Source: Candidatus Saccharimonadota bacterium (lineage in GTDB: Bacteria; Patescibacteriota; Saccharimonadia; Saccharimonadales; Saccharimonadaceae). Taken from it: 64,000 nt of DNA. Shown here one piece after another: positions 1-64,000 of the stretch (position 1 is its first letter; every line of letters starts with the position of its first letter). The stretch is taken from positions 71,177-135,176 of the forward strand of contig JAUMZA010000001.1 in the NCBI GenBank assembly GCA_030528355.1, in the 5' to 3' direction. Under the pieces are notes generated by a model. The model was not told the DNA's origin. It saw only the letters and a list, made by a program, of their open reading frames with translations, and ran no database searches. The position numbers and the translations under genes were made by a program.

Positions 1-2220
1 GCTAAACATCTTCATGGCAAGTTGCACAATTGCAAGTAAAATTAATCCTATCACCGACAGCAGCACAACTGCCTGCGAAATCTGCACACCCGTATTCATG
101 AGCGACGTGTCGGTTGGCTTGCCTAACTGCGATTGGGCGTATTCGGTAAATGGTTTTGCCAGGTAGTTTTGTGGATATTGCCGGGCAGTTTCGCCAAATA
201 ATTCAATCGCTCGGCGATAATTGCCTCGTATCATCTCACGCAGCCCCTCGCTCCACGCATCCGATGCCGTACTGACTGAACGGATTGAAAGATTACGGTC
301 TTTTGCAAGCGAACGGATTTCGGCGATATCACGAATAATCATACTTGCCGTGCAGGCACCGTTTGGACAGTTTGCTGTATTGTAGGTGGCATACCCAATC
401 ACTTGCCCGTCATCGCCAAACGCCGGGGCACCAGTAAAGCCGGCGTGCGATGGCGTACCAACTACCGAAAGCCGCTGCCCATTCGCTCCATTAAAGGCCT
501 GCTCAACCTTCCCTTGCCGCAAGAGGAACGTAGGGCGGAATTGCCCAGAAAAGAGCGATCCAATCGTATACATTGGCATGCCAACCACATTCACGGTTGT
601 ACCACCCGGCACTGCCGCCGAGGCAGCTAAATCAACAATTGGAAACGGACCGCCTTTCTTCACCTTCAACAAAGCCACGTCATCTTTTACAATATCGCCA
701 TTTGCAACTTGCTGCTGCAGCTTGCTGTTATCGTACTTTTTGCCCGCTAGCTCAGCCTCAAATACCGAATTTGAAAAGGCAAATTCAAGCCCGCCATCAC
801 CTTTTTTATTCACCGTAATTGGCTTATCTGACGTTTGCACGGCGTACATGTATTTTTCCTTTGCCAGCGAAATACGCTCAGGAGCAATCAGCTCGCTGAG
901 TACATAGATTTTCTCTATCACATCTTGGTCTCGCTCAGCCAAGCCTGCCATTAACGCATCGACATCGGTCTGCATCAAAATACGAGATTCAAACAAATAC
1001 TGCAATACTCGCTCGAGCCGGCTATTAGTCTGGCGTTCATCTGGTGCATTGGTAATATATGCACGAATCGCTTCACGTGGGGTTACATCAATGCTGGTTG
1101 CCGCCGTAGCCACCAAACCTTCTCGTGTAACAAAAAAGCCAGAACCGCCCTTATCAACACATGCCCCGGTCAGTTGCGGGCCAGGTTTGCCATTTGGTAA
1201 GGTAAGCTTTACATCCGCACAGTAAATCATACCAGTTCGCACAGTACTTGGGGCAAGCTTTGCAAACGCATGCACGTTTTTGGTGGCTGCAAGATACGAC
1301 GACACAACCTTTTCCTTACGCTTTTTGTCGCCAGGTTTTTCGGTAGCTTTGCCGGTGGTTGGCACTTCTTTTGGAGGCTCTGGAGTTTTATCATCAAGAC
1401 GATTATCCACCAAGGCGGCACCTTCGGCTGCACCATCAACCGTTGCCAAGCCGTCTATTTCTGGCTTTTTGTATGACACGCCAGCCACTACTTGCTCTAG
1501 TTGTGCAACCGCACTAAAATTGCTGGCACGGATATTATTCACACAGGCAATGTATGGCCTTTCGTGCTGGATAGTAAAGTAGCAATCCTCACGGCGAACG
1601 CTCGTCACGCCAAAACGTTCATCTTTGTGAGTATAGCTCACCATGCGGTAGTCTACATCATTAAATTTTTTATTGCGACTATCACCCGCTGTTACTGCAG
1701 GGTTAGTAGTGCGTTGATCTGTCGCAGCCTTAATCAACATCTCTAGCCGAGAAATACCCCGGTAGCCATCCTTTGCTTCAAGCTGCTTCCAATACGATGG
1801 GTCGCTCGTAGAGGTGATTCGCAGCTCTGGCGCCACCAAGGTAATTTCGCTATGAGCCGCCCGGCTTGTTTCGACTGGTCGTACTCGAATCACACTATAT
1901 GGACGTTTTTCATCAAGGTCACTTGCTGAATAAGTCACTTCACCCGCAAAGCCATAGGCCGCCAGTTCACGGGCATTATATGGCACCGATACACCCAACA
2001 TCGATTCAATCGTCCGGGGTAGCGGTGCGGTATCATCAGTTTCTAACACGGCCGCCATTGCAAATGGTGTTTTGCCTGTGTCTGATGAGCTTTTCATACC
2101 ACAGACAATCCATCCAATGATACCCGCCAAAAGCAAGACACCAGCAAGTATCATTAAGATGAATACGACGCTTGGCCGTGATTTCTTTTTTGTAGTGGGG
2201 TACGGCTGTTGTGGATACAT
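1..2220 (-). CDS. Large membrane-anchored protein (>=740 aa, continues beyond window start) with a degenerate trypsin-like (S1/HtrA-like) domain; missing from the ORF track because it is edge-truncated
   Basis: Hand translation of the minus strand from ATG at 2220..2218 to position 1 gives one open frame with no stop. The N-terminus is basic and is followed by a TM helix (ILMILAGVLLLAGIIGWIVC), and there is a second TM helix near window position 1. Trypsin-fold motifs are present but altered: GGSGFFV...LVATAATS (T where the catalytic His sits in TAAH), DVALLKV (Asp retained) and GFTGAPAF (T where the Ser of GDSGGP sits). Confidence 0.65.
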   Translation of the reverse strand, partial: MYPQQPYPTTKKKSRPSVVFILMILAGVLLLAGIIGWIVCGMKSSSDTGKTPFAMAAVLETDDTAPLPRTIESMLGVSVPYNARELAAYGFAGEVTYSASDLDEKRPYSVIRVRPVETSRAAHSEITLVAPELRITSTSDPSYWKQLEAKDGYRGISRLEMLIKAATDQRTTNPAVTAGDSRNKKFNDVDYRMVSYTHKDERFGVTSVRREDCYFTIQHERPYIACVNNIRASNFSAVAQLEQVVAGVSYKKPEIDGLATVDGAAEGAALVDNRLDDKTPEPPKEVPTTGKATEKPGDKKRKEKVVSSYLAATKNVHAFAKLAPSTVRTGMIYCADVKLTLPNGKPGPQLTGACVDKGGSGFFVTREGLVATAATSIDVTPREAIRAYITNAPDERQTNSRLERVLQYLFESRILMQTDVDALMAGLAERDQDVIEKIYVLSELIAPERISLAKEKYMYAVQTSDKPITVNKKGDGGLEFAFSNSVFEAELAGKKYDNSKLQQQVANGDIVKDDVALLKVKKGGPFPIVDLAASAAVPGGTTVNVVGMPMYTIGSLFSGQFRPTFLLRQGKVEQAFNGANGQRLSVVGTPSHAGFTGAPAFGDDGQVIGYATYNTANCPNGACTASMIIRDIAEIRSLAKDRNLSIRSVSTASDAWSEGLREMIRGNYRRAIELFGETARQYPQNYLAKPFTEYAQSQLGKPTDTSLMNTGVQISQAVVLLSVIGLILLAIVQLAMKMFS

Positions 2221-2245
2221 AGTTACTTTTAGTGTACCATAACCA

Positions 2246-4210
2246 TCATTGTTTGTGGCGGATTTCGGCAATTAAATCACGTAATTCGGCTGCTTTTTCA
2301 AACTCAAGATTGGCACTCGCTAGGTTCATCTGGCCTGTTAATTCTTTAATCAGCGTGGCATACTCCTCTTTTGGAATTTTCTTCAGATCGAGCTTTGGCT
2401 TTGTGCTCTCTTTTTGCGGGATAATGGCGCGCAGGCCTTCATCAATCGCTTTTTTCACACCACGTGGCGTAATATTATGTTTGCGATTATAGGCTTCTTG
2501 AATACTGCGGCGGCGGTTGGTTTCGTCGATCGCTGCCTGCATACTACGAGTTATCGTGTCGCCATACATCAGCACCCGACCTTCAACGTGGCGTGCGGCC
2601 CGCCCAATGGTCTGCACCAGGGCACTTTCGCTACGCAAAAAGCCTTCTTTATCGGCGTCCATAATCGCCACCAAGCTTACTTCTGGCAAATCTAAACCTT
2701 CGCGCAGCAGATTAATCCCCACCAGCACGTCGTACACGCCAGCACGCAAATCACGCAAAATATCGCCACGCTCGAGCGTATCAACCTCGCTGTGAATATA
2801 GGCGGTCTTAATATTGATATCTTGCAGGTAGGCACTTAAATCCTCGGCCATGCGCTTAGTGAGCGTCGTGACGAGCACACGCTGTTTTTTGGCGATACGC
2901 TCACGGATTTCGGCAATTAAATCATCCACCTGACCTTCGGTTGGGCGGACTTCAATTGGTGGATCGAGTAGGCCAGTTGGGCGGATCACTTGCTGGGCAG
3001 GCTCGGGGCTGTGTGCGAGTTCGTACTCGCCTGGAGTGGCCGAAATATAAATCGCCTGGTTAATATGGTTATCAAATTCTTCAAAACGTAAGGGGCGGTT
3101 ATCCAGCGCACTCGGCAAGCGAAAACCATGCTCGACCAGTACTTCTTTACGGGCCCGGTCGCCATTATACATGCCTCGCACCTGTGGCAAGGTCATGTGC
3201 GATTCGTCTACCAGCAATAGCCAATCGTCCGGAAAGTAATCAATCAGCGTAGCCGGCTGCTCGCCCGGTTCACGGTTGCTTAAGTAGCGACTATAATTTT
3301 CAATCCCCTTCACAAAGCCGGTCTCTTCTAGCATCTCTAAATCGTACTTGGTACGCTGTGCCAAACGCTGAGCTTCAAGATGTTTATCGTGCGATTCAAA
3401 CCACGCCAAACGCTCATCAAATTCTTTGCGGATTTCTTCAATTGCGTACCGAATACGCTCTTTTGGTGTCGCATAGTGACTGCTTGGAAAGATCGTAATC
3501 TGTGCTGGCTCGCCCAAAATTTCGCCAGTCAGCGGGTCAAGCCGAGTGATGCGATCAACCTCATCACCAAAAAACTCAATCCGGTACGCCGTATCCATGC
3601 CTGCCGGAAACACATCAACCACATCGCCACGCACCCGAAACGTACCTCGAGCAAAATCAATATCGTTACGCTGATATTGAATATCGGTCAGCTGGCGGAC
3701 AAATTTATCTTGCACCCGACGCTCACCACGCTTGATGGTCATCGACATATCGGCGTAGGTATCCGGCGAGCCAATGCCGTAAATACAACTCACACTCGCC
3801 ACAATAATCGTGTCGCGCCGAGTTAATAGTGCAGTGGTCGCAGCATGGCGTAGACGGTCGATTTCTTCGTTGATTTTAGAATCTTTTTCGATGTAGGTAT
3901 CGCTGCTGGCAATGTAGGCTTCTGGCTGATAATAATCAAAATAGCTCACAAAATAATGCACTTCGTTTTCAGGAAAGAACTGCTTAAATTCGCTATACAG
4001 CTGTGCCGCCAATGTTTTATTATGTGCCAACACCAAGGTTGGTGCTTGGTACTGGGCAATAATATTGGCCATGGTAAAGGTTTTACCCGAGCCCGTTACG
4101 CCAAGCAGGGTTTGTTCACGCTCGCCGGCCTGCAAACCAGCCACCAAGTCTGCAATAGCTTGAGGCTGGTCGCCCGTCGGTTGATACTTCGCAATAAGAT
4201 GAAATTTCAC
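2246..4210 (-). CDS. uvrB: Excinuclease ABC subunit B (UvrB)
   Basis: 654 aa. N-terminus aligns to UvrB ([10 protein letters not shown]...[12 protein letters not shown] Walker A), helicase motifs are present, and there is a C-terminal UvrB/UvrC interaction helix. GTG start. Confidence 0.95.
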
Positions 4211-4228
4211 TATCTACCAGTATAGCAC

Positions 4229-5014
4229 CTAGTTGTAATGGGCACTAGCGAGAATCTCAAACGCTTGCTGATACACGGCAGTATCGAGCTGCTCGATTGC
4301 TTCTTGTACAGTGGCAAAGGTTGCCGGCTCAATCTGTGAGTCAATTGGCCACTGACTCTTGCCACTTGCAAACATAGTCATGCTATACTCACCACTGGCA
4401 GACTTCACACCCCGGCCGCCAATCAGACTAGCAAAGCGTAGATGGCAACCGTCATGTTCGCCCTTTGTGCTCATTACTTTTGACATTGTCAGCATTACTC
4501 GTGGCACAAATCGTCCGCTCTGTACATCTTGCTCAACAAAGGCAGTTGCCGCCACCGTATCAAGGTAGTCGCTGGTTTCTACTGGCTTAACACTCTTAAT
4601 TGTAGTTGACTTTGATTGCCACACGGTTACCTTGCCAAGCTCGCCAGGCTCGCACGGGCCGCCGCCAATCCCGGTAATGCCGGTATTAATCGCTAACTGC
4701 ATCTCACGACCAGGGCTTTGCACGAGCATTACGTCAGCTGGGATGCCATTGATATCGACCTCCTTGGTAGTAAGTTGCCAGTCTTTTGGATACGTAAAAC
4801 AAAGCGTTTCATACGGGGCGCAAGCTTCTTTATGCTGCCTGTCTGGTTCGGCAGTCATGTGCTTCTTGCTTGCGGTTTGCGGTGGCGTTACCACTGACCG
4901 CTGCGACACCCACCAAGCAGCGGCGGCCCCCAGTAGCACCACAACCACCAGCACAACCACTATCATTTTATGAACCGCACCAGCTTGGGCGACATGTGCT
5001 CGAGATTGCTTCAT
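4229..5014 (-). CDS. Hypothetical membrane-anchored protein (N-terminal TM, extracytoplasmic domain)
   Basis: 261 aa ORF with N-terminal hydrophobic helix IVVVLVVVVLLGAAAAWWV. No recognisable catalytic motifs. Confidence 0.55.
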   Translation of the reverse strand: MKQSRAHVAQAGAVHKMIVVVLVVVVLLGAAAAWWVSQRSVVTPPQTASKKHMTAEPDRQHKEACAPYETLCFTYPKDWQLTTKEVDINGIPADVMLVQSPGREMQLAINTGITGIGGGPCEPGELGKVTVWQSKSTTIKSVKPVETSDYLDTVAATAFVEQDVQSGRFVPRVMLTMSKVMSTKGEHDGCHLRFASLIGGRGVKSASGEYSMTMFASGKSQWPIDSQIEPATFATVQEAIEQLDTAVYQQAFEILASAHYN

Positions 5015-5150
5015 CGTTGTCTTCCTTACTTTTTTATAATCGTTACTTCTACGCCCATTGTAGCAACTTCTACGGGCAAAAATTAGTCTAGCATTTTTAT
5101 CGTGCTTATGTTATAATAAAAAGAGTGCTAAATTGCAAAAAGGAAACAGT

Positions 5151-5861
5151 ATGGACCCAAATCTACACCTAAAACAAACGCCTGTAACACCAGGTACACC
5201 ACAGCTATGTGCCCCGCGCGAAATCCTCCTCCAATCTGCCATGTTTCGACTTGGTGATGTTGAAGATGAAATCCGTGCTGGCTACGACGTGGTTCGTAAA
5301 CAGCATAAAACAGTTACTATTTTCGGTTCGGCTCGACTACCAGAAACGAGTGAATATTATCGGGCGGCTCGTGCAGTTGGCCGCAAACTCGCCCAAGATA
5401 ATTACACAGTTATTACTGGTGGCGGTGGCGGCATTATGGAAGCCGGTAATCGTGGTGCCTTCGAAGTGGGCGGCAACTCAGTTGGCTTTAATATCCTGCT
5501 GCCACACGAACAAAGCCTTAATGCTTATACCAACGATTCATTCGCCTTTCGTCATTTCGCTCCGCGCAAAATTGTCATGACATTGTATGCCGACGCCTAC
5601 GTCTTCTTCCCTGGCGGCTTCGGCACGCTCGATGAGTTGAGCGAAATCCTTACATTGGTACAAACCGGCAAAACCACCAAAGCACCAATCATTTTGTTTG
5701 GTACGAAGTTTTGGTGTAAGTTTGATGAGTTTGTCCGCACGCAACTATTAGAAGCCGAACACCTTATTTCGCCCGGTGACGAGCACCTTTATACTATTAC
5801 GGATGATATCGAAGAGGTTGTTCGCCTTGTCCAGGAAAATCGCACCTACTGCGAACACTAA
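5151..5861 (+). CDS. LOG-family protein (cytokinin riboside 5'-monophosphate phosphoribohydrolase-like / TIGR00730 Rossmann protein)
   Basis: Motifs TIFGSARL, GGGGGIMEAGNRGA and PGGFGTLDELSE. The ORF-track start at 5133 is TTG; the ATG at 5151 is preceded by AAAGGAAACAGT. Confidence 0.8.
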   Translation: MDPNLHLKQTPVTPGTPQLCAPREILLQSAMFRLGDVEDEIRAGYDVVRKQHKTVTIFGSARLPETSEYYRAARAVGRKLAQDNYTVITGGGGGIMEAGNRGAFEVGGNSVGFNILLPHEQSLNAYTNDSFAFRHFAPRKIVMTLYADAYVFFPGGFGTLDELSEILTLVQTGKTTKAPIILFGTKFWCKFDEFVRTQLLEAEHLISPGDEHLYTITDDIEEVVRLVQENRTYCEH

Positions 5862-5892
5862 AGTATTTTTCCTGCATAAGATAGTAGTCTAC

Positions 5893-6345
5893 TTATGACT
5901 GACGCAGGTACGTCATCAACTCTGCAAGCCGCTCCGAAGAGACCGAAGCGGCCGCATATCGCCGCTCAAGTTCATCTACCAGTGCAGCCCGCATACCAGC
6001 TAGCGACCGATCCGAAAAGCCGGTCGCTTTTGCTTTATCTGCCATGACATCATCATAATTGAGCGATACACACTCGCCGTCAATCACCGCCCCTGCATAA
6101 GCCGTACGACGCAACAGCTTTTCTAGCTCCTTGCTGTGACGCAAAGCGGCGTATAATTCCTGCGGGGTAGTATCATCAACTGCCAAAGACAACGCACGCA
6201 ACACAGCATGTGATTTACGCCAAATATCAGATAGCAGGGCAATATCAACGCTTTCCGTGCCAGTGGTTGATTCAAATACCTCAAGCTGATGTAGCAATAG
6301 CCTATCGTGCGGCCGCCCTAGCAACACAGCAAGCTGCCTGGCCAT
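5893..6345 (-). CDS. Hypothetical protein
   Basis: 150 aa ORF with compact spacing, directly downstream of the pfkB-like gene in the same orientation. No recognisable motif. Confidence 0.45.
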   Translation of the reverse strand: MARQLAVLLGRPHDRLLLHQLEVFESTTGTESVDIALLSDIWRKSHAVLRALSLAVDDTTPQELYAALRHSKELEKLLRRTAYAGAVIDGECVSLNYDDVMADKAKATGFSDRSLAGMRAALVDELERRYAAASVSSERLAELMTYLRQS

Positions 6346-7313
6346 TACAGTTGCCTTTCCGTGATGGGCATATCATGCAGGACTGCACCAGCGTGCAAAA
6401 TGCCAGTCTTTGCCCCAATTTTACTCACTACCGAAGTTGAGTTGGCACTAGCGTAAATAATTGCCTCTCGCAATGTTTTGCCCTGTGCCCACTGACTCAA
6501 AAAGCCAGAACCAAACGCATCGCCCGCACCAGTGCGATCAACCACATTCACCTCCTCGTAGATGCCCGCCTGAACGATTGTTTTGCCATCGGTAGCAACC
6601 ACTCCATTTGAGCCATCACTTACAATTACCGTTGGCACAAATCGCAATAATTTACGAGCCAACTCTTCCGCCGTTTCACCAGAGATAATCTGCTGGGCCT
6701 CTTCTTTATTCACCAATACCACATCGGTATCCTCCAGTAGTGCTCGCAGCTTATGTGGCTGCTTGAGCTCACCCTTGCCCGGATTAAAACATACTTTTAT
6801 ACCATGACTATGGGCATAGCGGAAAATACCGTCGAGCACCTCCATGCTACCCGCCATACTTGAAACATACAACCAATCCGGCGATAATCCCGTAAGGTCG
6901 AAGTTCTTTGCATGGTAGTGCGTACTCGCCCCCCGATAGGTTAAAATGGTACGTTCGCCATCTGGTGCAAGCAATAGCACTGAATAGCCAGTATTAAACT
7001 TTTCTGAGTAGCTTACCAGTGTAGTATCGACGCCTTCTTTATCCAAATCAGCTAAAACTGCCTGCCCGGCTGGGTCGTGCCCTACCGTACCCATAAAATG
7101 AGTTCGCATGCCTTGCCGTGCAAATGTCACCGCTGCATTGGTTGCACCACCGCCAGTACTAAAGTCAATATTGTTAACATCCACCTTTGCCCCAAGCTCA
7201 AGTTTCATGAAGCATTCGTGCGGATTATCACACACTGGTGCAAATTCATCACTATGGCTTAAAAATACATCCTGCACCGCTGCCCCGATGGTTACTATGG
7301 TTGGTTTATTCAT
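6345..7313 (-). CDS. PfkB-family carbohydrate kinase (ribokinase/1- or 6-phosphofructokinase-like)
   Basis: N-terminal VTIGAAVQDVFL, GGGATNAA motif, and C-terminal DTTGAGDAFGSGF (the DTxGAGD anion hole). Confidence 0.85.
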   Translation of the reverse strand: MNKPTIVTIGAAVQDVFLSHSDEFAPVCDNPHECFMKLELGAKVDVNNIDFSTGGGATNAAVTFARQGMRTHFMGTVGHDPAGQAVLADLDKEGVDTTLVSYSEKFNTGYSVLLLAPDGERTILTYRGASTHYHAKNFDLTGLSPDWLYVSSMAGSMEVLDGIFRYAHSHGIKVCFNPGKGELKQPHKLRALLEDTDVVLVNKEEAQQIISGETAEELARKLLRFVPTVIVSDGSNGVVATDGKTIVQAGIYEEVNVVDRTGAGDAFGSGFLSQWAQGKTLREAIIYASANSTSVVSKIGAKTGILHAGAVLHDMPITERQL

Positions 7314-8224
7314 TACACTACCGCCTTATTTACACTGCCAAATGCAGTTATTTTTTCTTCTACTACCGCTTGTACTGCCGAATACACTTCTGGCATCAGC
7401 TTAACTACCGCATATTCGTGCGGATGTTCAGCTAGCACTTTTTCGAGCGTGGTACGAAACGCATACCGCATATCCGAATTAATGTTGATCTTGCTCACTC
7501 CAATTTTAGCGGCTTCTTCAAAATAATGCAGCGGCGTACCACTGCCGCCATGCAAACTAATGCCACAGTCGATCGCCTGGCGAATTGCTGTTAGTAGCTC
7601 TAGATCAAGCTGCTTTGGCACTGGATATTTACCGTGCAAGTTACCGACCGCTGCTGCAAAAGTATCAATACCAGTCGCCGCAACAAAGGCCTTGGCACCA
7701 GCTGGTGTACTAAAGGTTTTTTTGACCTCTTCGTAATCGATAGCACTAGTATGGACGTTGCTGCTACCGCCAAAATAATGCGGCTCGCTTTCTACCAACG
7801 CACCAGTAAAGGCAGCATACTGCACCACTTCACGGGTTTTTGCAATAATTTCTTCCTCTGAAGCATCGTGGTTTGCCTGGCTAATGTCAATATGGATAAA
7901 TTCAAACCCGGCATCAATGGCACGCTTGCAATTTTCAACTGTTGGGCTATGGTCAAAATTGAGATACATTTCTATTCCATATTCCGCCTTGTAGTTGTCT
8001 ACCATATCACGGATATTTTCCATGCCAATTGCCTGCACTTCACCATCGCTCACCTCAATTAACACTGGTGATTGCAACTTTTGTGCCGCCCGTGCAATCG
8101 CAATGAGTGTTTCTTGATTATCTACATTAAATGCACCTACCGCAAAATGTTGCGAACGAGTACGATGGTACAAATATCGAGCCTTGGTGGTATTATCGCG
8201 AATTTCACGAATCGTTAAACCCAT
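7313..8224 (-). CDS. fba: Class II fructose-1,6-bisphosphate (or tagatose-bisphosphate) aldolase
   Basis: 303 aa with class II FBA motifs (HFDHS region, LHGGSGTP). Confidence 0.85.
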   Translation of the reverse strand: MGLTIREIRDNTTKARYLYHRTRSQHFAVGAFNVDNQETLIAIARAAQKLQSPVLIEVSDGEVQAIGMENIRDMVDNYKAEYGIEMYLNFDHSPTVENCKRAIDAGFEFIHIDISQANHDASEEEIIAKTREVVQYAAFTGALVESEPHYFGGSSNVHTSAIDYEEVKKTFSTPAGAKAFVAATGIDTFAAAVGNLHGKYPVPKQLDLELLTAIRQAIDCGISLHGGSGTPLHYFEEAAKIGVSKININSDMRYAFRTTLEKVLAEHPHEYAVVKLMPEVYSAVQAVVEEKITAFGSVNKAVV

Positions 8225-8282
8225 ACTCCCCCTTAAAGTTATTATGCTTACTGTGCTTTATTATACAGAGATTTGCGTATTT

Positions 8283-9278
8283 CTAAAAGCCACGATGATA
8301 CTGCGGAGTGTGAGCAACAAATGCAGCAATTTGCGGAGCAAGCTTTTCTGCAGTCAGCCCAAAAAAGTCAAGCAACTCTGCTGGAGTGCCACTCTCTCCA
8401 AATCGATCAGTCACCCCAAAGCGTTTTAGTGGCGTTGGGAGTTGGTCTGTGAGCATCTCGGCAATTGCACCGCCAAACCCGCCAGCAATCTGTGCTTCCT
8501 CGGCTGTTGCAATACGACCTGTTTTCTTTACGCTTCGCAAAATTGTTTCGGCATCAAGCGGCTTGATTGTTGGTACGTGCACTACCTCAGCGGACACCCC
8601 CTGCTGCTGTAGCAGTGTAGCGGTGTGCAGCAACTGTGCTGTCATTGTGCCAGTACCACACAGGGTAATATCAGTGCCTTCACGCAACACGTACGCTTTA
8701 CCAATTACAAATGGCGTGTGTGGCAGGCTAAAAATCGGCGACTTCTCACGAGCCAAACGCATATACGCCGGGCGACTATCCTGTGCAATGGCCTGGGTTG
8801 CCTGGGCAGCCTCGTGTGCGTCACCAGGGGCAATCACTACCATATTAGGCAGCACCCGCATCATAGCAATATCTTCAAGCATCTGATGTGTTGCTCCGTC
8901 TGGGCCAACCGTAATACCTGCATGACTGCCAATCACTTTTACTGGCATATCATTCAGGCAGATAGTCGTACGAATCTGCTCCCAGTTGCGGCCAGGGTTA
9001 AATGCTGCATAGCTTGCAGCAAACGGAATCTTACCCATTCGTGCCATACCGCTCGCAACTGTGACTAAATTTTGCTCTGCAATGCCAACTTCAATAAAAT
9101 GCTCCGGAAAGGCCTGCTTAAAATGATGCATCTGCACACTTTCGGTAAGGTCGGCACATAGTGCCACCACTGCATCATTCGCCTCGCCAGCTGCACGCAA
9201 GCCTCTGCCAAAGCCAGCTCGGGTTGTATCATATTGCGGGTTACCAGCTATAAAATCTTGTGCTAGCTGATAGGTCAT
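8283..9278 (-). CDS. Transketolase, C-terminal (pyrimidine-binding) subunit
   Basis: 331 aa matching the transketolase Pyr and C-terminal domains. Overlaps the upstream N-terminal subunit gene by 4 nt. Confidence 0.9.
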   Translation of the reverse strand: MTYQLAQDFIAGNPQYDTTRAGFGRGLRAAGEANDAVVALCADLTESVQMHHFKQAFPEHFIEVGIAEQNLVTVASGMARMGKIPFAASYAAFNPGRNWEQIRTTICLNDMPVKVIGSHAGITVGPDGATHQMLEDIAMMRVLPNMVVIAPGDAHEAAQATQAIAQDSRPAYMRLAREKSPIFSLPHTPFVIGKAYVLREGTDITLCGTGTMTAQLLHTATLLQQQGVSAEVVHVPTIKPLDAETILRSVKKTGRIATAEEAQIAGGFGGAIAEMLTDQLPTPLKRFGVTDRFGESGTPAELLDFFGLTAEKLAPQIAAFVAHTPQYHRGF

Positions 9279-10132
9279 AGTGTGTCTCCTGCGGGTAATC
9301 TACCATCAAGCGTACGGAGCTTTTGCAGTGCCGCCTTGGCTTGTTCATGATTTGGTGGCATGCCGTGCCATTTGTAATCATACTCCATAAAATCTACCCC
9401 CTTGCCAGGGACAGTGTGGGCAATAATCACACTTGGGCGATTGGTAATTGCCCGTGCCATACTAGCGGCAGTTATAATACTTTCAACCGCATGACCATCA
9501 ACCTCTTGCACATGCCAGCCAAAGCTTTCCCACTTGCCACGCAAATCTTCAAGCGGCATCACTTCTTCTGTACTACCATCTATCTGAATATTATTGCGAT
9601 CAATAATTGCTACCAGTTGACTTAACTTATATTTACCCGCAAACATCGCAGCTTCCCAAATATTACCTTCATTAAGCTCGCCATCCCCCATCGTGACATA
9701 CACAAAACGATGCGGATTCTTATCTAAGTATTGCAGCACGTACGCCATGCCCGCCGCCTGGCTTAGGCCTGAACCTAGCGGCCCGCTTGTAGTTTCGATA
9801 CCTGGCAGTGTAGTACGCTCTGGATGCCCCTGCAGACGACTACCCCGCCGACGCAACGTAGTTAACTCATCCACCGAGAAGTACCCAGCCTCCGCCAGCG
9901 TTGCGTATACCACCGGGGCAATATGGCCGTTGCTTACCACCATATAATCCCGCTCGTTCCATTCGGGATTTTGGGGATCGTGTCGCAAAATCGAAAAATA
10001 TAGTGCCGCAAATATATCACTCATGCCCAGTGCACCGGCACTATGCCCACTGCCCGCCGCTTCTAGCATAGTAATAATATGCTGGCGAATCACCGTGGCC
10101 TTAGTGGCAATCTGCGAAGGCGTCAGTTGCAT
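9275..10132 (-). CDS. Transketolase, N-terminal (TPP-binding) subunit
   Basis: 285 aa with GHSAGALGMSD and GDGELNEGNIWEA (TPP-binding) motifs. Confidence 0.9.
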   Translation of the reverse strand: MQLTPSQIATKATVIRQHIITMLEAAGSGHSAGALGMSDIFAALYFSILRHDPQNPEWNERDYMVVSNGHIAPVVYATLAEAGYFSVDELTTLRRRGSRLQGHPERTTLPGIETTSGPLGSGLSQAAGMAYVLQYLDKNPHRFVYVTMGDGELNEGNIWEAAMFAGKYKLSQLVAIIDRNNIQIDGSTEEVMPLEDLRGKWESFGWHVQEVDGHAVESIITAASMARAITNRPSVIIAHTVPGKGVDFMEYDYKWHGMPPNHEQAKAALQKLRTLDGRLPAGDTL

Positions 10133-10134
10133 GG

Positions 10135-10779
10135 TTATAAAATCCCGTGACGGTTAATTTCTGTAACAAGATTTTTGTACATCATTTCAGCATCATCTGC
10201 AAACTGAATCGCTCCGCCTACATTCAAAATATCAACCCCACCCTGCACGAGCGAATAGGCATTATCCAGGCTAACACCGCCATCCCAGCCAATCTCAACC
10301 ATTGGGTTAATTTTTTTGATAAGACGAACCTTCTCTAGTTGCATCATATGCGCCTTACCGCCATAGCTACCAAGTTCGCCCGCAAAAATCATCACATGAT
10401 CAACTAGCGAAATTAAATTAGCTACATTGGCCGGCACTGTTTTTCGCAGCAAGACCAAGCCAGCCTTAATACCATACTGCTGCAGAGTCACAAATACAGC
10501 TGGCAAATCACCTTCGGCTTCAGCATGAAATAACACCATACGAGGTTTCGCATGTACCAATACAGATAGCACATCCTCTGGGCGACGCACCATTGCATGC
10601 ACGTCCGCTTCACACCCATCCGGCCACCAAATCTCGGACGGCTTAATGGTTGCATGCGGTGCAAACTCACCATCGGTGAAATCGATATGCAATCTTGTTG
10701 CAAACGGCTTCACCTTTTCGATCTGAGCCTGGTACTGCTCTGGCGTTTCTGCGAGTATTGCAGGAATAATTTCGCTCAT
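10135..10779 (-). CDS. rpe: Ribulose-phosphate 3-epimerase family protein
   Basis: 214 aa TIM-barrel protein. Motif LHIDFTDGEFAPH corresponds to the HxDxMDG motif of Rpe. Confidence 0.75.
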   Translation of the reverse strand: MSEIIPAILAETPEQYQAQIEKVKPFATRLHIDFTDGEFAPHATIKPSEIWWPDGCEADVHAMVRRPEDVLSVLVHAKPRMVLFHAEAEGDLPAVFVTLQQYGIKAGLVLLRKTVPANVANLISLVDHVMIFAGELGSYGGKAHMMQLEKVRLIKKINPMVEIGWDGGVSLDNAYSLVQGGVDILNVGGAIQFADDAEMMYKNLVTEINRHGIL

Positions 10780-11283
10780 CTATACCTCATCTATCTGCAT
10801 ATTACGTCGCCTAAAGCGTGGAGCGTTTGCGAACGGCGTCTCTAGCCACGCATCAATAATCTTTTGCCACTCCGTAGGGTTGTCTTCTAAAATACGAGCT
10901 GGCAAGCATAGTACGTTACTATCATTGTCATTACGGGTCATTTTAGCCTCATATTCATCCCAAATAACACTCGCACGAATCCCCCTAAAGCGATTTGCCG
11001 CCATACACATACCCTGTCCGCCGCCGCATAATAGAATTGCCCGAGCATCAGAAGCTTGCGGCTCACCCAGCACCTTTACGGCTGCCGCCTGAGCAAATTG
11101 TGGAAAATCATCATCTGGGTGCGGCTCAGTATCGCCCACATCGTATACGTCATAGCCACGCTTTTTTAGATATGTGTGAACTTCCTCCTTCAGTCGAAAG
11201 CCATTATGGTCAGAACCTAGAAAAATCTTCATACTTATAAGTATAAGCGTATTACCGCCCGATTGCAAGCTAGCCATCTTCAT
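10780..11283 (-). CDS. rpiB: Ribose-5-phosphate isomerase B (RpiB/LacAB family)
   Basis: N-terminus KIFLGSDHNGFRLKEEVHTYLKKRGYDVYDVG is typical of RpiB. The ORF-track start at 11283 probably over-extends; the likely start is the internal Met at MKIFLG. Confidence 0.85.
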   Translation of the reverse strand: MKMASLQSGGNTLILISMKIFLGSDHNGFRLKEEVHTYLKKRGYDVYDVGDTEPHPDDDFPQFAQAAAVKVLGEPQASDARAILLCGGGQGMCMAANRFRGIRASVIWDEYEAKMTRNDNDSNVLCLPARILEDNPTEWQKIIDAWLETPFANAPRFRRRNMQIDEV

Positions 11284-11333
11284 CTATACGCCATGAAATC
11301 AATTGCAAAATCCACCTCCCTACAGTCTAATTA

Positions 11334-11361
11334 TTGATTTTTTATAAAAATATGCTATACT
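11334..11361 (+). promoter_or_regulatory. Sigma70-like promoter (TTGATT -16 nt- TATACT) for the 11466 operon
   Basis: -35 TTGATT at 11334..11339, a 16-nt spacer, and -10 TATACT at 11356..11361. Confidence 0.55.
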
Positions 11362-11368
11362 AATTATT

Positions 11369-11437
11369 AGGCTTATTTAAGCCTGTTTGGCAATCGTGCC
11401 ATGTTCATTTACATCTGATATGCTTAAAAAGCATATC
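11369..11437 (+). promoter_or_regulatory. Structured 5' leader with two perfect hairpins upstream of the 11466 ORF
   Basis: First hairpin: AGGCTTA-TT-TAAGCCT at 11369..11384. Second hairpin: GATATGCTT-AAA-AAGCATATC at 11417..11437. Both lie between the predicted transcription start and the start codon. Confidence 0.45.
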
Positions 11438-11465
11438 ACCCTACCCTATAGAATAGGAGACAGCG

Positions 11466-11984
11466 ATGAATGGGTATGTAATACCTACTTCTCAAATCAA
11501 GACTAATGCAACTTACCATGATGTGCAGTTTGCCACCAGTGGACTGGTTGGTGCTACAAACCGCCCTATACCGTTGGCATTTTCGGCAGATTTCTTATGG
11601 GAGAAGCTCCATCAGGAGATTTTTACATTTATCGATACGCACTTCGATGACATTGCGATATACTACAAGAAAATCTGTTCGCACAGCATGGTTCTCAGTA
11701 ATCGTAGACTTAAGGTTCGAGTAGCTGTAGGTGACATCCAGCTTCAGTTTGATTTTTGGCTACAAAATCCCAATGAGGATGTAATAGAGGAGAGTTTGCA
11801 CAGCGAACTAATTGATGCTGATGCGAAGGTGGCAAGAGAAGCTCTTTTCAAGCTTATCAAATCACTGGAGCAGCATCTTGCATTCTATGCCGCTAGCCTT
11901 CTACAAAAAGCAGTGAAAGACGGCGTAACAAGCATACAAACGCCACACCCGGTATCCACCAAGCAATCCACTACCACACCCTAG
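11466..11984 (+). CDS. Hypothetical protein (first of a tandem pair)
   Basis: 172 aa with no signal peptide or TM helix. Weak collinear similarity to the next ORF. Confidence 0.6.
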   Translation: MNGYVIPTSQIKTNATYHDVQFATSGLVGATNRPIPLAFSADFLWEKLHQEIFTFIDTHFDDIAIYYKKICSHSMVLSNRRLKVRVAVGDIQLQFDFWLQNPNEDVIEESLHSELIDADAKVAREALFKLIKSLEQHLAFYAASLLQKAVKDGVTSIQTPHPVSTKQSTTTP

Positions 11985-11994
11985 GAGGACTATC

Positions 11995-12456
11995 ATGTCG
12001 ACGACAACATCACACTCCAAGATAGAGCTTTGCGTCAATAACGGGAAGCTGTTCGCAACTGCTATGGCTATAATTACCACCGAGACCCCGCGCTTCTTAT
12101 TGTGCGAGAGTAATCTTGTGCGTAAACTACTGTACCAGGAAGCAGAAAGCCTTGCAAGTAATGAGGTCATTCTCAAAAACCTTATCACAGAGCAAAGTCA
12201 TCGCTGTGTAGAAGGTCGACCTGGAGTTCATGCAGAAATGCATAGGTCTTTGACTGTGGATGATATGAAGATAGAAATCTACTTCTTTATTCACCCGGCT
12301 TTCATACCCTGGCGCATAAAATGCATGTTCTTAGATAGTGCTGGGCCTAGCCTAGATGAACTCAACAGGCAAGAACTCGCCCTGCACGCAGACTCCCTTA
12401 CGCAAAAGCTACAAGATACCCTTGGTGCATCAACCAGGGAACCTGTCGGGCCGTAA
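11995..12456 (+). CDS. Hypothetical protein (second of the tandem pair)
   Basis: 153 aa, 10 nt after the previous ORF, preceded by AGGAGGAC. Confidence 0.6.
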   Translation: MSTTTSHSKIELCVNNGKLFATAMAIITTETPRFLLCESNLVRKLLYQEAESLASNEVILKNLITEQSHRCVEGRPGVHAEMHRSLTVDDMKIEIYFFIHPAFIPWRIKCMFLDSAGPSLDELNRQELALHADSLTQKLQDTLGASTREPVGP

Positions 12457-12537
12457 GGAAACCATTCAATCCACTACCTATAGGAGCAGCATGTAACTGA
12501 CCTGTCATATCCAAACTGGCGTAGTTACTACGCAATA

Positions 12538-12571
12538 CCCCCTCTTACAGAAGAGGGGGCTTTCTTTGTTT
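12538..12571 (+). terminator. Intrinsic terminator (8-bp GC stem plus T-tract), usable from both strands
   Basis: CCCCTCTT-ACAG-AAGAGGGG followed by GCTTTCTTTGTTT. It sits between the end of the 11995 ORF and the convergent gap gene. Confidence 0.7.
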
Positions 12572-13580
12572 AGATAGTCCTGCCGATATCGGCCACTAGT
12601 TCGACCAAGCGGTTGCTATAGCCCCATTCGTTGTCATACCATACACAAATTTTTACTAGGTCACCATCAACCACCCGAGTAAGCGGCAAGTCTACAATAC
12701 CAGAATGACTATTGCCAATGTAATCACGGCTTACCAGCGGTTCGTTACTCACTGCTAGCACGCCTTGATAAAACGGCTCGGCCGCCGCCTTAGTAAAGAC
12801 TGCGTTAATCTCCTCTACAGTAGTAGGACGCTTTAGTAATGCAGTCACATCACTAATCGACACTACAGGAGTTGGCACACGCATGCTAATGCCATCAAAC
12901 TTACCCTTTAGGCCTGGCAATGCCTTGGTAACTGCGATAGCCGCCCCAGTGCTGGTTGGTACGATATTTTCCGCTGCATTACGACCCTCGCGCAAATCCT
13001 TGGCAGGTGCATCTTGGATTCGCTGGCTAGCGGTATAGCTATGCACGGTAGTCAGCATTGATTTCTGCACGCCAAATTCTGCATCCAAAATCGCCATCAC
13101 GGCACCAAGACTATTAGTAGTACAACTCGCATTGCTTACTACTGGCGTTGCTGTGCGGATTTTCTCATCATTTGCCCCTAGCACAATTGTATCGGCATCA
13201 TCTGATTTAGTCGGACCACTAATCACCACCCGACGAGCACCCGCTTGAATATGCTTGGCGGCGTCTTCTGACTTGGTGAAGAAGCCAGTTGATTCAATCA
13301 CTACATCAATATCCATACCTCGCCACGGTAGTGATGCTGGGTCACGCTCGCTCAGCACCGCAATATGTTTACCGTTCACTTTTATGCCTGTGTCGGTAGC
13401 TTCTACCTCATGGTGATACGTGCCATAGTTGCTATCATGCTTTAGCAGATAGGCTAGTGTTTTTGTATCGGTTAAATCATTAATTGCCACGATTTCGATA
13501 TCGTTACGTTCAAAGGCAATCTTAAAAGCACTGCGGCCAATTCGCCCAAAGCCATTAATGGCGATTTTTGTTACACTCAT
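12570..13580 (-). CDS. gap: Glyceraldehyde-3-phosphate dehydrogenase
   Basis: INGFGRIGR NAD-binding motif and the ASCTTN active-site cysteine motif. Confidence 0.95.
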   Translation of the reverse strand: MSVTKIAINGFGRIGRSAFKIAFERNDIEIVAINDLTDTKTLAYLLKHDSNYGTYHHEVEATDTGIKVNGKHIAVLSERDPASLPWRGMDIDVVIESTGFFTKSEDAAKHIQAGARRVVISGPTKSDDADTIVLGANDEKIRTATPVVSNASCTTNSLGAVMAILDAEFGVQKSMLTTVHSYTASQRIQDAPAKDLREGRNAAENIVPTSTGAAIAVTKALPGLKGKFDGISMRVPTPVVSISDVTALLKRPTTVEEINAVFTKAAAEPFYQGVLAVSNEPLVSRDYIGNSHSGIVDLPLTRVVDGDLVKICVWYDNEWGYSNRLVELVADIGRTI

Positions 13581-13693
13581 GCTGTGTCCCTCCCGTTATG
13601 TAAATAGTGTTAGTTATTGCTTTTGCTTATTATTGTAGCGTGTTAGTCGCCAATTGTATAGACTTTCCTCCGTCACTTTTTGCCAAGTCATAG

Positions 13694-13699
13694 TATAAT
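13694..13699 (+). promoter_or_regulatory. -10 box (TATAAT) 6 nt upstream of the rel ATG; likely leaderless transcript
   Basis: TATAAT at 13694..13699 and ATG at 13706. Confidence 0.4.
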
Positions 13700-13705
13700 A
13701 AGCAT

Positions 13706-15244
13706 ATGAAACGGCGTGAATTACTCGATTTAGCAACCCAGCTCTACACAGAGGATGAAATTTTTGAACTTGAGCTTGCAATCGATTTTGCCACGCATGC
13801 CCATCACGGGCAAACTCGCAAAAGTGGCGAACCCTATATCACCCATCCGCTAGCTGTTGCAGCTATTTTGATAGACTGGGCGATGGATATCGATACGGTA
13901 CTTGCTGGCGTACTACACGACACAGTGGAGGATACCGACGCTACGCTTGATGAAATTGAATCATTGTTTGGACGTGATGTAGCCTTTTTAGTAGATGGCG
14001 TCACAAAAGTTGGACAAGCCCGAGCTGGCATGAAACATCTTAAGCACTATTTGCCACAAACTACCGACAACCTTTCAAAACTCCTGATTGCCATTAGCCA
14101 AGATGTGCGAGTGATTATTATTAAGCTGGCAGATAGGCTCCACAACCTACGCACTCTGCAGCATATGAAGCCAGAAAAGCAGCAGAAAATCGCCAAAGAA
14201 AGCCTTGAGGTATTTGCCACCATGGCAGACAGACTGGGTATGGGGCAAGTGCGTATGCAAATTGAAGAATTAGCGTTTAGCTATCTTGACCCGCACGAAT
14301 TTAATCGCCTTAAAAACATCATGAAAAAGCGGCTCGGTAAAAGCACTCGCAAGCTAGGTGCAGTGCGACTAGAGGTAGAGCAGCGATTGCAAGAAGAAAA
14401 CATTGATTTTGAAATTAACGGTCGTGTCAAAAGTATTTACAGTCTGTTCAAAAAGCTAAAAAAGGTTGATGGCAATATTGATGATATTTACGATTTAATG
14501 GCATTGCGAATTATTGTCCATACTAAAGAAGAATGTTACCGTGTGTTGGGGATTTTACATAGCATGTATCAGCCGATGATTGCCCGCATTAAAGATTACA
14601 TCTCGGTACCAAAACCAAACGGTTATCAAAGCTTGCACACCACGGTGATTACCCCAAACAAGCAAATTGTTGAGTTTCAGATTCGCACGCACGAGATGCA
14701 CGAATATGCCGAACGTGGATTGGCGGCCAGCTTCCACTATCATGAGCAAAAATCACGCAAGCAATATGCCCGCAAGGGTGGCTCAACTAGCCTACCGCCG
14801 CAACTGCAGTGGATTTCTCGCTTGCAAGAGATTGCCCAACAACTCACTAACAATGAAGAGATTAGTCGAGATCAGCTTAATGTGGATCTATTTGGCGACC
14901 GTATTTTCGTATATTCGCCCAAAGGTGATATTTATAATTTACCCGAAGGTGCCTTGCCGCTTGATTTTGCCTACCTAGTGCACACCGATGTTGGCAAGCA
15001 CGCTTACGCCTTTAAGGTAAACGGTTCAATTCAGGCGTTTGATAAGCCGCTCATAAATGGCGACATGGTTGAAGTAATTACTCGCAAAACTACCAGCCCT
15101 AAAAAAGAATGGCTCGATATGGTAAAAACCAGCCATGCTCGCACCAAAATCCGCACCCAACTTAAGCAACTTGGTGTAATCGACTCCATCACCCAGGCAG
15201 CAGCTATTATTCGGGATAAGGCACTGCGTAAAAATAACAGCTAA
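13706..15244 (+). CDS. rel: Bifunctional (p)ppGpp synthetase/hydrolase (RelA/SpoT family), short form lacking the ACT region
   Basis: 512 aa with an HD hydrolase motif (HHGQTRKSGEPYITHPLAVA), a RelA_SpoT synthetase domain and a TGS domain. Confidence 0.9.
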   Translation: MKRRELLDLATQLYTEDEIFELELAIDFATHAHHGQTRKSGEPYITHPLAVAAILIDWAMDIDTVLAGVLHDTVEDTDATLDEIESLFGRDVAFLVDGVTKVGQARAGMKHLKHYLPQTTDNLSKLLIAISQDVRVIIIKLADRLHNLRTLQHMKPEKQQKIAKESLEVFATMADRLGMGQVRMQIEELAFSYLDPHEFNRLKNIMKKRLGKSTRKLGAVRLEVEQRLQEENIDFEINGRVKSIYSLFKKLKKVDGNIDDIYDLMALRIIVHTKEECYRVLGILHSMYQPMIARIKDYISVPKPNGYQSLHTTVITPNKQIVEFQIRTHEMHEYAERGLAASFHYHEQKSRKQYARKGGSTSLPPQLQWISRLQEIAQQLTNNEEISRDQLNVDLFGDRIFVYSPKGDIYNLPEGALPLDFAYLVHTDVGKHAYAFKVNGSIQAFDKPLINGDMVEVITRKTTSPKKEWLDMVKTSHARTKIRTQLKQLGVIDSITQAAAIIRDKALRKNNS

Positions 15245-15278
15245 ATACCCGCAGTACAATACTGCTCGCACCATACAA

Positions 15279-15303
15279 ATAGCCCCGCTTCTTGCGGGGC
15301 TAT
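15279..15303. terminator. Bidirectional hairpin between convergent rel and ppa
   Basis: ATAGCCCCGC-TTCT-TGCGGGGCTAT, a perfect 10-bp stem. Confidence 0.5.
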
Positions 15304-15325
15304 TGCTTGCCAGCTGCACTGCGAA

Positions 15326-15871
15326 CTATGACGCTGCGTAGTCGCTTGCGTTCCAGCGTTTGATAGATTCATGGATGACGGCTTTTGCTTCTTCTACATC
15401 ACCCCATGACTCAACCTTGGTGGTGCCAGGTTTTTTCAAATCTTTGTAGTGATTAAAGTGGAATTCAATCTGCTTAATAAGCTGGGCCGGCACATCTGCA
15501 AGCGATTGAATCGCATTGCCGGTATGGCGATCATCGGCCGGTACAGCCACAATTTTATCATCAACTTCGCCATCATCAACAAACTTCATCACGCCAATCA
15601 CACGAGCTTCAAGATATACGCCAGTAGCGAGCGGCTCTTCGGTGAGCAGTAATACATCCAGCTCATCGCCATCTTCATCAAGCGTTTGTGGAATAAAGCC
15701 GTAGTTAGTTGGCTTGGCAAACACCATTGGCTCATCACGGTCCAGCTTAAATAGCTTTTTGTTACGATCCCACTCAATTTTATGATTCGAGCCACGAGGA
15801 ATCTCATTAACTACGGTAATTAGCCCGGCATCAATATCGCCTGGCGTAAGCACTGCATTATAGTCGCCCAT
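15326..15871 (-). CDS. ppa: Inorganic pyrophosphatase
   Basis: 181 aa with the DGDELDVLL motif. Confidence 0.9.
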   Translation of the reverse strand: MGDYNAVLTPGDIDAGLITVVNEIPRGSNHKIEWDRNKKLFKLDRDEPMVFAKPTNYGFIPQTLDEDGDELDVLLLTEEPLATGVYLEARVIGVMKFVDDGEVDDKIVAVPADDRHTGNAIQSLADVPAQLIKQIEFHFNHYKDLKKPGTTKVESWGDVEEAKAVIHESIKRWNASDYAAS

Positions 15872-15927
15872 ATTTTCTCCTTCTTATTTGATTAGACTTG
15901 CTATGTTCTAGTATACTATAAGGTAGC

Positions 15928-16617
15928 ATGTTAGTCATTGGACATAGAGGTGCCTGTGGGCTTGCGCCGGAAAACACCCTTGCATCAATGCACGCAGCAG
16001 TTGCGGCAGGAGTATTGATTTTGGAGTTTGATGTGCAAACGACCAAAGATGGGATTCCGGTAGTGATTCATGATGCCAGCCTGCTACGAACCCATAAAAA
16101 ACGTCGCCGTATTAGCTCACTTACTGCCAAGGAGTTGCGTATTCTTACCACCGATTGCCAACCCGTGCCAACCTTGGCACAGGTGCTCGATGCCTACTGG
16201 GGAAGAGTATATCTTAATATAGAAATTAAAGGCAAGGGCACAGCGGCAGCAGTAGTGAAACTGCTACAAGAATACTGTGATACTAATGAGTGTTGGGATA
16301 ATTGCTTTATTTCATCGTTTAGTGTGCGCGAACTTAAGACGGTGCGAGCACTCGCCCCACATGCCAACCTTGCCTTACTACACAATCGCAATCCATTTGC
16401 CTTTTTAGCCTATTATCGACAACTAGGACTTGCGGCAGTTGGCTGGCATCGGCTCTACACTAGCCAGCTTGCTACCGAGATTGCCAAGCGTATGGGATTA
16501 TTTACCTATGTATACACTGTCAATCGCCCCAGTGCCGCCCAGCTGTTTGCCCAGCAAGGGTTTGATGCCGTTGTGACCGATCGGCCAGATATTATTCATG
16601 CCGCAACAAAAGACTGA
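15928..16617 (+). CDS. Glycerophosphodiester phosphodiesterase
   Basis: N-terminal HRGACGLAPENT motif of the GDPD family. Confidence 0.8.
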   Translation: MLVIGHRGACGLAPENTLASMHAAVAAGVLILEFDVQTTKDGIPVVIHDASLLRTHKKRRRISSLTAKELRILTTDCQPVPTLAQVLDAYWGRVYLNIEIKGKGTAAAVVKLLQEYCDTNECWDNCFISSFSVRELKTVRALAPHANLALLHNRNPFAFLAYYRQLGLAAVGWHRLYTSQLATEIAKRMGLFTYVYTVNRPSAAQLFAQQGFDAVVTDRPDIIHAATKD

Positions 16618-16670
16618 GCCCATCTTTTAGTGACGGACTCAGTATAGCTACACGGTTCGTAACGAATGAC

Positions 16671-17609
16671 TTACGCAGATTGGCGATGTTTTTCTTCAAG
16701 ATATTCACGGATTGATAGTGCCGCAATTGCACCCTCACCAACCGCACTGGCAATTTGCATAGTTGCTCCGCTGCGAACATCACCGCAGGCAAACACACCT
16801 GGTATGTTAGTAGCCAGCTTATCGTTAGTTTTTACCAAGCCTTGTGCATCAAGTTCAACACCACTCCCCGCCAAAAAGCCAGTATTTGGGTTCAGCCCAA
16901 TAAAGACGAATACGCCATCAGCTGCCACATGGCGAGACTCACCCGCCCGCTCAACCTGCACACCAGTCACAACTCCATCTCGACTGGTAATCTCTTGCGG
17001 CACAGCACCAAGATGCACCGTAATAGCACCTGCATCAATATGCTTTTGCAATTCTTTTTGTAGCACCTCGCTTGCTTTAACAGTGCTGCGCACCAAGAGC
17101 TCAACATGTGAAGCAAATCGTGTTAAGAAAATAGCTTCTTGTACAGCTGAATTACCGCCACCAATCACCGCAAGGCGTTTTTCGCGATAAAATGCTCCGT
17201 CGCAAGTGGCACAATAATGCACACCTCGGCCATAGAACTCATCTTCACCCGGTACACCAGTTTTTTTATGACTACTGCCGGTAGCAATAAGCACCGACTC
17301 CGCTGTCACCGGCTTGCCATCAATTTGCAATTCGATGTAATCCTCCACCCGACGCAGGGCAGTCACTTCGCCAAATTCAATTTCAGCACCAAATCGCTCC
17401 GCTTGCGATTGCAATTGCATCGCCAGCTTCATACCTTCTACACCGTCTGGAAAGCCTGGGTAATTATCGATTTTATCAGTGATAGCCGCCATACCGCCAA
17501 CTACACCCTTTTCGTATAGCACCGTGGGAATATCTTCACGGGTGGTGTAAATTGCTGCCGTGAGGGCACTAGGGCCAGCTCCAATTACTACTACTGGTTT
17601 ATGTGTCAT
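16671..17609 (-). CDS. trxB: Thioredoxin-disulfide reductase
   Basis: 312 aa with GAGPSALTAA (FAD-binding), the redox CATCDG motif and GGGNSA (NADPH-binding). Confidence 0.9.
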   Translation of the reverse strand: MTHKPVVVIGAGPSALTAAIYTTREDIPTVLYEKGVVGGMAAITDKIDNYPGFPDGVEGMKLAMQLQSQAERFGAEIEFGEVTALRRVEDYIELQIDGKPVTAESVLIATGSSHKKTGVPGEDEFYGRGVHYCATCDGAFYREKRLAVIGGGNSAVQEAIFLTRFASHVELLVRSTVKASEVLQKELQKHIDAGAITVHLGAVPQEITSRDGVVTGVQVERAGESRHVAADGVFVFIGLNPNTGFLAGSGVELDAQGLVKTNDKLATNIPGVFACGDVRSGATMQIASAVGEGAIAALSIREYLEEKHRQSA

Positions 17610-17610
17610 A

Positions 17611-18288
17611 TTAATGGGCTCCGTATAAATCTGCTAGTTCTTTTGGTATTTCGGGTGCAGTCAATGAACTTTTTTCTACTGCCACCAGGATAAACTTCAG
17701 GGGTGCGTTTGCAGGGATATCATCGCTCTTTTTTTGATTACCATAGGCAAGCTCACTTGGAATTGTTAGCTCACGCACGCCGCCAATCTTCATGCCAACC
17801 ACGCCTTTTTGCCAACCAACAATTGCTGATGATGGATCAAATGGCGGTGCTAATATGCCACCATCCTTCAGTGAACTATCAAAAATCTTACCCTTTTCGT
17901 TCCAGCCGATGTAATAGGCTCGCATATCGCTTGGTGATTTTACCTCTGCACCAGTACCTTCTTTCAGATCCTTCTTGCCAAGTTCCTTCACTTTTGAACC
18001 ATCAAATGGCTGCGCCTGATTTTTGTAGCTTGCAACCTCTTCGTAATATTTTGGCGACAAGCCCGTTGCCTCGGCCTCAACCTGCCGCTGATACTCTTCA
18101 AACTTTTTTTGATACTCGGCCATTAGCTTGCTGGCTTTTTCTTGTTTTTCCGTTCGCTCTCTTGCATCAATGTGGTTGTTTTCGTTCGCAAGAATCATAA
18201 TAAAAAACGAACCAATTGTACCTACGGCCATAACCGTGGCAATAATAATAATCCCTATGCGTTGCGCTGTCGATGTTGACGATGCCAT
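17611..18288 (-). CDS. FKBP-type peptidyl-prolyl cis-trans isomerase, membrane-anchored
   Basis: N-terminal TM helix followed by an FKBP domain (YYIGWNEKGKIFDSS...ELTIPSELAYG). Confidence 0.8.
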   Translation of the reverse strand: MASSTSTAQRIGIIIIATVMAVGTIGSFFIMILANENNHIDARERTEKQEKASKLMAEYQKKFEEYQRQVEAEATGLSPKYYEEVASYKNQAQPFDGSKVKELGKKDLKEGTGAEVKSPSDMRAYYIGWNEKGKIFDSSLKDGGILAPPFDPSSAIVGWQKGVVGMKIGGVRELTIPSELAYGNQKKSDDIPANAPLKFILVAVEKSSLTAPEIPKELADLYGAH

Positions 18289-18348
18289 ACTCCCCCTCTG
18301 CTGGTTATATCTGTATTTTCACTATTAGTTTTATTGTATCACAGCTCG

Positions 18349-20130
18349 CTAACTTGCCATATCAAATTTCTTGAGCTTCTGGCGTGCAGCCTTGGTAGTG
18401 CCAAATTGTAATTTTAGCAACTGGGCATAGATACCGTCGGTAGCAGCCAGCTTTTGCGGTGAACCAATTTCATCGATCTGCCCACCTTTGAGTGTGACGA
18501 TCGTATCAACATTTGCAATCGTACTAAGACGATGGGCGATGATCAGCGTTGTGCGACCCTTCATGAGTCGATCTAGTGCAATTTGCACCTCGTGTTCGGC
18601 ATGACTATCCAATGCCGAAGTTGCTTCATCCAAAATTAAGATTGGTGCATCTTTTAGAATTGCCCGGGCAATAGCGATACGCTGCTTTTGGCCGCCACTA
18701 AGCTTAATACCTCGCTCACCAATCTCGGTATCGAAGCCGTCCTCTAACGCCATAATAAACTCATACGCATTGGCCGCTCGAGCCGCCTTTTCAATCTGTG
18801 CCCGAGTTGCCGACGGGTTAGCATAAGCAATATTTTCACGGATAGTGCCACTAAAGAGTGACGCATCCTGAAAGACAGTTGCTATCATGCCACGCAAACT
18901 GATAGCTGAAATCTCATTAATTGGCGTGTTGTTAATGGTAATGGTGCCGCTTTTTGGCTCGTACAGTCGCATCAATAAGTTTGAAAGTGTCGTTTTACCC
19001 CCGCCACTTTGGCTTACTAGGGCAACTTTTTTGCCTGGCTCAATCGTAAAGCTAATATTTTTTACAATCGGTGCTTTATCGCCATAAGCAAACGTCACAT
19101 CACGATACGCCACCGTGGCAGATTTTGTGACCATTTTATTCCCACGAGACGCAACAGCAGGCTCCGCTAACTCACTCATCGCTGCCGCATAATCCTTGCT
19201 ATTAGCGACCGCCCGCTGGTACATATCCACAAAGAAGCTCATATTTTGCAGCGGCTGGCTTGTTTGTTGCAATAATGTAATCAGCAGCACCATGTCGCCA
19301 AGTGTAATTTGCCCGTAGGCTGCTCGCCAAAATAAAATTGCGTACACCACTACATAAACCGCCACACGCACCAGGGCACGCAAAGTGTCCATCGTGTGCC
19401 AATAGCGAGATTGCAGCCGGGTAATACACACTGTGTCATCAAAATGGTTGGCAAAAAACTTAGCTTCACGAGCTTCGGTGCCGTAGCTTTTTACTAACCG
19501 CATCTGCCCAACCACCTCCGCAAAGCGTCCACGAGCAATATCGAGATGTTGATTTTTTTCGGCCTCCATTTTTTGCCAACGCTTACTGGTACGCATTGTA
19601 AGGTAGATATAGATCGGTATTTGCACCACTACCACCAAGGCAATCTCCCAGGAATACCAACACATCACAGCAATTGCAATAACAATTGTAAGCAGCATAT
19701 GCAGCAGCATATTGCTAAACATCTGGATAAAGCGGGTTACGTCAGCAATGGCACGATCCAGTCTGCTGATGATGGTGCCGGTTTTTTCATTATCGTAATA
19801 CGATTGCGGCAATGTCAATAAATGATTATAATATGCTTGGCTTAGCTGCTGACGCAGACGAATCGCCAGCATGTCACCCACATATCCCGTAAGATTATGA
19901 AGTAGTTCGCTAACGACATACGCAACAACCAGGGCGATAATCAACCCAGAAAGCAATTGCACGTTGAGCGACTTACCCGCCACGCTCGCCGCCACCTCAT
20001 CGGTTGCAAATTTAATAACAAACGGGGTTACCATCCCCAGCAATGCACTCACCGTGCCTGCAATCGCAACGAACACCATGTGCTTACGGAGATTCTTTGC
20101 GTAACTAAATAGCCGAATTATTTCTTTCAT
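18349..20130 (-). CDS. ABC exporter, fused permease-ATPase (MsbA-like)
   Basis: 593 aa with 6 TM helices plus an NBD carrying Walker A GGGKTT, signature [14 protein letters not shown] and Walker [13 protein letters not shown]. Confidence 0.85.
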   Translation of the reverse strand: MKEIIRLFSYAKNLRKHMVFVAIAGTVSALLGMVTPFVIKFATDEVAASVAGKSLNVQLLSGLIIALVVAYVVSELLHNLTGYVGDMLAIRLRQQLSQAYYNHLLTLPQSYYDNEKTGTIISRLDRAIADVTRFIQMFSNMLLHMLLTIVIAIAVMCWYSWEIALVVVVQIPIYIYLTMRTSKRWQKMEAEKNQHLDIARGRFAEVVGQMRLVKSYGTEAREAKFFANHFDDTVCITRLQSRYWHTMDTLRALVRVAVYVVVYAILFWRAAYGQITLGDMVLLITLLQQTSQPLQNMSFFVDMYQRAVANSKDYAAAMSELAEPAVASRGNKMVTKSATVAYRDVTFAYGDKAPIVKNISFTIEPGKKVALVSQSGGGKTTLSNLLMRLYEPKSGTITINNTPINEISAISLRGMIATVFQDASLFSGTIRENIAYANPSATRAQIEKAARAANAYEFIMALEDGFDTEIGERGIKLSGGQKQRIAIARAILKDAPILILDEATSALDSHAEHEVQIALDRLMKGRTTLIIAHRLSTIANVDTIVTLKGGQIDEIGSPQKLAATDGIYAQLLKLQFGTTKAARQKLKKFDMAS

Positions 20131-20159
20131 GCCTCTATTATACCACCGCTTTTTTTGCT

Positions 20160-21458
20160 ATGATAAGATATATGAAAAGCATAAGTATTTCTAAAATTGT
20201 TGGGCGTCAGATTTTAGATTCTCGTGGCAATCCAACTGTCGAAGCAGATGTTATCCTTAGCAACGGAGCCAAAGGTCGTGCGGCCGTACCTTCTGGTGCA
20301 AGCACCGGTAGCCACGAAGCGGTTGAGTTGCGTGATGGCGGTGATAGTTACGGCGGCAAGGCTGTCTTACAGGCGGTTCGCAATATTAATGAAGTCATTG
20401 CCCCCAAACTTATTGGCATGAACGTATATAATCAACGCCAGTTAGACGCTGCAATGCAGCAGCTTGATGGCACACCAAACAAGGCTAATCTTGGTGCGAA
20501 CGCCATTCTAGCCGTGAGCTTGGCCAGTGCCAAAGCAGCCGCTGAAAGCTTATTCTTACCGCTACACGATTACATTGCCCGCCTAGCTGGCACCACCAAG
20601 CAACAATCAATTCCACTGCCAATGATGAACGTCATGAACGGCGGCCAGCACGCTGCAGGCAGCACTGATATTCAAGAGTTTATGATTATCCCGCACGGAG
20701 CAGATACGATCCAGCAGGCTATCGAAATGGGAGCAAATGTCTTTCACAGACTCGCAAGCGTCTTAAAAGATGCTGGCTACATGACAACAGTTGGCGATGA
20801 AGGCGGCTATGCACCACGAGTCAGCCATGGTAATAGCGAACCGCTGCAACATATTATGCAGGCTATCGCCCAGGCTGGCTATATTGCAGGAACCGATATG
20901 TCGCTCGGGCTTGATGTGGCTGCAACCGAATTTTTTAATGACGGTGCATACCATTTATCTACCGAACATAAAACACTCAGCTCACAGGAAATGATCACCT
21001 GGCTTGAACAACTTGCCAACTCATACCCGCTAATCTCGATTGAAGACGGCCTTGCCGAAGACGATTGGCAGGCCTGGGCAACACAAACCACTCAACTTGG
21101 CGATAGATTGCAAATTGTAGGCGATGACCTATTAGTAACCAATACCACCTTGCTACGTCGTGCTATTAACGAGCACGCCGGTAACGCCATCTTAATTAAA
21201 CCAAATCAAATTGGCTCACTATCCGAAACTATCGATGCCGTGCTGATGGCCAAGCAAGCTAATTGGAACACAGTTATTTCACATCGCTCCGGCGAAACGG
21301 AAGATACCACTATTGCACATATTGCCGTTGGGTTGGGTGCCGGGCAAATCAAAACCGGCTCGCTTTCTCGCACCGATCGTGTCGCAAAATATAACGAACT
21401 ACTCCGCATTGCAGAGGCCGCCCCACACTTGCAACTTGCACGGCCATTCGAAAGGTAA
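20160..21458 (+). CDS. eno: Enolase
   Basis: Enolase motifs KIVGRQILDSRGNPTVEADV and SHRSGETEDT. The true start may be the second ATG at 20172. Confidence 0.95.
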   Translation: MIRYMKSISISKIVGRQILDSRGNPTVEADVILSNGAKGRAAVPSGASTGSHEAVELRDGGDSYGGKAVLQAVRNINEVIAPKLIGMNVYNQRQLDAAMQQLDGTPNKANLGANAILAVSLASAKAAAESLFLPLHDYIARLAGTTKQQSIPLPMMNVMNGGQHAAGSTDIQEFMIIPHGADTIQQAIEMGANVFHRLASVLKDAGYMTTVGDEGGYAPRVSHGNSEPLQHIMQAIAQAGYIAGTDMSLGLDVAATEFFNDGAYHLSTEHKTLSSQEMITWLEQLANSYPLISIEDGLAEDDWQAWATQTTQLGDRLQIVGDDLLVTNTTLLRRAINEHAGNAILIKPNQIGSLSETIDAVLMAKQANWNTVISHRSGETEDTTIAHIAVGLGAGQIKTGSLSRTDRVAKYNELLRIAEAAPHLQLARPFER

Positions 21459-21461
21459 CCC

Positions 21462-23117
21462 ATGGCAGTTATTGTATTCTACGAAGCAACGCCAATTGAT
21501 ACCAGCCAGCTTACTGACGGCCTACGAGAAACCGATCACTACTGGGAATATGTCTCGGGCACAATTAACGACCAAAACATCAACCCAGAAGCAGAGGTTG
21601 TTTCTGTGTTTGTTGATAGTATCGTTACTCGTGATCTTATGGATCGTATGCCAAAATTACGACTCATCGCCACCCGCTCAAGCGGCTATGATCATATTGA
21701 TCTTGACTACGCAAAGCAACGCAATATTACCGTGGTAAACGTGCCAAGCTTTGGTGAGAATACAGTGGCAGAGCACGCTTTTGCACTACTACTTATGCTG
21801 CTACGCAAACTACCGCACACCATCGAAACCACCAAAGACGGCTCATACGACCCCGCCGATCATGTTGGTACCGATCTTATCAACCTCACACTGGGGATTA
21901 TTGGGCTTGGTAGAATTGGTAGTTTTATGGCAAAGATTGCTGCTGGCTTTGGTATGAAGGTAGTAGCGTATGATATCAAGCAAGATGCTGCCCTTGCGGC
22001 GGAGCTTGGCGTTACTTATGTTGGGCTGGATGAACTGCTCACAACGAGCGATATCGTATCACTCCATGTGCCACTCACACCAGACACCTACCACCTGATT
22101 AACCGCTGCACCATCCATAAGCTTAAAAAGGGTGCGATCCTCCTCAATACGGCCCGGGGTGAATTGGTAGAAAACCGTGCCTTGGTGCGTGGGCTTGCGA
22201 GCGGACACCTGGCCGGAGCAGGTCTAGACACCCTTGAAGGTGAACGCTTTTTACGCACAGAATCGATTATTGGTAACTTGGTAGAAAAGGCCGCTTCACC
22301 CGAAAGCTACCTACACACCGCCGAAACCATGGCACTGCTACGTATGCCCAATGTTGTTATCACTCCGCACAGTGCCTACAATACAACCCATGCCATCCAA
22401 CGCATTAATACCTGCACGGTTAAAAATATTATTGATTTTTGGTATGGCAACACGCCAAATCGTGTTAGTGTTCCGCGCAGCTCTGGTAAGCTGGTAGTGG
22501 TGCGACACGGACAGAGCGAATGGAACGCACTTGGTAAATGGACCGGCACCACCGACGTACACATTACCGAGCTTGGCGTAAAAGAATCAGTTACTATTGG
22601 CAAGCAGCTGCGAACTATCCCGTTTGATTTTGCCTTTATTTCACAACAAGTCCGCACCAAAGAAACGATTGAAGCCATTAAAACTGGGGCAAAACAACCC
22701 GGCCTTACCTACGAAGAAACCGGTGCGCTAAACGAGCGTGATTACGGCATCTACACTGGCATGCGAAAAAATGATATTAAAAAAATTATTGGCAGTGCCG
22801 AATATGACCAATTACGACGCAGCTGGGACGGCCCAGTAGAAGGTGGCGAATCACTCAAAGATGTCTATGAGCGTACGATTCCGTTCTACTTGCGCATTAT
22901 CCTACCTCGATTGCGTCATGGACAAAACATTTTAGTAGTAGCTCACGGCAATTCTATTCGATCATTAATTAAGTATGTTGAAAATATCTCTGATAGCAAA
23001 ATCGGCGAACTAGAGATGATCCAAGGCTGTGCCTTAAGCTATGAAGTAGATGCAGAAGGTCGTGCAAAAACAAAAGAAACTATTCTGCTTGATACGTCAG
23101 AAGATATCGAACCGTAA
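21462..23117 (+). CDS. Fusion protein: N-terminal D-lactate dehydrogenase-like (D-isomer 2-hydroxyacid dehydrogenase) joined to C-terminal 2,3-BPG-dependent phosphoglycerate mutase
   Basis: 551 aa. Residues 1-335 carry GIIGLGRIGS (NAD-binding), NTARGELV, GLDTLEGERF and ITPHSAYNT, collinear with fermentative D-LDH. Residues 336-551 start with LVVVRHGQSEWN (the dPGM RHGESxWN motif). The ATG lies 3 nt after the eno stop. Confidence 0.85.
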   Translation: MAVIVFYEATPIDTSQLTDGLRETDHYWEYVSGTINDQNINPEAEVVSVFVDSIVTRDLMDRMPKLRLIATRSSGYDHIDLDYAKQRNITVVNVPSFGENTVAEHAFALLLMLLRKLPHTIETTKDGSYDPADHVGTDLINLTLGIIGLGRIGSFMAKIAAGFGMKVVAYDIKQDAALAAELGVTYVGLDELLTTSDIVSLHVPLTPDTYHLINRCTIHKLKKGAILLNTARGELVENRALVRGLASGHLAGAGLDTLEGERFLRTESIIGNLVEKAASPESYLHTAETMALLRMPNVVITPHSAYNTTHAIQRINTCTVKNIIDFWYGNTPNRVSVPRSSGKLVVVRHGQSEWNALGKWTGTTDVHITELGVKESVTIGKQLRTIPFDFAFISQQVRTKETIEAIKTGAKQPGLTYEETGALNERDYGIYTGMRKNDIKKIIGSAEYDQLRRSWDGPVEGGESLKDVYERTIPFYLRIILPRLRHGQNILVVAHGNSIRSLIKYVENISDSKIGELEMIQGCALSYEVDAEGRAKTKETILLDTSEDIEP

Positions 23118-23136
23118 GATAGCATCCCTATCAACC

Positions 23137-23169
23137 AAAATACCCCTCGTAGGACTGAGGGGTATTTTT
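23137..23169. terminator. Bidirectional intrinsic terminator
   Basis: AAAATACCCCTC-GTAGGACT-GAGGGGTATTTTT, lying between the convergent ldhA::gpmA fusion and pheT. Confidence 0.75.
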
Positions 23170-23194
23170 ATGCTACATATTACACATGCAAAAC

Positions 23195-25687
23195 CTATAC
23201 AATCTCAGCAGCAACCCTGTTACAAATCACACTGGCAACAGCAGCAATTACGGTATTAATTTCGTCAGACGACAATGTCTTTTCGTACGAAGTTAGCGAT
23301 AATCGCAGTGTGATGGTTTTATGTGCTGACTTTTCATCCGGTTGATATATTGCCACCGGCTGGAGCGACACACGCAGCCCATCAATAGCCATAATCCCCT
23401 CCTCTGCCGCTTCTCGCACCTCTGCGTACGACACGCTATTTGCGACCTTTACAGAAATATCTCGGGTGGTTGAGGGAAATCGGCTCAGTGGCACATAGTT
23501 ACTGCAGCGAGCCATCCACGCCGCTTCAAGCCCGGCAGTGTGCAAACTTGCAGCGGCAGTGTATTCAGGTAATTTAAACTGCGTACGCACCGTTGCTTTC
23601 AGCTCACCAACAATCCCCATCAATTCACCGGTCGCAGTTTTTACTAACGCACTGCGAGCAATGTCAAACGGAGCAGTTACTGGAAGCTTAGCGAATTCTT
23701 CGACAACTGGCGTAAACGTAAACTCAATTCCTAAATCAGCCCCAAGTTGCTCTACCATGCGTCGCACCACATAAAACGGTGCACCTTTATCTGGTTTTTT
23801 TGCTGCATACACCATATCGGTAAACTCAGCTTCGCTCGGCAAACCATCATCCGCAGTCGCATAGGCCTTGCAATGACCTTTACCCATTTCAAATAACATA
23901 AAGCGTTCGTGCCCAGCTTTAATGTTTGCATGCACCTTATCCAGCAAGCTTGGCAGTACCGTTAGGCGATAGTATTGCAAATCCGGACTCAATGCGTTAG
24001 ATAACTTAAATGCATCAGTCGGCTGTTGCTGTGCTTTTGTCAGTACTTGCTCATGCACGAAGCTATATGTGAGCACCTCGTTAGCACCAGCCCGAACAAG
24101 ACTTTCACGAATGTGCTGCTTTACCTGCCGACGGGTATTTTTTGCGACTGGCTTAGTGCGACGCTGCGGCAACTCACGAGGCAAGCGGTCAAATCCATAC
24201 AAGCGGCCAACTTCTTCAACGATATCTTCGGCAATAGTAAGGTCGGTACGCCAAAATGGCACGGTCAGGCGAATAGAGCCACGTGCCTCTTCGAGGCTAT
24301 GATTGTCGATTTCAACTTGTGTAAGCAGCTGGCAAATTTCATCGGTCGAGAGCTCGCCGCCTAGACGCTCGCAAATAAACTGGCTGCTAATATCGATATT
24401 TGCCGGCACGTGACGGCCGTTAAAGTACTCATCACACACCGCACTCGCCTGCTGGCCATCAATCATCGTCAGTAGCTGCTGCAGCACGGGTGCGGTCTGT
24501 AGTGGCGATTGCCCTTTATTAAACCGCGCCAATGCATCCGTAAAAATACCATGCCGCATAGCTGTTTTACGTACTGCATACATATCAAAATTTGCACATT
24601 CTATAATAATACGTGTGGTGCTCGCAGACACTTCTGTATCACTCCCACCCATAATACCAGCCAGGCCAATCGCCCGATTGCTATCTGCAATCACAATATC
24701 ATCTTCTGTGAGTGTAATCGTTTTACCATTTAATAGGGTGAGTGTTTCGCCTTTGCGTGCCATGCGTGCTACTAGCGTTGCATCGTTCACTGTATCGTAA
24801 TCGTAGGCATGGGTTGGCTGGGCGGTTATAAGCATGCTGTAATTAGTTATATCAACAATAGTATTAATTGGCTTGCCACCCATCGCAACAAGTTCGCACT
24901 GCAGCCACAACGGGCTCGGTTTGACTGATACGCCATCGATCGCTACTGCCATTATGCGAGGCACTTTATCTGTGGCTTCATTGATAACCGATAGCTCCAG
25001 CCCACTACCTGCCGCAAATTCCTGCGCTGCAGTGTACCATGCAGGGCTTGTAAATTGCTGCCCATAAATACCGGCAATCTCACGAGCCACACCCAACTGC
25101 CCAAAACAATCTGGCCGGTGCGTAAACATTTTATTTTCAATCTCTAGCACATATCCATCAAGCCCAAATACATCCGCAAAACGTGCTCCGGCTACAAGCT
25201 CAACGCCCGCTGGCATATCGTATGGTGTAATTGCAATAATACCATCGTGGTCATCATTAATACCCAGCTCGTCACCAGCAGCCAGCATACCCTGGCTCAT
25301 CACCCCACGCAATTGACGTGCCGATAATACAAAAGGTTCTGCATCATCATAGGTAACCGGCACCGTTGCACCTGGCGGCAACCACACTGCCCACATATCA
25401 GCCTGCACATTTGGTGCACCACACACCACCTGCACCAATCCATCATCGTTACGTGGCACATCGGCCACTACACCGCCATCATCAACCAAGCATACCGTTA
25501 GCCGATCAGCGTCGGGGTGCGGGCTACACGACACCACTTGCACAATTCGTGCAGCCCGATATTTTTCACCCAAGTTAATGACCTCTTCAACGCCACCAAG
25601 CCGAGCATTGATTCGCTCAACCAACTCATCAACTGGCGGCAACTCAAACGCCAGCAGCTTTTTAATACTATTAAGATTTACTTTCAT
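23195..25687 (-). CDS. pheT: Phenylalanine--tRNA ligase beta subunit
   Basis: 830 aa with the PheT domain order (tRNA-binding, B3/B4, B5, core, FDX-ACB). Confidence 0.95.
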   Translation of the reverse strand: MKVNLNSIKKLLAFELPPVDELVERINARLGGVEEVINLGEKYRAARIVQVVSCSPHPDADRLTVCLVDDGGVVADVPRNDDGLVQVVCGAPNVQADMWAVWLPPGATVPVTYDDAEPFVLSARQLRGVMSQGMLAAGDELGINDDHDGIIAITPYDMPAGVELVAGARFADVFGLDGYVLEIENKMFTHRPDCFGQLGVAREIAGIYGQQFTSPAWYTAAQEFAAGSGLELSVINEATDKVPRIMAVAIDGVSVKPSPLWLQCELVAMGGKPINTIVDITNYSMLITAQPTHAYDYDTVNDATLVARMARKGETLTLLNGKTITLTEDDIVIADSNRAIGLAGIMGGSDTEVSASTTRIIIECANFDMYAVRKTAMRHGIFTDALARFNKGQSPLQTAPVLQQLLTMIDGQQASAVCDEYFNGRHVPANIDISSQFICERLGGELSTDEICQLLTQVEIDNHSLEEARGSIRLTVPFWRTDLTIAEDIVEEVGRLYGFDRLPRELPQRRTKPVAKNTRRQVKQHIRESLVRAGANEVLTYSFVHEQVLTKAQQQPTDAFKLSNALSPDLQYYRLTVLPSLLDKVHANIKAGHERFMLFEMGKGHCKAYATADDGLPSEAEFTDMVYAAKKPDKGAPFYVVRRMVEQLGADLGIEFTFTPVVEEFAKLPVTAPFDIARSALVKTATGELMGIVGELKATVRTQFKLPEYTAAASLHTAGLEAAWMARCSNYVPLSRFPSTTRDISVKVANSVSYAEVREAAEEGIMAIDGLRVSLQPVAIYQPDEKSAHKTITLRLSLTSYEKTLSSDEINTVIAAVASVICNRVAAEIV

Positions 25688-25738
25688 ACTATTAGTTAGT
25701 ATAGCATTTTTTCTGTAGTGCGGCGAGGCATTGCCGCA

Positions 25739-27145
25739 TTATGAACGGCCCAAAATTGCATCTAGCATCTTCATGCGTGATGCCATGATTGATGGCAGAA
25801 TGCCACTCACAATTGCAACCATCATAATAATCTGAATTCGCAGCAACAGCTGTGGTAGTGAAATATCAAGCGTGACATCCGCAATCGGCAAGCTAAACGG
25901 ATGTGCAGTAAAATATGGCACCAGCCCGGCAAAGAACACTACTAGCCCCACTACAATCCCGCAGACTGCGTAAAATACCGACATCAACACATAGCTAAAC
26001 ACAATAATACGTGGCTTAACACCAATTGCCCGCTGAATACCGATTTGCCGACGCTTGTTAATAACATCAACATAAATCACAATAAAGATAGTGACTGCAG
26101 CAATAAACACGCCCACCACCAGCATAATCGCATCGATCACCGCAAAACTACCTGCAATCGAGTTCATATAACCAGCCGATTCCCGCCAGTTACGCACCTC
26201 TACGCCAGAAAATCCTGCCCGTGCTATTGCGGCCTTTACGGCAGCTTCATCCGCAGATTGCGTCCGCACCACAACCAAATTAGCCGCCCCGGCAGACGGA
26301 AACAGTGCGGCGGCTGCCCGCTGCTGACGCAAAATTGATTCTGACTGCGCCACCAGACTGCCGCTCAATTCCTCGGCGACATATGACGGTAAAAATTGCG
26401 TTACTTGCATTGGTAATTGTGACTGACTCCGCACGGTTGCTTCGTTACGTGCAAGCTCGTCTGTTACTTCTGCAACCAACTTACTCCAAGCACCACGAGT
26501 CATATAAATCTCACGATCGGCGTACATATACTTTGAACGAAACACCCCGCCAACTTTTACAGCAACTTCCTTGCCATTAATTTTTAGCGTGACCGTATCA
26601 CCAACCTTTGTGCCCTCAAGCGACTCTGCCAACTGCTTATTGCTGCCCGTCGCTACCACCTGCTCGCCCACAAAAATCGTGTTATCGTCTGGCAAAAATT
26701 TTCCGTCAATCGTGTAGTTATCAATGGCAATTGCCCTGGGGTATTCTTTTGGGTCGATAACTTTAACGGTCGTCTGTACTCGCTTTTCGCCAGAAGAAAG
26801 TTCACCATACACCGACAGCAACGATGACACATGCTCAACCCCATTCACCGTGCGAAGTTTATTTACCAGCATACCTGCGTTTTGTAAATAATCACCTGAT
26901 TTTTTAGGCTCAAGATAGACCTCGCCAACCATTAGATTTTTTACCTGGCTTTCAATACTCTTATTCACCCCACCAAGCAATGATGACACAAATACCAAGT
27001 TGACAAACGCAACTGCCATCAAAAATATTGTTAGCACCAGCGTCCATCTTCGCCCACGAATAATATACTGCCCCACCAATCGCCAGCCTAGCAAAAACTC
27101 ACGCCATAGCGAATTTTTAAATATTTTTTGCGATGCCTGACTCAT
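25739..27145 (-). CDS. ABC transporter permease, FtsX/MacB-like with large periplasmic domain
   Basis: 468 aa with an N-terminal TM helix, a ~250 aa extracytoplasmic domain, then 3 C-terminal TM helices of the FtsX type. Confidence 0.85.
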   Translation of the reverse strand: MSQASQKIFKNSLWREFLLGWRLVGQYIIRGRRWTLVLTIFLMAVAFVNLVFVSSLLGGVNKSIESQVKNLMVGEVYLEPKKSGDYLQNAGMLVNKLRTVNGVEHVSSLLSVYGELSSGEKRVQTTVKVIDPKEYPRAIAIDNYTIDGKFLPDDNTIFVGEQVVATGSNKQLAESLEGTKVGDTVTLKINGKEVAVKVGGVFRSKYMYADREIYMTRGAWSKLVAEVTDELARNEATVRSQSQLPMQVTQFLPSYVAEELSGSLVAQSESILRQQRAAAALFPSAGAANLVVVRTQSADEAAVKAAIARAGFSGVEVRNWRESAGYMNSIAGSFAVIDAIMLVVGVFIAAVTIFIVIYVDVINKRRQIGIQRAIGVKPRIIVFSYVLMSVFYAVCGIVVGLVVFFAGLVPYFTAHPFSLPIADVTLDISLPQLLLRIQIIMMVAIVSGILPSIMASRMKMLDAILGRS

Positions 27146-27876
27146 AGTAATTCTCCTTTCGACGGAGTACGCTCCTCTTTTACTTTGCCGTTTTCAAATA
27201 CAATTTGGCGAGATGCATATTGCAGTTCATCCGCTTCATGAGAAATCGCTACCACAGTAATACCTTGCTGATTAATCTTCTTAAAAGTATCAAGCACCGT
27301 TTTTGATGCTACCGTATCAAGATTAGCAGTTGGCTCATCAGCAAAAATCACCCGTGGATTATTCACCAACGCACGGGCGATTGCCACCCGCTGCTGCTCA
27401 CCACCCGAAAGCTGCGATGGCAAATGACGAGCCTTTTTCTCTAACCCAACCCGGGCAAGCTCGGCCAGGGCTTTCCGCCGTGCCTCCTTTACACTGCAAT
27501 ACATCAACCGTGGCAACATTACATTTTCTAACGCACTCAACTCTCGAATCAATGCATATTCCTGAAACACATAACCAACCTCACGTAGCCGCAATTCAAT
27601 GCGGCGAGATTCGGGCAAACGAGTCACGTCAACCACCTCATGCCCGGCTTTTTCTAAGTGAAACAAGATTTCGCCATCAGTAGGATAATCAAGCATCGCT
27701 ACCTGATGCATAAAAGTGGATTTACCGGAGCCGTTGCGGCCAGTAATCATTAAAAAATCACCGTGGTAAATAGAAAAGTCAACGCCATCAAGTGCTTTTG
27801 TTTCTGTTTCGCCAGCACCATAAAACCGCCGCAGGTTCTTTATTTGCATCACCGCCTGCTTTGCCTTTTTTGCCAT
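27142..27876 (-). CDS. ABC transporter ATP-binding protein (LolD/MacB-type)
   Basis: 244 aa with Walker [10 protein letters not shown], signature [15 protein letters not shown] and Walker B IFADEPT. Overlaps the permease gene by 4 nt. Confidence 0.9.
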
Positions 27877-27953
27877 ACATGCCTACCTTTCGTTGACTAT
27901 AGTTACCACTATTGTAGCACGCAACATATACTCACACGCAATAATCATCCTGA

Positions 27954-28804
27954 CGGTAATCATTTATTTCGTGCGAGCATACGCCTGAGCAAGCAGTGTG
28001 CTTGCAGTTCGGGTGTGCGAAAGGCTGGAATAATCAAAAACTCTGCGAGCAGTGCAATAATAAAAGCAGTAATTGGTGCCGTCGCAGACTCTAGTGCACC
28101 CCGCCAATCAAATTGTTAAACACAGCAAAAATAACCAAACCAAGCAAGCCTGGCACTGCCGCAATTGCTCTCCAAACTCCCTGTATGTCGATAAGCTTAT
28201 TAGTAAGCTCCGGGTCGTGTGCGATTTCTTTTTCAGGTATATCCAACCGCCACATATGTAGCGTTGCAAGCAACATTAGGACCGCTGCAATCACCAACGT
28301 CCAACCCATGCCAATCGATACTCCGCTTATAACCGAAGTCACAATAAATCCAATTCCATTAACTGCACCAACCATGCCGTTCGCCTTATCCCGTTCACCG
28401 GATGACACTAGTAACGTGACGGTAGTACTGAGTGCGACGTTTCGCATGTTACCAATCACCGCACCAATCAACATCACAATGCCAAATAGCCATAAAGTTG
28501 GGTCGCTTGCACTTGCCGGCTTACCTTCAAGCAATAGCCAATATGTCACCATACTTACACTAAATGCCACACTGGCAACCACGTTGGCAAGCAGCATTGC
28601 TGATTTTTTATAATGACGATCCACAAACGAACCAAACGCCAGCGAAGCAAACGAAGTAAGCAGCATATATGCACCACCCAACAACCCCGTCACCAACACT
28701 GATTGCGTTGCCAAATATAGCCAAAACACCAACGCAAACCACACATAGCCATTGGTAATGTTGCTAACTAAATTATTTGCGAGCACTTTATAAAATTGCT
28801 TCAT
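27954..28804 (-). pseudogene. MFS transporter, probably disrupted (N-terminal 6-TM half intact, apparent frameshift near 28090, truncated)
   Basis: ORF 28091..28804 encodes the N-terminal half with MFS motif A (GSFVDRHYKKS). After its TAG stop, a different frame continues with a TM-like stretch (APITAFIIALLAEFLIIPAF) for about 45 more codons. The total is well short of a 12-TM MFS protein. Confidence 0.4.
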
Positions 28805-28958
28805 ACGCTTTAGCTAGTGTAGCATGTTTTTAGGCATCACCCCAATATCTCACCCTAACTATTGCATTTTACCCATTTTTATGATATAAATAAACCATCC
28901 CTTGCCTAAGGGTGATGCTGCACCGTGCAACATTAACAATCCGACAGAGAGGTGTAAT

Positions 28959-29498
28959 ATGTCACACGTTGACGTTTTGATGACGTATACCGAAGAGTTT
29001 CGCAAGCAAGATAGCGGCATCTTTGCAGAGCTTGAAAGTATCGAGCTCTACGTGCGGTGGCCCGGTGTCAATACTACGATGCGTCTCATTGCACAACAAG
29101 ACCCGCAGGCGACCCAGGAATGCCCTGCACAGTCAAGCGATGGCGCAATCGCCACGTTGCAAATTCCGCAGAGCGAAGACATTCACTACCATGCAGCCAG
29201 CCTACTGCTTAGCTATGCAGCAAAGCACGAGGTTGCCGCGCATCAACTGAACGTCTCCGCAGCCTTACCAACACAAGACAAGCATGTAGACCATCTCCAT
29301 GATGCTATCTACGAATTATCACCCCGGCAAGAGCGAGTGCTGCTAAAAGCATCTCATCTTGCAGCCACCACAGCCAAGTCAGCCAAAAAGCTGGCCGATA
29401 AGGCTGGGCATCGGCTAAAGGATGCGGGACATCATCTAAAAGACGGTGCCGCGACACTATCACACAAGCTACGTAAGTCGCACCACGACGACGCATAG
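28959..29498 (+). CDS. Hypothetical protein with C-terminal basic/His-rich repeats (GHxLKD)
   Basis: The ORF-track start at 28902 is TTG; the ATG at 28959 is preceded by GAGAGG. The C-terminus reads KLADKAGHRLKDAGHHLKDGAATLSHKLRKSHHDD. Confidence 0.55.
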   Translation: MSHVDVLMTYTEEFRKQDSGIFAELESIELYVRWPGVNTTMRLIAQQDPQATQECPAQSSDGAIATLQIPQSEDIHYHAASLLLSYAAKHEVAAHQLNVSAALPTQDKHVDHLHDAIYELSPRQERVLLKASHLAATTAKSAKKLADKAGHRLKDAGHHLKDGAATLSHKLRKSHHDDA

Positions 29499-29554
29499 CC
29501 CCGTCAAAGGGAAGGCCGAATCATCTCTCTGTCTTCTCTTTTTATATGCCTATT

Positions 29555-30088
29555 TTATGCAAGCAGCTTTTGAATAGATGCTTGCATTTTTTCTTGCACC
29601 AAAACCTCGTCAATCGGCGTGCCATCATCGTGCAAATCTTGCTTAAACACCAAATGTACATCACTCGCTGGCATCGTTGCACCAATTCTATCCATCAAAA
29701 AGCGGATATTTTCTATCCCGCCATGCGTATCCTTGTACCAATTATAGCCGACAGTCGCCACCGGCGTTTCGCACCAAGCCTTGCCCGCCCAGTCAAAAGC
29801 ATTCTTGAGAGCCGCACTTACCATGCCGTTATATTCTGGCACCAGTAGCACTACCCCATCGGCCGCAGCAATATCGTGCATCAGCTTTTGCACGGCTGGA
29901 TGTGCTGGGGCGTAACCATCCGCCAATGGTGCGATTTCCGAATCAAACATTGGTAAATTCAGCTCGCGCAAATCTGCCACCTGCGCCATAGCTCCGCTCG
30001 CCTCAACCGCTTGCACCGCCTGTGCCAGCACGCCATCAGCCGCACGCTTTGTGCGAACACTACCAGTAATAATGAGGATGTTTTTCAT
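29555..30088 (-). CDS. NAD(P)H-dependent FMN reductase (flavodoxin-like fold)
   Basis: 177 aa with N-terminal MKNILIITGSVRTKRAADGV, typical of the NADPH-dependent FMN reductase family. Confidence 0.8.
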   Translation of the reverse strand: MKNILIITGSVRTKRAADGVLAQAVQAVEASGAMAQVADLRELNLPMFDSEIAPLADGYAPAHPAVQKLMHDIAAADGVVLLVPEYNGMVSAALKNAFDWAGKAWCETPVATVGYNWYKDTHGGIENIRFLMDRIGATMPASDVHLVFKQDLHDDGTPIDEVLVQEKMQASIQKLLA

Positions 30089-30100
30089 AGTTATTCTCCT

Positions 30101-31423
30101 TTACGCAAATAAATCATTCAATGCTTCACTCACTGTTGGGTGGGTAAAAATTTGGTCACGCAGCACAGTGTACGGCAAGTCGTTATCCATCACGGTTTTG
30201 ATGATATTAATGACTTCTGGCGAGTTGCGACACAGCAGGCTAGCACCCAAAATTCGCTCGGTGTTCGCATCAATCACCGCACGTAGCAAGCCTGTGGTGG
30301 CATTATCAACATGTAGGCGCGGAATCGCCATAGCTGGCAGCTCTTTCACGATAATATCACGCCCCGCTACCCTAGCCTCGGCTTCCGTCATACCCACCCG
30401 AGCCAGTGGCGTTTGCATAAAGACGGCGTACGGCAAGGTTTTTTGCTTGGCGCGAGTGTACGAACCATCGCCCAATAACTGGCTTTTCACAATCCGAAAA
30501 TCATCCAGCGATGCATAGGTAAATTGCGGCCCGCCGGTCACGTCGCCCATCGCCCAAATGTGCGGCTGGCTGGTGCGGAGTGTTTCATCAACCACGACCG
30601 CCCCGCGCTCATCCGTTGCCACGCCAGCAGCCGGCAAATTCAAGCTCGCCGTTGCCGGGCGGCGGCCAGTGGCCAGCAGTACCGCATCGTAGTCGGCATA
30701 GTCGCCATGGTTCACTGTGCAAATTGTTGCAGTTGCCCCACCTTCAATTGCCGCCACATCTACACCAAACACCACTTCAATACCCTGTGCCTGCAGTGCT
30801 TCGGTGGCCGCTTTGGCAATTGCTGGATCTTCACGGGTCAGCAACACATCACCCTTCTCAAATACCGTCACCTTTGTGCCAAGCTTGGCGTAGGTCGAGG
30901 CAAATTCCAGTCCAATGTAGCCACCACCAATAATCGCCAGGTGTTTTGGCTGCATGGTTGCATCGAGCAAATCGGTGCTGGTGTAAACAAACGGCTTATC
31001 CACGCCCGGAATATCCGGAATAATCGATTCCGCCCCGGTATTAATAAATAGCTGCGGTGCAGTAAGCAGCAGTTCATCATCGCCCGCCGCAACCTTCACG
31101 GTATGCGCATCCACAAACGACGCCTCACCTTCGATCACACTAACCGTTTCACGATCCGCCAGCATGTGATAATTCTTGTCATTCAGCCGCGTTACCACCG
31201 CCGTCTTATGTGTCATCGCTTCATCAAAACTTTGGTGATGTTCGGCCGCATGTACCAGCACCTTGGTGGGGATGCACGCAATATTGATGCAGGTGCCGCC
31301 ATACATTTTTGGCGACCGCTCTACCAGCGCCACCTTTTTACCCGCATTCGCCAGTGCCACCGCCAGCGTCTTACCCGCCTTACCAAAGCCGATGATGAGT
31401 GCGTCGAATTGTTGTGCGTTCAT
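30101..31423 (-). CDS. Class I pyridine nucleotide-disulfide oxidoreductase (dihydrolipoyl dehydrogenase / glutathione reductase-like)
   Basis: FAD motif IIGFGKAGKT, redox-active GGTCINIACIPTK (CxxxxC) and C-terminal HPTVSEAL. The ATG at 31423 is preceded by GGAGG; the ORF-track start at 31480 is an upstream over-extension. Confidence 0.85.
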   Translation of the reverse strand: MNAQQFDALIIGFGKAGKTLAVALANAGKKVALVERSPKMYGGTCINIACIPTKVLVHAAEHHQSFDEAMTHKTAVVTRLNDKNYHMLADRETVSVIEGEASFVDAHTVKVAAGDDELLLTAPQLFINTGAESIIPDIPGVDKPFVYTSTDLLDATMQPKHLAIIGGGYIGLEFASTYAKLGTKVTVFEKGDVLLTREDPAIAKAATEALQAQGIEVVFGVDVAAIEGGATATICTVNHGDYADYDAVLLATGRRPATASLNLPAAGVATDERGAVVVDETLRTSQPHIWAMGDVTGGPQFTYASLDDFRIVKSQLLGDGSYTRAKQKTLPYAVFMQTPLARVGMTEAEARVAGRDIIVKELPAMAIPRLHVDNATTGLLRAVIDANTERILGASLLCRNSPEVINIIKTVMDNDLPYTVLRDQIFTHPTVSEALNDLFA

Positions 31424-31881
31424 GTATCCCTCCTCTCTACGGACCGCTTCTCTTTCTGAACAGCGATATAAAGAGTACACCTCGCCACGCCATCGGCCGT
31501 ATATTCCGCCGGCGTACTCACTTCAAAATCTTGCGTATACGCCCGCTGCAATATGCCAGCTTTTTCATCGCGCCAGACATGCTGCCACGCCTCGGCTACA
31601 CAAGTCGCCACATTCCTACCGCTAGCCTCATATCGCCGAAATATTCCTCGAACCGCCTCATCTTCAAGTTGCTTAATACGCACCACACTGGCAAGCAAAA
31701 TAGTCAAATCATACGCACCGTCCATACCATTTTCATAGCGAGAATACCGTGCTATTGGAAACTCGCCAGCTGCCGCCTGAGTAAGTAGCGGGATCTGACC
31801 CGACATCACCGCGTTCCACAACTCCTCAATCCGAGCAATCCCTGCGGGCGAATTATCGGTGCGAATAGTGATATGATTCAT
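31420..31881 (-). CDS. Hypothetical small protein, possibly a GyrI-like effector-binding fold
   Basis: The ATG at 31881 is preceded by AAGGAGAT; the ORF-track extension to 31965 overlaps pheS. Fold assignment is by weak resemblance only. Confidence 0.45.
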   Translation of the reverse strand: MNHITIRTDNSPAGIARIEELWNAVMSGQIPLLTQAAAGEFPIARYSRYENGMDGAYDLTILLASVVRIKQLEDEAVRGIFRRYEASGRNVATCVAEAWQHVWRDEKAGILQRAYTQDFEVSTPAEYTADGVARCTLYIAVQKEKRSVERRDT

Positions 31882-31927
31882 TGTATCTCCTTTATGCATT
31901 AGTACTTGTCTCGACTGCTGCCAATCA

Positions 31928-32971
31928 TTAAAACTGCCCCAAAAAGTCCAATTTGCCACTTTCAAAGTGCCGCACGTCTTCGATGCCGTATTTCATCATC
32001 ACCAGGCGGTCGATGCCGCAGCCAAAGGCAAAGCCGGTGTATTCTGCCGGGTCGATATCAGCGGCACGCAGCACGTTCGGGTGGATCATACCGCAACCAA
32101 GTAGCTCAATCCAGCCTTCACCCGAGCATACTTTGCAATCTGGGTTTTTACCTTCACAAAACGGACAGCTCAGGGCAAACTCAAAGCTTGGTTCGGTGAA
32201 TGGAAAGTAAAACGGATTGACTCGCACGTCCAATTTTTTGCCGTAGTATTCTTGCAAAAATTCTTGCAGGGTGGCGATGAGATTGCCCACATTGACGCCT
32301 TTGGCCACATAGACGCCTTCCACTTGATAAAACGTATGTTCGTGCCGCGCGTCTAAATCCTCGTTGCGAAACACGCGGTCTGGCACGATGGCGGCAATTG
32401 CCTCGCCCTTCGCCAAATTCGCCGCATATTTTTTCAGCACGCGGTTTTGCATAGTCGAGGTATGCGCCGGGGCGATCAAGCGGTCGCCCCGTGCGTCGGT
32501 TTCTTCTGTCATAAAGGTGTCATAATCATCACGCGCCGGGTGGCCTTTGGGGAAATTCAGACTCTCAAACATATGGAACTGGTCGTCCATTTCACGCGAT
32601 TCTTCCACCACATAGCCCATGCGATTAAAGATATCAGAAATCCGCTCGATTTCGCACATCAAGGGATGAATCGTACCTTGCTCACTCGGCAGCAACGCCG
32701 GCACCGACGCATTGACGTCCATTGGTGCGGTTACATCAATTGGCGGAATATCTGCAGCTTGCAAGGTAGCTTCTCGTGTTGCAATCTCCTGCTCGAGCGA
32801 TTGCTTTAATGCATTCACCGCCTGACCAAATACGGCACGCTCTTCGTTAGAAAGCGTTGGAATAACTGCATATAATTCACGAATTTCTTTTGCCTTGAGT
32901 ATCTCTCTTGGATTGTCGAGCGTCGCCACTCGATCAAGCAATATCTGTCGCACCGATTCTATACGTTCCAT
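31928..32971 (-). CDS. pheS: Phenylalanine--tRNA ligase alpha subunit
   Basis: 347 aa with class II aaRS motifs (FRNE, GFAFGCGIDRL). Confidence 0.95.
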   Translation of the reverse strand: MERIESVRQILLDRVATLDNPREILKAKEIRELYAVIPTLSNEERAVFGQAVNALKQSLEQEIATREATLQAADIPPIDVTAPMDVNASVPALLPSEQGTIHPLMCEIERISDIFNRMGYVVEESREMDDQFHMFESLNFPKGHPARDDYDTFMTEETDARGDRLIAPAHTSTMQNRVLKKYAANLAKGEAIAAIVPDRVFRNEDLDARHEHTFYQVEGVYVAKGVNVGNLIATLQEFLQEYYGKKLDVRVNPFYFPFTEPSFEFALSCPFCEGKNPDCKVCSGEGWIELLGCGMIHPNVLRAADIDPAEYTGFAFGCGIDRLVMMKYGIEDVRHFESGKLDFLGQF

Positions 32972-32981
32972 TTTTTCTCCT

Positions 32982-33221
32982 TTAGCTTGAGCGTACTATT
33001 AGCCACACAATTACCCCAACGCTAACCACGCCGAGCACCAACCACACACCGAGCAAGCCCGATGACGACTTTGTGTTGTCCATATAATTAGATTGTTCTA
33101 CCATGTCAGTCGTTAGCTCTACCTCACCCCCGGTTTCGGGTGCATTTTTTGCTCGCAAATCAGCCGCAATTCGCTCTTGCAGCTTACTACGTTGTTCATC
33201 ACGTCGTACATATAATCCCAT
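32982..33221 (-). CDS. Small membrane protein (79 aa, C-terminal TM), immediately upstream of pheS
   Basis: Charged N-terminus plus the TM helix LLGVWLVLGVVSVGVIVWLIV, 10 nt upstream of the pheS start. Confidence 0.45.
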   Translation of the reverse strand: MGLYVRRDEQRSKLQERIAADLRAKNAPETGGEVELTTDMVEQSNYMDNTKSSSGLLGVWLVLGVVSVGVIVWLIVRSS

Positions 33222-33291
33222 ATCTCTAGTATACCACCTTTACTATATGCTATACTAAATGCATATTTCATTATATAAAGGAGGGAAATAT

Positions 33292-34176
33292 ATGGCGACC
33301 AAAAAAGCCACTTCGACGAAGAAGTCAAAAACGACAACCTCGAAGAAGCCAACTACTAAAAAAGTAGAAACAATCGTAACTACCGAAGTCAAGCCAGTGA
33401 AAAAACTTGCCAGCACCAAGCCTAAAAAGGCCGCTCTTTTCCAAAGTCGCTCAGCACTACTCGGTGCATCGATTGGTGAATTTATCGGCACCTTTATGCT
33501 TGTTGCGGTTGCACTTGCTACCCAGGCAAATCCACTCATTGTCAGCTTTGCACTTGTTGCTATTGTGCTTACCATTGGCACACTATCCGGTGCACACGTT
33601 AACCCACTAATCACCGTTGGTGCATGGGCAACTCGTAAAATTAGCCACCTTCGTGCTGGTGCATATCTGCTTGCACAAACACTCGGCGGTATGCTCGCAC
33701 TCGTTGTTATGAGCCGCTTTGCTGAACTAACAGCCGCCGCACAAGATGCCGCAGCTTCAAGCCACGCACTTGGCCTAAATGTACCACAGCTATTTAAGGT
33801 GCAGGCTATCAGCCCTGATACACCTAATATTTGGTATATCGTTTTTGCCGAATTGCTTGCAACTATCATCTTTGGTTTTGTAGTAGCAAGTGCCATGCGT
33901 GAAACCCGTGACCGAACCGCACAGGCCTTTACTATCGGCTTTGGCCTGCTGGTTGCACTGACTATTGCCGGCGGCGCAGCAGTATTTGCTGGCGGTGCAG
34001 TGTTGGCCAACCCAGCTGTTGCCCTTGGTGTACAAGCTATTGACTGGACCAACCTTAGCAACTTCTGGCCAATGCTTACCTATATCGCTATGCCACTATT
34101 CGGCGGTGTGGTTGGCTTCTTCTTGTACGACGTGCTTCGCACTGAGCGCGATGAAGACACTACCTTACAAAAGTAG
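33292..34176 (+). CDS. MIP/aquaporin-family channel with a ~50 aa lysine-rich N-terminal tail
   Basis: ATG at 33292 preceded by AAGGAGGG. The N-terminus reads MATKKATSTKKSKTTTSKKPTTKKVETIVTTEVKPVKKLASTKPKKAA. The first loop motif is GAHVNPLITVGAW (NPL in place of NPA) and the second is LANPAVALG. Confidence 0.85.
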   Translation: MATKKATSTKKSKTTTSKKPTTKKVETIVTTEVKPVKKLASTKPKKAALFQSRSALLGASIGEFIGTFMLVAVALATQANPLIVSFALVAIVLTIGTLSGAHVNPLITVGAWATRKISHLRAGAYLLAQTLGGMLALVVMSRFAELTAAAQDAAASSHALGLNVPQLFKVQAISPDTPNIWYIVFAELLATIIFGFVVASAMRETRDRTAQAFTIGFGLLVALTIAGGAAVFAGGAVLANPAVALGVQAIDWTNLSNFWPMLTYIAMPLFGGVVGFFLYDVLRTERDEDTTLQK

Positions 34177-34198
34177 TTTAGTACTATAAGAACCACAC

Positions 34199-34227
34199 AA
34201 AACCCCCACCTGCAGCGTGGGGGTTTT
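34199..34227. terminator. Bidirectional intrinsic terminator
   Basis: AAAACCCCCAC-CTGCAGC-GTGGGGGTTTT, between the convergent MIP channel gene and rmuC. Confidence 0.75.
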
Positions 34228-34250
34228 ATATAGTGGCGTGGCTGCATATT

Positions 34251-35321
34251 TTATTCGTCTTTTTGCGGACGATCGATCAACAAAGGCTCAACCGATGGCT
34301 CCTTACGAGCAATTTTCACCACGTCTTTATCAATCTTTTTCAGCTCTTTGTGGGCGTTGTTATAGTGATTAACTGTTGTCCCTAGACTATTCCCCAGCTT
34401 GTGCATCAACTGCTCGTACGCCGCAATATGACGGCCAAGCTGCCCAACCCGAGCCTGGATCTCTTTTGCCTGCGTTTCGATTTGCAGGCTTCGCAACCCC
34501 TGCAATACCGTTTGAAGATACGCCATAAAACTTGTTGGGCTTACAATAATCACCTTCTTTTCTTGAAAGGCATACTCCACTAAATCACGAGCACTCGCAC
34601 CTGTACCCACATCGCCAATTAATAAATCATAATATAGTGATTCGGACGGAATAAACATAAAGGCAAAATCCATCGTTTTTTCACCCGGACGAATATATTT
34701 GCTAGTTTCATCGATGCGGCCTTTTAGGTCTTGCCGAACCTTTGCAAGTAGCTGTGCTCGCTCAGCTTTTTGTTCTGTTGCGACCATACGGTTGTAGTTT
34801 TCAAGGCTAAATTTACTATCAACTGGCAACATTTTGCCACGCTCTAAAAAGATCACCGCATCGGCAATCACGCCATCCTTAAACTTATATTGCATTTGAA
34901 ATTGCTTGGGTGATAACACATTTTCGAGTACGCTCTGCAGGTAAAATTCACCAAACACACCCCGCTGTTTAGGGTTTTGCAACACATTCTGGAGTGTCTT
35001 CAAATCACCTGCCACGTCAATTACTCGTGCATTTGTTTCATCAAGCTTTGTCAGACGATTACTCACATCGGCAACCAATTTTGCACTTTGCGATAGCTGC
35101 TGCTGCATCGACAACTGCATTTGCTGCGTACCTTGCTCTAGCTTGTCGCCAACCCGTTCTTGCATGAGTTGCACCGCACGAGTTATCTCTACCAAATCGG
35201 CCTTGAGTAATTGTGCAGTATCAGATTTTTCGAGCTGCCTTAACCTTGTAAGTAATGTCATGGCAAATATAGCAAACCCAATTGCCATACAAAGCAGAAT
35301 AACCAATAGCATCATATCCAT
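34251..35321 (-). CDS. rmuC: DNA recombination protein RmuC
   Basis: 356 aa with an N-terminal TM helix, coiled-coil and a C-terminal RmuC nuclease-like domain. Confidence 0.8.
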   Translation of the reverse strand: MDMMLLVILLCMAIGFAIFAMTLLTRLRQLEKSDTAQLLKADLVEITRAVQLMQERVGDKLEQGTQQMQLSMQQQLSQSAKLVADVSNRLTKLDETNARVIDVAGDLKTLQNVLQNPKQRGVFGEFYLQSVLENVLSPKQFQMQYKFKDGVIADAVIFLERGKMLPVDSKFSLENYNRMVATEQKAERAQLLAKVRQDLKGRIDETSKYIRPGEKTMDFAFMFIPSESLYYDLLIGDVGTGASARDLVEYAFQEKKVIIVSPTSFMAYLQTVLQGLRSLQIETQAKEIQARVGQLGRHIAAYEQLMHKLGNSLGTTVNHYNNAHKELKKIDKDVVKIARKEPSVEPLLIDRPQKDE

Positions 35322-35348
35322 GCTTTTAGTATAGCAATCGTCTAAAAA

Positions 35349-35825
35349 CTACACAAATGCTGGTATGGCACGAGAAATAATCACAAGTACTGCAAAGATA
35401 AGCAACATTACTGGCACTTTGCGGATACGAACCACCCAGGCATATGCCACATAGGCAAGTGCGTACAGTATCGCCGTCCAGGTCACTGATGGCACAATCC
35501 CAGAGCCATACAGCCAGCTAGATAAGCCCCATAAACTAATTGCCGCACCAAGCGTAATAAGTACTGGGCGGTATACGCCTGATCGAACTAATGCAACCAC
35601 ACCAACCACTCCCATGACTACTGTAGCAATTTGCCCAGCATAATTTGCTGCTTCTACACACACTACACCATTGTTACACACCATATTTGCCAATACAAAA
35701 CGCTGCAAAGTATACGTAAGCATCCAGGCTACTACGCCCAATATTGCACCTACTAGTACAATACGAGCAAGCATGCTTTTATCTTGTTCGATAATTGGCG
35801 GCTGTGATTCGAATACATAGTCCAT
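35349..35825 (-). CDS. Hypothetical 4-TM membrane protein
   Basis: 158 aa with four hydrophobic helices. Confidence 0.5.
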   Translation of the reverse strand: MDYVFESQPPIIEQDKSMLARIVLVGAILGVVAWMLTYTLQRFVLANMVCNNGVVCVEAANYAGQIATVVMGVVGVVALVRSGVYRPVLITLGAAISLWGLSSWLYGSGIVPSVTWTAILYALAYVAYAWVVRIRKVPVMLLIFAVLVIISRAIPAFV

Positions 35826-35833
35826 ACTATGTA

Positions 35834-36319
35834 TTATTTTACACTACTTTTGTCTTTTTTGCAAGTATCATTCGTAAAATACCATAATGCACCCATGGCC
35901 GCCGCAAGTGTACCGCCAACTACATCAATCGGAGCATGCACCAAGGCAAGCACTCGCCCTACACATACTGCCAGTGCAATCACCACGCATACCACAGTAA
36001 GCCACCAGTGTTTTGTCATGTACCATACCGCCCACACCATTACCCATACAAAGAGTGCATGATCGGACGGGAAGCCTGGATTATTAAGATATGACGCCCC
36101 CGGATCAACATTCATAAGCTCAAACGGTCGCAGCTGTGTTGGCTGATAAATGACGCTCATAATCTTTGCCACCAAATAAGCGGTCAGCCCAGCTACCAGC
36201 ATGCGACTATAGACTGCAAACTTATGACGATTTGGCACACACCACACCGCAACTACCGCAGTTACAGCTGCAAGTACAAACACCAAACCGTCTGCCAAGA
36301 AAGAAATTATGATATCCAT
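35834..36319 (-). CDS. PAP2-family membrane phosphatase
   Basis: GFPSDHALF (PSGH motif) and RVLALVHAPIDVVGG (SRx5Hx3D motif). Confidence 0.7.
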   Translation of the reverse strand: MDIIISFLADGLVFVLAAVTAVVAVWCVPNRHKFAVYSRMLVAGLTAYLVAKIMSVIYQPTQLRPFELMNVDPGASYLNNPGFPSDHALFVWVMVWAVWYMTKHWWLTVVCVVIALAVCVGRVLALVHAPIDVVGGTLAAAMGALWYFTNDTCKKDKSSVK

Positions 36320-36336
36320 GTATTTAGTATACTACG

Positions 36337-37704
36337 TTATTTGCGTAAAATCACCACACCCACTATCAGCCATAGACATGAAATTGCTGCACATGCTGCA
36401 GTAAATACCGGCAGCCCAAATAGCATAATCATTGGCATAGAGAGAGCCGTCACCAAGCCACCTCCCATTAGTGGTTCAAATAGCAGTTGTTTATACCCGA
36501 AGCTTTCCGTTGCACCGGTTCGCTGTTTTGGATCGACAATATGGGCAAATAGCAGCCCGGTAGCCGTTGTGCCCATCGATTGTCCGATACTCACAATTGC
36601 ATTGGTAAACCAATACCGCTTAAACATATGTCGTGCTAGCACGGTAAAACAAAATAACACCCACAACACACCGCTGAGTGCCAAGATCAAAAATGCCAAG
36701 CCATCGGTTGATACAAATCCAAGCTTCATTGTACCGATTGCCGAGGTTACAAGCACCGCCAACACCGCACCACTCAATAATTCAACTAATGGCAGCGAAA
36801 TCACCAAACCAAGTTTCCGCCATATTAGCTGTGCAATCATGCCGCCAAACATACAAAACGTAAAGCGTGGCATGTAGCCAATAATCTTTACCTCGCCGCT
36901 TGCTCCCCATGTATGTAGCTCGAGCTGCAAAAGCAGCCAATGAATCAACCAGCCAATTAGCACGCTTATAATCAGCAATGCAATATGGCTCACAATTCGC
37001 CAAAACGCCAACTCCTTACGCAAGCTAAAGCCCGCTTTACGTAGCTGTGTAATAATTCGTCGATGATACACCATGCCTTGCACCTGTGCAAACGGACTAT
37101 GTGACTCAATCCATTTTCGCTTGCGGCCGTATGCAATCAACAAAAAGCCAACCGTAAGCGTTGCGAACAAGCTCGTGGTCGCCAGTGCCACCGCCATCTC
37201 TTGGCCGGATTGATAGTGAAACTCCTGAAATACCGGTACCATACCAGCCGCCGTGCCATGCCCACCTTCAAAGCTAATCTCTAGCAGAGCCGCCGCCAAA
37301 GGATGCGTCCCAAACACAGGCATCAGTACACACAAGACAACCAGGCCGCCAACTGCATAATACCCCCAGGCAATCATTTGCCCAAAGGCTGCCTGCGGTG
37401 CGGCCGCCTTCCATATTCCTCGCAGTGAAGTCAGCGGCTTTCCTAAAAATAATGCCCCAAAAATAACATTAATCAACAAGCCAGGCAGTGGCTCCCACGC
37501 CTTGTAGAGCGACTCGGCAATTGAGGAATCGGTTGGAAATCTCCCAAGTACCTGCGGACTGAGCAGTAATAAAATCAACCCTGCCGCAACACTGGCTGGC
37601 AAAAAACTGCGGCGAATACCTGGCAGCTGCACAAATAAATAGCCCACCGTTATCGCACCTATCAACACCAGCAGTGCCGAGGCGTATTCGTTTATCTGTT
37701 CCAT
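36337..37704 (-). CDS. Sodium/glutamate symporter GltS-family membrane transporter
   Basis: 455 aa polytopic protein. ISFEGGHGTAAG matches the GltS SGGHGT motif, and the C-terminal region is collinear with E. coli GltS. Confidence 0.55.
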   Translation of the reverse strand: MEQINEYASALLVLIGAITVGYLFVQLPGIRRSFLPASVAAGLILLLLSPQVLGRFPTDSSIAESLYKAWEPLPGLLINVIFGALFLGKPLTSLRGIWKAAAPQAAFGQMIAWGYYAVGGLVVLCVLMPVFGTHPLAAALLEISFEGGHGTAAGMVPVFQEFHYQSGQEMAVALATTSLFATLTVGFLLIAYGRKRKWIESHSPFAQVQGMVYHRRIITQLRKAGFSLRKELAFWRIVSHIALLIISVLIGWLIHWLLLQLELHTWGASGEVKIIGYMPRFTFCMFGGMIAQLIWRKLGLVISLPLVELLSGAVLAVLVTSAIGTMKLGFVSTDGLAFLILALSGVLWVLFCFTVLARHMFKRYWFTNAIVSIGQSMGTTATGLLFAHIVDPKQRTGATESFGYKQLLFEPLMGGGLVTALSMPMIMLFGLPVFTAACAAISCLWLIVGVVILRK

Positions 37705-37728
37705 CTGTTCTATTGTATCATGCTTATG

Positions 37729-38601
37729 CTACAATGCACGTGTACGTGCAGGCTTTTTTGCAGGCTGATGCACTGTTATCTGTGGAAACGGAATTTCTAT
37801 ACCAGCTGCATCAAATTCTTTTTTAAGACGGCGACGAAATTCACCAGCAATCGCCCACTGAGCAGCCGGCTTAACTTTACCCAGTGCTTTTATTCGCATG
37901 GCCGAGTCTTCAAATTCATCAAGTCGCAAGAAGGCAATGGGCTCAAAAATATCCTTCGCATACGCTTCATCTTGTGCCATAGTGGCACCAACCTGGTTGA
38001 TAATTTCTTCTACCCTATCAATATCTGCATCATACGATACGCCGACATTTACATTTACGTTGGCGTATTCGTAGCTCAAGTTGGTTACTGCCTGTGGTGT
38101 ACCATTACTAATAGTGTGTAAATTGCCATCTAAATCTCGCAGCTGCGTAATGCGGATTGTTAAACGCTCCACCGTGCCAGAAAGCGAAATGCCACCAATC
38201 TGCACACGGATAATATCACCAACTCGATATTGGTTTTCGCCAATAATACACAGCCCCGACACAAAATCCTTAATTGCACTTTGGGCACCAAAACCAAATA
38301 TTACACCAAATAAGCCAGCACCAGTGGCAAGGGTCGCCAAGTTTACGCCAAGCTGCTGCAATAATATCAAAATCACAATCACCCATAAAATAACCGCTGC
38401 TAGTGTCCGCAACACGTCTTTAAGGGTCTTTTCTCGCTTACGCTCATCATCTTCGCTCATGTAGCGATGCTGACGAACTGCCCGTTCGACGGCAATGCCA
38501 ATAATCGCACGTACTACTACGTGTGCAACCAGTGCAAATGTCATGGTGACAAGCAATTGCAATAATAGATTATCGGCGATTACCGTCGTGATTTCTTTCA
38601 T
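37729..38601 (-). CDS. mscS: Small-conductance mechanosensitive channel (MscS family)
   Basis: 290 aa with 3 TM helices followed by the MscS beta domain (GDIIRVQIGGISLSGTVERLTIRITQLRDLDGNLHTISN). Confidence 0.8.
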   Translation of the reverse strand: MKEITTVIADNLLLQLLVTMTFALVAHVVVRAIIGIAVERAVRQHRYMSEDDERKREKTLKDVLRTLAAVILWVIVILILLQQLGVNLATLATGAGLFGVIFGFGAQSAIKDFVSGLCIIGENQYRVGDIIRVQIGGISLSGTVERLTIRITQLRDLDGNLHTISNGTPQAVTNLSYEYANVNVNVGVSYDADIDRVEEIINQVGATMAQDEAYAKDIFEPIAFLRLDEFEDSAMRIKALGKVKPAAQWAIAGEFRRRLKKEFDAAGIEIPFPQITVHQPAKKPARTRAL

Positions 38602-38624
38602 AGACAGGCTACCAATATAGCAAA

Positions 38625-39056
38625 TTATTCACCAATGTGGTTTGTCTTGAAGCTAATATATGGCACATAAGTTTGCCACAGTGCAAGCTCTGTATTGCTC
38701 AACTTCATGGCCGCTTCTACCGCACCGGCAATCTTACTCTCTTCAAACTTTACCTTTTGCCCAACTTCTAGGACTGGCCAACCAGCTTGTTCTGAAAGTT
38801 TTGTTTCGATTGCAACAATGCGGGCATTGCCAATATTCTTTTTATGATTGATACCATAGGTTTGCACGGCTTTACGCACAAGTTGTGTATATGCATCACC
38901 TGGCTGTGCTACGTAACTATACATCTTTACATCTGGCTTTGCCTGATTCTGCTCCATTTTTTTGCCATCTTGGGCACTCGCCTGAGTGCTCATTGCGCAC
39001 ATCATTACCACCGCTACTGTCGCAATATACCCACCAATTACTCGGATACCTTTCAT
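38625..39056 (-). CDS. Secreted LysM-like domain protein
   Basis: Signal peptide MKGIRVIGGYIATVAVVMMCAMSTQASA followed by YSYVAQPGDAYTQLVRKA, which is LysM-like. Confidence 0.55.
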   Translation of the reverse strand: MKGIRVIGGYIATVAVVMMCAMSTQASAQDGKKMEQNQAKPDVKMYSYVAQPGDAYTQLVRKAVQTYGINHKKNIGNARIVAIETKLSEQAGWPVLEVGQKVKFEESKIAGAVEAAMKLSNTELALWQTYVPYISFKTNHIGE

Positions 39057-39157
39057 ATTCCCTCCTTGTTATGTATCTGTAGTGCTATAATACCATGTTC
39101 CCGCCATGGCTGCAAAACTATTTTTACCCACCACCATAACACCGACCACAAACTTGA

Positions 39158-40165
39158 TTAGCGTACCTTTATACTGCCATCAACCTTCGTCAGTAGCGGA
39201 TCAAGGAAGAATTCAACAATGCGGCGTTTGCCGGTGGTAATTTCGGCTGATACACTCATTCCTGGCAGCAACGTAAGCTCTGCCTGCTTTGAACTGGTTG
39301 CATTTTTGAGCTTAATTTTTGCTTTGTATACCAGACCTTTCTTTTCATCATGAATTGCATCCGGGCTAATCGTCTCTACCTCGCCTTCTAGATAGCCGTA
39401 ACGCTGAAACGGATACGTTGCTAGCTTCACCACCACCCGCTGCCCCTGCCCTAGCACGGCACTTTCTGCAGCGGCAATACGTTGCTCAAGCGACCCAAGT
39501 TCATTTTGTAAGCCAATCCTTTCAACGGGATTTGCTTGAGCTAGCTGCGATTCAAGCTCACGTTTGCGTTGCTGCAGCTGCTGCATATTCGCTTCTAGCC
39601 GCTGCTTGGTGTGCTGATTAAATTGCACTTGTTGCTGTTGCTGCGAAATTGCTCCGTGTAGCGTCTGCTGTCGAGCCTGTATCAATCCCTGGCGTGCCTG
39701 AGCAAATTCACGCAATACCGACTTTACTTCCTCTGGCAGTTCTGCCTGCGTAACAATATCATCCGCAACACCACCCACCGCCAGTCGCCGCAAAATATCA
39801 CGCTCCACCCGTGCCACGGCCACGCCTTGCACTAGCGTCATAACCTCCTTTTCGGAGGTGGTTTTATCCAGCTCAATCAACACATCACCTTTCTTCACCT
39901 CCTGGCCTTCACGGGTGTTGATTTTTGTCACCACACCGCTAATGGCCGGCTGAATTATTTTTGTGCTGCCTTCGGTTGAAATCCTACCATTCGCCACTGC
40001 TACAATATCAATCTGCCCAACATACGACCACACGCCAGCCACTACCAACAGTATCGTCACGAGCCAAATCACCATTGCACCACGCGGGGCAGCAGGCGTT
40101 TAGATAATCTCCTCGGCGGCTGGCAAAAATTCATACTGCAACCTGTCTTTCTTTAGCCAGCTCAT
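39158..40165 (-). pseudogene. HlyD-family periplasmic adaptor interrupted by an in-frame TAA (40100..40102)
   Basis: The upstream segment [21 protein letters not shown] (HlyD cytoplasmic N-terminus, SD AGGAGGTGA) is followed by TAA, then TPAAPRGA, then the ORF-track segment 39158..40075 (TM helix, lipoyl/coiled-coil, beta-barrel). All three parts are in the same frame. The ATG overlaps the stop of the upstream ABC fragment by 4 nt. Confidence 0.7.
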
Positions 40166-40701
40166 ACCTCACCTCCTAGCTGCTGCTTGTGTAAATACGC
40201 ATACAGCCCGTTCTTTTTGAGCAGTACCTGCGGCGTGCCGTATTCCACCAACTGGCCACGATCAATCGCCATAATTTTATCGACTGATTTTAATGTCGAA
40301 AGCCGATGGGCAATAATAATCACGGTACGCCCAGCAGTAATATGTGTGAGATTTTGCTGAATGACATTTTCTGATTCATAATCCAGCGCCGACGTAGCTT
40401 CATCAAAAATGAGAATCTTTGGATCGTGTAGCAATGCCCTGGCAATGGCAATACGCTGCTTTTGCCCGCCGCTTAAACCTTCGCCTTTTTCGCCCACCAT
40501 CGTATCGTAACCTTCGGGTAGCTCAGAAATAAATTCATGTGCCCCAGCAATTTTCGCCACCCGCACGATGTCGTCCATACTACTACTTGGCACATGTACG
40601 GCGATATTATCCCGAATCGATGCATTAAACAAAAAGTTTTCTTGCAAGACCACGCCAATTTGCCGTCGCAGCCAGCTTGGATCGGTCGTCGCAATATCCA
40701 C
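40162..40701 (-). pseudogene. Truncated ABC exporter: C-terminal part of the NBD only (Walker A, TMD and any peptidase domain missing)
   Basis: 179 aa carrying the signature [16 protein letters not shown], Walker [13 protein letters not shown] and the H-loop IIIAHRLS, but no Walker A. The gene breaks off at about 40700, where an unrelated recombinase fragment begins on the other strand. Confidence 0.7.
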
Positions 40702-41319
40702 AGCTGGACATATTATCGATGTTCGCGTAAGAACAGGTTCATTAAATGCACCGAGCCGGCAATCCGCGAAAAAGATTTACTACCGCAGATTTCGGCGTTG
40801 CTTGGCGATTATCAGATCTCTGATGAAGCTTACGATTATATATCCAGTAGAATAACGCAAGACGAAAAAGCCGAAAATGTGGACAGTATGTCTATTGTGG
40901 CAAATTTGAAAAATAAAATTGACAGTCTGAACGGTAAACAAAAGATTTTGCTTGATAGCTACCTAGATCAAGACATTGACCGTCAAACTTTTCTAGCTAA
41001 AAAATCGGAGATTTTGAGCGAAAAGAAAAGTTTGGAGGAAAAATTGACGAACCTCACAGCTAACCATAATGCTTGGATCGAACCTATGCGAAAATGGCTA
41101 GAAATAGCAAAATCTATCTGTAATTTGCGTAAAATCGATGACTTTAGCGGGCAAAAAGTTGTTTTGCTTGAAATCTTTGGATCGAACCTCGCAATGCACA
41201 ACAAAACCCTCACCATTCTCAACCACCAAGACAAGTTTGGAGTTGGCTCAAAAACTGCTTTCCGGAAGGGGGCGGAAAGCAGTTTTTTGCCTTTGGCAAG
41301 AATTAAAAAATACAAATAG
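40693..41319 (+). pseudogene. C-terminal fragment of a large serine recombinase (zinc-ribbon remnant plus coiled-coil/DUF4368-like tail); catalytic domain absent
   Basis: [14 protein letters not shown], then ...[20 protein letters not shown]...NLKNKIDSLNGKQKILLDSYLDQDIDRQTFLAKKSEILSEKKSLEEKL. The ORF-track segment 40537..40692 is an antisense artefact over the ABC fragment. Confidence 0.5.
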
Positions 41320-41363
41320 AAAAGTCGCCATTTCAGGCGACGATTCTGAAAAAATCCTTATTA

Positions 41364-41438
41364 TGGCTGGGATGGAGGGATTCGAACCCCCGAATGGCGG
41401 GACCAGAACCCGCTGCCTTACCACTTGGCGACATCCCA
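41364..41438 (-). tRNA. tRNA-Gln (anticodon CUG)
   Basis: 75 nt cloverleaf TGGGATGTCGCCAAGTGGTAAGGCAGCGGGTTCTGGTCCCGCCATTCGGGGGTTCGAATCCCTCCATCCCAGCCA. It has a U1:A72 pair, G73 and an encoded CCA, and is collinear with E. coli tRNA-Gln. Confidence 0.85.
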
Positions 41439-41464
41439 TCACCTTTAATCACTATACCAAACTA

Positions 41465-41905
41465 CTACGTTTTCTTCAAGCGGTGTGACGAGCGATATAC
41501 CACCGCCATAATCAGCATAGTGATCACACACACCACTGCCACAGAAGTTGCGTGGTCTGTAAAGTACACGCCAAACATACCAGCCTTTGCCCCAGCACCC
41601 CACGCAGTTACTAACATCGCCAACCATCCAACCGGTAGCAGCATAGTGCATACACGAGCAGCCTTCTGCAAACCGCCACTGGTTTTAATTCGTAAAATAT
41701 ACGGTAGACTAAAAACAGCCATAGCATTTACCATCAGCAGTAATGGCAGCCACCATGCTATCTGCCTTACTTCAGGCAATTCGGCCAATTTATCTAACGA
41801 AAATAACTGGGCCAAAGTTACCACGACCACCCCTGCTGCACATAGGGTAGCTCTCCAGCCAATTGGCGGTTTGTAGCAACGCTTCATATCACTACTATGC
41901 CGCAT
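41465..41905 (-). CDS. Hypothetical 4-TM membrane protein
   Basis: 146 aa hydrophobic ORF immediately downstream of tRNA-Gln. Confidence 0.5.
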   Translation of the reverse strand: MRHSSDMKRCYKPPIGWRATLCAAGVVVVTLAQLFSLDKLAELPEVRQIAWWLPLLLMVNAMAVFSLPYILRIKTSGGLQKAARVCTMLLPVGWLAMLVTAWGAGAKAGMFGVYFTDHATSVAVVCVITMLIMAVVYRSSHRLKKT

Positions 41906-42081
41906 AACCCACTACTGGTCAATACCTCCACACTAAACGCTGTTGTATTTTTGTATTATATGCTTGTGCTTTTTACATTTTACCCCTATAGTAAAAGCTA
42001 GCGAAACATTACAAAAAACAAACACTTTTTACAAACTTGTTTTGGGTAGTGGGTTTCGCTCTACGATATACCCACCACAAC

Positions 42082-42120
42082 AAACCCCAGCTTCTTACCT
42101 GCTGGGGTTTCGTCTTTTTA
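42082..42120 (+). terminator. Intrinsic terminator-like hairpin best oriented for the plus strand
   Basis: AAACCCCAGC-TTCTTACC-TGCTGGGGTTT followed by CGTCTTTTTATTG. There is no plus-strand CDS upstream; the trmD stop lies at its 3' flank on the minus strand. Confidence 0.5.
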
Positions 42121-42783
42121 TTGTTGCGAAAACTTTTTTGACTGTGCGGCTCGCCATTTGGCAATCTCACCATGGTGCCCGCTCAGTAGTACATCTGGCA
42201 CCTTTAGGCCCCTAAATTCAGCTGGGCGCGTATATTGCGGAAACTCTAATGTTTCGCCATCGCTAAAACTTTCGATTATAGTACTTTCTTCACCGCCAAG
42301 TACACCAGGAATGAGTCGCACAATACTATCGATAATCGTCATAGCAGGCAGCTCACCGCCAGTCAACACAAAATCACCAATACTCAACTGCTGGTCTACT
42401 AACGTAAGAATCCTTTCGTCATACCCTTCATACCGGCCACAAATAAAAATATAACCACAATCTTCTTCGAGTGCATATTGCTGTGCCAGGCCCTGCTGCC
42501 ACCGCACCCCACGTGGTGTCATGAGCAGCACTTTTGCTGTCGGATCAATCGATTTGGCACATTCAACCGCAGCAAATAATGGCTCGGGCTTTAGCAACAT
42601 GCCATCACCGCCGCCATACGGCGTATCATCCACTTGCTTGCGAGGCCCAATCCCAAACTGCCGCAAATCAATTGCCGAAAGTTCAGCCAGGCCCTCTTTT
42701 TGTGCTTTCCACATCATACTACTCTCAAACACCCCTTTCATCATTTCGGGGAAGAGTGTAATTACTTGAAATTTTCTCATCAT
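42118..42783 (-). CDS. trmD: tRNA (guanine37-N1)-methyltransferase
   Basis: TrmD SPOUT motifs (ITLFPEM, DDTPYGGGDGMLLKPEP). Likely start ATG at 42783, with TATAAT at 42788..42793 only 4 nt upstream (leaderless). The ORF-track start at 42855 over-extends. Confidence 0.9.
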   Translation of the reverse strand: MMRKFQVITLFPEMMKGVFESSMMWKAQKEGLAELSAIDLRQFGIGPRKQVDDTPYGGGDGMLLKPEPLFAAVECAKSIDPTAKVLLMTPRGVRWQQGLAQQYALEEDCGYIFICGRYEGYDERILTLVDQQLSIGDFVLTGGELPAMTIIDSIVRLIPGVLGGEESTIIESFSDGETLEFPQYTRPAEFRGLKVPDVLLSGHHGEIAKWRAAQSKKFSQQ

Positions 42784-42924
42784 TCTTATTATAGCATCGA
42801 AAACCACAAAACCACCCCGTAAAGGAGTGGTTCTGCAGACATATAAGGCTCTCAACTCTTATAAAAGTTGCTCGCATAGAGCTTTTTGTTCTCGCAGTTC
42901 AAGTTATTGTCTGAACTGTTTTTA

Positions 42925-43293
42925 TTATATATCTAAATCATCTAATTCTGCAAGCTCTTTTCGGGCTGAATCTGCAAAGCTTGAGCGGTTTTCCACAGCT
43001 TCCCCTGTAGATTCATCCACAACTTGTTCGGAGCTGCCAGTTAGACCATCATTATTGACAATCTTTAGGTTGTAGCGAGCATCATTCTTTGTACCCAGAG
43101 CACGCAGCAGCGTACGTAAGCTTTGCGCAGTCACACCACGCTTACCAATTACACGGCCGAGATCCTCTGGATTAACTGTAAGGCTAAGCAGTACACCTTT
43201 TTCATCAATCACTCGCTCTACCACCACATCGTCAGGGTGATTCACTAGTGACTTTACGATATATTCTACAAATTGCTGATCTATTGTTGACAT
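42925..43293 (-). CDS. KH-domain RNA-binding protein (YlqC/UPF0109-like)
   Basis: 122 aa with the KH motif VIGKRGVTAQSLRTLL. Confidence 0.8.
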   Translation of the reverse strand: MSTIDQQFVEYIVKSLVNHPDDVVVERVIDEKGVLLSLTVNPEDLGRVIGKRGVTAQSLRTLLRALGTKNDARYNLKIVNNDGLTGSSEQVVDESTGEAVENRSSFADSARKELAELDDLDI

Positions 43294-43424
43294 TCTGCCC
43301 TCCTGTCATTGCAGTGTTGGCTACTCGCCAATCACCTCTCTTATCGTATTTTTATTGTATCATGAATTATGATTTGCTTCATCACGATATAAAAACTGCC
43401 CTCACAAGGTAGGGCAGTCGTGTA

Positions 43425-43766
43425 CTATTCTTCTGTTGAAGCGTCTTCTTTTGGCTGATTTTTACGCAGCTTTTCTACGTTCTTAATCGACTTTTGCTTG
43501 GTTGCAGTAGGCTCTTTTACCCACTTTGGTAGCTTTACGCCATTAGCTTTTAGCAGCTTTACGACACGTGGTGATGGCTGTGCACCGTTATCAAGGTATT
43601 TTTGTGCCGCTTTAGTCTGTAGTGACACCTCTTTGGTGTGTGGATTGTAGCTACCTACATACGCAACCACACGACCACTTGATGGATGGCGGTGAGCTTC
43701 CTGAACTGCCAAACGGTATACTGGGTAACCCTTACGACCCAAACGTTGCAAACGAATTGCGAGCAT
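43425..43766 (-). CDS. rpsP: 30S ribosomal protein S16 with basic C-terminal extension
   Basis: N-terminus MLAIRLQRLGRKGYPVYRLAV. Confidence 0.9.
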   Translation of the reverse strand: MLAIRLQRLGRKGYPVYRLAVQEAHRHPSSGRVVAYVGSYNPHTKEVSLQTKAAQKYLDNGAQPSPRVVKLLKANGVKLPKWVKEPTATKQKSIKNVEKLRKNQPKEDASTEE

Positions 43767-43877
43767 AGATTATAACTTCCTTCTCTCTTACTCTTAACTA
43801 TTACATTCAATATCTCTAGCCATTTTACCGCTTTTTGTTGCGATTGTCAATCTGTTTTTGGGGATTAACTTAGCTGG

Positions 43878-44594
43878 CTACTTCTCATCACGAGCCTTAT
43901 ACGCCGCTAGTGCTGCCCGTGCTGCCTGCTGCTGCCCGGCTTGCTTGCTTGGGCCGCTTCCCTTGCCCATCAATTCAGACCCAACAAACACACCAATTGT
44001 AAAAACCTTATCGTGGTCTGGGCCGACTTCGTCAAGCACCTTATACTGCGGTGTAAAGCCATCTACTCGCTGGCTCACCTCTTGCAAGTGGGATTTTGGA
44101 TCACGCCATGAGCCATCTTCCAAAATCTTATCCAACTTACTTAAGATATGCGTTGCGATAAATTTTTGTGCTGCATCGTAGCCCTTCTCAAGATAGATTG
44201 CCCCAATCACCGCTTCAAATGCATTGGCTAAAATCTGCTGACGAGCGCGATCGCTCCCCTGCTTTTCGCCACGACTCATTCGCAGAAGCGGTTCGTACCC
44301 TAATTTATCGCCAGCCGCTCCGATACTTTCAGTTCGCACCAGTGCCGCCCGCCAACTCGTTAAAATGCCTTCCGGCTCAGTATAGTTGCTAAACAAAAAA
44401 TCCGTCACCGCCAGCTCCAGCACGGCATCGCCCAAAAACTCAAGCCGCTCGTTATGTTCGCTGACACTTTTTTTATGCTCATTCACGTAGCTACGGTGCG
44501 TCAATGCCGTAATTAGCGTATCAATATTTTCAAATTCAAAACCCAATTTTGTGCGAGCAAATTCTTGATACGGCGCCTTGTTCATGCCACTCAT
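43878..44594 (-). CDS. rnc: Ribonuclease III
   Basis: ERLEFLGDAVLEL signature plus a C-terminal dsRBD. Confidence 0.9.
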   Translation of the reverse strand: MSGMNKAPYQEFARTKLGFEFENIDTLITALTHRSYVNEHKKSVSEHNERLEFLGDAVLELAVTDFLFSNYTEPEGILTSWRAALVRTESIGAAGDKLGYEPLLRMSRGEKQGSDRARQQILANAFEAVIGAIYLEKGYDAAQKFIATHILSKLDKILEDGSWRDPKSHLQEVSQRVDGFTPQYKVLDEVGPDHDKVFTIGVFVGSELMGKGSGPSKQAGQQQAARAALAAYKARDEK

Positions 44595-45089
44595 TTATAA
44601 GTTCTCCTGACGGATTCGCTTCATCGCAAGCAGCATCAACTTGCCAATATCCTCGTACTCAATCACATCAAGTGCTTCATGAAAACTAAACCATTTAATG
44701 CCATTCATCCATTCTTCTTTCTTGATTGCATCCGTATCACCTTTGGCACGCACCAAATAAATTTGCGTGGTCATTAGCACCAATTTATCAATCCGGCGAT
44801 AGCGAAAATGGATCTTACCGAGCCAGCTTAAAACATCAACGTCATGCAGCCCCGCCTCTTCACCAATTTCACGCTTGGCGGTTGCTTGGGCGGTTTCACC
44901 TTCTTCGATATGCCCTTTTGGAATCGTCCAACGGTCTTTCGCATCCTGAATCAACAAAATCTCAACCTGGCCATCTTTATTGCGACGAAACACAATACCA
45001 CCTGCCGTCGGTTCGCGCACAATCTCTTGGATGGATGGCTTTTTGCGAAAGTACTTCTTGAATTTATCAAACTTTGGAGTCGTCGCCAT
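44595..45089 (-). CDS. Nudix hydrolase
   Basis: Nudix box GHIEEGETAQATAKREIGEEAGL. Confidence 0.8.
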   Translation of the reverse strand: MATTPKFDKFKKYFRKKPSIQEIVREPTAGGIVFRRNKDGQVEILLIQDAKDRWTIPKGHIEEGETAQATAKREIGEEAGLHDVDVLSWLGKIHFRYRRIDKLVLMTTQIYLVRAKGDTDAIKKEEWMNGIKWFSFHEALDVIEYEDIGKLMLLAMKRIRQENL

Positions 45090-45525
45090 CGTTCTTGTCC
45101 TCTACAAGTGTTCGATACGCAGTACCCAGTACCCCGTTAATGAACTTACTTGAATTATCAGAACCGAACGATTTGGCAAGCTCTACCGCCTCGTTAATGG
45201 CCACCCGTGCCGGCACATCGTCTGCACGGTGCAATAACTCGTACAGACCCATACGCAAAATATTACGATCAATCCGTGCAACCTGAGCAAGCGGCCAATC
45301 CGGAGCCAGCGGCTGCAGTATTTCATCAAGTTCAGTCGTTTTTTCAATCACGCCTTGTACCAAAGTACTAATAAACGCAGTGTCGTCGATATCCTCTTTA
45401 TAGCGTTCGAGGTTTCGCTCCATTACTTCTTTCACATCAACAGGAAGTTCCGGCGAATGGCGAAATTCATATTCGTAGAGAGTTTGCAGTGCAACGATTC
45501 TGCCTAGGTGGCGATTTGAAGCCAT
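45067..45525 (-). CDS. nusB: Transcription antitermination factor NusB
   Basis: 152 aa all-helical NusB-like sequence. Overlaps the Nudix gene by 23 nt. Confidence 0.8.
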   Translation of the reverse strand: MASNRHLGRIVALQTLYEYEFRHSPELPVDVKEVMERNLERYKEDIDDTAFISTLVQGVIEKTTELDEILQPLAPDWPLAQVARIDRNILRMGLYELLHRADDVPARVAINEAVELAKSFGSDNSSKFINGVLGTAYRTLVEDKNDGDDSKV

Positions 45526-45580
45526 ACTATTCGGTTCTTTCTTACTATTATGTTTATCTATCTAAAAGCTGCGTAAACTA

Positions 45581-45733
45581 TTACGCAGCAACTTTCTTTT
45601 TACCAGTTTCACGCTTGGTGGTGTGAACTTTTACCGGTGACGTAGCATTAACACGACGTGCAAGCTTAAGCACAAGGTGGCTACGGCGCAAACCTGTTTT
45701 ACGAGGGCTGCTTTGCTTTTTAGGCTGTGCCAT
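45581..45733 (-). CDS. rpmF: 50S ribosomal protein L32 (not in ORF track, 50 aa)
   Basis: MAQPKKQSSPRKTGLRRSHLVLKLARRVNATSPVKVHTTKRETGKKKVAA matches the L32 N-terminal pattern (MAxPKR..S..R...RRSH). SD is AAGGAGTATTC. A terminator hairpin GCTGCGTAA-ACTA-TTACGCAGC spans the stop codon. Confidence 0.65.
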   Translation of the reverse strand: MAQPKKQSSPRKTGLRRSHLVLKLARRVNATSPVKVHTTKRETGKKKVAA

Positions 45734-45769
45734 GAGTAGAATACTCCTTACGTTTCTTTAAACAATTCA

Positions 45770-45868
45770 TTACACACTATACAGGGTTTTATGAAAAAAA
45801 TCAATAACTACCAGTAAAAGCGGTAATTTTTATGTATTGACAAATAGAAATTTTTATGCTAATATGTA
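45770..45868. promoter_or_regulatory. Divergent promoters: TTGATT-17-TATAGT (minus, rpmF) and TTGACA-17-TAATAT (plus, 45873 gene)
   Basis: Both hexamer pairs are visible in the intergenic sequence with 17-nt spacers. Confidence 0.5.
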
Positions 45869-45872
45869 AATT

Positions 45873-46424
45873 ATGAACGAACGAAAAAAACCCACCCCGT
45901 ATCAACATAAAGAAACCACTTTTAGCCAGGATCCGATCCACGTAACACGCCGCCGGGCAGCAGCCCTACTTGGTGCCGGTGCAGTTGCTGCTGGATTACT
46001 AGCCGGCTGCAACACTTTTGGCGAAAAAGAAGCCTCTGGTAAAAAAATTACCGCCACCAAGCTTGATAATTACGTCAATGATAAAACCCCGCTCGAAAGC
46101 GTGCAACTTGAAAATGGTGCAATTCTTCGTGAGGATCCGTTTGTTGAAGACCTGTCCCACACAACCCCGGGCAATAGGCTTGCAAAAGTTGAGCTAGGCG
46201 ATTTGTCCGAGCAGCATTCAATCAATATTGACTTTCAGGATGATGATAATACCTACATCCACGTTCGCAATCGTGAAAGCGGCACCCCAGAAACCTGGAT
46301 TGGCTTGCCAGAAGATGCCGTAAAGGAAGCACTACCAGGCATCGCAAGAAAACTCACCAAAGACGGCGATGATATTATCTGGGTAAACACTCAGAAAGCC
46401 GACTACACAAAAGCCGATAGATAG
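45873..46424 (+). CDS. Hypothetical Tat-signal lipoprotein
   Basis: Twin-arginine motif TRRRAAALLGAGAVAAGLLAGC with an LLAGC lipobox. Confidence 0.6.
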   Translation: MNERKKPTPYQHKETTFSQDPIHVTRRRAAALLGAGAVAAGLLAGCNTFGEKEASGKKITATKLDNYVNDKTPLESVQLENGAILREDPFVEDLSHTTPGNRLAKVELGDLSEQHSINIDFQDDDNTYIHVRNRESGTPETWIGLPEDAVKEALPGIARKLTKDGDDIIWVNTQKADYTKADR

Positions 46425-46427
46425 CTC

Positions 46428-47141
46428 TTACTTGACTACAATATTCAGCAGCCGGTCAGGGACATAAATCACCTTGGCCGGTTGTTTGTCGTCAATAAAG
46501 CTCATGACATGCTCATTCGCATACACCAACGCTTCGACCGCCGCCTGATCAGCACCCTTTTCGCATGCAAGCCGTGCACGCACTTTGCCGTTTACCTGCA
46601 CCACGATCGTTACTTCGTCCGCCACCAACAGCGACTCATCCCATTCTGGCCAATGATCCACATGAATCGTATCAGCATGACCAAGCTGATGCCACAGCTC
46701 TTCGGTAATGTGTGGCGCAAACGGTGCGAGCACCATCAACAAGTTTTCGATCATCTGCTGCCAAGCTGGGGATTTGACAATACCATGGGCGTCTTTTAGC
46801 TTGTACAGTGCATTCACCGTTTCCATCATGCTTGATACTGCCGTGTTGAACTTTTCATCTTCAATATCTTGCGTAATTTTTTTCGCAATGCCATGTGCCA
46901 GGCGGGCAAGCTCTTTGGTGACCGCTTCGTTTGCGTCGCCATTATCAGCCGCCAGATACTCTTGCACAAGTGTCCACACACGATTTAAGAAACGATAGGT
47001 GCCCGGCACGCCACGGGTATCCCACGGGGCATCCTGATCATACGGTGCGATAAACATTTCATACAGGCGCAAGCTGTCCGCCCCGTAACCACTATCCATA
47101 ATCTCCATTGGGTCAATCACATTACCCTTTGATTTACTCAT
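46428..47141 (-). CDS. leuS: Leucine--tRNA ligase, C-terminal piece (starts at the KMSKS motif; anticodon-binding and C-terminal domains)
   Basis: 237 aa beginning MSKSKGNVIDP (the KMSKS motif). Its ATG is 8 codons downstream of, and in frame with, the stop of the N-terminal piece. Confidence 0.85.
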   Translation of the reverse strand: MSKSKGNVIDPMEIMDSGYGADSLRLYEMFIAPYDQDAPWDTRGVPGTYRFLNRVWTLVQEYLAADNGDANEAVTKELARLAHGIAKKITQDIEDEKFNTAVSSMMETVNALYKLKDAHGIVKSPAWQQMIENLLMVLAPFAPHITEELWHQLGHADTIHVDHWPEWDESLLVADEVTIVVQVNGKVRARLACEKGADQAAVEALVYANEHVMSFIDDKQPAKVIYVPDRLLNIVVK

Positions 47142-47165
47142 CTTTTCACCATCTGGTGCAATATT

Positions 47166-48935
47166 TTAGGCTTTGTACATAATCCGCTTGACGGGCTCGG
47201 GGGTTGGCACCAGGCCAAGATTATAGAACAACCGCAACAAAACACGACTGTAAAGTAGATGGGCCACGGCATGATCAGCACCATTGTAATAGTTCACCGG
47301 CATCCAGTGATTGATACGCTCCGGATCCCATGCCTGGTTGTCATTAGTTGGATCGAGATAACGCAGGAAGTACCAGCTACTGCAGGCGTAGCCATCGAGT
47401 GTGTCGGTTTCACGGCGGCCTTCGTGCCAAGCCTTGCCCGCTGGTTTTGGTTCGGTGATTGGCACCGTTTCGCCGGTTTCGATGTTCACCCATACACGCA
47501 CCCAGTCATCTACTTCGGCTAACACCGAGGTGTGGCCGCCTTTTGGCTTAAAATCTTCTACGTCTGGCAAAAGTACCGGCAGGCAACTATCTGCCACGGC
47601 AATTGGCGTGTAGCCATCGACATAGACCATTGGGATTGGCGCACCCCAGTAGCGCTGGCGAGAAATCAGCCAGTCGCGCATTTTGTAGGTAATTTTACTC
47701 TCACCAACACCCTGCTGCTCGAGCCACGCCACTACTTCTTCACGGGCTTGTTCGCTACGCATGCCATCAAAATGGCCGCTATTAATCATCACTCCTTCAC
47801 CGCCATAAAAACCTGGCTCGCTGTTGTCTTCTGGCTTTTCAATCACCGTAATAATTGGTAAGTCAAACTTTTTAGCAAAGGCGTAATCACGTTCATCATG
47901 CCCCGGCACCGCCATCACTGCACCGGTGCCATAACTACCTAGCACATAATCAGCAATCCAAATTGGCATACGATCGCCGGTAGCAGGATTGATGGCGTAG
48001 CTGCCTGTAAAGACGCCCGTTTTTTCGCGAGAATCACTCATACGCTCCACATCGGAACGACGTGCGGCGGCAGCGATATATTCTTCAACCGCTAGCTTCG
48101 TATCACTGTTTACTAGTTGTGGCACCATTTCATGCTCCGGCGCAAGCACCAAAAAGGCAGCACCAAACAGCGTGTCTGGGCGGGTGGTAAAGACTTTGAT
48201 ACAAGCATCCGCACCTTTTACCTCAAACGTCACCTCTGCACCCTGCGAACGGCCGATCCAGTTTTTTTGCATGGTTTTGACCATATCAGTCCAATCGAGG
48301 TCGTCGGTTGCTTCGAGTATTTCATCAGCATAGGCGGTAATCTTAAAGAACCATTGGTTGAGCTTCTTTTTTGTGACCGGGTTGCCGCAACGCCAACACT
48401 TGCCGCCTTCAACCTGTTCGTTCGCCAGCACCGTGCTATCGGTTTCGCACCACCACTGTGGCTGCTCTTTGCGATAGGCTAAATCATGCTTGTATAGTTG
48501 CGTAAAAATCCATTGCGTCCATTTATAATATTCTGGATCGGCGGTTGAAATTTCTTTGCTCCAATCATAACTAAAACCAAGCCGCTTTAGCTGCGTTTTA
48601 AAGTGCACCTTGGCGTCATCGTGTGCCTGGCGCGGCGTTTTTCCAACCTTAATAGCGTAGTTTTCAACCGGCAAGCCAAAGCTATCCCAGCCAATTGGAT
48701 GATAGGCATTATAACCCTGCTGCCGCTTGGCACGCACTTTCACATCCGAAAACTGAAATGTACGGCCGTGGCCAATATGAATCCCCGCCCCGGTAATGCC
48801 CGAAAGCATGCTAAAGCCATAGTATTTTTTACGTGTAGTGTCGGCAAGATCAACTTTGTAGGTTTCGTCTTGCTCCCATTGCTGCTGCCATTTCTGTTCG
48901 ATTTCGGTTGGATTGTAACGCTTCATAGCTACCAT
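47166..48935 (-). CDS. leuS: Leucine--tRNA ligase, N-terminal piece (HIGH motif, CP1 editing domain, most of catalytic core)
   Basis: 589 aa. N-terminus MKRYNPTEIEQKWQQQW, HIGH motif GAGIHIGHGRT and the editing domain. It ends ...RIMYKA at a TAA (47166..47168), 7 codons before the conserved KMSKS. Confidence 0.9.
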   Translation of the reverse strand: MVAMKRYNPTEIEQKWQQQWEQDETYKVDLADTTRKKYYGFSMLSGITGAGIHIGHGRTFQFSDVKVRAKRQQGYNAYHPIGWDSFGLPVENYAIKVGKTPRQAHDDAKVHFKTQLKRLGFSYDWSKEISTADPEYYKWTQWIFTQLYKHDLAYRKEQPQWWCETDSTVLANEQVEGGKCWRCGNPVTKKKLNQWFFKITAYADEILEATDDLDWTDMVKTMQKNWIGRSQGAEVTFEVKGADACIKVFTTRPDTLFGAAFLVLAPEHEMVPQLVNSDTKLAVEEYIAAAARRSDVERMSDSREKTGVFTGSYAINPATGDRMPIWIADYVLGSYGTGAVMAVPGHDERDYAFAKKFDLPIITVIEKPEDNSEPGFYGGEGVMINSGHFDGMRSEQAREEVVAWLEQQGVGESKITYKMRDWLISRQRYWGAPIPMVYVDGYTPIAVADSCLPVLLPDVEDFKPKGGHTSVLAEVDDWVRVWVNIETGETVPITEPKPAGKAWHEGRRETDTLDGYACSSWYFLRYLDPTNDNQAWDPERINHWMPVNYYNGADHAVAHLLYSRVLLRLFYNLGLVPTPEPVKRIMYKA

Positions 48936-49010
48936 TATAGCAAACCGCCGCCCCGTTGATAACCAGGTGCAACCCTCGTGCAGCCCCAGGACTATATCTA
49001 GCCAACAGCT

Positions 49011-50123
49011 CTATTTTGCAAGCTGCTGAATCTGTGACATTTGCTGATGCTGCAAGGCAGCCTGCCTAAATATTCCGGTTACCTGCGAAAGGTCGGAAGC
49101 AATTGCAGAAAACGGCACGATATCTTCGGTTGGAATTGGCTCCGGCATAGCAGGTTGGTACGATAACTTTGCGGTAATATGCAGTGCAGATTCATGCTCT
49201 TTAGCAGAGGCAATCGAAACTGACTGCAACTCGTTAGCATCGGTAATCGCAAAGCGAATTGTAAAGGCCTCTGACTGTGCGGTGGTTGACTGTTGATTCT
49301 GCCGGGCAGCAGTCTGCTGCACAGCCTGTTTTTTACACGCCGCATGTGATGTATACAAATCTGATGATTGCAATGCACGAATAAACGATTCTAAAATACG
49401 AGCATCAAATCGCACTGCATAGGTAGTGGTTTCACTCTTCTTTTCGGTGTGCTTTACAAACATAAAGCGATGCTTTTTATATATATTAGCAAGCTGCTTT
49501 TTTGCTACTTCATCACGCTGCACCGCATGGAACATATTAGCAATACAGGTCATAGTACTAGTTGCATCGGTGTCATCACCACGTGGAATTGCAAGCCATT
49601 TACCTTGTATTTTACTAATTGCCTCATCGGCGTGTAATTTTGCTTCTGGGATCGCAGCCAGGAGTGATGTTGCGACACTGCCGAGTCCGTTTGCTTTAAT
49701 ATACATATCGCCCTTTGCCAACAAACCACGTACGTCCATGTCCGTTTTAATCGCAGATACACCCTTCGTTTCAATTGACCCGGCAAGCGACAGTCGATTC
49801 ATATCCACCAGCGAGGCCTTGCCATTAACTGAAACTGTTGCCTGTGGGCCAACTTGCGTAGTGGTAATATCGGCAGTAATATACTTTTTTGATAATGTCG
49901 CAAAAACTGATTCAATAATACGCTGCTCATCACGACCGCTGCCACGAGCAATCACGCTACCAAGATAAAACGCACCAGCCAGAATTACCACCCCGGCAAG
50001 CAAAAATATCACTCGCTGAGCTCTACCATTTATTACCTTTTTAATTTTATCTATCACACTTCCCTCCTTGTATAGATATTGTCTTAAAATTTTGAAAAGA
50101 ACTTTGTCTTCGCCTCTAGCCAA
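49011..50123 (-). CDS. Hypothetical membrane-anchored protein
   Basis: 370 aa with one N-terminal TM helix (VIFLLAGVVILAGAFYLGSVIA) and no recognisable motifs. Overlaps the murF 3' end by 40 nt. Confidence 0.5.
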   Translation of the reverse strand: MARGEDKVLFKILRQYLYKEGSVIDKIKKVINGRAQRVIFLLAGVVILAGAFYLGSVIARGSGRDEQRIIESVFATLSKKYITADITTTQVGPQATVSVNGKASLVDMNRLSLAGSIETKGVSAIKTDMDVRGLLAKGDMYIKANGLGSVATSLLAAIPEAKLHADEAISKIQGKWLAIPRGDDTDATSTMTCIANMFHAVQRDEVAKKQLANIYKKHRFMFVKHTEKKSETTTYAVRFDARILESFIRALQSSDLYTSHAACKKQAVQQTAARQNQQSTTAQSEAFTIRFAITDANELQSVSIASAKEHESALHITAKLSYQPAMPEPIPTEDIVPFSAIASDLSQVTGIFRQAALQHQQMSQIQQLAK

Positions 50124-51367
50124 GCTGGGTCTTGACGGACCAGCTTCTTCATATCATCGGTTGAACGAAGCATAATCTTTAGTGCCTCTTCTGCAAAAAT
50201 CCCCCCTTGAGAACCTTTTGCAAGCACCACCGCCCCTCGCTCGATTTTGCTATGAGCAAACGAACCCGCACTAATTGCATCAGGAAAGCTTCGCACAAAA
50301 CAACCATTTGCCAATGCTGCCGGCCCGGTGTATTTACCAGCCTCTTCGCCAATAGTAATAACCCAATCAATTTCACCGGCTCGACACAACTGTCCCAGCT
50401 TAGTGTGCTCATCTGCCGATACCGCACCGAGCTCATTCATGCTGCCAAGAATGGCGATTTTTTGCGGTGCCGATATGGCCGCCAGTGTACGAACTGCAGC
50501 TGCAGCAGCGGCAGGGCTTGAATTGTAAGTGTCATCAATGAGGATACTGTCCTTTACGCCAGGTAGAATATTCATCCTACCTGCAACAGGGCGAATCGCT
50601 TCAGCCCCACGCACAATCAACTCTGGCGCCATACCAAGCTGCATTGCTACCGCCACCGCACCAACAATTGGACGAAGATTATGTTCACCTACCACCTTTA
50701 GGGTAGCTGGCAAGCCGTCTGGAAAATCAGGTGCAATAAAATAGCCCTTATGTCCTTCTTGCAGCGAAAACTCAACGCTTTTGAAGGAGCATACGGCAAT
50801 ATCCTGGCTAGTACCATAGGTAAAGACTGCCGGATTAGTTAATACGCCAGCAAATTGCGGCGGAATATCATCGCAGTTAATGATCGCCATTTTACTAAAG
50901 TTCGCCACACTCAATTCTTCGGCCGCCACTGCATCGATTGTACCAAATGCTTCCATATGCTCTGGTGTAACACCGGTAACAAGCGAGATGTCTGGCTTCA
51001 AATATCGCCCAAAGGACTGCACATCACCCGGCTGGTCAGCCCCTAGCTCCTGAATAATAATGTCAACATCAGCCGGAGCGGCAATCCGCTGCTTTGCCTG
51101 CTTAAACACTCTTCGCCAGGCAAGTGGATTTTTAATATTAGACGGATACGGGATACCCAGTATTGCAAGCGGTGCACTGATTTCGGTATTATGGTTGCCC
51201 TCGTGCACATGCACCCGATACTGCTGGCGAAGCACTGTTGCAGCGGCCATCTTGGTACTGGTCTTCCCGACGCTACCCGTCACACAAACTAACTTCACTG
51301 TTGGGTGTGCAGCAAAATATTCAACCACATAGCGTTCTAGTTTTTTTTGAATATAGTTCTTAAACAT
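50084..51367 (-). CDS. murF: UDP-N-acetylmuramoyl-tripeptide--D-alanyl-D-alanine ligase
   Basis: Mur ligase motifs (VTGSVGKTSTK). Likely start ATG at 51367 with GGAG SD; the ORF track starts at 51391. Confidence 0.85.
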   Translation of the reverse strand: MFKNYIQKKLERYVVEYFAAHPTVKLVCVTGSVGKTSTKMAAATVLRQQYRVHVHEGNHNTEISAPLAILGIPYPSNIKNPLAWRRVFKQAKQRIAAPADVDIIIQELGADQPGDVQSFGRYLKPDISLVTGVTPEHMEAFGTIDAVAAEELSVANFSKMAIINCDDIPPQFAGVLTNPAVFTYGTSQDIAVCSFKSVEFSLQEGHKGYFIAPDFPDGLPATLKVVGEHNLRPIVGAVAVAMQLGMAPELIVRGAEAIRPVAGRMNILPGVKDSILIDDTYNSSPAAAAAAVRTLAAISAPQKIAILGSMNELGAVSADEHTKLGQLCRAGEIDWVITIGEEAGKYTGPAALANGCFVRSFPDAISAGSFAHSKIERGAVVLAKGSQGGIFAEEALKIMLRSTDDMKKLVRQDPAWLEAKTKFFSKF

Positions 51368-51514
51368 ACTTCTCCGCCACTGCCTGCGCATGCCACACTC
51401 ATGCCATAGTTAGTTATATAATCCTCTCGAAAGTATACCATACATAAGCAGTAAAGCTCAACCTATAGCAAAATACACCCCGTGCACCGCACAGCGTGTA
51501 TTCATTGTCTATCC

Positions 51515-51590
51515 TGGTGGAGCATGGCGGATTCGAACCGCCCACCTCTTCCATGCCATGGAAGCGCTCTACCAAATGAGCTAATACCCC
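51515..51590 (-). tRNA. tRNA-Ala (anticodon GGC)
   Basis: 76 nt: GGGGTATTAGCTCATTTGGTAGAGCGCTTCCATGGCATGGAAGAGGTGGGCGGTTCGAATCCGCCATGCTCCACCA. It has the G3:U70 pair, A73 and an encoded CCA. Confidence 0.9.
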
Positions 51591-51785
51591 ATATCTTTTT
51601 ATTATATCATATTTTAATTGCGGATGCAATCAGCATCATAAAAACAGAGCTGCTACGCGCCCACCCTGGGGTACTTTTTTGTGTTGATGATATGTTTGTG
51701 TTGATCAGTGCGGCAAAAAGGTAGCCCCAAAAGCGCACCAGCTCTATCTACAGTATGCACCTTTTTATAAAAAAACACAAGCACT

Positions 51786-52511
51786 TTATTTAATGCGATG
51801 ATACATTGGCAATACCCGGGCGGCAATCACGACTGCCAACACTACCGCAAAACCACACATAATTGATGGAATGCCTCGCATCGTCTCTGGATCAATCACA
51901 CTCACTAGTGTCGTTGGTACAATAAAACTTGCATAGCCAATAGTAAGCGCCCGGAGCGACGCCGCAATATGCGGAGCCGCCTGTCCCGCCAAGTGCAGAG
52001 CATAGCCAATAGCCGCCAAAAGCAACCCGTAATAATACAGTGCATACCAAATTGTCATATCTGGGTTTTGTTCAAAAATTACATAATTACCAAGGCAGAC
52101 ACCTGCAGTAACACCCTGAGCGGCAAACAAGAAAAAGCCAATAAAGATACCGCCTAGTATATAGGCACTACGGTACACCCATTGACGAGTATCGCCCGCA
52201 ATTGCAGCAATTAAATGCAGCCCGAGCGGCGGCAACAAGGTGATTGCTACATACCCGATTTTTGCCCACATAGTACCATCTATCACACCGACCGGTTCGC
52301 ACACAAAGTATTCTGCAAACTGAAACGCCGCCAAACACACTAGCACTGCCACGGCCAAACGAGTAACCCGTGAAAGTTTGTATTTCCAAATGGTATATGC
52401 CGCTAAAATCACTTCGATTGCAAAGGTAAGAATCATCACAGGCGGAGAAAAACAATATAAAGATGGTCGTTTAAAATTTTTCATGCAGATACTAGTATAC
52501 CATTTTTGCAA
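51786..52511 (-). CDS. Hypothetical polytopic membrane protein
   Basis: 241 aa with 6-7 predicted TM helices. Confidence 0.5.
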   Translation of the reverse strand: MQKWYTSICMKNFKRPSLYCFSPPVMILTFAIEVILAAYTIWKYKLSRVTRLAVAVLVCLAAFQFAEYFVCEPVGVIDGTMWAKIGYVAITLLPPLGLHLIAAIAGDTRQWVYRSAYILGGIFIGFFLFAAQGVTAGVCLGNYVIFEQNPDMTIWYALYYYGLLLAAIGYALHLAGQAAPHIAASLRALTIGYASFIVPTTLVSVIDPETMRGIPSIMCGFAVVLAVVIAARVLPMYHRIK

Positions 52512-52556
52512 TCTGCTTGTATATATTTTCTACTAATAAAAAGTGTATACGACTCT

Positions 52557-55650
<3,094 letters not shown>

Positions 55651-55670
55651 ACTACCCTTTTGCTATATAG

Positions 55671-56555
55671 TTAAAATTTTTCTGCGTTTTTACGAAGCCG
55701 TGCAATCCGCTCTTCAAGCGGTGGATGCGTGCTAAACATACTGCTTAAAAAGCCAGACTTAAGCGGGTTATTGAAAAACAAATGTGCAGTTGCCGTATTT
55801 TGCTGCTGCATCGGCTGGCTGTGGGTACGTAATTTTTCAAGTGCACTCGCCAAGCCCTCTGGATAGCGAGTTGTCATTGCCCCAGTTGCATCTGCCAAAT
55901 ATTCTCGTTGACGACTTACCGCCATCTGCACCATGAATGCCGCAAACGGTGCCAGCACAATCAAAATAATCCCCACTACATATGCCGCCGGGTGCACATT
56001 GCGGTCGTTATCGCTAAAGAATAAGGTACGCAATGCAAGGTCCGACAACATGCCGATTGCACTCACCAGCCCAAAGGCAATCATCGACACCCGGATATCA
56101 TAATTCTTTACATGGGCAAGCTCATGGGCAATCACGCCTTCTAGCTCCCTGTCATCCATAATATCAAGCAAGCCGGTAGTAGCCGCAATCACCGCATGGT
56201 GCGGATCCCGCCCGGTAGCAAATGCGTTAGGGGCAGGGTCATTAATAATATAGACCTTTGGCATTGGCATACCTTCGGCAATGCATAGATTCTCTACCAT
56301 GCGGTACATGCGTGGATTATCTGATTTTTTAATCTCCTGTGCACCAGTTGCCATAACGGCAAGTTTTGATGCCAAAAAATACTGCACCAACGCATATACC
56401 AGCGAACCGCCCACTACCCATGGCACAATTCGAGTATTACCCTGCAGTGCACTGATAATGTAGCCAATACCACTAATTATGCCAACAAACACCGCCATGA
56501 TAATGACGGTGTTACGCTTGTTGGCTGCAATTGCATTATACATAGTTCGCAGCAA
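55671..56555 (-). CDS. htpX: Zinc metalloprotease HtpX (M48 family)
   Basis: HELAHVKN (the HExxH motif) within a membrane topology typical of HtpX. Confidence 0.85.
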   Translation of the reverse strand: MLRTMYNAIAANKRNTVIIMAVFVGIISGIGYIISALQGNTRIVPWVVGGSLVYALVQYFLASKLAVMATGAQEIKKSDNPRMYRMVENLCIAEGMPMPKVYIINDPAPNAFATGRDPHHAVIAATTGLLDIMDDRELEGVIAHELAHVKNYDIRVSMIAFGLVSAIGMLSDLALRTLFFSDNDRNVHPAAYVVGIILIVLAPFAAFMVQMAVSRQREYLADATGAMTTRYPEGLASALEKLRTHSQPMQQQNTATAHLFFNNPLKSGFLSSMFSTHPPLEERIARLRKNAEKF

Positions 56556-56562
56556 CCCTTAT

Positions 56563-57120
56563 TTAGAACTGTACATCAACTGGCTTTTCAACCGCTGCAC
56601 GATCTTCTACTTCAAAGAATTCACGCTCAGTAAAGCCAAGCATCCCTGCAAAAATATTGTTTGGGAATAGTTTAATCTTGGTGTTAAGATCACGCACGCC
56701 ACCATTATAGAAACGGCGAGCAGCCTGAATCTTATCTTCAGTATCTACCAGCTCATCTTGCAATTGGCTAAAGTTTTGGCTGGCTTTTAGGTCTGGGTAG
56801 GCTTCGGCCACGGCAAACAGGCTCTTTAGGGCACCTTCAAGCATATTTTCAGCTTCGGCAGTTTCTTTTACGCCCTTTGCATCCATTACCGCACTACGAG
56901 CTTTGGTAACTTCTTCAAACACACCACTTTCGTGCTTTGCGTAGCCTTTTACTGTATTTACTAGATTTGGTATTAAATCAGCACGACGCTTAAGCTGTAC
57001 GGTGATGTCACTCCAGGCTTCATCCACACGAATTTTTAGCGTGACAAGACCGTTGTACGTCACCCACAGAAACAGGCCAAGCACAGCAATAATGCCAAGA
57101 ATAACAAATAGTGCGATCAT
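56563..57120 (-). CDS. lemA: LemA-family protein
   Basis: 185 aa with an N-terminal TM helix and a LemA coiled domain; typically paired with htpX. Confidence 0.75.
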
Positions 57121-57186
57121 CTTCTATTTTCCTCCTCAGTTGAATAATCTACATATATTATTATAGCAAATTTTCACAAAAAGCCA

Positions 57187-57954
57187 CTACTTCTTATGCT
57201 TATCTTGCTGCAGCACACCCATGCCACGCACCGCATCGATCAGCTCAACCGGGAAGAGCATCATGGTTTTTTGTGATGGCTCGGTACTAATGCGTTCAAG
57301 CGTATTGAGCGTTCGCAAATTGAGTGCACCCGGAATGCCCGAAAGAATCGCCGCAGCGTCCGCCAGGGTTTGAGCAGCTAGCTTTTCACCATCAGCATTA
57401 ATGACGTTAGCACGGCGTTCACGCTCGGCTTCGGCTTGCTTGGCCATGGCACGCTTCATGTCGTTTGGTAGCTCAATATTTTGCAGTTTCACACTTTGGA
57501 TATCAACACCCCATTTGTCGGTTTCAGCATCAACAATTTCTTTAATTTGGCTTGAGATATCATCACGCTTGCTAAGCAAATCATCTAAATCAACCTGCCC
57601 GGCCACATCACGCAGCGCCGCCTGAGCAAACTGGCTGGTCGAGATAATATAATTGGCGTTTTCGAGCACCGACTTTGGTGCGTCCACCACCCGAAAATAC
57701 ACCACCGCATCAACGCCCACGGTTACGTTATCTTTAGTGATCACCTCTTGCTTTGGCACGTCGATTGGCGTGGTGCGGATATCTACCTTAATCATACGCT
57801 GAAACACCGGCACCACGATGCGAAGACCTGGCTCACGCACACCCGTAAAACGACCAAGTGTTAGCACAATGCCGCGCTCGTATTGATCCACCACCTTTAG
57901 GCCAGATAGTACAAACATCGCCACGGCAATTATAATTATCATAATAAACTCCAT
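57187..57954 (-). CDS. SPFH/band-7 (stomatin/prohibitin-like) protein
   Basis: N-terminal TM helix, then an SPFH domain with a coiled-coil Ala/Glu-rich segment. Confidence 0.85.
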   Translation of the reverse strand: MEFIMIIIIAVAMFVLSGLKVVDQYERGIVLTLGRFTGVREPGLRIVVPVFQRMIKVDIRTTPIDVPKQEVITKDNVTVGVDAVVYFRVVDAPKSVLENANYIISTSQFAQAALRDVAGQVDLDDLLSKRDDISSQIKEIVDAETDKWGVDIQSVKLQNIELPNDMKRAMAKQAEAERERRANVINADGEKLAAQTLADAAAILSGIPGALNLRTLNTLERISTEPSQKTMMLFPVELIDAVRGMGVLQQDKHKK

Positions 57955-58109
57955 ATATCCTCCTTGATTTTGGGTTGGTGTTATGATTTTAGTATAGCAT
58001 CTTCATCATATCATTTGCATCAGGAAGTCTTGCTTTTACTGCCGCACAAAGTATACTATTAATAGCTATGAGGCAACGATTTAGACGAAACTAATCCTTT
58101 CTCCTTTAC

Positions 58110-58182
58110 GCTCCTGTGGGGCGGATTCCCCGCTAGGCGTTCTAAGCCAAAGCTCCTGGTTCGACTCCAGGCAGGAGTGCCA
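58110..58182 (+). tRNA. Degenerate tRNA-like element (closest to tRNA-Arg, anticodon UCU) with intact T-arm, acceptor stem and CCA but a non-canonical D-arm and a mismatched anticodon stem; possible pseudo-tRNA
   Basis: GCTCCTGTGGGGCGGATTCCCCGCTAGGCGTTCTAAGCCAAAGCTCCTGGTTCGACTCCAGGCAGGAGTGCCA. The T-arm is CCTGG-TTCGACT-CCAGG; the acceptor pairs 7/7 with G1:U72; the D-stem is GGGG/CCCC with a 6-nt loop; the anticodon stem has an A:A mismatch. Confidence 0.4.
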
Positions 58183-58724
58183 TATGACTTTAGCTCAGCC
58201 TTGACAATTCGTGGGTAATTTGCTATATTGTTAGTACGATTCGTGGACTGTAATTGCCCCGTTTCGGACGTATATCCACTGGCAGCACTCGCTGTATTTG
58301 GACGGCCAGATGACGAATCATTAAAGTAGGTAACCACATTTAGTGCGTTGCCTTTTTTAATTACCTCGATAATAGCACTACACCGCCCTAATCGCTACAC
58401 CTCCAAGCTACCTGCACTGCAAAATAAAAAGTACACCACCTTGTGATATACTTCAATGAATCAGATTATGGTGTTGATATACACCAAAGCTTGAACCTAT
58501 TTCGCAAATACACGAAATAAACGCTACGATACAAGCCAACCCCAATGCCTACGAACAAACTCACATACCCACCCCACCAAAAACCCTTAAAATTATCTTT
58601 TTGAAATCCACCCTGCTCTATTTCTCCTTAACTGAAGTGGCGGATTTTCCGACAGTTTACCCGACACAGGCGGCAGCACCGTTGAGTCTTAAATAGGGCG
58701 GTCATAGGTCAAGTAGAAAAGTGA

Positions 58725-58730
58725 TATAAT
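58725..58730 (+). promoter_or_regulatory. Extended -10 (TGaTATAAT) 8 nt upstream of the ATPase ATG
   Basis: TGATATAAT at 58722..58730 and ATG at 58739. Confidence 0.4.
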
Positions 58731-58738
58731 ACACATCG

Positions 58739-60177
58739 ATGTATATTTCACAAATAAAACTTCATAATTTCAAGGGATTTAACGACGATCGCACAATCAA
58801 TTTTGACACTGGTATAAATTTCCTTGTAGGTGACAATAACTGCGGTAAGTCGACGGTATTTGAAGCTATTGATTTTATACGAGCCAAAAAGACCAGAGAC
58901 GAAGTAATAACGAAAACAAAGCTTGAGAGTGATGATTTTGTCTCAGTAGAAATAGAGCTCAAGGGCGATGACCTCGAAAAGCTTGTCGGAACCGACGCCT
59001 TGAAAAAGTACAAGCCCTATCTTATTGACACTGACGGATCTAAAAGCCTACGAATCATGCGCTCTAGTGAAGAGTCAAAAATAGCACAGAACAAAAGAGA
59101 GAAAACGCTAGGAATTGGTAATGTTCGAATATTTAACAACGAATCAAGCCAGTTCGAAAATCCAACAGGAATAGACACCGCAATAAACGCTTTATTCGAC
59201 GCACAGTTTGTTTGGGCCGACACAAACTCTGGTGATGTAGCAGATTTTTCAAAAACTAAGATATGTGGAAAAATTATCAACACTATAATTAGTGATAAGA
59301 TTTCTGATAGTTGGAATAATTTCAAAAAGTCACACAAAGACACTTTTGATAAGATTGCCGACAACTTAAGACCCATAGAAGAACAGATAAAAAGTAAACT
59401 ATCAGATCAGTATGGAGATACTGAGGTGAAGTTTAACTTTACGTTGCCAGAGATTACTGACTTTCTAAAATCAGGTCATATAGATTTGTCGGATAACGGT
59501 ATTCAGACGACGAGTTCAGAAAAAGGAACTGGCATGCAAAGAGCATTGGCGTTGTCACTAATTCAAGTTTATGCAGATATAACTTCTAGTGGAAGAGGAG
59601 ATATATCGAAGCCGATTATGTTTTTATCGATGAGCCCGAAACATTCTTGCACCCACGGGCACAGAATAGGCTCCTTGATTCACTTAAAAAGATAGCTAGC
59701 CAGTCACAGGTTTTTATTGTTACCCACTCACCATATCTTTTGAAAAAATACAAGAAAGACACCCACTCGTTGAATGTATTCTCAAAAAATGGCCTGTTCA
59801 ATAAAGTCGAAGAGAGTGACGCATTTGATTTGTTTGGATCATCAAGCCCAACTTGGGGCGAAATAAACTACTATGCTTTTGGTGTTATTTCTGTTGAGTT
59901 TCACAATGAACTCTACGGCTTTGTACAGACTAAGGCTATTCTTGAAAATGAAAAGAACTACTTTGAAGATAGCTTCGAACAGTATTTAGTCGGCAAGGGA
60001 GTAGCACAAGATAAGGCGTATGTTCGACTGAAGAAAGATGGAACAACCCAAAATCAAACAAGAACGCTGCCTACTTTGATTAGAAATACGATACATCACC
60101 CAGAAAACACGAACAACGGTTTTACTGATGAAGATCTGAAAAGCTCCATTGAGTTGTTAATTCCTCTCGCAAAATAG
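58739..60177 (+). pseudogene. OLD/AAA_21-family ABC-type ATPase with short C-terminal Toprim-like tail (putative anti-phage nuclease), interrupted by a frameshift in a T5 run (59621..59625)
   Basis: Walker A GDNNCGKST, ABC-like signature SSEKGTGMQRALALS and Walker B IMF[F]IDEPE. Frame 1 reads KPIMFLSMSPKH... and stops; frame 3 reads ...YVFIDEPETFLHPRAQNRLLDSLKK...VFIVTHSPYLL (H-loop). Adding one T to the T5 run restores IMFFIDEPE. The C-terminal 130 aa carry a V-E-F...E segment and a D-E-D segment compatible with a minimal Toprim. Confidence 0.65.
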
Positions 60178-60202
60178 TTGTTTATTTTTGGAAAATAAAC
60201 AA
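60178..60202. terminator. AT-rich perfect palindrome between convergent ATPase and restriction-modification operon
   Basis: TTGTTTATTTT-TGG-AAAATAAACAA. Confidence 0.4.
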
Positions 60203-60943
60203 ATGTTCGTGCATTATTAGTAAGAAATTGCTTTCTTGCGATTTTTTAACCCAAAAACCAGTTGCTTTGCAATTAAACTGTCGTTTGATGATATCTTCTT
60301 TGAGACGGAAACCAGTTTTCATAAACCGATCCATAACTTTATATGCCATCGGCTGATACATTTTGTTACGGCGCGTGTCACCGATAAGAATTGCACAATA
60401 TTTACCTTTTTTGAGGACTCGATACAGCTCTTTTGCAACTTTTTCCATTTCGTCGGCAAACTTGTCAATATCATGAATATTAGACAGATCGTTATCAAGC
60501 GTGCCCTCGCTGTATTTGATAATATCTGCATAGGGCGGGTGTGTCAAAATAAAGTCTATACTTTCGTCATTTGCCTTACTTAAATCACGAGCGTCACGCT
60601 TTACGACTTTTTGCCAAGCGTCGTTTTCCACCTCAAAATCAAGAGAGCTTCTCGTTCGCTCTAGTGCCTTATCATTTACGTCAGAACAAATGATATGACG
60701 GTTAAGTATTTTTGCTTCAATTGCGGTTGTGCCTCCACCGATCATCGGGTCAAGCAAAATGTCACCCTCGTTTGAATATCGCAAAATTAAGTTACGAACA
60801 ACCTCTGGCGACCAATTGCCACGCCAGTCCGATTTATGCGTTGCCCAATTACCGCGCCTAGGAAAAGCCCATACAGTCGTACATTCTAACTCAAACTCAT
60901 CCGGGTGTAACTTGTTTGCTTTTGCCTTATTTTTAGCTACCAC
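60182..60943 (-). CDS. DNA methyltransferase, N6A/N4C family (PF01555-like; DpnA-like second methylase)
   Basis: 253 aa with motif I HKSDWRGNWSPEVVRNLILRYSNEGDILLDPMIGGGTT and motif IV ILTHPPYADII. It is the last gene of the three-gene operon and overlaps the endonuclease gene by 7 nt. Confidence 0.7.
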   Translation of the reverse strand: MVAKNKAKANKLHPDEFELECTTVWAFPRRGNWATHKSDWRGNWSPEVVRNLILRYSNEGDILLDPMIGGGTTAIEAKILNRHIICSDVNDKALERTRSSLDFEVENDAWQKVVKRDARDLSKANDESIDFILTHPPYADIIKYSEGTLDNDLSNIHDIDKFADEMEKVAKELYRVLKKGKYCAILIGDTRRNKMYQPMAYKVMDRFMKTGFRLKEDIIKRQFNCKATGFWVKKSQESNFLLIMHEHLFIFQK

Positions 60944-61794
60944 GATAACTCGCTTAGCACTCCGTCTTCAAGCATACTCAGATTAAACACATAGTCATTG
61001 TGGCTATACGTTTCTTCAAGCGGTCGTCTTGCCGTATACCAACCAAGCCCGTCAGTAACCCACACAAACTCAATGTTCTGTGCTTTTAGCTCATCGTAAA
61101 GATTGCGAAACTCACCACAAACAGCCTTTAATTTTGAGCCGCCGCCATTATAAAAGTTAGTTTCAAACAATTTAATCTTTCCACTCTGTGGATTGTACAC
61201 GGCAAAATCAAAACTCCGCTCTGATTTGTCCACCTTAATATCAAAGCCCCATTTTGATTTAATTTTACTAGGACGAGCCTGTGACATGCACTCAAAACCA
61301 TTCCGCCTACAGAACTCCCCTAGAAATAAACCAACGATTTCTTCCATCAAAGTGCCACCACGATTTTTGCGACCATTACTATCAAGTCCAACTTCGACAC
61401 CAATAACGTAATCTACGAGATTTTTTATACCATCTCTCTGGAATAATTTCGCAAGTCCCGACTTATCTATAAACTCAAAGTACTTATCGGCATCATTGTT
61501 TTTACCAGAAAAATCATAAAATTCCGATTCTTTTGATACCTTGTCGTAAATTTCTAGATTATTTTCTCGTACAGCAAGCAATGCAGGCAGCACCTTTACG
61601 ATGTCTGGGTTAGACTCGTAAAGCTTATGGAAATCTCCTCGTAAATCGTCTTTACCGAGTAGATAATTCAATTTATTTAGGGCTATCTCTAAATCGGCAC
61701 TATTGGCAAAGACTTTATTCCAATTTACGAAATAATCCCAAGTTTTGATTGAACTTTTGAATGTTGATACTAAATCGTTAAAATCTCTTTTCAT
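60937..61794 (-). CDS. Type II restriction endonuclease, DpnII/MboI-like (predicted GATC)
   Basis: 285 aa, sandwiched between a Dam-family and an N6_N4-family methylase, with size and order as in DpnII/MboI-type GATC systems. Family call rests on context plus remembered family resemblance, not on a search. Confidence 0.6.
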   Translation of the reverse strand: MKRDFNDLVSTFKSSIKTWDYFVNWNKVFANSADLEIALNKLNYLLGKDDLRGDFHKLYESNPDIVKVLPALLAVRENNLEIYDKVSKESEFYDFSGKNNDADKYFEFIDKSGLAKLFQRDGIKNLVDYVIGVEVGLDSNGRKNRGGTLMEEIVGLFLGEFCRRNGFECMSQARPSKIKSKWGFDIKVDKSERSFDFAVYNPQSGKIKLFETNFYNGGGSKLKAVCGEFRNLYDELKAQNIEFVWVTDGLGWYTARRPLEETYSHNDYVFNLSMLEDGVLSELSW

Positions 61795-61797
61795 AAC

Positions 61798-62757
61798 CTA
61801 ATAATTTGTTACCAATACTTCCGTTATTTTGCCTCGTCCAGTGCCTTTTGAATTTATGGCACGAGCAGCAGCTATTTTATTTATTATGATCCCATCAATC
61901 CCTGAGTATAACTCGTTAATAAACGGCGTGTCTGAATTAGAGAGCATAACAAAACACCCCTTTTCGTGCAGTTTTACAAATGCATCACGAAGTTCCGTTT
62001 GGTCTTTTTCTAAAAACCCTTCTGCCGTGTAAGAAGTGAACGACGACGTAGCGTTTATTGGGTAATAAGGCGGATCGAAGTATATAAAGTCACCACTTTG
62101 TGCGGCTTCTAAGACTTTTTTGTAATCCTGATGTGCAATTATCACGTCCTGCAAAGCACTTGATACTCGTCGCAGATTGTCTTCGTCACAGATAACAGGG
62201 TTGCTATATCGACCAAAAGGTACATTGAATTGGCCACTCTTATTTACTCGATAAAGGCCGTTGAAGCCTGTACGATTTAGGAATATGAATCGAGATGCGA
62301 TCTCTATGTCTGACAAATCCTCAACCTTTTTAGCACGAACTTTAAGGTAATATCCTTTGTCGTAAATATGTTTCTGTAATAACCCTATAAGCTCCTCAAC
62401 ATTATTTTTGATTACGTTATAGGTAATTACGAGCTCGTTGTTTAAGTCTGAAAGCTTAGCATTTTTCGGCAATAAATCAAAGAAGACAGCACCGCCGCCA
62501 ACAAAAGGCTCGTGGTAAGTATTTATCGTTGGATTGAATACCTCCGGTGGATACAGGCCAAGCTCACGGAACTGCTTAAGGAGTTGGCGCTTACCGCCGA
62601 CCCATTTTACAAATGGCCTAGGCTTTGCATTTATGAGTTTTTGCACATCTTCAAGAGTACCATCTTCTCCAACGGATTGGAAAAGTTGTTGTGCATAGAT
62701 AAAATTAACATTAAAAGCACTGGCGATATTTGCAGTAGTAAGACTACCTATAGACAT
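61798..62757 (-). CDS. Dam-family (D12 class) N6-adenine DNA methyltransferase (DpnM-like)
   Basis: PFVKWVGGKRQLLKQF (Dam motif I region), FIYFDPPYYPINATSSFTSYTAEGF (DPPY motif IV with the Dam-specific SxTAxFTxY), ATG at 62757 with GGAGGGG SD and an upstream TGcTATAAT extended -10. The ORF-track start at 62769 is TTG. Confidence 0.85.
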   Translation of the reverse strand: MSIGSLTTANIASAFNVNFIYAQQLFQSVGEDGTLEDVQKLINAKPRPFVKWVGGKRQLLKQFRELGLYPPEVFNPTINTYHEPFVGGGAVFFDLLPKNAKLSDLNNELVITYNVIKNNVEELIGLLQKHIYDKGYYLKVRAKKVEDLSDIEIASRFIFLNRTGFNGLYRVNKSGQFNVPFGRYSNPVICDEDNLRRVSSALQDVIIAHQDYKKVLEAAQSGDFIYFDPPYYPINATSSFTSYTAEGFLEKDQTELRDAFVKLHEKGCFVMLSNSDTPFINELYSGIDGIIINKIAAARAINSKGTGRGKITEVLVTNY

Positions 62758-63073
62758 AAACCCCTCCAATCCCTATATTCTCTATAAGGATTATAGCATA
62801 CTTTCAATGACCCAACTTCGTAAAGTTGAAAAACGGAGCCAAAATACCGAACCTCTTCGACTAAAAAGAAATTCGGCGGAAAAGTTAAAAATAAGGCAAA
62901 AGGTTTCTGACGGAACGAGCAGGTGCGTACACCCGAAGACACTGGAGCTGAACTGCACGACTCAGTTTTTACGCTCGCAATAGGTTCGAGCTTTGGTATA
63001 CATTGCCATCATTTCGAAACTAAAACAGAAATAGTCGCCTTACCTGGCGACCAAATCTCGGAAAATTTCATTT

Positions 63074-63149
63074 TGGTGCGGGTTAGGAGACTCTAACTCC
63101 TGGCCTCTTCCATGGCAAGGAAGCGCTCTAACAACTGAGCTAAACCCGC
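63074..63149 (-). tRNA. tRNA-Gly (anticodon GCC) with unusual U19-A56 tertiary pair and A73 discriminator
   Basis: GCGGGTTTAGCTCAGTTGTTAGAGCGCTTCCTTGCCATGGAAGAGGCCAGGAGTTAGAGTCTCCTAACCCGCACCA. All four stems are perfect; the T-loop is TTAGAGT and the D-loop AGTTGTTA. Confidence 0.75.
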
Positions 63150-63398
63150 ATAAAACAATCACTATCGATTGATATTTATCATTATAGCACCGCAGCATCA
63201 CAATAGCAATACCTTATTTCGCACCCAAATACCACTACACCTAGCCTCATAGTAAAGACAAGAGCAGCACAATACCATTTACATTGATGCTTATATTGCA
63301 ATTTGCTAAAATAAATGTCATAATATAATTACTCGTACAGCCACGCCTGTCGAGTGACCCTTGACAAGCAATTTCTATCTTCAGAGGATGTGATATCA

Positions 63399-64000
63399 AT
63401 GCAAGAAGATCGTCGTTCCATAGATGAGCTCCTTCATGTCAGAGTCCGAGAGAGCGTACTCGCAACCGTCATCGACATAGTCATGCCACCCGATCCGAAG
63501 CCTATGTTTATGTGGCCGCACTTTGTTGCTACCACGCACCGGCGATATTTTAAGGGGTATTATTTACACCTTATTGCAGCATCGCTACTCATCATTACGG
63601 TGGGACTGGTTATACTTTTGCATCGCATACCACTTTTACAAGAATCAGTATTATCGGTGCTTACTGCTATACTTGAGCAAATATTGCCGTCATCATGGGC
63701 TACGGCATTTGCCATCTTGTACGGTGTGACTATTGTGGTACTGTTTGGCAGCTTTATACATACCACTCCATTACAAAGGGCTCTTGATGAGATACCGATC
63801 CAAACATCAGCGTTGTACCGCTTTTTACTGTGGGCAGCCCTGCGCGAGGAGCAACTGTTTCGCTCTGGCAGCGAACGTTGGTCTTGGTTGCAGAAAATTC
63901 AAGCTAGCCTGGTATTTGGTGTGGCACACATTGTGAACATTTGGTATAGCTTTGCTGCCGGCATTGCATTAAGTGTGACAGGGCTTGGCTTTTTGCTAGT
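63399..64000 (+). CDS. CPBP-family intramembrane metalloprotease (CAAX protease / Abi-like), 5' partial in window (continues past the end)
   Basis: ATG at 63399 with AGAGGA SD. TM helices plus the CPBP motifs REEQLFR (EExxxR) and VFGVAHIVN (FxxxH). Absent from the ORF track because no stop lies within the window. Confidence 0.7.
   Translation, partial: MQEDRRSIDELLHVRVRESVLATVIDIVMPPDPKPMFMWPHFVATTHRRYFKGYYLHLIAASLLIITVGLVILLHRIPLLQESVLSVLTAILEQILPSSWATAFAILYGVTIVVLFGSFIHTTPLQRALDEIPIQTSALYRFLLWAALREEQLFRSGSERWSWLQKIQASLVFGVAHIVNIWYSFAAGIALSVTGLGFLL

What the first reader, a model, noticed from the sequence alone, without database searches (positions are those of the whole stretch)
58110..63149. 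5 kb defence island bracketed by two converging tRNA 3' ends: OLD-type ATPase-nuclease convergent with a DpnII-like methylase-endonuclease-methylase system
A degenerate Arg-like tRNA on the plus strand (CCA at 58182) and tRNA-Gly on the minus strand (CCA at 63074) both point into a segment that holds only defence genes plus a 556-nt ORF-free spacer. The defence genes are a frameshifted OLD/AAA_21 ATPase with a Toprim-like tail, and a Dam-like methylase, DpnII/MboI-like endonuclease and N6_N4 methylase operon with its own extended -10 promoter. No integrase is present. The inverted tRNA arrangement is not the usual direct-repeat att structure, so the insertion or retention mechanism is unclear. 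Just outside, the island is followed by a CPBP/Abi-like protease.
Basis: partly seen in the sequence, partly recalled or inferred. Interest (0 to 1): 0.7.

Follow-up and report, generated by a model that had tools for sequence, protein, structure and literature searches.

The report
Decayed restriction-defence island at tRNA-Gly
In a Saccharibacteria genome, the stretch downstream of tRNA-Gly holds an apparently intact GATC restriction-modification cassette and a frameshifted, restriction-linked ATPase that carries a probable RNase tail (not an OLD nuclease), and it looks like the recombinase-less remnant of a mobile island that a 99%-identical sister strain has already partly deleted.

Summary
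The coordinates and gene calls hold. tRNA-Gly(GCC) is solid. The "Arg" tRNA is marginal (Rfam 27.4 bits, below the cut-off of 29). The three restriction-modification (RM) genes are full-length DpnM-like, R.DpnII and N6_N4 methylase genes with their own extended -10 promoter. The ATPase is broken by a T6-to-T5 frameshift in Walker B.

The "OLD with Toprim tail" label is wrong. The repaired 479-aa protein belongs to a large, highly conserved family. Its head is an OLD/AAA_15-type ABC ATPase. Its tail is a 135-aa domain not covered by Pfam, with an invariant Rx4H motif and HEPN-like fold matches. In 61 of 73 related loci this gene lies within 5 kb of type I, II, IIG, III or IV RM genes, usually as HsdM-X-HsdS-HsdR. 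It therefore resembles PrrC in architecture and context.

The island genes have foreign composition (GC 0.38-0.40 against 0.479±0.026 for core genes). A sister strain lacks 59081-62844 through a microhomology deletion.

The same 2.6-kb RM cassette sits next to tRNA-Gly(GCC) in other Saccharibacteria. In one of them a large serine recombinase lies between the tRNA and the cassette. Degenerate inverted repeats shared with such elements flank the window's cargo.

Verdict: a decaying, recombinase-less island made of known kinds of parts, plus one under-described protein family.

The parts
58110..58182 (+). tRNA-Arg(UCU)-like gene, marginal; its 3' CCA points into the island
   Evidence: ARAGORN calls it. 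Rfam tRNA scores 27.4 bits against a cut-off of 29. It has a 3-bp D stem, an A.A mismatch and G32. No promoter-like site was found upstream. It shares 48/73 identities with canonical Saccharibacteria tRNA-Arg(tct).
58201..58362 (+). Near-consensus promoter (TTGACA-17-TATATT with TG, 58201-58229) followed by a structured region that ends in a hairpin plus U-run (about 58320-58362); candidate small transcript
   Evidence: Promoter scan gives 11/12 matches. Fold z-score is -2.4. No Rfam family matches. Function unknown.
58468..58504 (.). Left arm of a 37-nt inverted repeat (core TACACCAAAGCTTGAACCTATT, 58480-58501)
   Evidence: the repeat finder I1. The 25-nt degenerate pattern occurs only at these two places, and in none of 100 shuffles. 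Related single copies lie just downstream of tRNA-Gly in L016 and in L184.
58573..58655 (.). Degenerate left copy of boundary repeat 'IR-a', inverted relative to 62830-62915
   Evidence: Local alignment to the L184 and L188 copies scores 34 and 31. The best of 300 shuffles scored 27. Similarity to the window's own right copy is not significant.
58722..58730 (+). Extended -10 (TGATATAAT) 8 nt before the ATG of the ATPase gene; probably a leaderless mRNA
   Evidence: Sequence read. The region 58717-58758 is conserved with L188 210-250.
58739..60177 (+). Pseudogene of 'X': an ABC ATPase (about 58739-59760) plus a C-terminal Rx4H/HEPN-like domain (59761-60174); frameshift in the T5 run at 59621-59625
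   Evidence: Intact homologues are 478-488 aa.
60173..60207 (.). A/T-rich hairpin between the two convergent stop codons; possible bidirectional terminator
   Evidence: the repeat finder I14.
60182..60943 (-). N6_N4 DNA methylase, third gene of the RM operon (DpnA/second-methylase type)
   Evidence: Pfam N6_N4_Mtase 2.8e-25. PADLOC MTase_II 1.6e-90 over positions 5-249 of 249.
60937..61794 (-). R.DpnII-family restriction endonuclease, full length
   Evidence: Pfam DpnII 2.5e-94 over positions 1-277 of 278. Homologues at 80-90% identity are common in Saccharibacteria.
61798..62757 (-). DpnM-like D12 N6-adenine methylase (319 aa from the ATG at 62757; the ORF call from TTG at 62769 is 4 codons longer)
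   Evidence: TIGR00571 dam 6.1e-85. 2dpm 1.5e-74. GGAGG ribosome-binding site seen. 319-aa homologues.
62790..62798 (-). Extended -10 promoter of the RM operon; also the outer limit of the conserved 2.6-kb cassette (60186-62798)
   Evidence: Sequence. Homology to L176-L183 and L187 ends here.
62830..62915 (.). Right copy of boundary repeat 'IR-a', containing a 13-bp-stem hairpin (62846-62877)
   Evidence: Aligns to L188 1-87 and 5596-5682, to L184 2235-2345 and to L001 2795-2880. The hairpin is listed.
62907..63019 (.). 113 bp specific to this strain (replaced in L001/L002 by about 1.2 kb carrying a split Peptidase_S66 gene); contains the right arm of the 37-nt inverted repeat (62976-63012)
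63032..63053 (-). Terminator hairpin of tRNA-Gly
   Evidence: Conserved with L001 (100%) and with L176/L184.
63074..63149 (-). tRNA-Gly(GCC), with its promoter at 63181-63209; the anchor of the hotspot
   Evidence: ARAGORN and Rfam at 68.6 bits. Promoter scores 10/12 with TG.
59081..62844 (.). Segment absent from the sister strain: the 3' three-quarters of X plus the whole RM operon and its promoter
   Evidence: L001 and L002 junction ...GAGTCAAAA|TATCGAACC..., with CAAAA(T)A microhomology at both window endpoints.

Best explanation
The segment downstream of tRNA-Gly(GCC) is the decayed, recombinase-less remnant of a mobile defence island in a Candidatus Saccharibacteria genome. It has two cargo modules.

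(1) A self-contained 2.6-kb type II RM cassette: promoter, DpnM-like methylase, R.DpnII, then a second N6_N4 methylase. It most likely methylates and restricts GATC and appears intact.

(2) Gene X, an ABC ATPase of the OLD/AAA_15 clade fused to a C-terminal Rx4H (HEPN-like) domain. Across its family X is physically linked to RM systems of every type. By analogy with PrrC, it is inferred to be a latent RNase. It would be held in check by, or monitor, the neighbouring restriction complex, and would abort infection when phage neutralises restriction. In this genome X is inactivated by a one-base deletion in Walker B.

The island probably arrived at the tRNA-Gly 3' end on a large-serine-recombinase element bounded by inverted repeats, as still seen in related loci. 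It then lost the recombinase. It is now being eroded: a 99%-identical sister strain has removed most of X and the whole RM operon in one microhomology deletion.

Shown: gene identities, the frameshift, composition, the strain deletion, recurrence of the cassette at tRNA-Gly, and the family-wide RM linkage.
Inferred: GATC specificity, RNase activity and the guard role of X, serine-recombinase delivery, and delivery of X and RM as one unit.
For: Identity of the parts:
- RM genes.
- Promoter, ribosome-binding site and start.
- Frameshift and repaired Walker B.
- Intact X homologues of 478-488 aa at 65-88% identity, more than 1000 hits.

X is not OLD:
- Old, PtuA, GajA and AriA models and PDB chains match only residues up to about 364.
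- No Pfam family covers the tail in the window protein or in 78 diverse homologues.
- The tail family has 575 clusters at 50% identity, nearly always C-terminal to the ATPase.
- The only invariant tail residues across 78 diverse members are R108 and H113, which form Rx4H. H48, E50, Y52, G53, H112, P114, E115 and N116 are near-invariant.

RM linkage of X:
- HsdM-X-HsdS-HsdR operons.
- Type III Mod-Res-X, EcoRI methylase-X-DUF2130-GmrSD, Eco57I/ResIII-X and X-GmrSD.
- X, tandem D12 methylase, AlwI and a serine recombinase.
- Tally: 61 of 73 evaluable loci have an RM gene within 5 kb.
- The PrrC precedent is described in PMC3710099 and 10.1101/2024.01.29.577857.

Island status:
- Gene GC is 0.375-0.402 against 0.479±0.026. 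AGA codons are 8.2 per 1000 against 2.3 per 1000.
- The sister-strain deletion is seen in two assemblies.

Hotspot and recombinase:
- The cassette is 85-86% identical at the DNA level beside tRNA-Gly(GCC) in L176-L183, in inverted orientation.
- L184 reads tRNA-Gly, serine recombinase (overlapping the tRNA 3' end), then the RM cassette in the window's orientation. Homology extends past the promoter to 62894.
- L047 also has a serine recombinase overlapping the tRNA-Gly 3' end.
- In L001 the shared sequence stops 9 nt into the tRNA-Gly 3' end, and a HEPN_Cthe2314 gene follows.
- IR-a copies flank the cargo in L188 (87 nt, 100% identical) and, in degenerate form, in the window.
- A truncated serine recombinase lies beside tRNA-Gln in the same window.
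Against: - No activity data exist for any member of the X family.
- In the window X is convergent with the RM operon rather than embedded in it. The same RM cassette also occurs without X (L176, L184, L187), so the two may have arrived separately and be unrelated in function here.
- No recombinase, no clear att pair and no direct repeat of the tRNA-Gly 3' end exists in the window.
- The left IR-a copy is detectable only through the L184 and L188 copies.
- The 22-nt inverted motif is unexplained. It is not part of a palindrome in L016.
- The window, L085 and L174 may come from the same sample, so the frameshift is not independently replicated.
- Species-level synteny around SPFH is rearranged, so an empty site was not found.
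Confidence: 0.62

Rival explanations
1. First reader's version. The ATPase is an OLD-family ATPase-nuclease with a (degenerate) Toprim tail, and the block is a recent insertion between two tRNAs by an unknown route.
For: - The best PADLOC hit is Old at 3.8e-54.
- Several sources name homologues 'ATP-dependent endonuclease of OLD family'.
- Composition is foreign.
- The block varies between strains.
Against: - The Old model aligns only at positions 2-339 of 578.
- The protein is about 100 aa shorter than OLD.
- No Toprim hit appears in Pfam, NCBIfam, PADLOC or PDB.
- The tail is a conserved helical domain with an invariant Rx4H motif, and its fold hits are HEPN proteins.
- The RM cassette sits at tRNA-Gly in other species too.
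Confidence: 0.07
2. X and the RM cassette are independent tenants of a tRNA-Gly hotspot. They arrived in separate events, so their adjacency in this genome has no functional meaning, and no single serine-recombinase element ever carried both.
For: - The cassette occurs alone, with sharp promoter-to-stop boundaries, in L176-L183 and L187. It occurs with a recombinase but without X in L184.
- X and the RM operon are convergent, not co-transcribed.
- Varied, partly defence-like genes follow tRNA-Gly(GCC) in other Saccharibacteria.
Against: - X is linked to RM genes in 84% of evaluable loci.
- L188 carries X, a type II RM system and a serine recombinase, with perfect inverted repeats around X plus RM.
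- The window has IR-a copies on both sides of X plus RM.
- X and the RM genes have the same low GC.
Confidence: 0.25
3. The locus is old and vertically inherited in Saccharibacteria rather than a mobile island. Its low GC reflects the usual A+T bias of RM genes, and the differences between genomes are ordinary rearrangements.
For: - The same cassette lies next to the same tRNA in several lineages.
- The whole window shows about two-fold depletion of GATC (126 observed against 238 expected). This fits long exposure to GATC restriction.
Against: - The cassette is found in both orientations, with different far flanks (alpha-amylase, SPFH side, serine recombinase). In L187 it lies beside tRNA-Leu in a different neighbourhood.
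- R.DpnII is 89-90% identical between genomes, whereas SPFH is only 72-78% identical to its listed best matches among the GTDB representative genomes.
- The cassette is present or absent between 99%-identical strains.
- Recombinases are adjacent in L184, L047 and L188.
Confidence: 0.15
4. The C-terminal domain of X is not a nuclease. It would instead be a regulatory or docking domain, for example one that binds restriction subunits or DNA, so X would be an accessory ATPase of RM systems rather than an abortive-infection effector.
For: - Some HEPN-fold proteins are non-catalytic.
- X is often translationally coupled inside hsd operons.
Against: - Strict invariance of R and H at Rx4H spacing across members that are 32-61% identical, plus a second conserved H/E motif (FHNELYG), is what a catalytic site looks like.
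- X works with unrelated RM types (I, II, IIG, III, IV). A specific docking role is harder to reconcile with that.
Confidence: 0.18
5. The frameshift is a sequencing or assembly error, or a switchable homopolymer, and X is functional in this organism.
For: - The lesion is a single base in a homopolymer, T5 where T6 is needed.
- The rest of the gene is undamaged and 88% identical to an intact homologue.
Against: - A separate Logan assembly of SRR24915846 has the same T5.
- Five or six T's are too few for efficient slippage (general knowledge).
- The sister strain has independently destroyed X, which suggests relaxed selection.
Confidence: 0.12

Closest known systems
DpnII (S. pneumoniae), MboI and LlaDCHI GATC restriction-modification systems
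   Same: All three have a DpnM-type D12 methylase, a PF04556 endonuclease and a second N6_N4 methylase. The window's methylase matches DpnM (2dpm) at 1.5e-74. In DpnII the second methylase, DpnA, methylates single-stranded DNA (PMC3573125, PMC3812788).
   Different: The gene order here is M-R-M. DpnII is M-M-R. From my recollection of Ueno et al. 1993, not checked here, MboI is M-R-M. Specificity and single-strand methylation are untested. The host is a Saccharibacteria epibiont. The cassette travels as a 2.6-kb promoter-to-stop unit next to tRNA genes.
PrrC anticodon nuclease of the EcoprrI type Ic locus (and RloC)
   Same: N-terminal ABC ATPase, a C-terminal HEPN-type domain with a conserved Arg and His, and a gene embedded between hsdM/hsdS and hsdR (PMC3710099).
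   Different: The ATPase head is of the AAA_15/AAA_21/OLD-like type, not AAA_13. The window protein gives no AAA_13 hit at E<=1, and only 8 of 78 homologues hit it weakly. The tail shows no detectable sequence similarity to named HEPN families. X is linked to all RM types, not only type Ic. Its substrate and trigger are unknown.
OLD-family nucleases (P2 Old, classes 1 and 2), GajA, and AriA/AriB of PARIS
   Same: The ABC ATPase head is closest to these families: PADLOC Old 3.8e-54, AriA 9.4e-35 and GajA about 1e-24. All have a defence context.
   Different: There is no Toprim domain, fused or adjacent. The total length is about 480 aa against about 580 aa. The effector domain is helical with an Rx4H motif.
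ABC-HEPN proteins of the ERFG_01251 type (Anantharaman et al. 2013, PMC3710099)
   Same: That family is described as an ABC ATPase fused to a 'classical' HEPN related to HEPNs associated with minimal nucleotidyltransferases (MNT). X's fold hits include several such HEPNs: HI0074, 8xdj, 5yep, TTHA0636 and AF0298.
   Different: ERFG_01251 is reported with an extra N-terminal domain and sporadic CRISPR linkage. X has no such N-terminal domain and is linked to RM systems.
tRNA-targeted genomic islands moved by large serine recombinases, and defence islands in general
   Same: The location is at a tRNA 3' end, composition is foreign, and presence varies between strains. In related loci (L184, L047, L188) and at tRNA-Gln in this window, large serine recombinases converge on tRNA 3' ends.
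   Different: The island in the window has no recombinase and no clean att pair. In the related elements the recombinase gene sits between near-perfect inverted repeats of 135-137 nt whose outer ends mimic the tRNA 3' end. I could not match this layout to a described element type.

Membership tests
OLD-family nuclease | N-terminal ABC ATPase with Walker A, signature motif, Walker B and H-loop | tested here: met
   PADLOC Old 3.8e-54 over residues 1-345. Pfam AAA_15 2.5e-35 and AAA_21 1.9e-24. The motifs GDNNCGKS, EKGTGMQRAL, FFIDEPE (after repair) and THSP are visible.
OLD-family nuclease | C-terminal Toprim nuclease domain | tested here: not met
   No Toprim hit in Pfam (E<=1), NCBIfam, PADLOC or PDB sequences. 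All matches stop by about residue 364. The AF2 model of the tail is a helical bundle with a beta hairpin.
HEPN superfamily | Conserved Rx4-6H motif | tested here: met
   R108 and H113 of the tail (IRNxIHH) are the only invariant tail residues in 78 members that are 32-61% identical. They are also invariant in the closer sets.
HEPN superfamily | All-alpha HEPN fold | tested here: inconclusive
HEPN superfamily | Metal-independent RNase activity | not testable with these tools
   Needs biochemistry on an intact homologue.
PrrC/RloC anticodon nucleases | PrrC-type ABC ATPase head (Pfam AAA_13, from my knowledge of where PrrC and RloC are filed) | tested here: not met
   AAA_13 is absent from the window protein's hits at E<=1. 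Only 8 of 78 homologues hit it weakly, best 9.7e-5.
PrrC/RloC anticodon nucleases | Gene embedded in a type I hsd operon | tested here: met
   Met for the family: HsdM-X-HsdS-HsdR in 27 or more loci. Not met in the window itself, where X is convergent with a type II operon.
PrrC/RloC anticodon nucleases | Cleavage of the tRNA anticodon loop, released by an anti-restriction factor | not testable with these tools
   No experimental data exist for this family.
DpnII/MboI-type type II RM system | PF04556 endonuclease, full length | tested here: met
   2.5e-94 over positions 1-277 of 278. PADLOC REase_II 2e-96.
DpnII/MboI-type type II RM system | DpnM/Dam-class methylase plus a second N6_N4 methylase in the same operon | tested here: met
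   TIGR00571 6.1e-85, 2dpm 1.5e-74 and N6_N4_Mtase 2.8e-25. Reading frames overlap or abut on one strand behind one promoter.
DpnII/MboI-type type II RM system | GATC recognition, m6A protection | not testable with these tools
   Inferred from family membership. The window's GATC count is 126 against 238 expected, which is compatible with this but not specific.
Bacterial tRNA (the Arg-like gene) | Score above the Rfam RF00005 gathering threshold, and a canonical cloverleaf | tested here: not met
   27.4 bits against 29. It has a 3-bp D stem, an A.A mismatch and G32. tRNA-Gly scores 68.6 bits.
Integrative element of a large serine recombinase | Recombinase gene within the element | tested here: not met
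   None lies in 58110-63149. One is present in the related loci L184, L188 and L047. A fragment lies at 40537-41319 of the window.
Integrative element of a large serine recombinase | Defined att sites or boundary repeats at both ends, next to the tRNA target | tested here: inconclusive
   IR-a copies lie at 58573-58655 (degenerate) and 62830-62915. A 37-nt inverted repeat lies at 58468-58504 and 62976-63012. No recombination data exist, and no empty site was found.

The most novel reading that the evidence does not exclude
X may represent a large family, unnamed as far as I could find, of restriction 'guards'. It has 575 clusters at 50% identity and members 65-88% identical across Patescibacteria and beyond. 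Each member is an OLD-like ABC ATPase fused to a new HEPN-type RNase domain. The family pairs with type I, II, IIG, III and IV restriction systems and would fire when restriction is disabled, which would be a general version of the PrrC principle. In Patescibacteria these X-plus-RM pairs ride on serine-recombinase modules. The cargo and the recombinase gene are each bracketed by near-perfect inverted repeats that mimic a tRNA 3' end. Whole defence cassettes might therefore be inverted (switched) as well as integrated at tRNA-Gly.
Probability: 0.3. Interest if true: 0.65.

Novelty: new variant of a known kind. Interest (0 to 1): 0.42.

Why it matters
The island itself is ordinary: a known type of RM system at a tRNA hotspot, in decay. 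Two results are worth more.

The first is a correction. Proteins that sources name 'OLD family endonuclease' in many Patescibacteria and other genomes have no Toprim domain. They form a distinct, highly conserved ABC-ATPase-Rx4H family that is almost always wired to restriction systems. If it is an RNase guard, the PrrC logic extends from one E. coli type Ic locus to all RM classes and to the ultra-small CPR (Candidate Phyla Radiation) bacteria, whose phage defence is poorly known. It also becomes testable with a single gene.

The second is that tRNA-Gly(GCC) appears to be a recurrent landing site for defence cargo in Saccharibacteria. The associated serine-recombinase modules have an unusual inverted-repeat layout. 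This is relevant to how these reduced genomes exchange and shed immunity genes. Here, gain and loss are visible between strains that are 99% identical.

Tried and rejected
- Rfam on the whole segment and on the spacer at E<=10 found only the two tRNAs and noise.
- A search for a direct repeat of the tRNA-Gly 3' end inside the window, as a classical att pair, found none.
- I tested whether the window's 113 bp (62907-63019) is a collapsed remnant of the 1.2-kb Peptidase_S66 segment of L001. There is no homology.
- Viral-contig scans found nothing for the 3' half of the Arg-like tRNA. The 19-nt motif gave one 20-nt chance match with no extension.
- I tested the idea that the 22-nt inverted motif is two halves of a palindromic attB. 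In L016 the motif stands alone and is not palindromic, so the idea is unsupported.
- I tested whether the Arg-like tRNA derives from the tRNA-Phe or tRNA-Gly(CCC) that neighbour SPFH in other species. It is no closer to them than to unrelated tRNAs, and is closest (48/73) to tRNA-Arg(tct).
- I looked for IR-a beside the 'naked' cassettes of L176, L181 and L187. It is absent.
- Foldseek against the PDB gave no significant hit for the tail. The afdb50 library was unavailable.
- A Pfam scan of 78 diverse homologues found no named tail domain.
- Pfam on the truncated CPBP-like ORF gave no hit.
- Species-level synteny did not yield an empty site, because gene order around SPFH is rearranged between species.
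- An exact look-up of the N6_N4 methylase found nothing on record.

Full report
**Source and setting.** The window comes from a Candidatus Saccharibacteria (TM7) genome. The SPFH protein at 57187-57954 is 72-78% identical to its listed best Saccharibacteria matches among the GTDB representative genomes. The window's R.DpnII is identical to a protein that NCBI lists from a Saccharibacteria MAG contig of 135 kb.

**Observation check.**
- ARAGORN finds tRNA-Arg(tct) at 58110-58182 (+) and tRNA-Gly(gcc) at 63074-63149 (-). Their 3' ends face each other across 4.9 kb.
- tRNA-Gly is unambiguous. It scores 68.6 bits in Rfam, has a near-consensus promoter at 63181-63209 and a terminator at 63032-63053.
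- The Arg-like gene is marginal. It scores 27.4 bits, below the family cut-off of 29. It has a 3-bp D stem, an A.A mismatch in the anticodon stem, G at position 32 and no promoter-like site upstream.
- It also differs from the canonical Saccharibacteria tRNA-Arg(tct) seen in two other loci, sharing 48/73 identities.
- The 556-nt spacer, the split ATPase, the three RM genes and the lack of any recombinase in the interval are all as described.
- The RM promoter is TGCTATAAT at 62790-62798 on the minus strand. GGAGG and an ATG at 62757 follow it. This gives the 319-aa methylase that gene callers report in relatives.

**Composition.**
- The five island ORFs have GC 0.375-0.402. The 55 other ORFs of the window average 0.479±0.026, with a minimum of 0.415.
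- GC3 is 0.36-0.39 in the island against 0.461±0.045 elsewhere.
- AGA codons are 3.6-fold enriched in the island.

**The RM module.**
- 61798-62757 is a DpnM orthologue (2dpm 1.5e-74; TIGR00571 6.1e-85).
- 60937-61794 is a full-length PF04556 endonuclease (2.5e-94).
- 60182-60943 is an N6_N4 methylase that matches a PADLOC type II methylase model end to end.
- All three frames are open and abut or overlap, so the system looks functional.
- GATC specificity is inferred from the family. DpnA-type second methylases act on single-stranded DNA in pneumococcus (PMC3573125).
- GATC is about two-fold depleted across the whole window, 126 observed against 238 expected.

**The ATPase ("X") is not an OLD nuclease.**
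- The frameshift is a T5 run at 59621-59625. One extra T restores ...KPIMFFIDEPETFLHPRAQ..., a textbook Walker B, and yields a 479-aa protein.
- More than 1000 database proteins match it. The best 120 are 65-88% identical over the full length and are 463-504 aa long, mostly 478-488 aa. The single-ORF form is therefore the norm.
- OLD, GajA, PtuA and AriA profiles, and all solved structures, match only the ATPase part, up to about residue 364.
- The last 135 residues match no Pfam family, either in the window protein or in 78 diverse homologues.
- A search of 1.8 billion cluster representatives with the tail alone found 575 clusters. In nearly all of them the tail follows a 340-aa ATPase.
- In an alignment of 78 members that are 32-61% identical in the tail, the only invariant tail residues are R108 and H113, within IRNxIHHPEN. 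This is an Rx4H motif. A second near-invariant block is FHNELYG.
- AlphaFold models have pLDDT 84.9 and then 93.6 with the deeper alignment. They show a helical bundle with a beta hairpin.
- Foldseek found nothing. I therefore call the tail a probable HEPN-type domain. The motif criterion is met and the fold criterion is inconclusive.

**X is a restriction-linked gene.**
- The first three context look-ups put it inside HsdM-X-HsdS-HsdR operons twice, and next to a large serine recombinase once. Pfam confirmed HsdS in both operons.
- I then fetched 80 metagenome loci and classified the neighbours locally and with Pfam.
- Of 73 loci with usable flanks, 61 have a recognised RM gene within 5 kb. 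Type I accounts for 32, type III (Mod-Res-X) for 13-14, Eco57I/ResIII fusions for 4, GmrSD-type for 5 and type II for 6.
- The closest intact homologue with context (80% identity, L188) reads X, tandem D12 methylase, AlwI-family endonuclease, large serine recombinase.
- This is the genomic signature of PrrC, the ABC-HEPN anticodon nuclease held latent by the EcoprrI restriction complex (PMC3710099; 10.1101/2024.01.29.577857).
- X is not a PrrC family member, because its ATPase head is of the AAA_15/OLD type and not AAA_13.
- The guard mechanism is inference by analogy. No member has been tested, as far as my four full-text searches show.

**Strain comparison.**
- Four Logan contigs carry the identical SPFH protein.
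- L001 and L002 come from two samples. They are 98.5-99.2% identical to the window from 51542 (L001) or 56744 (L002) up to 59080, then jump to 62845.
- The junction is ...GAGTCAAAA|TATCGAACC.... Both window endpoints carry CAAAA(T)A.
- Because the window side continues as a normal X gene, this is a 3764-bp deletion in the sister lineage. It removes three-quarters of X, all three RM genes and their promoter in one step.
- Between 62906 and 63020 the sister strain has about 1.2 kb with a split Peptidase_S66 gene in place of the window's 113 bp. The two segments share no homology.
- Identity with the window then resumes for 63 nt and stops 9 nt into the tRNA-Gly 3' end. Unrelated DNA with a HEPN_Cthe2314 gene follows. 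This marks the tRNA-Gly 3' end as a recombination point.

**The cassette elsewhere.**
- R.DpnII homologues at 80-90% identity are abundant in Saccharibacteria.
- In L176-L183 the stretch 60186-62798, exactly from the stop codon to the -10 element, is 85-86% identical at the DNA level. It lies 285 nt from the 3' end of tRNA-Gly(GCC). It is inverted relative to the window, has no X, and has alpha-amylase on the far side.
- In L187 the cassette (80% identical) lies 285 nt from the 3' end of tRNA-Leu(taa).
- In L184 (77% identical) the order is tRNA-Phe, tRNA-Gly(GCC), a 518-aa large serine recombinase whose 3' end overlaps the tRNA, then the cassette in the window's orientation. Homology runs past the promoter to window position 62894.
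- Cassette GC is 0.40 in every host. In four of the five loci the flanks are 0.47-0.51. In L184 they are 0.417, so there is no contrast there.
- L047 also has a serine recombinase overlapping the tRNA-Gly 3' end. In L005, L006 and L009 the DNA downstream of tRNA-Gly(GCC) has lower GC than the locus as a whole, and L009 and L030 carry defence-like ATPase genes there.

**Boundary repeats.**
- An element of about 85 nt at 62830-62915 contains a 13-bp-stem hairpin. It recurs in L184 between the recombinase and the cassette. In L188 it recurs as a perfect inverted pair of at least 87 nt around X plus RM.
- The window's spacer holds a degenerate copy in the opposite orientation at about 58573-58655. 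It is detectable against the L184 and L188 copies, and none of 300 shuffles scored as high.
- The window therefore reads IR-a, X, RM, IR-a. This is the L188 layout without the recombinase.
- A separate 37-nt inverted repeat at 58468-58504 and 62976-63012 is not due to chance. Relatives of its core motif lie just downstream of tRNA-Gly in L016 and L184. It remains unexplained.
- In both L184 and L188 the recombinase gene sits between inverted repeats of 135-137 nt that are 98-100% identical. The outer ends of these repeats read GCACCA plus a terminator hairpin.
- The window also has a C-terminal fragment of such a recombinase at 40537-41319, which is 45% identical to residues 300-471 of the L184 enzyme. 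Its end lies 45 nt from the tRNA-Gln 3' end.

**Conclusion.**
- The finding is real, and its reading as a defence island is right.
- The ATPase label is wrong, and the delivery mechanism can be narrowed.
- The best account is a tRNA-Gly-anchored island of the serine-recombinase type. It carries an RM cassette plus an RM-linked ABC-HEPN-like gene. It has lost its recombinase, its X gene is dead, and it is being deleted in the population.
- Main uncertainties: whether X and the RM cassette arrived together, whether the tail of X is a true HEPN RNase, what the Arg-like tRNA is, and what the inverted repeats do.

Noticed in passing
window 40537-41319 (+), next to tRNA-Gln 41364-41438 (-): A 260-aa ORF is the C-terminal fragment of a large serine recombinase. 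It is 45% identical to residues 300-471 of the L184 enzyme (E 5e-47) and lacks the catalytic N-terminal half. It ends 45 nt from the tRNA-Gln 3' end, abuts a truncated ABC-transporter ATPase ORF (40162-40701), and has the lowest GC (0.415) among the window's other ORFs. This is a second relic of a tRNA-targeted element.
   Followed up: partly
whole window: Short palindromes are depleted relative to a Markov expectation: GATC 126 against 238, GCGC 75 against 243, CGCG 45 against 169, ACGT 141 against 193. This suggests long exposure to several restriction specificities.
   Followed up: no
window 58201-58362 (+): A near-consensus promoter (TTGACA-17-TATATT with TG) lies right after the Arg-like tRNA. 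It is followed by a structured stretch of about 125 nt that ends in a strong hairpin plus U-run. This is a candidate small RNA or leader. No Rfam family matches, and the fold z-score is -2.4.
   Followed up: partly
window 58722-58741: The -10 element of gene X ends 8 nt before its ATG and there is no Shine-Dalgarno sequence. The mRNA would be leaderless. Homologues inside hsd operons are translationally coupled instead.
   Followed up: no
L184 317-453 / 2005-2141; L188 5770-5904 / 7480-7614 and 1-87 / 5596-5682: Large serine recombinase genes are bracketed by inverted repeats of 135-137 nt that are 98-100% identical. The outer ends of the repeats mimic a tRNA 3' end (GCACCA) plus a terminator, and the inner part encodes the recombinase C-terminus. 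L188 also has perfect inverted repeats of at least 87 nt around the X-plus-RM cargo. These come from two independent assemblies and may be invertible modules.
   Followed up: partly
L001 1-2700 and L002 (sister strain): Beyond a 9-nt remnant of the tRNA-Gly 3' end, the sister strain carries a 406-aa HEPN_Cthe2314 protein. Between the tRNA-Gly terminator and IR-a it carries a Peptidase_S66 gene split into 133- and 213-aa ORFs. The hotspot therefore holds different cargo in a 99%-identical strain.
   Followed up: partly
L187 4999-7984: The same RM cassette (80% DNA identity) lies 285 nt from the 3' end of tRNA-Leu(taa) in a different neighbourhood. This is the same distance and the same convergent geometry as beside tRNA-Gly in L176.
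   Followed up: no
window 60919-60938 and 62883-62902: A 20-nt, 95% complementary match links the first codons of the N6_N4 methylase gene to the IR-a element upstream of the operon. The sequence is A-rich and the match may be chance.
   Followed up: no
L094/L096, L149/L153/L157: In some loci X sits with DUF2130 and GmrSD-type (type IV) enzymes rather than with a methylase-endonuclease pair. Its partners therefore include modification-dependent restriction systems.
   Followed up: no
window 63400-64000 (+): The ORF after tRNA-Gly shows EEQLFR and FGVAH motifs reminiscent of CPBP proteases. It is cut by the window end and gave no Pfam hit at E<=0.1.
   Followed up: partly
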